A stretch of DNA of 16,517 bases, from the IMG/VR virus record IMGVR_UViG_3300043933_000129; one strand, written 5' to 3'. Under the pieces are notes generated by a model. It was not told the origin of the DNA and did not search any database. It was given only the letters and a program-made list of their open reading frames with translations. Position 1 is the first letter of the stretch, and every line of letters begins with the position of its first letter. A program made the position numbers and the translations under genes. This DNA is from a virus. Shown here piece by piece: positions 1 to 16,517 of the stretch.

Positions 1-33
1 GGGGTGGTTTCGAACGTCGAGATTTTCGGTACA
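1..33. repeat. Left inverted terminal repeat: 33 bp perfect, 41/43 if extended to nt 43. Starts 5'-GGGG.
   Basis: nt 1-33 are the exact reverse complement of nt 16485-16517, compared base by base. There are mismatches at 34 and 36, and 37-43 match again. Confidence 0.95.
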
Positions 34-51
34 ACACATGCACGCTATCAG

Positions 52-83
52 AAAAAAAAGAGAGTGATACAATAGTATCACCC
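52..83 (-). terminator. Rho-independent terminator ending the late (structural) operon
   Basis: Stem 62-70/75-83 has 9 bp and a 4-nt loop. The A63:C82 mismatch on the plus strand becomes a G-U wobble in minus-strand RNA. The stem is followed on the minus strand by U8 (plus-strand A-run 52-59). It lies 17 nt after the tail-fibre stop codon. Confidence 0.8.
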
Positions 84-99
84 CCTGTTATATTTTAAA

Positions 100-1509
100 T
101 CATCTTATACCTCTCAAGTCTACCTGTATTGTGCTTCCATCCCAGTTACCACTATTTCTTGTCACTGTCAACCAGTGCGCACCAACACTTGTAACTGTTG
201 ACGGGTAAGTTCCAACCCCTGGTATTGTTGTATTTACTGTCCATTCGAAAAAGTTAGCGTTTTCTACTGGAATATATACAGCGTTAGTGTTTTTAAAGGT
301 AGGTACAGATGCTGTTAAAGTGTAACCACCTTGATATTTATAATCAAGTGCTATTATTTGTGTATTAGACTCGGGTGAAATTGAGATACCCTTCTTATCA
401 CCAGGTATGTATCCATAGTGTGTAGTTTTTGTTAATCTAAAAAGAAGCATGTTTTGAATATTTTCGGTATAACAGCCAGCAAAGTTAAGTATTAAAGGTG
501 AGCCAGTAGCGCCAAAATTTAATTGGGCGGCGTCATCAACAGCAACGGCATGCTGTTGGCCAAGTATTTTACATCCTATTACATTGAAGTATTGTGTATC
601 AACATTAGCACTAGCTTCATTATGCACATAAATGCCATCTGAACCAGAAAATACACAATTCATAAAACGGTATATACACCCTCTTGTACACCCACAGCCT
701 AGTGCCGGTTGATTTTGACTAATAAATTTACAATTTACAACAGTTACTGTACTACCATAACTTGTATCGGTACTTCCATCGAGATGAAAGGCATAAGCAG
801 TTTTACTTATTGAATGAAAATAAATACCCTCAATATAAGTATCACCATAAATATATGCAGGGCCATTAGGATATGCTGCATCGCTAACAATCTCTGGCAT
901 ACCAATTCCAACAAGGTCAATGCCTGGGTTTTTTGTGAGTACAATACTTTCTTTGTATACACCACCGCATATTAAAATTGTAACTCTGTTTTGTCTACTG
1001 CAATATCCCTTTGCAAAGGTAATAGCTTCATTAATTGTATGAAATCTTCCACCACTTTTGGCAACTGTAATAACAGTAGGAGTATCGCCATCAAACACAA
1101 CATTTTTTAAATTATTTAATGCACTTGTTGTTAAATCAATTTTATTATTAAATTCATTATTTAATGCACTTGTTGTTACAGCAATTTTCTTATTTAATTC
1201 ATTATTAGTATTGGTCTGATTTTTTTTAAATGTCTGTAAATCAGTGTTAGTATTATTTGCAAGTTCTTTAGTTTCAAGAGTTATTTTTCTATACTCTTCA
1301 ACTTGTGCATTATAATCACCAGTATTAACCCAATAATCTGTATTATTAATTTCCACATTCGCAGGCACTGGCACTTTACTCGTAAAGCTATTGCCCATAT
1401 AAGTTACCACGCTTAACGCTTCATACTGCAAAGCCTTATTCCACTCACCCATAATTTTCGGTACATACCTAGCACCAACATACTGTCTGTTAATTAATTC
1501 ATTACTCAT
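100..1509 (-). CDS. Tail fibre / receptor-binding protein with a right-handed beta-helix (pectin-lyase / pectinesterase-like) domain
   Basis: 469-aa ORF behind the RBS AGGGAGG. The N-terminus (YVGARYVP...YW..TG) resembles anchor modules of Firmicutes phage fibres as I recall them. A coiled NN/TSALNN repeat segment follows. The segment HTINEAI...RVTILICGGVYKESIVL...IDLVG resembles the start of pectinesterase/beta-helix domains, and NCKF/NCVF/IGCKI rungs follow. It is the last gene of the late operon. Confidence 0.7.
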   Translation of the reverse strand: MSNELINRQYVGARYVPKIMGEWNKALQYEALSVVTYMGNSFTSKVPVPANVEINNTDYWVNTGDYNAQVEEYRKITLETKELANNTNTDLQTFKKNQTNTNNELNKKIAVTTSALNNEFNNKIDLTTSALNNLKNVVFDGDTPTVITVAKSGGRFHTINEAITFAKGYCSRQNRVTILICGGVYKESIVLTKNPGIDLVGIGMPEIVSDAAYPNGPAYIYGDTYIEGIYFHSISKTAYAFHLDGSTDTSYGSTVTVVNCKFISQNQPALGCGCTRGCIYRFMNCVFSGSDGIYVHNEASANVDTQYFNVIGCKILGQQHAVAVDDAAQLNFGATGSPLILNFAGCYTENIQNMLLFRLTKTTHYGYIPGDKKGISISPESNTQIIALDYKYQGGYTLTASVPTFKNTNAVYIPVENANFFEWTVNTTIPGVGTYPSTVTSVGAHWLTVTRNSGNWDGSTIQVDLRGIR

Positions 1510-1529
1510 ATTACTCTTACCTCCCTTTC

Positions 1530-1940
1530 TTAATAACTTAATACTAAATGGCCATAGTCATAGTTACCAACCCCAATATTATTTTCAATATCTAATCCAG
1601 TAGTATTAAATGTTATATTCTTCCAAGTAGTGGGAATATTATAAATAATATATCCACTGTCACTAATAGTAACAAATATCATAGTTGCAAGATATTCACG
1701 AACAACGCTCTCTATAAAGCTAGTATCAAAGTTATCAATCCATTCCTGCACTTGCTTTAATTCATTTTTTAATTTTTCGACATCATTAATAATAGCTTTA
1801 TCATTTTCAATCAAATTATTAATATAGTCAACACATTTGCAGATAACTTCATAATAACTTAATCCATCATCATACACTAGTGGTAACACTTTAAAGCACC
1901 AAAACCTAAATTCTGTTAGGTCTCTATAATTTGCGTCCAT
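1530..1940 (-). CDS. Small tail/appendage-associated structural protein (function uncertain)
   Basis: 136-aa ORF behind the RBS AGAGAGG. It sits between the lower collar and the fibre gene. The N-terminal motif KVLPLVYDDGLSYYE resembles N-termini of Firmicutes phage fibre/appendage proteins as I recall them. Confidence 0.5.
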   Translation of the reverse strand: MDANYRDLTEFRFWCFKVLPLVYDDGLSYYEVICKCVDYINNLIENDKAIINDVEKLKNELKQVQEWIDNFDTSFIESVVREYLATMIFVTISDSGYIIYNIPTTWKNITFNTTGLDIENNIGVGNYDYGHLVLSY

Positions 1941-1958
1941 TATTACCTCTCTTTCCCT

Positions 1959-2720
1959 TTACCATAAAGTAAAGAAACAATCACTGCAATCTTCAATAAT
2001 CATCATATCAATATTGAGAAAAGTCTCTCTAAATTTCTTTAATAAACTGCTATAATTTTCTGTTCCCTGTTTGCCTTTTACTGTCTCAATATACTTATCA
2101 GTATTATTAATATTTTCTGTACCACTACCAGTTTTATTATCATTCCTTGTCAAAGTATCTGTACTTTCATTGCTAGTCGTATTATCTTCATTCACCTTAG
2201 TAACTGTAGTTAAAGGCACACTGTCAGCAATACCCTGTGTATCCATACTATTCTGCGGAGTATCACTAAATCTATTCAAGGTATCAGTATCATTTGTACT
2301 ACTACCTCTACTAACATTTTTGCTTGTACCACTATTAGTTTCTGTATTTTTACTTGTCCTATTACTTGTGCCGCTACCCTCTCTACTCCTAGTCAAATCA
2401 ACATCATAAAAAGGATTAAACTCAAGCAACTCACTTTTATACAACTGATTGTAATAAGGCATAATTTCATTGAGCTTAGCATTTAATGCTAGTTTCCACC
2501 TGCCTACAGTTTCATGTGCAATCTCTCTTGTATAATAATGCTTTAATATTTTCCTGCATAAAACCTGTCTATAGTTTTCATCAAAGATAGGAAAGTCAAA
2601 GTTAAAAACCTTATTCCAACACTTATCTAAAATACTATCAATATTATCTGCCCCATCACTCTCACTCAAGCCTGCACTATTTTCACAGATAAATCGCACC
2701 TCTGTTGTATACTTACTCAT
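1959..2720 (-). CDS. Lower collar protein (phi29 gp11-like position)
   Basis: The ORF-track start at 2732 is a GTG inside the RBS AAGGTGGTG. The ATG at 2720 (MSKYTTEVRF...) has correct spacing and overlaps the portal stop by 8 nt. The call rests on synteny immediately after the portal and on a central S/T/N-rich low-complexity stretch. Product is 253 aa. Confidence 0.6.
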   Translation of the reverse strand: MSKYTTEVRFICENSAGLSESDGADNIDSILDKCWNKVFNFDFPIFDENYRQVLCRKILKHYYTREIAHETVGRWKLALNAKLNEIMPYYNQLYKSELLEFNPFYDVDLTRSREGSGTSNRTSKNTETNSGTSKNVSRGSSTNDTDTLNRFSDTPQNSMDTQGIADSVPLTTVTKVNEDNTTSNESTDTLTRNDNKTGSGTENINNTDKYIETVKGKQGTENYSSLLKKFRETFLNIDMMIIEDCSDCFFTLW

Positions 2721-3609
2721 TATTTTCACCACCTTTACCTATATCAATTTCGTTACTTAAATTTGCTTCATTAGCGTTATAAGTATCAAGTACCTGCATG
2801 TCCTCTCTATAATCAACACTAATGTTTAATCCAAACATTTTGTTAATCTGCTCGCAAGCCTGCTGTCTCATAAACAGTCTCGAATATCTACTAGCAATCG
2901 TGCCACCTAAGTTTCTTTGTACTTCATCAGTTATCATTCTCTCTTTCTTCACAGTATTAACATTACTAATACCTAAATAAGTCAATGCTTCATTCCAGTA
3001 CTGCGTCTTTAACTCATACAACTTATCAGCAACATAAGGACTTGTAGTATCAAGAGTTTTAATACCGCTTAAATCTAAGTTCTTATCACCGAAAATGAAT
3101 GGTTCATTACCCATATATTGTGCATATAGATTTTTCATTACAAGTCTTTGATTTTCAGTGCATGTAACAATTTTAGGTGTTTTTTGCTGTATAACGTTTA
3201 CGTCAATAGTTCTCTGTATTTCATACAGTCTTTTGCTCATTTCCTGTACATCAAGTATACTGTTAGTGTGTAGCATATTATTAAAGATAATAACACTGTT
3301 ACTTGGGTCAAGTTTCATCTGATAACCATTTTGTGCAAACGCTGTTCGTGTAATAGGTATTCTGTAAACATCAAGTGCGCCACCTATCATAACTTGCAGA
3401 CCTAAATATCCCATGACTTCATCCTTAAAAAACACTGACATTCCATCATTGAAAAGAGCTAACTCTAAAAATCTTGCATCAACGGTATCAGGTAAGTTCT
3501 TCCAGTCATACATTGAAATACTTAATTCAGTAAGTCTATTAACATACTGTAAATATGTTCTTTGATTTTGTAAAAAGGCTTCAGTTTGTGCTTTTCTTCC
3601 TTTTTTCAT
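2713..3609 (-). CDS. Portal / upper collar connector protein (phi29 gp10 family)
   Basis: 298 aa (phi29 gp10 is about 309 aa). Motifs line up with my recollection of gp10: W.NLP.T, DVY, QQKTP, NLYAQYMGNEPFIF, SPYVADKL, WNEALTYLGI.N.N..KKERMITDEV, ACEQIN..FGLN. The RBS is GAGGTGA. Confidence 0.9.
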   Translation of the reverse strand: MKKGRKAQTEAFLQNQRTYLQYVNRLTELSISMYDWKNLPDTVDARFLELALFNDGMSVFFKDEVMGYLGLQVMIGGALDVYRIPITRTAFAQNGYQMKLDPSNSVIIFNNMLHTNSILDVQEMSKRLYEIQRTIDVNVIQQKTPKIVTCTENQRLVMKNLYAQYMGNEPFIFGDKNLDLSGIKTLDTTSPYVADKLYELKTQYWNEALTYLGISNVNTVKKERMITDEVQRNLGGTIASRYSRLFMRQQACEQINKMFGLNISVDYREDMQVLDTYNANEANLSNEIDIGKGGENNE

Positions 3610-3624
3610 TGTCTCACCTCTTTT

Positions 3625-5388
3625 CTAACTAGGACTGTTATTTAATGAATAGTTACCTATTTCACTAGCGTTTTTCCAAAATGTAATTCCATTGTCGAAA
3701 ATGTTTTTAATAGCTGTTATATCATTATTGCTACAATTGTTACCAACTAAATTACATTGTTGTGTTTTAGTATAAGTCCAATGTGGTCTTACATTTATAT
3801 TAGGTACTTTTACTTCATTTGTAGCATATCCAAACATAGTAAAATAATCGTCAATTATTTTTGCTATCTTAGGATGAACATGAGTGTTCATACTGTAGAA
3901 ATCAAGGAATGTGGTATCTAACATAACATTATTACCACCGCCACCTCTCGAACTAACTGGCAATGTTTTGGCTTGTTGCATCTGAATTAAACTATTTTTA
4001 ATATCAGAATAACCACTAACACCCATTCCTGCTTGCATAGCAGATTGAATAGGATTACTGCTCATATTTCCTTTGCCAATATATTGTGATGTCATAGGTC
4101 GCATTACATCATTCATATCAAATTGTCCATTTCCTGCGAGCTTAATTGATGTACTAGGATTTATTTGAGATGCACTTGGTTGATGAAATATCCCTCCACC
4201 CGTTGCTTCTGATAGACCTGCGCCTAGTGTAAGTTTCGCTAAACCGGTTGCAATATTACTTTGAACACTTACTTTATTTTGTGCCCACCATACCTTAAAC
4301 GTATCACTACTCCATGGTACAATTGGCATATTATCAAGTGTTAAGCTAAAATCAAAATTTATTTGCGTATTTCCTGCACTCGTTGTTTGTCCATTACTTG
4401 TTCCGTTATAGTTTAATGGGCTTGCCATATAATAGCCATTAATTACATCACTAAACACTTCAAAATTGCATTTATCATCATCAAATAACTCGTACCTATA
4501 ATCAATGCTATTACCACTACCATTACTTAGTGTTAGATAAGTATATGGATAACATAGTAATTTATGATTTTTAGGTACATATGTTCCAACTTTATTTGTT
4601 GGTTTATTTATCTGAAATGGTAATGGTTCATTTTGTTTTAATCCATAAATAGGTTTTTTATTTGTAGGCATTTGTCCAGTAATTGATAAATGTTTTATTA
4701 ATGTTTTGGGTGTTAATATAATATTAATTATTTGGTCTGTTTTTCCTTTATTATCGAGCGACATTATAAATTCTGCTAAACTGTGTTGGTCATTGTCACA
4801 ATATATTAGCATACATGGTGAATACATGCCATTATAATTGTATTGTAATTCTGAAATAGCACCTTGTTCATCAGCACCGCTTAATACTATTAAACACCAA
4901 TCATTAAAAATTCCGCTTTTAATAGGTTGGTCATACATCATTTGTCCGGTAGGAATATTTTCACCAACTAAACAATCATTTGTAGTATCTGTTGCATGAT
5001 GTTCTCTTTCAACAAAACTTTCTTTAAGAGTGCAATCAAAAAGAAACCATGTTTGCATAACATCAACAGTAAAATATACATTACTAACTTTGTCATTTAC
5101 ATATTCAATATTAGTAATAAAAGCGTAAAACCATTTTGTACTATAGTTAGTATTCTGAAACATCATGTAGTTACAATTATAAATGCTCTCTGCACTTGCA
5201 CTCATTCTTACAACACCCTGCTGTCCGCTAATTCTCTGAAAACTAGCTCTATCCATAGTCTTACTAACTTTACTATCAAAGTAACTTTTCTGTGCACTTC
5301 TGCTTGCAAAGTAGATAGTATCTTTATAACTGCTATCTATTGGTACACCACTGCATAATTTGATAACACTATTAGGTTGTATCTGCAT
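3625..5388 (-). CDS. Tail knob / distal tube protein (phi29 gp9 family)
   Basis: The track start at 5421 is a TTG. The ATG at 5388 follows AAAGGTGGTGAAGAT. Product is 587 aa (phi29 gp9 is 599 aa). The motif block YMMFQN.NYS.KWFYAFITN..., DVMQTW and ESFVEREH matches gp9 as I recall it. Confidence 0.88.
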   Translation of the reverse strand: MQIQPNSVIKLCSGVPIDSSYKDTIYFASRSAQKSYFDSKVSKTMDRASFQRISGQQGVVRMSASAESIYNCNYMMFQNTNYSTKWFYAFITNIEYVNDKVSNVYFTVDVMQTWFLFDCTLKESFVEREHHATDTTNDCLVGENIPTGQMMYDQPIKSGIFNDWCLIVLSGADEQGAISELQYNYNGMYSPCMLIYCDNDQHSLAEFIMSLDNKGKTDQIINIILTPKTLIKHLSITGQMPTNKKPIYGLKQNEPLPFQINKPTNKVGTYVPKNHKLLCYPYTYLTLSNGSGNSIDYRYELFDDDKCNFEVFSDVINGYYMASPLNYNGTSNGQTTSAGNTQINFDFSLTLDNMPIVPWSSDTFKVWWAQNKVSVQSNIATGLAKLTLGAGLSEATGGGIFHQPSASQINPSTSIKLAGNGQFDMNDVMRPMTSQYIGKGNMSSNPIQSAMQAGMGVSGYSDIKNSLIQMQQAKTLPVSSRGGGGNNVMLDTTFLDFYSMNTHVHPKIAKIIDDYFTMFGYATNEVKVPNINVRPHWTYTKTQQCNLVGNNCSNNDITAIKNIFDNGITFWKNASEIGNYSLNNSPS

Positions 5389-5409
5389 ATCTTCACCACC
5401 TTTATAATA

Positions 5410-5435
5410 GCAGGAAAGCAATCACGCTCTCCTGC
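5410..5435 (-). terminator. Strong hairpin just after the major capsid gene; candidate attenuator or partial terminator
   Basis: 10-bp stem 5410-5419/5426-5435 with a 6-nt loop. The A5416:C5429 mismatch on the plus strand is a G-U wobble on the minus strand, so the structure is strand-specific. It is followed by UAUUAUAAA and then the tail-knob RBS. Confidence 0.45.
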
Positions 5436-5445
5436 CATATTCAAT

Positions 5446-6813
5446 TTACGCAACTGTAATAGTCGCATTACCAGTCTTTTCACTATCAAATGTACTTGTT
5501 GCTTTAACTTTAATAGTTTTTGGTTTAGCGTCACTATTAACTTTAAGCATACCAGTACTTGAAATACTAGCCTCAGCACCATCTGTATCAATACTCCAAA
5601 TAACGCTCTGCGGTGCATAGTTATCAGTAGTAACAGTAACATTTAACTGTAACTGACCACCTGCACTAACAGTAGCTGTACTAGGTGTAACCGTAACTGT
5701 TTTGACTGTAGGAACTCCTGCAACAAATACAGCATTGTTTGAGAATGGTGATACACTAAATGTTTTCCATACATGATACCAGTAGTTCCAATACAGACCT
5801 TCGCCATTGTACTGCTCTGTGAAGTTCTGATAATTGTCGAATATCATAAACCAGTCACTATCAACCAATACGCAAGGTATAGTGTCAAGTGCTTTAAGCT
5901 GTTCTGTACTTATCTTTGTATAGGTTGGGTCATCAGCAAAGAGAATATTTAATCTCTCAATGTCTAAATCGCCGAAACTATCTACAAGTATATGATGTCC
6001 GTCAAACTCTGCTTTATCCATATTAAAAGCACTTGCAAGTACTTCAACATTCATGGTAGCATCAAACTGTGAATTGACTAACAAATACTGCTCCTGCTTA
6101 GGTGTATGGTTCATAACTCCTGCAAGGTTATTCTTTGAATTAAGGAAAGTAAACTTGTTTGATACTCCCTTAATGGTACTAACAATACTATTCATATTTG
6201 CACTGTTAATATCAGGAATAGTAACTGGGTTCATGTGTCCATTTAAGATATGTTTTGCAAGCATATACTTCATAGTCTGAAACTCGTCATAGTTAGCACC
6301 AGTATACATAGCGTCTACAATCTTAGCAATCAAATCTGTAATGCCGTCAATAGACAGAAAAGCCTGTCTCAACTGGTCATTTGAAATTGTAGCTTTGTAG
6401 AACTTCTGATAGTTCATAATGTGAAACGCACTGCGTACATCGGGAATTTCACGTTTGAATACATTAGACTCTGCAACCTGTGGGTCATACTGGAAAGGCT
6501 TTGCAATATTAACAAATACTTCCTCGATAGACTCACCAAACTCAAGCATACCCTTTTTAAACATAGCCCATGGATTGTCATATGATTTGCTTGTTAAAAT
6601 TACTCTACCTATTCTGTTTACAAGAGCAGATAAAAACTCATTCTGCAAAGCAGGATAGTCCATGATTACTGCGCCAATTTCTCTGATTGAGTCAGAGTCA
6701 GCTGTAGCATGTGGTACATAATCTTTGTAATTTGTACTCGCGTTGTTTCTTATTGCATTTAAGATGTCAACGCTTGAATTAGTAAGTGTCTTAATTTTTG
6801 GTTTTGTAGCCAT
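5446..6813 (-). CDS. Major capsid protein with a C-terminal bacterial Ig-like (Big_2) domain (phi29 gp8 family)
   Basis: 455 aa (phi29 gp8 is 448 aa). The N-terminal block DILNAIRN...YVPHAT, LVNRIGRV, FKKG...G.SIEE, QYDP..AE..VF.REIP.V...FH and LYWNYWYHVW matches gp8 as I recall it. The last ~85 aa (VTVTPSTATVSAGGQLQLNVTV...SVIWS...ATITVA) look like a Big_2 domain. Confidence 0.92.
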   Translation of the reverse strand: MATKPKIKTLTNSSVDILNAIRNNASTNYKDYVPHATADSDSIREIGAVIMDYPALQNEFLSALVNRIGRVILTSKSYDNPWAMFKKGMLEFGESIEEVFVNIAKPFQYDPQVAESNVFKREIPDVRSAFHIMNYQKFYKATISNDQLRQAFLSIDGITDLIAKIVDAMYTGANYDEFQTMKYMLAKHILNGHMNPVTIPDINSANMNSIVSTIKGVSNKFTFLNSKNNLAGVMNHTPKQEQYLLVNSQFDATMNVEVLASAFNMDKAEFDGHHILVDSFGDLDIERLNILFADDPTYTKISTEQLKALDTIPCVLVDSDWFMIFDNYQNFTEQYNGEGLYWNYWYHVWKTFSVSPFSNNAVFVAGVPTVKTVTVTPSTATVSAGGQLQLNVTVTTDNYAPQSVIWSIDTDGAEASISSTGMLKVNSDAKPKTIKVKATSTFDSEKTGNATITVA

Positions 6814-6818
6814 AATTC

Positions 6819-7139
6819 CTAGCCCTCTCTTTCTTTGAATAAATCATCAAAGGAAATGTCCTTACCATCATCAGTAATATCTTCCCTTTGCTGTTGCATT
6901 GCTGTTGTAGGGTCTGTCCCCTCTTTGCCCTCAAAAAATCGTGCTTTATATTTTTCTCTCCACTCATTGTCATTCTGTTCATATTTTGTTTTCCAATCAG
7001 TAGTATCCCTTGCACGTGTTTCAAGGTCATTGAATGTATCAGTAAAATTTTCAATCATAGCAAGTGTGTTATCATCAGCACTATCTCCTGCTAGTCCTTT
7101 TACTGCGTTCATAAAATCATCATGTGAAAGTACTGCCAT
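6819..7139 (-). CDS. Scaffolding protein (phi29 gp7-like position)
   Basis: The track start at 7148 is the GTG of the RBS GAGGTGA; the ATG is at 7139. The 106-aa product is highly acidic and predicted helical. It lies directly upstream of the capsid gene. Confidence 0.65.
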   Translation of the reverse strand: MAVLSHDDFMNAVKGLAGDSADDNTLAMIENFTDTFNDLETRARDTTDWKTKYEQNDNEWREKYKARFFEGKEGTDPTTAMQQQREDITDDGKDISFDDLFKEREG

Positions 7140-7159
7140 TTTTCTCACCTCTTTTCTAT

Positions 7160-7753
7160 TTAAAGTAATGGTCTACACATCATCCAAAGTGGCATACGTT
7201 TTCGCTTAGTCGGCGTAGGTGGTGTAGGTGGTGTAGGTGGTGTAGGTGGTGTAACACCAGTTAGGTATTCATACCACGCATTGGCATATGCAACTCTTTT
7301 TTCTGCTACCTCTATACCTGCTCTTTCACGTTCTATGAGATAGGCCATACATGCTGTAGTTACATTTGTAAGCTGTGAAAATTCTTCACCTGTGTATGGA
7401 TAACCTTTAGCAGGTTTTGGTATCCATTGGCCACCATAGCCGTTTATTATTTCATCCCACATTAACTGTGTTTGAATTTCACCAGTAGCCCAGTCAGAAC
7501 CATGAGCACTTGCGTATTTTGTTAAGTTACTGCTAGGCGTCCATTGTATTAAACCCCAACCACTGCTTGCACTTGCTGTTTGTTTCATACCCGGGTTAAT
7601 GTTTGACTCCTGCTGTAGGTTTCCTAACATACCTGCTATACTTTCAATGGTAAAACCTTTACTGTGAAAATATCCATAAAATTCAGTAGCATTGTTTTCC
7701 ATTTGTGATTGAGTTAAGTATGCATCTACTCCAACTTTAACTATCCATGCCAT
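7160..7753 (-). CDS. Lysozyme-like peptidoglycan hydrolase (phage tail lysozyme type) with a C-terminal (PTP)n repeat and a short basic/hydrophobic tail
   Basis: 197 aa. GMLGNLQQESNINPG ... GWGLIQWT is the catalytic-region signature I associate with the phage tail lysozyme family (the N-terminal domain type of phi29 gp13). The start codon shares one base with the endolysin stop (TAATG). Confidence 0.65.
   Translation of the reverse strand: MAWIVKVGVDAYLTQSQMENNATEFYGYFHSKGFTIESIAGMLGNLQQESNINPGMKQTASASSGWGLIQWTPSSNLTKYASAHGSDWATGEIQTQLMWDEIINGYGGQWIPKPAKGYPYTGEEFSQLTNVTTACMAYLIERERAGIEVAEKRVAYANAWYEYLTGVTPPTPPTPPTPPTPTKRKRMPLWMMCRPLL
7215..7253. repeat. 9-nt tandem repeat (GTAGGTGGT) x4.3 encoding the PTPPTPPTPPTP linker
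   Basis: Perfect units at 7215-7223, 7224-7232, 7233-7241 and 7242-7250, plus a partial unit. Confidence 0.95.
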
Positions 7754-8415
7754 TATCTTATTCCTAAACTAAAAAGTTTATTCCATGTGTTAATACCGCA
7801 CATTCCATCAGCAGATAAACCATGCTGTGACTGAAAATTTTTACATGCTCTTTCGCATCCTGCACCATATTTTGTATCAATGCTACCAGTATAATATCCT
7901 AACTTTTTCATAAGTATTTCAAATACTGTTACGTCATTGTTTGAAGAACCTCTTTTTAATAAATTCATACTATAACCTGCACTTCCTTTATTTTCATTAT
8001 AACGTAAATGATAACTCCAACCATAACTAGGTGTATAATATTTCCTTATGCATATTTCTTTTCCAGTTTGGTCTCCTGCTTTACGTCCCTTTGTAGTTCC
8101 ATTTTCATCAATGCTTGCGTGTACTATATGCTCACTATCTGTTGAAACACAAACATGTTTACCTACAGCTAAGTGTATATCGCCTTTTCTAAAAGGCCTG
8201 TTACAAGAAGTAAAACCACAACGTTTTAACTGTTCATATAGATTCCTTGTTGTGCTGTTTACATTTACGTTAAAGCCTGCTTCAGCGAGTGCATGTCCAA
8301 CTAATGAACTACAGTCAAAGTCTGGATTTCCACCTCTGTGTATCTGTGAATATCCATGCGAATTGTCATTTGCTATTGCAATCATATAGTCTGTATATGT
8401 ATCAACTTTACTCAT
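7753..8415 (-). CDS. Endolysin: N-terminal NlpC/P60-type cysteine peptidase/amidase domain plus C-terminal PG_binding_1 domain
   Basis: The DFDCSSLV (catalytic Cys context), GDIHL...HV...H and GDQTGKE motifs fit NlpC/P60-like lysins. The C-terminus GYYTGSIDTKYGAGCERACKNFQSQHGLSADGMCGINTWNKL fits the PG_binding_1 pattern. I prefer the start at ATG 8415; the track used GTG 8424, so the start is uncertain by 9 nt. Confidence 0.8.
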   Translation of the reverse strand: MSKVDTYTDYMIAIANDNSHGYSQIHRGGNPDFDCSSLVGHALAEAGFNVNVNSTTRNLYEQLKRCGFTSCNRPFRKGDIHLAVGKHVCVSTDSEHIVHASIDENGTTKGRKAGDQTGKEICIRKYYTPSYGWSYHLRYNENKGSAGYSMNLLKRGSSNNDVTVFEILMKKLGYYTGSIDTKYGAGCERACKNFQSQHGLSADGMCGINTWNKLFSLGIR

Positions 8416-8617
8416 CCATATCACTTCTTTCTACGTTCAGAATGTCACATAATTTCTGCAATACAATAGTATTATCATTTAATGCTGTAGTAAACTTATC
8501 TGTTTCTGCCTTGTGACTGTCGTTAATTTTCATACAGTACCACGCCAAGCATAAGCACATTACTATTGGAAATCCCACTGTTGTTATAGCCTGCAAAATC
8601 ATCTGTATTGACTCCAT
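8408..8617 (-). CDS. Holin, BhlA/UviB-like (single N-terminal TM plus charged helical tail)
   Basis: The track start at 8677 is a TTG with no RBS. The ATG at 8617 follows AGGTGGTGAGAGT. The 69-aa product has one TM segment (ILQAITTVGFPIVMCLCLAWYCM) and then a polar coiled region. It lies directly upstream of the endolysin and overlaps it. Confidence 0.7.
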   Translation of the reverse strand: MESIQMILQAITTVGFPIVMCLCLAWYCMKINDSHKAETDKFTTALNDNTIVLQKLCDILNVERSDMDE

Positions 8618-8648
8618 ACTCTCACCACCTATCTTTATTCTCTTTTTA

Positions 8649-8677
8649 ATTATATCATATTGCTTGAAATTTTGCAA
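8649..8677 (-). promoter_or_regulatory. Promoter of the lysis + structural (late) operon
   Basis: On the minus strand this reads TTGCAA (8677-8672), a 17-nt spacer, then TGATATAAT (extended -10; hexamer at 8654-8649). The predicted TSS is near 8642, upstream of the holin RBS. Confidence 0.7.
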
Positions 8678-8692
8678 TATATATGCTATAAT
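8664..8692 (+). promoter_or_regulatory. Promoter of the packaging ATPase gene
   Basis: TTGAAA (8664-8669), a 17-nt spacer, then TGCTATAAT (extended -10; hexamer at 8687-8692). The predicted TSS is near 8699, and the ATG is at 8738. Confidence 0.7.
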
Positions 8693-8737
8693 AAATTGGG
8701 ATAATTATAGACAATTTTAAGAAAAGAGCACAACAAT

Positions 8738-9778
8738 ATGAGCGAAAATAAATACTATGACGGAACTAAATTATTGTCAATGAAAGATATAAATGGATTA
8801 AAGCCTGAGTTGTTTTTATGCACTACTAATAGAAGTGGTGGTAAAACAACATATTTTGGTAGATTATTAATCAATAGATTTTTAAAATATAATAAAAAAT
8901 TCTGCTTAATTTATAGGTACAATTATGAGCTTGATGATGTATGTGATAAGTTCTTTAAAGATTTACAAACATTGTTCTTTAGAAATTATACAATGGAAAG
9001 TGAACGTTGTGCAAGTGGTATTTATCATAGTTTGTTTTTAAATGAACAGCATTGTGGTTATGCTATTAGTTTAAACAGTGCAGACCAGTTGAAAAATTAT
9101 AGTCACTTACTTAGCGACACAGATAGCATGTTATTCGATGAATTTCAGAGCGAAACTAACCACTATTGCAATGGTGAAATAAGAAAGTTTATTAGTGTGC
9201 ATACGAGTATAGCAAGAGGTCACGGAAAGCAGTCAAGGTATCTTCCTGTTTATATGTTAAGTAATGCTGTTAGTATTATCAATCCATATTATGTCGAGTT
9301 GGGAATATCTGAAAGACTAAACAGTGAAACTAATTTCTTAAAAGGTGATGGATTTGTACTGGAAAGTGGTTTCATAGAAACAGCAAGTAAAGCACAAAAA
9401 GAGAGTGGTTTCAATAGAGCATTTAAGAATAATCAGTATGTCGCTTATTCAAGTGAAAATGTGTACTTAAATGATAACACTGCCTTTATTGATACACCAG
9501 TAGGAAAAGGAAAATATATTGCAACACTAAGATATATGGGGCACGATTATGCTGTAAAACAATACAGTGAACAAGGTTACTTATATATTGATGATAAAGC
9601 TGACAGTACCTTTAGAAATAAAATAAGTGTCACTGTTAATGACCATGATATTAATTATGTTATGCTAAAACAGAATGATTTGTTTATCAGTCAGTTAAAA
9701 TATTATTTTGAAAAAGGTTGTTTTAGATTTAAGAACCTTAAATGCAAAGAAGTTTTATTTAAAACTATCAGTTATTAG
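8738..9778 (+). CDS. DNA encapsidation (packaging) ATPase (phi29 gp16 family)
   Basis: 346 aa (phi29 gp16 is 332 aa). Walker A is NRSGGKTT and Walker B is SMLFDEF. The motifs NRFLKY..F..IYRY..EL and YMLSNAVSIINPYY match gp16 as I recall it. It is the only plus-strand gene. Confidence 0.9.
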   Translation: MSENKYYDGTKLLSMKDINGLKPELFLCTTNRSGGKTTYFGRLLINRFLKYNKKFCLIYRYNYELDDVCDKFFKDLQTLFFRNYTMESERCASGIYHSLFLNEQHCGYAISLNSADQLKNYSHLLSDTDSMLFDEFQSETNHYCNGEIRKFISVHTSIARGHGKQSRYLPVYMLSNAVSIINPYYVELGISERLNSETNFLKGDGFVLESGFIETASKAQKESGFNRAFKNNQYVAYSSENVYLNDNTAFIDTPVGKGKYIATLRYMGHDYAVKQYSEQGYLYIDDKADSTFRNKISVTVNDHDINYVMLKQNDLFISQLKYYFEKGCFRFKNLKCKEVLFKTISY

Positions 9779-9891
9779 ATATCTGCTGTTGTATGTTCAC
9801 TTGATACTGCTAGGTAGCACGTTTGAAAGATAACGCTAGTATGTATTGTCGTAAATGCTGTGCGCTTGTGTTCTGCAATAGTTATAGATAT
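9779..9891 (+). ncRNA. Candidate structured RNA (pRNA-like three-way junction) in the ATPase 3' UTR
   Basis: 113 nt with no ORF lie between the TAG (9776-9778) and the terminator. The hand fold gives these elements:
- closing helix 9779-9793/9874-9891 (15 bp, 3 G-U, 3-nt bulge);
- arm 9802-9813/9836-9848, a GUAGCA bulge, and hairpin 9820-9835;
- a second hairpin at 9850-9864.
No energy calculation was done. Confidence 0.35.
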
Positions 9892-9929
9892 AGAAAAGAC
9901 AGGAGTTTTTTTGCTCCTGCCTTTTTGTT
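9892..9929. terminator. Bidirectional rho-independent terminator between the convergent ATPase and early/replication transcripts
   Basis: The stem CAGGAG (9900-9905) / CTCCTG (9914-9919) is flanked by an A-rich run upstream (9892-9899) and CTTTTTGTTTTATTTT downstream. This gives a U-tract after the stem on both strands. Confidence 0.65.
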
Positions 9930-10175
9930 TTATTTTGTGTAGGCTTCTATAATATAATCTTCAATGCAATTGCTTAATTCTGATATTATGTCTTTTATTG
10001 AAATACAAAAATCAATTTCTTTCTTTAATGTATATTTTTTATAATTAATATCAAAAGTTAAAGATATTATATGTCTATCGCCTATTGTTATTATTTCACT
10101 TTTAAAAAATATACAATATTTTTGAGATAAAATATCAGTTAATAATTCTACAAATTTATTATAATTTTCTTCCAT
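9930..10175 (-). CDS. Hypothetical protein (81 aa), last gene of the replication operon
   Basis: The ORF follows the RBS AAGGAG. It is AT-rich and I recognise no motif. It weakly resembles the 77-aa neighbour (shared IKDI-containing C-terminal helix). Confidence 0.6.
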   Translation of the reverse strand: MEENYNKFVELLTDILSQKYCIFFKSEIITIGDRHIISLTFDINYKKYTLKKEIDFCISIKDIISELSNCIEDYIIEAYTK

Positions 10176-10186
10176 ATTATTTCTCC

Positions 10187-10420
10187 TTATTTATAATAGT
10201 GATAATGTATCTGCGTTGCAATAGATATACTTAATGACAATACAATATCTTTTATATTTTTTTTATCTATAAAATCATAATGTAAGTATTTTACTATGTA
10301 TAAACCATTTAAACAATATTCTATTTTATACTGTTCTTTATAGGGTACATCATAAAACTCGATTGAACCTTTAAATTTTTTGCGTAGTTCCTGCACTACT
10401 TCTTCCATTTTTTCATTCAT
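10187..10420 (-). CDS. Hypothetical protein (77 aa)
   Basis: The ORF follows the RBS GAGGTGA. Its ATG overlaps the stop of the upstream micro-ORF (ATGA). Confidence 0.6.
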   Translation of the reverse strand: MNEKMEEVVQELRKKFKGSIEFYDVPYKEQYKIEYCLNGLYIVKYLHYDFIDKKNIKDIVLSLSISIATQIHYHYYK

Positions 10421-10551
10421 ATTTTATTCACCTCTCTTGTAAAATAATCACAATCATATTTGTACTTACAAAAACAACACATATGAGTGCAAGTCTTTTC
10501 ATATTTTTTTGCTTTATATCTGTAATATAAATTTACTAACCATGTTATCAT
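10417..10551 (-). CDS. Cys-rich micro-protein (44 aa), not in the ORF track
   Basis: Hand-translated as MITWLVNLYYRYKAKKYEKTCTHMCCFCKYKYDCDYFTREVNKI. The RBS GAGGAG lies 8 nt upstream. ATGA overlaps occur at both ends, indicating translational coupling. Confidence 0.55.
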   Translation of the reverse strand: MITWLVNLYYRYKAKKYEKTCTHMCCFCKYKYDCDYFTREVNKI

Positions 10552-10715
10552 AATTTCCACTCCTCTACGTCAAAAATTACATTATTAATATCTTTTAGAA
10601 TATTGTATGTTCTGCAATAATAATCACATGTCGCCTTATCACACTCACCACATATCTTAACAAGTAATTTATGTCTTTTATGCTTTAATATAACAATTAA
10701 TAATCTGTTTAACAT
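10548..10715 (-). CDS. Cys-rich micro-protein (55 aa, CxxCx4Cx3C), not in the ORF track
   Basis: Hand-translated as MLNRLLIVILKHKRHKLLVKICGECDKATCDYYCRTYNILKDINNVIFDVEEWKL. The RBS AGGTGA is formed by the polymerase stop region, and the ATG lies 6 nt after the pol TGA. Confidence 0.55.
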   Translation of the reverse strand: MLNRLLIVILKHKRHKLLVKICGECDKATCDYYCRTYNILKDINNVIFDVEEWKL

Positions 10716-10721
10716 AATCTT

Positions 10722-12665
10722 TCACCTCATTTCATATGTCGTGTTCACCAGTAATACTCCGCCTTTAATTCTTTTTGGCAATAATTTTCCGGGAACACAT
10801 AAACCAACTTTAAAATCACTGTAGTCTCTTTTTGTTTCTAAGAATTTTAATTCGCTTTCTGTATAGTTATCACTCTCCTTTGCTTCATATCCCTGCATTG
10901 ATTTGTTAAATAAATCTTTACATTTCTGTGGCATGCCTGCACATTTAATATCATTATATGGTTCATCAACTGGAATTAAATCATGATGCGTTATGTGTTC
11001 TATATATGTTTTCTGTCTTGTAAATATAGCTGTATCCCAACTACTCTCAAGTTTCCAACAACAAAACTTTACTGGGTCAACTGTTATTCCTTTTATCTTA
11101 TCAGCAGGTAAATCACAATGTATACTGTCAGTATCAGCATAAATAAAACCCGCTTTGTCTACACCATAGTAATTTTTTTGAGCGGCTGTGATTGTAAAGT
11201 TACGTGCGTATGACGTTATTGCACTACCAGTTGCTATATGACCCACCTTTTTATTGTTAGCAGGGACTATATAAAATCCTATACTTCCATCATCTTTTAC
11301 ATATGCAACTTTAAAACTACTATTGGAACTACTAGCAATTTTACCATATAGATTATTGAGAAAAAGTTTTGCTTCTGTACGCTTTGCATATTTACTATTC
11401 ATTTTAATTTCTGCATAATGATTGATATAATTATCAAATATTCCTATAGCAGAATAAAACCAACACCCATCCAATATTTCAAAGTCTACAAGTTCATAGT
11501 GTTTTAGCATTAACTTATAATCTGTCATTGTTACTGTCATTATCTGTGCAGTATCTTTAATATTACCATTAATATCTTTATAGTATCTATTGTAGTTTCC
11601 ATTTTTATCTAATACATCACTAGTTGTTAATGACTCCGTGCCTTTATATAAATGATTACCCTTTATCTGGATGAATGGCAACATATTTTCTTTAATATAA
11701 AAGCGTGTTTTTATTCTTAAAAAATAATATTTATTTTCACCTATTGCTTCATTAGGTATTACATTACCAGTCCAAAAATATGGCTTACCTATTGGAAAAT
11801 AATTTCCACTTTCTGAGTGCATCATACTAGGATATAAAGAGTTTACATCGCCAGTTGTACCATTATATTTTACTTTATTTTCTTTTCCTTTTACTAAATA
11901 GCACCAGCCACCTCTATAGCTATGTCGTATATATTCATCAGCATTTGATGAGCCATAAATATTTTTATCAAGTATAAATTCATCAAGAGGAGGAAACAAA
12001 TCATTGTAGTCATAAGCACCCAATGAATTTTTATATTCTGCTATACAACAAGAACCTATTGTTAATTTATCATGTCCATCATTGAATAACTGTTCAAGTG
12101 CTTCTTTAACTACTAATACATCATTTGCTATATATTTCTTTTCTTTATCAGTTATATTGCAACCTGCATATCTATAGCCAATGTATTCCATATCTAATTT
12201 TTGATGTTTTGTTTTAAAAGATTTTCCTATTTGATATACTGAAAATGGTAATAACTTTAAACTATCTCTTAATTCGATAAAATGATTATTAACTTTAATA
12301 GTAATCATATACCATTGGCCCATTGAAGATATAATATATTTAAATGTATTATTTTTCATATATTTTTCTTTTATAAACTCGCCTTGTGTTCCGTCATTAT
12401 TAAATGACTCATATGCCTGTTCATATTTTAAATCTGTTAATAAATATGACAGCCAAAAATTTCCATCAAATTTAAGATTATGATAGTATGCTATTATGTC
12501 ACAATCTAATGACTTAAAATAATTAAACTGTTCATTTATAGAATGAAAAATATTAACATTTTCTGTGTATAATTCTACGGACGCACTCGCCCATACTTCA
12601 GTAGATTTTTGAGCCTCATATACTGTAGTTTCAAAATCACACATAAATTTTCTATAGTTTCTCAT
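10722..12665 (-). CDS. Protein-primed family-B DNA polymerase (phi29 gp2 type)
   Basis: 647 aa. The motifs, in canonical order and close to phi29, are:
- Exo I: DFETT
- Exo II: YHNLKFDGNF
- Exo III: YIANDVLVV
- YRGGW
- motif A: DVNSLYPSMM
- motif B: KLFLNNLYGKIAS
- motif C: YADTDSIH
- KxY: RQKTYIE. Confidence 0.97.
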   Translation of the reverse strand: MRNYRKFMCDFETTVYEAQKSTEVWASASVELYTENVNIFHSINEQFNYFKSLDCDIIAYYHNLKFDGNFWLSYLLTDLKYEQAYESFNNDGTQGEFIKEKYMKNNTFKYIISSMGQWYMITIKVNNHFIELRDSLKLLPFSVYQIGKSFKTKHQKLDMEYIGYRYAGCNITDKEKKYIANDVLVVKEALEQLFNDGHDKLTIGSCCIAEYKNSLGAYDYNDLFPPLDEFILDKNIYGSSNADEYIRHSYRGGWCYLVKGKENKVKYNGTTGDVNSLYPSMMHSESGNYFPIGKPYFWTGNVIPNEAIGENKYYFLRIKTRFYIKENMLPFIQIKGNHLYKGTESLTTSDVLDKNGNYNRYYKDINGNIKDTAQIMTVTMTDYKLMLKHYELVDFEILDGCWFYSAIGIFDNYINHYAEIKMNSKYAKRTEAKLFLNNLYGKIASSSNSSFKVAYVKDDGSIGFYIVPANNKKVGHIATGSAITSYARNFTITAAQKNYYGVDKAGFIYADTDSIHCDLPADKIKGITVDPVKFCCWKLESSWDTAIFTRQKTYIEHITHHDLIPVDEPYNDIKCAGMPQKCKDLFNKSMQGYEAKESDNYTESELKFLETKRDYSDFKVGLCVPGKLLPKRIKGGVLLVNTTYEMR

Positions 12666-13195
12666 ATGCTATCTAAATCAGTAAAACCAAAATATTCATT
12701 AACGTCATTAGATTGTATTGCTGATACTCGTGACATATCGTGATTTGATAATAAAGGTATTAAATCTTCTGTCTTTGCCTGCACCACTTCTGAATATACA
12801 CTCTCATTTATACTATCTATTGCAGATATAATTTCTTCTTCATTTTGTTGTAAATAATATTCATACTGTTCATCTCCAAAATCTTCCTGCATTTGTTTTA
12901 TAATTCCTAAAACAGTATAATAAAAATTTTCGAGATTGTAGTCTATAGCTTCACCACCATGTGTGTATGTCTGCTTTTTACTAGGCAAAACTTGCAACCT
13001 TGAAATAATGCTGTCTGTGACTGTGTAAGTTTCTGCATTTTGTCTTTGTCCTATTTCTGATTGTATATCCTGCAAAATAGTTTGTGTTATTCTTTTTGGG
13101 AAAGATTTTAAACCTTGTGTAGAAATACCTTGTTGCTCTGCTTTATCTAATATAGCTTGATAAGCTTTTTGATTTTTAGTAAGTTTTTTTGCCAT
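12662..13195 (-). CDS. Putative terminal protein (by position only)
   Basis: The 177-aa ORF lies directly upstream of the polymerase and is translationally coupled to it (ATGA overlap), as in phi29 gene 3 / gene 2. It has a basic N-terminus and an acidic C-terminus, and the RBS is GAGGGGG. I recognise no sequence motif. Confidence 0.45.
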   Translation of the reverse strand: MAKKLTKNQKAYQAILDKAEQQGISTQGLKSFPKRITQTILQDIQSEIGQRQNAETYTVTDSIISRLQVLPSKKQTYTHGGEAIDYNLENFYYTVLGIIKQMQEDFGDEQYEYYLQQNEEEIISAIDSINESVYSEVVQAKTEDLIPLLSNHDMSRVSAIQSNDVNEYFGFTDLDSI

Positions 13196-13227
13196 ACTTA
13201 TTTTTCCCCCTCTCTATAATGTAATAA

Positions 13228-13255
13228 GACCCCTGCTAACTAATTAGCAAGGGTC
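13228..13255 (-). terminator. 12-bp hairpin between the SSB-like gene and the terminal-protein gene (attenuator or stability element)
   Basis: Stem 13228-13239/13244-13255 with a 4-nt loop. The single C:A mismatch on the plus strand is a G-U wobble on the minus strand. It is followed by UUAUUACAUUAU on the minus strand. Confidence 0.45.
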
Positions 13256-13273
13256 AGCGGTAAGATAAAAATT

Positions 13274-13630
13274 TTATTTTACTGTTTTTACATCAAGTGC
13301 GCAATCTATGAATGGTCTACCATTCTTTGTTGTACCACTAACTTTGATAATACTGAACTGTTTGTCATGCATGATGTTAGTAATGTTATCAAAACTACGT
13401 TTGAAAGTGGCTGATTGACATGAGAATACTTCATTATCTGGTGTAATGATTGATAAGATGTCAACACTATCTCCGTTCTCCTTTTCATCTGTAAATGTAA
13501 GATAACCTGCCACTGGAATAGATGTATTATCCTTTACGTCTTTAAGAGACTTAATACCTCTATCTAATGTCATTAAATACTGCTCTACCTCTGTAAAATC
13601 CTTTGACTGTGTATTAATTGTAATTCCCAT
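13274..13630 (-). CDS. Single-stranded DNA-binding protein (phi29 gp5-like)
   Basis: 118 aa (phi29 gp5 is 124 aa). The C-terminal half, ILSIITPDNEVFSCQSATF....FSIIKVSGTTKNGRPFIDCAL, parallels phi29 gp5 ...TTIFAADGSLYSAISKTV....FKVKVVQGTSSKGNVFFSLQL as I recall it. It sits upstream of TP/pol, as in phi29. Confidence 0.65.
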   Translation of the reverse strand: MGITINTQSKDFTEVEQYLMTLDRGIKSLKDVKDNTSIPVAGYLTFTDEKENGDSVDILSIITPDNEVFSCQSATFKRSFDNITNIMHDKQFSIIKVSGTTKNGRPFIDCALDVKTVK

Positions 13631-13653
13631 GGTTGTTTATCTCCTTTTCTTTT

Positions 13654-13968
13654 TTATTCTACGTCTGTTGGCTCTATATCTACATTGAATTCTTTACGTG
13701 TAGCAGGGTCAAGTATTTTTGCTCCTGCAATAAAGTCTGCTTCATCCATACCATAAAGCTCATTAACCTCTTTAATATCACGGATTGTAACAATAGTGCA
13801 ATCCTGTGTGTTATAAAGTTTTGATACTCTTTTTAATACTTTGTCTTTGTCAGCAATTTTGCCAGTAAGTAGAAATTCCTTTTCAAAAGTTTCTGCTGAC
13901 TGCGGATTTACACATAAAGCCCTAACTCGCGTTGATATAATTGTCCTCGTTATCATTGGTTTTCTCAT
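13654..13968 (-). CDS. Histone-like dsDNA-binding protein, phi29 p6-like (paralog A)
   Basis: The track N-terminus is trimmed to ATG 13968, which follows AAAGGAGAAAAAACT. The product is 104 aa. MITRTI..T, LLTGKIADKD and ELYGMDEADFIAGA parallel phi29 p6 EITKTTVNV, FVGNLTMEQ and VYELPVEKFLEVA as I recall it. It sits next to the SSB gene, like phi29 genes 6 and 5. Confidence 0.55.
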   Translation of the reverse strand: MRKPMITRTIISTRVRALCVNPQSAETFEKEFLLTGKIADKDKVLKRVSKLYNTQDCTIVTIRDIKEVNELYGMDEADFIAGAKILDPATRKEFNVDIEPTDVE

Positions 13969-14021
13969 AGTTTTTTCTCCTTTTTTCTTTGTGCTATGAT
14001 TTGTAAAGTTATTGTAATAAA

Positions 14022-14051
14022 GTTGTAACACCAATATGGTGTAGTAGTCAA
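14022..14051 (-). promoter_or_regulatory. Possible promoter for p6-like gene A
   Basis: On the minus strand this reads TTGACT (14051-14046), an 18-nt spacer ending in TGT, then TACAAC (14027-14022). Confidence 0.3.
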
Positions 14052-14084
14052 GTTGATTTTTGCAATCTGTTTGCTGATAGCTTG

Positions 14085-14255
14085 CTATCTCTTGACTATT
14101 AAGCAGGAAAGAAAATCATCTACTTTATGCCGAATTATGATTTTGCAATCTTCACGATAAATTGTTTCTGTTGTAACATTACGCTTATCAGTCCTGCATA
14201 ATATTTTACGTGTGTTCGGGTCTGATATAAGCTGTGCATATAATGTTTCTATCAT
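14085..14255 (-). CDS. Hypothetical small protein (56 aa), not in the ORF track
   Basis: Hand-translated as MIETLYAQLISDPNTRKILCRTDKRNVTTETIYREDCKIIIRHKVDDFLSCLIVKR. The RBS AAAGGTGGTGA lies 8 nt upstream of ATG 14255. Confidence 0.45.
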   Translation of the reverse strand: MIETLYAQLISDPNTRKILCRTDKRNVTTETIYREDCKIIIRHKVDDFLSCLIVKR

Positions 14256-14283
14256 GTGTTATTCACCACCTTTTTTGAGGAGT

Positions 14284-14322
14284 CCGCACTATTGAGTGAC
14301 ATATTGACTGGCAATAGTGCGG
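14284..14322 (-). promoter_or_regulatory. Long perfect hairpin in the leader of the second early module
   Basis: 11-bp perfect stem CCGCACTATTG / CAATAGTGCGG (14284-14294 / 14312-14322) with a 17-nt loop that can add 3 more bp. No U-tract follows on the minus strand. It lies about 12 nt upstream of the RBS of the 56-aa ORF. Confidence 0.5.
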
Positions 14323-14417
14323 TTGTATAGTATTAAAGCAAAACGTAACTTTTGTAAATAGTGTAATACCTCTTTACATATTATATAGTACAGTAGTAAT
14401 GTAAATGTAGTATGTCT

Positions 14418-14442
14418 AAATTATGAACATTTTATGAACTTT
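14418..14442. repeat. Tandem 11-nt direct repeat TTATGAACATT/TTATGAACTTT, within an 18-nt element shared with the right terminal region
   Basis: 14418-14435 (AAATTATGAACATTTTAT) matches 16348-16365 (AAATTGTGAACATTTTAT) at 17/18 positions. The repeat units are at 14421-14431 and 14432-14442. Confidence 0.9.
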
Positions 14443-14462
14443 TCCACATTTTGATTTACTGT

Positions 14463-14502
14463 AATTTACGAAAATTTACGAAAACTATTACATTTCTGTC
14501 AA
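14463..14502 (-). promoter_or_regulatory. Possible promoter (TTGACA-18-TAAATT) overlapping a 10-nt tandem repeat AATTTACGAA x2
   Basis: On the minus strand, TTGACA is at 14502-14497 and TAAATT at 14478-14473. The tandem units are at 14463-14472 and 14473-14482. Confidence 0.3.
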
Positions 14503-14553
14503 TAATATTAAGATAATTTGCTCTTGAAAGTAATAACTTTGTGATTTTTTGCG

Positions 14554-14850
14554 TCATATTATAAAAAATCTCCTTTCAACTATTTTTCTATAATACTTAA
14601 CTATTTTATCTACAATTTTCTTTGATGATACACCATACATCATATCATAATCGAGCGTATTTAAGAAAAAACGTTTTTCGCCTAATTCTTTCGTCTTGAT
14701 TATGACATACCACATAGCCTCAATATTGTCATAGCCATAAAATACTTTCCCTTTAACACGTTCTGCCAGCTTTAAAGCTATTTCTATAACAAAATCCTCG
14801 AAGACTTCATCAACTTCAGACTGTGACATTTTTCTATTTTTGTATAGCAT
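14554..14850 (-). CDS. Hypothetical early protein (98 aa)
   Basis: The start is moved to ATG 14850 (MLYKNRK...), which follows AAAAGAGGTACAAAAC. The track start at 14886 lacks an RBS and overlaps the upstream gene. Confidence 0.6.
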   Translation of the reverse strand: MLYKNRKMSQSEVDEVFEDFVIEIALKLAERVKGKVFYGYDNIEAMWYVIIKTKELGEKRFFLNTLDYDMMYGVSSKKIVDKIVKYYRKIVERRFFII

Positions 14851-14866
14851 GTTTTGTACCTCTTTT

Positions 14867-15067
14867 CTATTCTTCAATGTCGACATGTAACATATTTTGT
14901 CCTAAAATATTACTAAATTGCACAACTTTCATTTTTGACAGCTGTTTGTTTTTTAAAATTTGTGATTTTGTATAATATTCAGTAATGTCATATTGAATAT
15001 CATGTAAACGAAAACTAGAAGTTGCACTCAACTTGACTAATGTACATAGTTTTATATTGTTTGTCAT
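14867..15067 (-). CDS. Hypothetical early protein (66 aa)
   Basis: The ORF follows TAGAAAAGAGGTGAAACA. It may be a distant third member of the 60/64-aa paralog family. Confidence 0.6.
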   Translation of the reverse strand: MTNNIKLCTLVKLSATSSFRLHDIQYDITEYYTKSQILKNKQLSKMKVVQFSNILGQNMLHVDIEE

Positions 15068-15091
15068 TGTTTCACCTCTTTTCTATTAATT

Positions 15092-15274
15092 TTATGCCCT
15101 TATAGTTATAACAAGAATATTATCATTCAATGTAATATTATAAACATGACTTTCATAGTACTTATAAGGTATATCTTTAAGTATACCGTTATATAAAATG
15201 GTATAAGTTCTAAAATTGTATAACTGTATGTATTCTACACCATGAATTATACTAAATAAATCTTGTAGTTTCAT
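15092..15274 (-). CDS. Hypothetical early protein (60 aa), paralog of 15352..15546
   Basis: The start is moved to ATG 15274, which follows AAAGGAGCTGAAAAAAGT. A gap-free alignment to the 64-aa neighbour gives about 14 identities in 44 positions, including R-T..IL..G...DIP..Y....V. Confidence 0.65.
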   Translation of the reverse strand: MKLQDLFSIIHGVEYIQLYNFRTYTILYNGILKDIPYKYYESHVYNITLNDNILVITIRA

Positions 15275-15325
15275 ACTTTTTTCAGCTCCTTTCATTCTTT
15301 GCTATATTCAATTGTAAAAACCTAT

Positions 15326-15344
15326 GCGTGGACTTGCACCACGC
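15326..15344 (-). terminator. GC hairpin with loop UGCAAGU followed by a U5 tract (attenuator candidate)
   Basis: Stem GCGTGG/CCACGC (6 bp) with a 7-nt loop. The minus-strand RNA continues AUAGGUUUUUA. It lies between the two paralogous small genes. Confidence 0.45.
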
Positions 15345-15351
15345 TGTACGC

Positions 15352-15546
15352 TTAGGATATAATTAATACAATCTCTGATATTGTCTTAGACAGTGCGCAA
15401 GACATAGCAACTGTCACATTATAATTTAAATATTCTAATGGAATATCACGAACTACCCCTTTCCATAATATTTTTTGTGTTCTTGCGTCCTGCAATACTA
15501 CTTTCTGATTATCAAAAAATACTCGATACAAACTTTCTAATAACAT
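15352..15546 (-). CDS. Hypothetical early protein (64 aa), paralog of 15092..15274
   Basis: The ORF follows TAGAAAAGAGGTGAAATAAT and starts 1 nt after the p6-like B stop codon. Confidence 0.65.
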   Translation of the reverse strand: MLLESLYRVFFDNQKVVLQDARTQKILWKGVVRDIPLEYLNYNVTVAMSCALSKTISEIVLIIS

Positions 15547-15547
15547 A

Positions 15548-15829
15548 TTATTTCACCTCTTTTCTATTTTCGTCGAGTTCTACTGCATATTGCAAAAAAT
15601 CTTTTTCAGTGATACCATATAACTTTGATGTTTTCTCCGCATTTACAAGTTTTAAAAATTTTGCGCTATTGCTATAATCTATTGCAAACTGTTTTTCGAT
15701 ATCCTTATCACTTAAATCCCCAATATAAGACTCGTTTAAGGTTATAACCTCGTTTGTATCAAGATTAAAAGCCATAATCTCTGCATTTGTTATTACGATT
15801 GTTCTTGTTATCATTTTTTCTTTTCTCAT
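15548..15829 (-). CDS. Histone-like dsDNA-binding protein, phi29 p6-like (paralog B)
   Basis: The track N-terminus is trimmed to ATG 15829, which follows AACGGAGACAAAAAATT. The product is 93 aa. MITRTIVIT, SYIGDLSDKD and KLYGITEKDFLQYA follow the same pattern as paralog A (roughly a quarter identical by eye) and as phi29 p6 as I recall it. Confidence 0.55.
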   Translation of the reverse strand: MRKEKMITRTIVITNAEIMAFNLDTNEVITLNESYIGDLSDKDIEKQFAIDYSNSAKFLKLVNAEKTSKLYGITEKDFLQYAVELDENRKEVK

Positions 15830-15875
15830 AATTTTTTGTCTCCGTTTCTTTTTATGCTTGTTTATTTTGTTACTT

Positions 15876-15923
15876 ACTGATATTACTATCAGTGATACAA
15901 GGGAGTCGGAGTTGCACCGACTC
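15876..15923 (-). promoter_or_regulatory. Two adjacent stem-loops upstream of p6-like gene B
   Basis: The perfect inverted repeat ACTGATA-TTAC-TATCAGT is at 15876-15893. A GC hairpin GAGTCGG/CCGACTC is at 15903-15923 and has the loop UGCAACU on the minus strand. No U-tract follows. Confidence 0.5.
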
Positions 15924-15930
15924 AACTATC

Positions 15931-16251
15931 TTAGATAGTCCAAAACTCTTGTCTTGTTTTTGTTATATATAGGTAACCGATTAATTCATCTACCTTATTA
16001 TACACCTCAATGCCTATTGTAAAAAACCTAACATTATATGATAATATTGTAAGTCTACCATAACCATAGCCAGAATTAGACTCATCTTTAAGTTCTGTAA
16101 GCCATTTATACCAGTCGTCATATATTTCTCTCTTTATTGAGCTACATTTGACATAGCAATCATTCAAAGTCCTATATTTCAAGTCGTGTACTTCAACTTT
16201 TAACTTTTTCATTTCAAAAGTCCTATTATTCAATTCTATATATTGTTTCAT
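15931..16251 (-). CDS. Hypothetical early protein (106 aa), first gene from the right end
   Basis: The track start at 16260 is the GTG of the RBS AAAGGTG. The ATG at 16251 (MKQYIEL...) has correct spacing. Confidence 0.65.
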   Translation of the reverse strand: MKQYIELNNRTFEMKKLKVEVHDLKYRTLNDCYVKCSSIKREIYDDWYKWLTELKDESNSGYGYGRLTILSYNVRFFTIGIEVYNKVDELIGYLYITKTRQEFWTI

Positions 16252-16260
16252 ACTATACAC

Positions 16261-16303
16261 CTTTAGTACTCTTTAAGTACCCCTTTCCTTTATCTTTAAG
16301 TAC
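16261..16303. repeat. Three copies of CTTTA(A)GTAC (minus strand GTACTTAAAG) in the leader of the first early gene
   Basis: The copies are at 16261-16269 (one A shorter), 16271-16280 and 16294-16303. A TATAAT on the minus strand lies immediately upstream at 16309-16304. Confidence 0.85.
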
Positions 16304-16336
16304 ATTATAAGGGTCAGATGTGAACAGCGTATGACC

Positions 16337-16365
16337 AAATTGTAAACAAATTGTGAACATTTTAT
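16337..16365. repeat. Tandem 11-nt repeat AAATTGTAAAC/AAATTGTGAAC plus the shared 18-nt element
   Basis: The units are at 16337-16347 and 16348-16358. 16348-16365 matches 14418-14435 at 17/18 positions. Confidence 0.9.
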
Positions 16366-16378
16366 ATGTTACTATAGT
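16351..16378 (+). promoter_or_regulatory. Possible outward-facing promoter near the right end
   Basis: TTGTGA (16351-16356), a 16-nt spacer, then TATAGT (16373-16378). A second set lies one repeat unit upstream: TTGTAA (16340-16345), 17 nt, then TATATG (16363-16368). ACTATAGT is palindromic, so the -10-like box also reads on the minus strand. Confidence 0.25.
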
Positions 16379-16410
16379 ACTAAGTTAGGCATAACTAACT
16401 TCGCGCACTC

Positions 16411-16506
16411 ACGGTACCACGCTGACGTGCTAACGCTGTACCACTGCAACGCGTCACCAGTTTACCACTGTGAAGTGCATGGGGTGTACCGAAAATCTCG
16501 ACGTTC
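16411..16506. repeat. Degenerate 24-bp tandem repeat x4 with an invariant TACC core, running into the right ITR
   Basis: GTACCAC is at 16414 and 16438, TTACCAC at 16462 and GTACCGA at 16486, so the spacing is exactly 24, 24 and 24 bp. Units 1 and 3 share 13/16 positions after the core start (TACCAC..TGA.GTGC). Confidence 0.85.
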
Positions 16507-16517
16507 GAAACCACCCC
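16485..16517. repeat. Right inverted terminal repeat
   Basis: Exact reverse complement of nt 1-33. Confidence 0.95.

Follow-up and report, generated by a model that had tools for sequence, protein, structure and literature searches.

The window, by which we mean the whole 16,517-bp stretch of DNA analysed here, is a complete linear phage genome of the phi29-like kind, with terminal inverted repeats of 43 nt. Besides these repeats, its motor and replication set comprises a gp16 ATPase without nuclease or small terminase, a gp10 connector and a protein-primed DNA polymerase of family B (Pfam DNA_pol_B_2), all of phi29 type; the major capsid protein is also phi29-type (Pfam Phi29_MCP) and carries a Big_2 domain. 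The ATPase gene is the sole gene on the plus strand, and its product aligns end to end with phi29 gp16 (7JQQ, E = 7e-21) at ~25% identity, in an alignment that includes the C-terminal domain (6V1W). The nearest named relatives are the Clostridium symbiosum phages CS229P1-3, together with two unannotated human faecal contigs, and the hosts of the group are gut Clostridia (Lachnospiraceae). The features on which the following argument depends are these:

2713-3609, minus strand: gene for the connector (portal), gp10-type (Pfam Phage_connector, 211 bits; phi29 gp10, 1H5W, E = 3e-50)
8664-8692, plus strand: promoter-like site TTGAAA-17-TATAAT with a TG extension (11 of 12 consensus matches; a consensus match only)
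8738-9778, plus strand: gene for the DNA-packaging ATPase, gp16-type, 346 aa (Pfam Podovirus_Gp16, 103 bits; PHROG terminase match)
9779-9891, plus strand: prohead-RNA-like RNA, a three-way junction of ~113 nt (covariance model R1, 119.6 bits, E = 4.5e-26)
9900-9927, plus strand: intrinsic terminator with a 7-bp G+C-rich stem, a U-run and a flanking A-run, beginning 8 nt past the RNA

A preliminary description of this DNA had placed an ORF-free segment between the end of the ATPase gene and a terminator stem, and had suggested that this segment encodes an RNA resembling the prohead RNA (pRNA) of phi29. The arrangement was confirmed when the end of the ATPase ORF and the hairpin with its T-run were located: 121 nt without a credible ORF separate the ATPase stop codon (9776-9778) from the terminator-like hairpin (9900-9919). 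The only ORF in this interval is a mechanical, overlapping one of 41 aa. Model R1, described below, matches the window once only, at 9779-9891, and the fold that we assign to this RNA consists of the following elements, in order:

9779-9803, plus strand: 5' strand of the A helix, made up of 9779-9784, 9786-9792, 9798-9800 and G9803 with internal loops between them (pair counts)
9804-9813, plus strand: 5' strand of the C helix (double changes in 8 of 9 pairs)
9814-9819, plus strand: bulge GUAGCA, 6 nt, on the 5' side with no unpaired base opposite, equivalent to the phi29 CE ('right-hand') loop
9820-9835, plus strand: E hairpin, with a 4-bp stem (9820-9823/9832-9835) and the 8-nt loop UGAAAGAU (3 of 3 model pairs compensatory, 100% paired)
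9836-9846, plus strand: 3' strand of the C helix, with U9842 bulged (pair counts)
9847-9849, plus strand: linker UGU at the C-D junction, U-rich (alignments; the phi29 counterpart is UUU)
9850-9864, plus strand: D hairpin, with a 4-bp stem (9850-9853/9861-9864) and the 7-nt loop AAUGCUG, equivalent to the phi29 D ('left-hand') loop (4 of 4 pairs compensatory)
9865-9891, plus strand: 3' strand of the A helix, made up of C9865, 9868-9870, 9875-9881 and 9886-9891 (pair counts)

Within the A helix the pairings are 9779-9784/9886-9891, 9786-9792/9875-9881, 9798-9800/9868-9870 and G9803-C9865, and a UUAU bulge lies on the 3' side (9882-9885). All the elements of the earlier hand fold, namely a closing helix, an arm 1, a 6-nt bulge, the E hairpin and an arm 2, are present in the sequence, and the helices are backed by RNAalifold on a MAFFT alignment and by pair counts. 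Two of them required revision. Arm 1 had been drawn as 9802-9813/9836-9848; its inner part (9804-9813/9836-9846) stands, but the outer pairs 9802/9848 and 9803/9847 are unsupported, as covariation pairs G9803 with C9865, closing the junction, instead of with U9847. The closing helix is likewise upheld, but the earlier fold missed its upper segment, 9798-9800/9868-9870.

Relatives were gathered from IMG/VR by similarity of the ATPase protein alone, using the ATPases of the window (80 loci), of MT835854 (77 loci) and of CS229P1 (80 loci) as queries; the gathered loci encode ATPases that share 55-97% identity with the respective query. Throughout the first set of 80 loci, UAUC begins right at the ATPase stop and GAUAU ends ~112 nt later. 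Model R1, built from 46 loci of this first set, matched 76 of 77 and 80 of 80 loci in the other two (156/157), each with exactly one match on the plus strand, that of the ATPase; these matches all lie directly 3' of the ATPase gene, with E values from 1e-6 to 1e-25. Nearly all of the relatives gathered thus carry the element directly behind the ATPase gene. Its 165 distinct sequences fall into 62 clusters at 93% identity; an alignment of this region in related genomes, with a test for compensatory changes, had been suggested earlier as a check. The outer end of the A helix (UAUCU/AGAUAU) is nearly invariant in the relatives, as expected if UAUCU/AGAUA were a site of protein contact or of processing, and the alignments also show the sequence of the E loop to be conserved.

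The helices are supported by covariation in two kinds of alignment. On a plain MAFFT alignment, unfitted to structure, RNAalifold returned the three-way junction, with compensatory double changes in 23 of 32 pairs. The pair counts come from a model-fitted alignment of 62 representatives, where canonical pairs fill 94% of pair cells and both sides have changed in 32 of 37 pairs. The covariation score of this alignment is 0.641 versus 0.150 for column shuffles, 0 of 500 of which reach the observed value, and control pairings made by moving the partners 1-3 columns score only 0.04-0.09. The outermost of the A-helix segments varies little in sequence; the other three are compensatory in every pair. 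The three-way junction, in the order A, C, bulge, E, D, A first proposed from the single sequence, therefore holds on the 62 representatives, with compensatory changes in all helices.

Bulge residues U9815-A9819 can pair with D-loop residues U9856-G9860. The complementarity of AGCA (9816-9819) to UGCU (9856-9859) had been noticed earlier; it is present, extends to U9815-G9860, and covaries across the 62 representatives. The model behind the alignment did not contain this pairing and so cannot have favoured it. Each of the five bulge-loop pairs has nevertheless changed on both sides, with pairing in 84.7% of cells, values reached by none of 500 shuffles, and the signal collapses when the partners are slid. 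The pairing spans 3-5 bp and occurs in more than 12 complementary sequence versions across lineages, among them AGCA/UGCU, UAGC/GCUA, AAGC/GCUU, UGAC/GUCA, CUGUA/UACAG, AUGCA/UGCGU, UGCA/UGCA, ACGC/GCGU, CGCA/UGCG, GGCA/UGCC, AGUA/UACU, ACAC/GUGU, UAACA/UGUUA and CCU(A)/(U)AGG; in the version AGG/CCU, C-G is cleanly exchanged for G-C. Since covariation also extends to the C, E and D helices, the bulge-loop pairing is not a nested alternative to them. It may be either a pseudoknot or a contact between molecules, two possibilities that the sequences cannot separate.

A comparison of the folding energy with shuffled controls, proposed earlier as a check on the fold, gave no support: the minimum free energy of the window sequence is -27.6 kcal/mol versus -25.9 +/- 2.8 kcal/mol for dinucleotide shuffles (z = -0.59, not significant). 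The minimum-energy structure differs from the conserved fold, with the bulge pairing with the arm-2 loop as a nested helix, and the conserved fold on the window sequence comes to -18.6 kcal/mol, 9 kcal/mol above that minimum. We judge this single-sequence energy test to be uninformative rather than refuting. Since the energy says nothing either way, the case for a fold beyond chance rests on the comparative evidence, which is very strong. The claim that the fold is specific to the plus strand was sustained: G-U is a frequent pair type at several positions in the 62 representatives, which assigns the fold to the plus strand, and the sequence of the minus strand folds less well than its own shuffles (z = +1.25).

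To relate this RNA to the known pRNAs, we took the Rfam consensus RF00044 (Phage_pRNA; gathering score 100 bits) as the reference for domain I of phi29 pRNA; further pRNAs are those of PZA, B103, Nf, M2, SF5, GA-1, DLc1 and other Bacillus phages. The suggestion that the RNA has the topology of phi29 pRNA is well founded, in that the architecture matches the consensus element by element. Both RNAs have the helix order A, C, 5'-side bulge, E hairpin, D hairpin, A. The bulge, 9 nt in phi29 and 6 nt here, is confined to the 5' side in both, and the pairing bases adjoin the 5' side of the E stem, which has 4 bp in both. Helices C and D are joined by a U-rich linker of 3 nt in each case (UUU in phi29, UGU here), the D-A linker is 0 nt in both, and the A-C linker is 1 nt in phi29 and 0 nt here. 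The E loop has 6 nt in phi29 and 8 nt in the window (8-10 in the new family). The C helix has 5+4 bp in phi29 and 10 bp in the window, making a C arm of 9-10 bp in both families, whereas the D stem and loop measure 6 bp and 5 nt in phi29 versus 4 bp and 7 nt here; the C and D arms are thus 9 and 6 bp long in phi29 and 10 and 4 bp long here. Total lengths are ~118 nt and 113 nt, respectively. In both families a bulge/D-loop complementarity of 3-5 nt covaries, with sequences that differ between phages, and both RNAs come from small linear genomes with terminal inverted repeats, a gp16-type ATPase, a gp10-type connector and a protein-primed polymerase.

There are also clear differences. The CCA bulge on the 5' strand of the phi29 A helix, which is needed for packaging, has no conserved counterpart in our alignments; the A helix of the window RNA has internal loops and the 3'-side UUAU bulge instead. 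Nor is there a counterpart of the 54-nt domain II of phi29 pRNA; here the terminator follows. The phi29 pRNA lies at 201-318, near the left end of the genome behind the early promoter A1, whereas the RNA described here is encoded mid-genome (9779-9891 of 16517), 3' of the ATPase gene. The hosts are Bacillus for phi29 pRNA and gut Clostridia (Lachnospiraceae) for the new RNA.

At the level of sequence, no link between the two families could be found. A scan with RF00044, which had been put forward as a check, gave no match in the window at the gathering threshold, nor at E <= 10 within 9600-10100, and none at E <= 1 in 14 diverse relatives; as a control, the same Rfam library finds phi29 pRNA at 145 bits. 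In the reverse direction, our models R1 and R2, run with filters off, did not find phi29 pRNA. With no model link in either direction, homology cannot be demonstrated and convergence is not excluded. Other Rfam families, small RNAs and ribozymes included, gave no match at gathering or E-value thresholds. A sub-threshold hit to ar35 (25.5 bits versus a gathering score of 45) was rejected as driven by the terminator hairpin, and a hammerhead ribozyme was also dismissed, the core CUGANGA ... GAAA being absent and the junction strands being 0 nt, UGU and 0 nt.

The preliminary description had further stated that pRNAs are known only from Bacillus phages, where they are encoded near a genome end. 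This agrees with a 2024 review, in which pRNA is restricted to phi29 and its Bacillus relatives, and with a 2025 survey using Infernal that added 12 new pRNAs, the named ones from Bacillus phages. In a paper on C. perfringens podoviruses, no pRNA was identified and pRNA was mentioned only as a property of the ATPase. We found no literature report of a pRNA outside Bacillus phages, although papers that we did not examine cannot be excluded.

How the RNA is made can be inferred in part from its surroundings. The promoter-like site at 8664-8692 is likely to be the start of a transcription unit of ATPase and RNA, a view based on its consensus match alone. No further plus-strand promoter-like site was found from 8990 to the RNA, and no dedicated RNA promoter stands out within the 3' end of the ATPase gene. 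In some relatives with insertions, a TATAAT-like box is present in the ATPase 3' end. The RNA begins 0-7 nt beyond the ATPase stop codon in most genomes, leaving no room for an intergenic promoter of its own. Downstream, a hairpin of -14 to -28 kcal/mol flanked by A- and T-runs begins 0-6 nt past the RNA in 62 of 62 representative relatives; in the window, the terminator at 9900-9927 is probably bidirectional, because an A-run flanks it as well. The RNA appears to be co-transcribed with the ATPase, and the simplest reading is a single transcription unit running from the promoter-like site at 8664-8692 through the ATPase gene and the RNA to the terminator. Such a transcript would have to be processed to release the RNA, and evidence of this is lacking.

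Candidates of the same layout were found in other clades. L163, whose ATPase is 48% identical, has a same-layout RNA 3' of the ATPase gene that is missed by R1; its bulge reads GACA and its D loop UGUC. In the CI55P2 clade (phages of Clostridium innocuum relatives; ATPase 24% identical), a three-way-junction RNA lies just upstream of the ATPase gene, with 9 compensatory pairs by RNAalifold on 9 sequences, a 6-nt 5'-side bulge (A)UACCA and a 7-nt D loop containing UGGUA. A promoter-like site precedes it and a U-run follows, so that it looks like a separate transcription unit. In the Guelinviridae of C. perfringens (phiZP2, phiCP7R, CPS2), the candidate is a G+C-rich element of the same layout, preceded by a promoter-like site and followed by the late genes; its bulge reads GCCA and its D loop UGGC, and the 4 sequences contain two compensatory changes. 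It heads the late operon and is not beside the ATPase gene. Like the window RNA, both the CI55P2 and the C. perfringens candidates combine A and C helices with a 5-6-nt bulge on the 5' side, an E hairpin (3-5 bp) and a short D hairpin, the loop of which is complementary to the bulge (UACCA/UGGUA and GCCA/UGGC). Their genome positions differ from that of the window RNA, however, and R1 and R2 give only 12-13 bits, which is not significant. The comparative evidence for these two is also much thinner, resting on 9 and 4 sequences without a covariation test of the bulge-loop pairing.

With filters off, R1 and R2 landed on the hand-found candidates in L163, CI55P2 and CI644P4, at a non-significant 12-15 bits. 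The right-end region of CI644P4 was rejected; it has a long closing helix and no convincing bulge-loop pair. An architecture descriptor written in Python picks up the genuine elements of the window, L163, CI55P2 and phi29, but yields ~100 false matches per genome and so cannot stand alone. Applied to the intergenic gaps of Staphylococcus phage P68, it yielded no candidate in the gap of 158 nt that precedes the ATPase gene and no convincing one elsewhere, and a descriptor scan of Curtobacterium phage Squall gave weak candidates only, none of them convincing. Outside phi29-like phages, the ROOL and GOLLD RNAs (reviewed in PMC12990946) are likewise structured and non-coding, and build closed multimers through loop pairing from one copy to another. 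They are much larger, have unrelated folds and have no known link to a packaging motor, and the likeness is one of analogy only.

The structured RNA at 9779-9891 is real and strongly conserved, and it shows the architecture by which prohead RNA is defined, in a new sequence family, at a new genomic position and in phages of a new host group. We propose that it is a divergent pRNA of the phi29-type packaging motor, a reading to which we assign a probability of about 0.78; its function in packaging is inferred, in the absence of data on expression, processing or binding. In phi29, it is established that copies of pRNA pair through their loops to form a ring on the prohead connector and that the A helix holds the ATPase; the new RNA probably has the same role. 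The conserved E loop, the invariant end of the A helix and the basic N-terminus of the connector (MKKGRK; phi29 counterpart MARKRS) fit this role. The phi29 connector binds pRNA through its RKR segment, and we presume that the gp10-type connector is the docking partner of the new RNA, although its RNA-binding role is inferred. That the RNA exists as a discrete species, that its loops pair between molecules, that it binds the connector or the ATPase, and that packaging requires it are all inferences.

The main alternative, which we consider unlikely, is that the element acts in cis in the 3' UTR of the ATPase mRNA, where its loop pairing would form an intramolecular pseudoknot that blocks 3' exonucleases or tunes expression, without any role in the motor. 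In all relatives the element adjoins the stop codon and is followed at once by the terminator, and is thus physically part of the ATPase transcript; pairing within and between molecules, moreover, is undecidable from sequence. A protective structure, however, needs neither a junction identical to that of phi29 nor an invariant helix end or a conserved E loop. It would also not account for the RNA of the same architecture in CI55P2, which lies upstream of the ATPase gene in what is seemingly its own transcription unit, nor for the C. perfringens candidate, which is away from the ATPase gene. In addition, a C arm with the bulge at a height of 10 bp stands against a D arm of only 4 bp, a mismatch in arm length like that in phi29, where the pairing is between molecules; this last point is inferred from what is known of phi29.

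Two further explanations leave the motor aside. Small RNAs derived from 3' UTRs are common in bacteria, and a conserved structured RNA in a lytic phage might likewise act in trans, as a regulator of phage or host genes or as a defence decoy unrelated to packaging. We regard this as very unlikely, given that the bulge and the D loop, which vary more than any other single-stranded region, change in concert and do not preserve a sequence for binding a target, that the linkage to motor genes recurs in three clades, and that no Rfam small-RNA family matches. Hardly any weight can be given to a structure of single-stranded DNA, for example on the strand displaced in protein-primed replication, or to a chance fold without function. 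Replication of the phi29 type does expose single strands, and the single-sequence energy is indistinguishable from that of shuffles, but the covariation in 62 representatives goes far beyond both shuffled and slid controls, the many G-U pair types and the specificity for one strand point to RNA, and the element lies exactly between stop codon and terminator, on the sense strand.

If the RNA is indeed a divergent pRNA, its use might be envisaged as follows. The ATPase gene and the RNA would be transcribed together from ~8664-8692 and terminated at 9900-9927, and the 113-nt three-way junction would be cut from the 3' end of the mRNA or persist as its stable 3' part. Copies of the RNA would then join head to tail, bulge UAGCA of one with D-loop UGCUG of the next, into a ring that closes round the gp10-type connector where it protrudes from the empty prohead. 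The C/E/D end would face the connector and capsid, and the long A helix, with its invariant UAUCU/AGAUA end, would point outward and dock the gp16-type ATPase, which would pump the protein-capped linear genome into the head.

For some 40 years pRNA has been held to be unique to phi29 and its Bacillus relatives, and the present finding breaks this restriction. It has been unclear so far how gp16-type ATPases, with a vestigial C-terminal domain that does not hold the connector, are docked in other phi29-like phages; a second pRNA family, unrelated in sequence and from phages of gut Clostridia, suggests that an RNA ring docks the ATPase more widely. We put forward only tentatively, at somewhat less than even odds, the broader idea that prohead RNA is an ancestral and general part of the phi29-type motor that has diverged past sequence recognition, being encoded beside motor or late genes in Clostridium-infecting clades and here made from the 3' end of the ATPase mRNA. 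If this is true, RNA and ATPase would be made in a fixed ratio and might assemble while still joined. The 3' UTR of the ATPase gene represents a new expression route for such an RNA, and the 165 natural variants make it possible to ask which features of the RNA matter, among them the invariant helix end, the E loop and the junction. RNA nanotechnology may also find a use for the new three-way junctions and loop pairs. With the relative CS229P1 available as a cultured phage with a known host, there is an experimental system at hand, and the origin of pRNA becomes a testable question.

Candidate RNAs with the three-way-junction design of phi29 prohead RNA, an A helix enclosing a C helix with a 5'-side bulge and the E and D hairpins, were found at other positions and in other sequence families among further Clostridium phi29-like phages. 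The following lies beside the ATPase gene of a more distant relative:

878-1010, plus strand, locus L163: RNA with the architecture of the window RNA, 3' of the ATPase gene

The L163 ATPase is 48% identical, and covariance model R1, built here from ATPase-adjoining RNAs of relatives, missed this RNA. Its bulge reads GACA and its D loop UGUC, and the A helix continues directly into a U-run. A second family occupies the other side of the ATPase gene:

4712-4819, plus strand, Clostridium phage CI55P2 (OP172760; locus L085), also in loci L245-L257: pRNA-like three-way-junction RNA

These RNAs stand immediately 5' of the gene, preceded by a promoter-like site (TTTACA-17-TACAAT), and have a bulge, AUACCA, matched by UGGUA within the D loop, and an A helix of 23 bp with a U-run after it; 9 of 40 pairs are compensatory (n=9 sequences).

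Phages of C. perfringens carry a further candidate element, flanked in phiZP2 by a promoter-like site on one side and late genes on the other:

~16560-16680, minus strand, C. perfringens phage phiZP2 (locus L086), also in loci L258-L260: G+C-rich pRNA-like element

Its C helix is CGCAGAC/GUUUGCG, its bulge CGCCA, and its E and D hairpins are GGG-GUGGAA-CCC and GGG-UUGGCU-CCC, respectively. Of 17 C. perfringens phage records that match the element, 15 conserve it at 97–100%; the figure for CPS2 is 88.5%. Two compensatory changes were noted. In a fourth phage, the second model of this kind, R2, gave only a top match of 15 bits, which is not significant:

15092-15213, minus strand, Clostridium phage CI644P4 (locus L087): non-coding right-end region

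The closing helix of this region is ~20 bp, and inspection by eye for a bulge-loop pair yielded none that was convincing.

In the MT835854 clade (L088-L130, L153 and L083), ~23 nt are inserted into the D arm and add a second small hairpin; these RNAs retain the GCA/UGC portion of the bulge-loop pairing:

2530-2661, locus L113 of this clade: RNA of 132 nt with the D-arm insertion

Extra DNA separates the ATPase stop codon from the RNA in several relatives, spanning 238–250 nt in L164, L201 and L157 and a shorter 41–54 nt in L082, L196 and L165. Because some of these gaps contain TATAAT-like boxes or inverted repeats, the RNA may, judging from sequence alone, have its own promoter there. Many of the terminators 3' of the RNA (in L079, L082, L222, L232, L233 and others) hold a small hairpin nested in the loop, with the common sequence CGAACTTAGTTCG.

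The window itself ends in 43-nt terminal inverted repeats (1-43 and 16475-16517; 95% complementary) and is therefore a full-length linear genome of the kind replicated by protein priming. It encodes the following:

2713-3609, minus strand, window: gp10-type connector gene, N-terminus MKKGRKAQ

This N-terminus forms a basic patch at a position matching MARKRS of phi29 gp10.

A perfect palindrome of 14–16 bp, (T)GTTTCACGTGAAAC(A), is repeated across several clades of Clostridium phi29-like phages; the window has no copy. Copies occur as follows:

4024-4039, locus L001
4451, CI55P2
10340, CI644P4
5204, 8231, 8256, 10330, 12205 and 12230, phiZP2 (six copies)
three copies in locus L068, and copies in many of L088-L130

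Most are intergenic. Some clades have the palindrome in the gap that separates the RNA from the ATPase stop codon, or in the loop of the terminator 3' of the RNA. A regulator common to these phages may use it as an operator.

Follow-up and report, generated by a model that had tools for sequence, protein, structure and literature searches.

A conserved array of phased 24-bp repeats is a probable auxiliary, variable part of the terminal-repeat origin in a phi29-like phage

The right end of the phage genome analysed here, a stretch of 16,517 bp that we refer to as the window, carries a phased array of 24-bp units that is real, statistically solid and conserved among relatives, and which we describe less as a property of one end than as an auxiliary, variable portion of the origin at the inverted terminal repeat (ITR). 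The best-supported single explanation of the array is that its units are phased binding and nucleation sites for the p6-like proteins of this phage, which would set the register of a nucleoprotein complex 33-104 bp from the end. To this reading of the sequence we give somewhat less than an even chance; p6 binding and everything downstream of it are what we infer.

The window is a complete linear genome with a G+C content of 31.9%, which gene order and similarity place with the phi29-like, protein-primed podoviruses. Its ends, 5'-GGGG, are formed by an ITR of exactly 33 bp (1-33 and 16485-16517), or of 43 bp if two mismatches are allowed. The closest cultured relatives are the Clostridium symbiosum phages CS229P1-3, with capsid DNA ~74% and DNA polymerase ~64% identical, while IMG/VR contains more than 150 relatives (154), 80 of which were compared and have DNA polymerases from 99% down to 65% identical to that of the window. 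Seven independent contigs stop at the same terminal base as the window's end, and in the closest relative (L026, DNA polymerase 99% identical) the sequence ...CCACCCC passes directly into Illumina adapter at both ends, so that the ends of the window are taken as real molecular ends; the adapter junction, seen in L026 and L084, confirms the physical right end. Contig ends in this phage group call for caution before use, as several IMG/VR contigs are chimeric or snap back at the palindrome CACTGCGCAGTG, or read through the ITR into the opposite end (L028 in its first 30 nt, L106, L111, L112, L116 and L120). Two further observations concern the early region of the window. Small early proteins of 67 aa (15092-15295, minus strand) and 64 aa (15352-15546, minus strand) are apparent paralogues (ILWKGVVRDIPLEYLNYNV and ILYNGILKDIPYKYYESHV), and neither has a family match in Pfam or PHROG. 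A weak Rfam match to Tymo_tRNA-like on the minus strand (15878-15960; E 0.045 and, at 26.8 bits, under the gathering score) crosses the boundary between the first early gene and p6b and can probably be put down to chance.

The array is recognized by four (G/T)TACC boxes starting at 16414, 16438, 16462 and 16486, which are spaced 24, 24 and 24 bp apart exactly as an earlier note on this sequence had read them. The same note had reported that units 1 and 3 share TACCAC..TGA.GTGC and that the last 117 nt contain 66 G or C bases, and both are correct, the latter amounting to 56% against 31.9% for the whole genome. It had also proposed a shuffle-controlled autocorrelation of the terminus, which makes the 24-bp periodicity significant: the lag-24 value of 16401-16517 is 0.44, compared with 0.255 +/- 0.046 in dinucleotide shuffles. 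Of 20,000 shuffles, one attains this value at lag 24, and 69 attain it when the maximum over lags 5 to 40 is counted. Lags 8 and 16 are likewise elevated. Equally spaced repeats arise in few of the shuffles, with a 4-mer present four times in 9 of 20,000 and a 6-mer present three times in 8 of 20,000. A repeat search returned a 28-nt unit three times, 24 bp apart, with identities of 61-71%; Tandem Repeats Finder left the array uncalled, as it is too degenerate. The boxes are identical between units and the spacers ~40-55% alike, and GTAC is enriched 8-fold in the terminal 257 bp. The segment is thus a degenerate array unified by a conserved box (Table 1).

Within the individual units, unit 2 contains a second box-like sequence, TCACCAG, 16 nt past its start (TCACCAC in relatives), while the centre of unit 3 is the perfect palindrome CACTGCGCAGTG in most relatives and its 3' part, GCATGGGGT, is a portion of a deeply conserved subterminal element. 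This local palindrome is the genuine symmetric element of the region in relatives; an imperfect inverted copy of 16405-16415 at 16467-16478, as previously suggested, comes down to merely 5+3 matching bases and an indel, is absent from the repeat-search output and is insignificant. Across 16403-16485 and the orthologous loci, most substitutions are CpG to TpG or CpA (CAACGCG to CAATGCG; TAACGCT to TAACACT), a pattern that would fit cytosine methylation followed by deamination.

Table 1. Features of the window that bear on the terminal array (positions in the 16,517-bp sequence)
Feature	Position	Strand	Details
Left ITR	1..43	+	33 bp exact, 43 bp with 2 mismatches; terminal unit only
Late-operon intrinsic terminator	52..81	-	Hairpin GTGATAC-N4-GTATCAC at 64-81, then T-run; adjoins left ITR
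DNA polymerase gene	10722-12665	-	Directly downstream of candidate terminal protein gene
Candidate terminal protein, 177 aa	12662..13195	-	By synteny, directly upstream of DNA polymerase gene
p6-like dsDNA-binding protein, paralogue a, 104 aa	13654..13968	-	phrog_6370, E 7.1e-6
p6-like dsDNA-binding protein, paralogue b, 93 aa	15548..15829	-	phrog_6370, E 2.5e-5
Early-promoter control region	16319..16379	.	Boxes TGTGAACA at 16319, TGTAAACA at 16341, TGTGAACA at 16352
7-bp perfect inverted repeat	16382..16401	.	AAGTTAG-N6-CTAACTT, just inside array
Array unit 1	16414..16437	+	GTACCAC GCTGACGTGCTAACGCT; 81-104 nt from right terminus; kept in ~30 relatives, fixed 24-bp register
Array unit 2	16438..16461	+	GTACCAC TGCAACGCGTCACCAGT; 57-80 nt from terminus
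Array unit 3	16462..16485	+	TTACCAC TGTGAAGTGCATGGGGT; 33-56 nt from terminus
Right ITR copy	16485..16517	+	Exact 33 bp; fourth box GTACCGA (16486) and terminal core CTCGACGTTCGAAACCACCCC-3'

Comparison of the termini of relatives, which the earlier note had called for, rests on an alignment of ~30 independent right ends from metagenomic relatives, and the exact 24-bp box spacing recurs in these ~30 ends. The number of right-end units ranges from 3 to 6, most clade A genomes having 4, L014 and L024 having 3, L026 having 5 and clade B having 5-6, and every larger length change is one of whole units. For example, unit 2 is absent from L014 and L024 and is replaced in L021 by a second copy of unit 1, and unit 3 is duplicated in the closest relative, L026; the small indels seen are confined to homopolymer runs in the terminal part of clade B, and each is of a single base. 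Among orthologues, the non-consensus rate in box columns is about half that in spacer columns (0.056 versus 0.120). The genomes that define this conserved phasing are close relatives, with DNA polymerases at least 88% identical, and among them phasing is weak evidence of selection, since replication slippage yields whole-unit indels anyway. The expectation of shared phasing holds, exactly, for these close relatives and fails for distant ones (60-69% DNA polymerase identity), which have no strict 24-bp array; these keep p6-like genes, and their GTACY motifs lie 22-23 or 31 bp apart, or GC-rich repeats of another kind are present, as in CS229P1. The presence of GTACY boxes near distant ends at other spacings indicates that the box is older than the strict 24-bp period.

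In most relatives the left end has units too, 2-6 of them, which separate the late terminator from the terminal unit, and the ITR of close relatives varies from 33 bp to more than 126 bp. In relatives the array therefore belongs to the ITR as its inner section, whose copy number varies, and is not a right-end peculiarity, and its presence at both ends in most of them identifies it as a terminal or origin element as opposed to part of a right-end gene or promoter. The window and its closest relative have a left end with the terminal unit alone, so that in the window the terminal 33-bp (43-bp) unit is repeated at both ends and the array units are not. The asymmetry of the two origins that the earlier note had deduced is consequently real in this genome, with its minimal left end, but is a strain-specific polymorphism, and the reason offered for it, that the left end has no room for an array, is contradicted by the 2-6 units that relatives fit into that very interval. 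The left junction of the window, ...GCGTGC|ATGTGTTGTACC, has the appearance of a longer array from which the stretch between two GTGC repeats was deleted. With two left ends lacking internal units, the array is evidently not essential at every origin.

A related lineage with DNA polymerase ~61% identical (L291, L311, L088, L093 and L094, contigs of ~14.3 kb) has adapter-confirmed ends of the form ...GTCGACGTTTTTCGAAATGGTATGCCTACT, and an ITR of ~55-60 bp that includes a GTACC-bearing hairpin; a single p6-like gene is detectable in it, and the 24-bp array is absent. The terminal sequence of that lineage (GTCGACGTTTTTCGAAATGGTATGCCTACT) lies internally in contig 069702, followed by the hairpin and the array. 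Scans with short or degenerate DNA patterns gave mostly chance matches and some useful complete contigs, L291 and L311 being examples.

While the array is common to the close relatives, the outermost sequence is not. The terminal ~30 bp (16487-16517 and 1-31) are of two unrelated types, type A ending ...TCTCGACGTTCGAAAC(C/G)ACCCC, also given as ...ACCACCCC, and type B ending ...GGTACCAAAAAACCGAAGTGAGTACCAGGG, also given as ...CCAGGG. All 13 genomes with type A ends encode a 177-aa protein at least 87% identical to the window's copy, and all 10 with type B ends encode an allele of that open reading frame (ORF) only ~30% identical to it. Terminus type and allele thus covary in 23 of 23 genomes (loci L003-L050), in which DNA polymerase is 88-99% identical throughout. 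The 177-aa protein has no family match in Pfam or PHROG, and this covariation supports its assignment as the terminal protein (TP). By the same comparison, the outermost ~30 bp appear to be matched to the TP, and the TP gene and terminus look like a swapped module. The 24-bp array is shared by types A and B, which implies that whatever reads it is not the TP allele. Together these patterns suggest an origin of two modules, an outer ~30 bp specific to the TP and the polymerase and, behind it, a common auxiliary array.

Other conserved elements lie around the array. One of them, (A/C)ATGGGG(A)AA(T)GG..TGTAC(C), is subterminal, ~35-45 nt from the end, at 16475-16490 in the window (GCATGGGGTGTACC), and is also present in the distant gut relatives L076, L054, L066, L001 and L311 (TAATGGGGAAATGGTGTACC). 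Among Bacillus phages, the right ends of phi29 (CAATGGGGAAATGGTGTATG), Nf/B103 and GA-1 have it as well (L382, L384, L385 and L381). It represents an unexpectedly deep conservation of origin-proximal sequence across phi29-like phages. The stem of the inverted repeat AAGTTAG-N6-CTAACTT is invariant among relatives and its loop variable, and the element is also found in the left-end repeat of two relatives; it may act as a hairpin or as an operator to which a dimeric protein binds. In the early-promoter control region, a plus-strand sigma-70-like match, TTGTGA-16-TATAGT (16351-16378), faces the terminus, with a -10 that varies among relatives (TATAGT, TATGGT, TATGAT or TATTGT), and a minus-strand TATAAT lies at 16305-16310. 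The boxes TGTGAACA and TGTAAACA (TGTTCAYA on the coding strand) occur at 16319-16359 and at 14421-14443, upstream of the -10s in both early intergenic regions, and their repetition suggests a common regulator of early promoters.

The statement that this genome encodes two p6-like proteins proved sound, on evidence from three methods. The phrog_6370 matches span the full length of both ORFs, a profile against which phi29 p6 itself scores 3.5e-40, and the two paralogues are 32% identical to each other (E 6e-9). As a homologue search with phi29 p6 as query gave a single protein, a reference alignment was built instead from annotated phage records, comprising eight Salasmaviridae and Enterococcus p6 proteins; hhalign matched the window-family profile to it with a probability of 95.8% (E 6.5e-9, 82 columns). 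The positions aligned to phi29 Arg6 and Ile8, residues of p6 that serve DNA binding and dimerization respectively (PMC4974454), are conserved in the window family. The AF2 model of paralogue a (pLDDT 75) finds phi29 p6 (8pw4_A) as the best of 350,542 PDB chains, with a Foldseek E of 1.4e-3, a TM score of 0.50 and coverage of the entire target. BLASTP against phi29 p6, Pfam (PF17548) and a PDB profile search gave no p6 match for either ORF, so that the homology is detectable by PHROG, hhalign and Foldseek only, and we take the two ORFs to be remotely homologous to phi29 p6. Genes for p6-like proteins, usually two, occur throughout this phage group. A 2024 review confined p6 homologues to Salasmaviridae and Enterococcus phages (PMC11476376), and the window paralogues, contrary to it, carry p6 homology beyond these. 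A link between p6b alleles and box variants was considered, as the unit-1 variants GTACTAC/T occur in three genomes that all carry a p6b allele of ~55% identity, and set aside because three genomes are too few to count.

The case for p6 as the reader of the array draws on what is known from phi29. Briefly, a phi29 p6 dimer covers 24 bp, 12 bp per monomer, and wraps DNA in a right-handed superhelix, and p6 stimulates initiation (PMC10899789, PMC4974454, PMC4150772). Its target is a 24-bp phased pattern of bendability as opposed to a sequence, and a concatemer of 24-bp units is favoured (PMC10899789, PMC4974454, PMC4150772). Nucleation positions have been placed 35-58, 46-68 and 62-125 from the ends (PMC4150772, PMC4974454), and promoter C2, close to the right end, is repressed by p6 (PMC4974454). 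The three units of the window occupy 33-56, 57-80 and 81-104 bp from its end, matching p6 nucleation in both position and period, and the sharing of the array by both TP and terminus types points to a reader other than the TP. A period of 24 bp amounts to ~2.3 turns of B-DNA and is therefore off-phase for the bare helix; it is in phase with a p6 complex of 12 bp per monomer. On this basis the array would be the inner ITR, or replication-origin, part in a protein-primed phi29-like phage of gut Clostridia, with units that start (G/T)TACC(A/G)C each receiving one p6-like dimer, possibly a p6a/p6b heterodimer. Phased dimers would fix the register of the wrapped nucleoprotein complex relative to the terminus, the wrapped complex would help to open the end and recruit the TP-polymerase complex, and at the right end it could spread over the adjoining early promoter. 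That a heterodimer of the paralogues reads an asymmetric 24-bp unit, in which KTACCRC makes up one half and a distinct ~CGYGC, 12 bp further on, the other, is a rather improbable refinement.

Other features of the array fit p6 less well. The array is GC-rich, which is unusual for the target of a minor-groove binder and counts against the p6 reading. No power at period 12 was found in W/S or R/Y composition, which are proxies and not a trinucleotide bendability model, and the lag-12 autocorrelation of 0.13-0.17 is below the shuffle mean, so a 12-bp compositional periodicity standing in for p6 bendability is absent. Among established p6 phages, 24 is the top lag at the left ends of Nf (L383; 0.46, P 0.001) and B103 (L385; 0.43, P 0.0145), where the source is one degenerate 24-bp duplication ~61-108 bp from the end (ACAGATGTAGTAAATTATAGGTAC and ATAGATGTATAAATATGCAGTTAC); the signal is absent from ~7-8 other p6-phage ends, namely both ends of phi29, GA-1 and Enterococcus Chl-5 and the right ends of Nf and B103. 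Set beside phi29-type p6 sites, the array agrees in gene, position and period and departs from 'bendability, not motif'. As position and period fit and an explicit motif stands where bendability would be expected, we place it outside the phi29-type class, as a variant.

The departure from bendability lends weight to a different reader. Each unit would then be an iteron whose KTACCRC box is bound sequence-specifically by something other than p6, be it a phage early protein, the DNA polymerase/TP complex or a host protein, on the model of the adenovirus NFI/Oct-1 auxiliary sites or of plasmid iterons. We regard this as unlikely overall, if a serious competitor. It would account for a signal that is an explicit conserved heptamer as opposed to a compositional pattern, for the 8-fold enrichment of GTAC and for a motif that, with GTACY boxes at other spacings near distant relatives' ends, predates the 24-bp period, and several early proteins have no family match and might supply the factor. 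Pfam, PHROG and PDB sequence searches found no candidate sequence-specific binder among the encoded proteins, however, and on B-DNA a 24-bp spacing would rotate successive sites by ~100 degrees relative to each other, a poor geometry for cooperative binding on one face. An HU/IHF-like early protein of 110 aa was considered as binder and dropped (Pfam Bac_DNA_binding E 0.095, with a PDB sequence search unsupportive). A reading of TTTACCACT as a DnaA box is also unlikely, as the box agrees with the consensus, TTATCCACA, at only 6 of 9 positions and is missing the T at position 4. The array may, on the other hand, have no function of its own, being a concertedly evolving repeat made by slippage in a long ancestral ITR, with an accidental length of 24 bp and any role of the ITR confined to end homogenization or panhandle pairing. 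The free variation of units, from 1 to 6 at either end among near-identical genomes, is what slippage would produce, and the arrayless left end of the window, the low unit similarity at the level of Tandem Repeats Finder, the spread of ITR lengths from 33 to more than 126 bp in close relatives and the different GC-rich ITR of ~100 bp in CS229P1 all agree with it. We nevertheless think this rather improbable, given that the boxes are identical across units though the spacers have diverged, that the terminal box and the adjoining ATGGGG element are conserved out to Bacillus phage ends, and that both TP/terminus lineages retain the array.

The surroundings of the right end raise two further accounts, each of which meets a difficulty at the left ends of relatives. 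The array could be mainly transcriptional, an upstream operator or silencer of the adjoining right-end early promoter acting as p6 does on phi29 C2, since it lies ~100-200 bp from the early-operon -10 and the TGTGAACA boxes and repression of an end-proximal promoter by p6 has a precedent (PMC4974454). Left-end arrays in relatives directly follow the late terminator, where there is no promoter, and the effect is better accommodated as a secondary consequence of p6 nucleation than as a replacement for it; as a primary role it is improbable. The GC-rich island, which stands out in an AT-rich genome downstream of a sigma-70-like match and has a modest fold z-score of -2.2, might alternatively encode a structured RNA, such as a pRNA-like packaging RNA, transcribed outward from the promoter-like 16351-16378. 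This we consider very improbable and have rejected: Rfam has no match in 16261-16517 even at E<=10, the RNAalifold covariation term is +0.16 with pairs broken in relatives, the fold z-scores are -2.2 and -1.6, units are freely gained and lost, the putative -10 is not conserved, and the array recurs inverted at left ends that have no promoter.

What the array means depends on which of these readings holds. After decades of study, a 24-bp phased bendability pattern in phi29 is still the only definition of a p6 nucleation site, and a natural origin that spells out this phase as an explicit repeated motif would give a clean substrate for defining p6-DNA recognition, all the more as a natural copy-number series of 1 to 6 units already exists in phages with two p6 homologues. 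Should the rather improbable heterodimer reading hold, these gut phages would have turned diffuse, bendability-based nucleation into explicit, sequence-encoded iterons that set the register of the filament, and each end would have its origin strength adjusted on its own by the gain or loss of whole units. If the array is instead neutral slippage, the finding shrinks to an ordinary ITR polymorphism. The modular origin, a TP-specific core with a common array, is suggested for a large uncultured group of gut Clostridia podoviruses.

Among known systems, the nucleation regions of phi29 p6 are alike in their position at the ends, their 24-bp period, the encoded p6 homologues and the early promoter that adjoins the right end. 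The phi29 ends have no repeated sequence (lag-24 values of 0.25-0.29), whereas in the window an explicit KTACCRC box, in true tandem duplicates, supplies the period, and the window's array is GC-rich, has no 12-bp sub-period, varies in copy number and is accompanied by two p6 paralogues in place of one. The ITR of CS229P1 is likewise GC-rich and ~100 bp long in an AT-rich genome; it differs in that its repeats are short and of GAGCG type, its strongest lags (10, 34 and 47) all fall short of significance, and KTACCRC boxes are absent. Plasmid and phage iterons are similar as direct repeats of ~20-24 bp with a conserved core and a variable spacer, adjoining an origin and varying in copy number, but they usually lie near two helical turns (21-22 bp), and the window encodes no Rep-type initiator and is protein-primed from its ends. 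In the auxiliary origin of the adenovirus ITR, an outer core fits TP and polymerase and an inner module serves other binders, a resemblance that the covariation of TP and terminus supports; adenovirus places two distinct host-factor sites, for NFI and Oct-1, behind its pTP-pol core, where the window has a phased tandem array in which no host factor is implicated.
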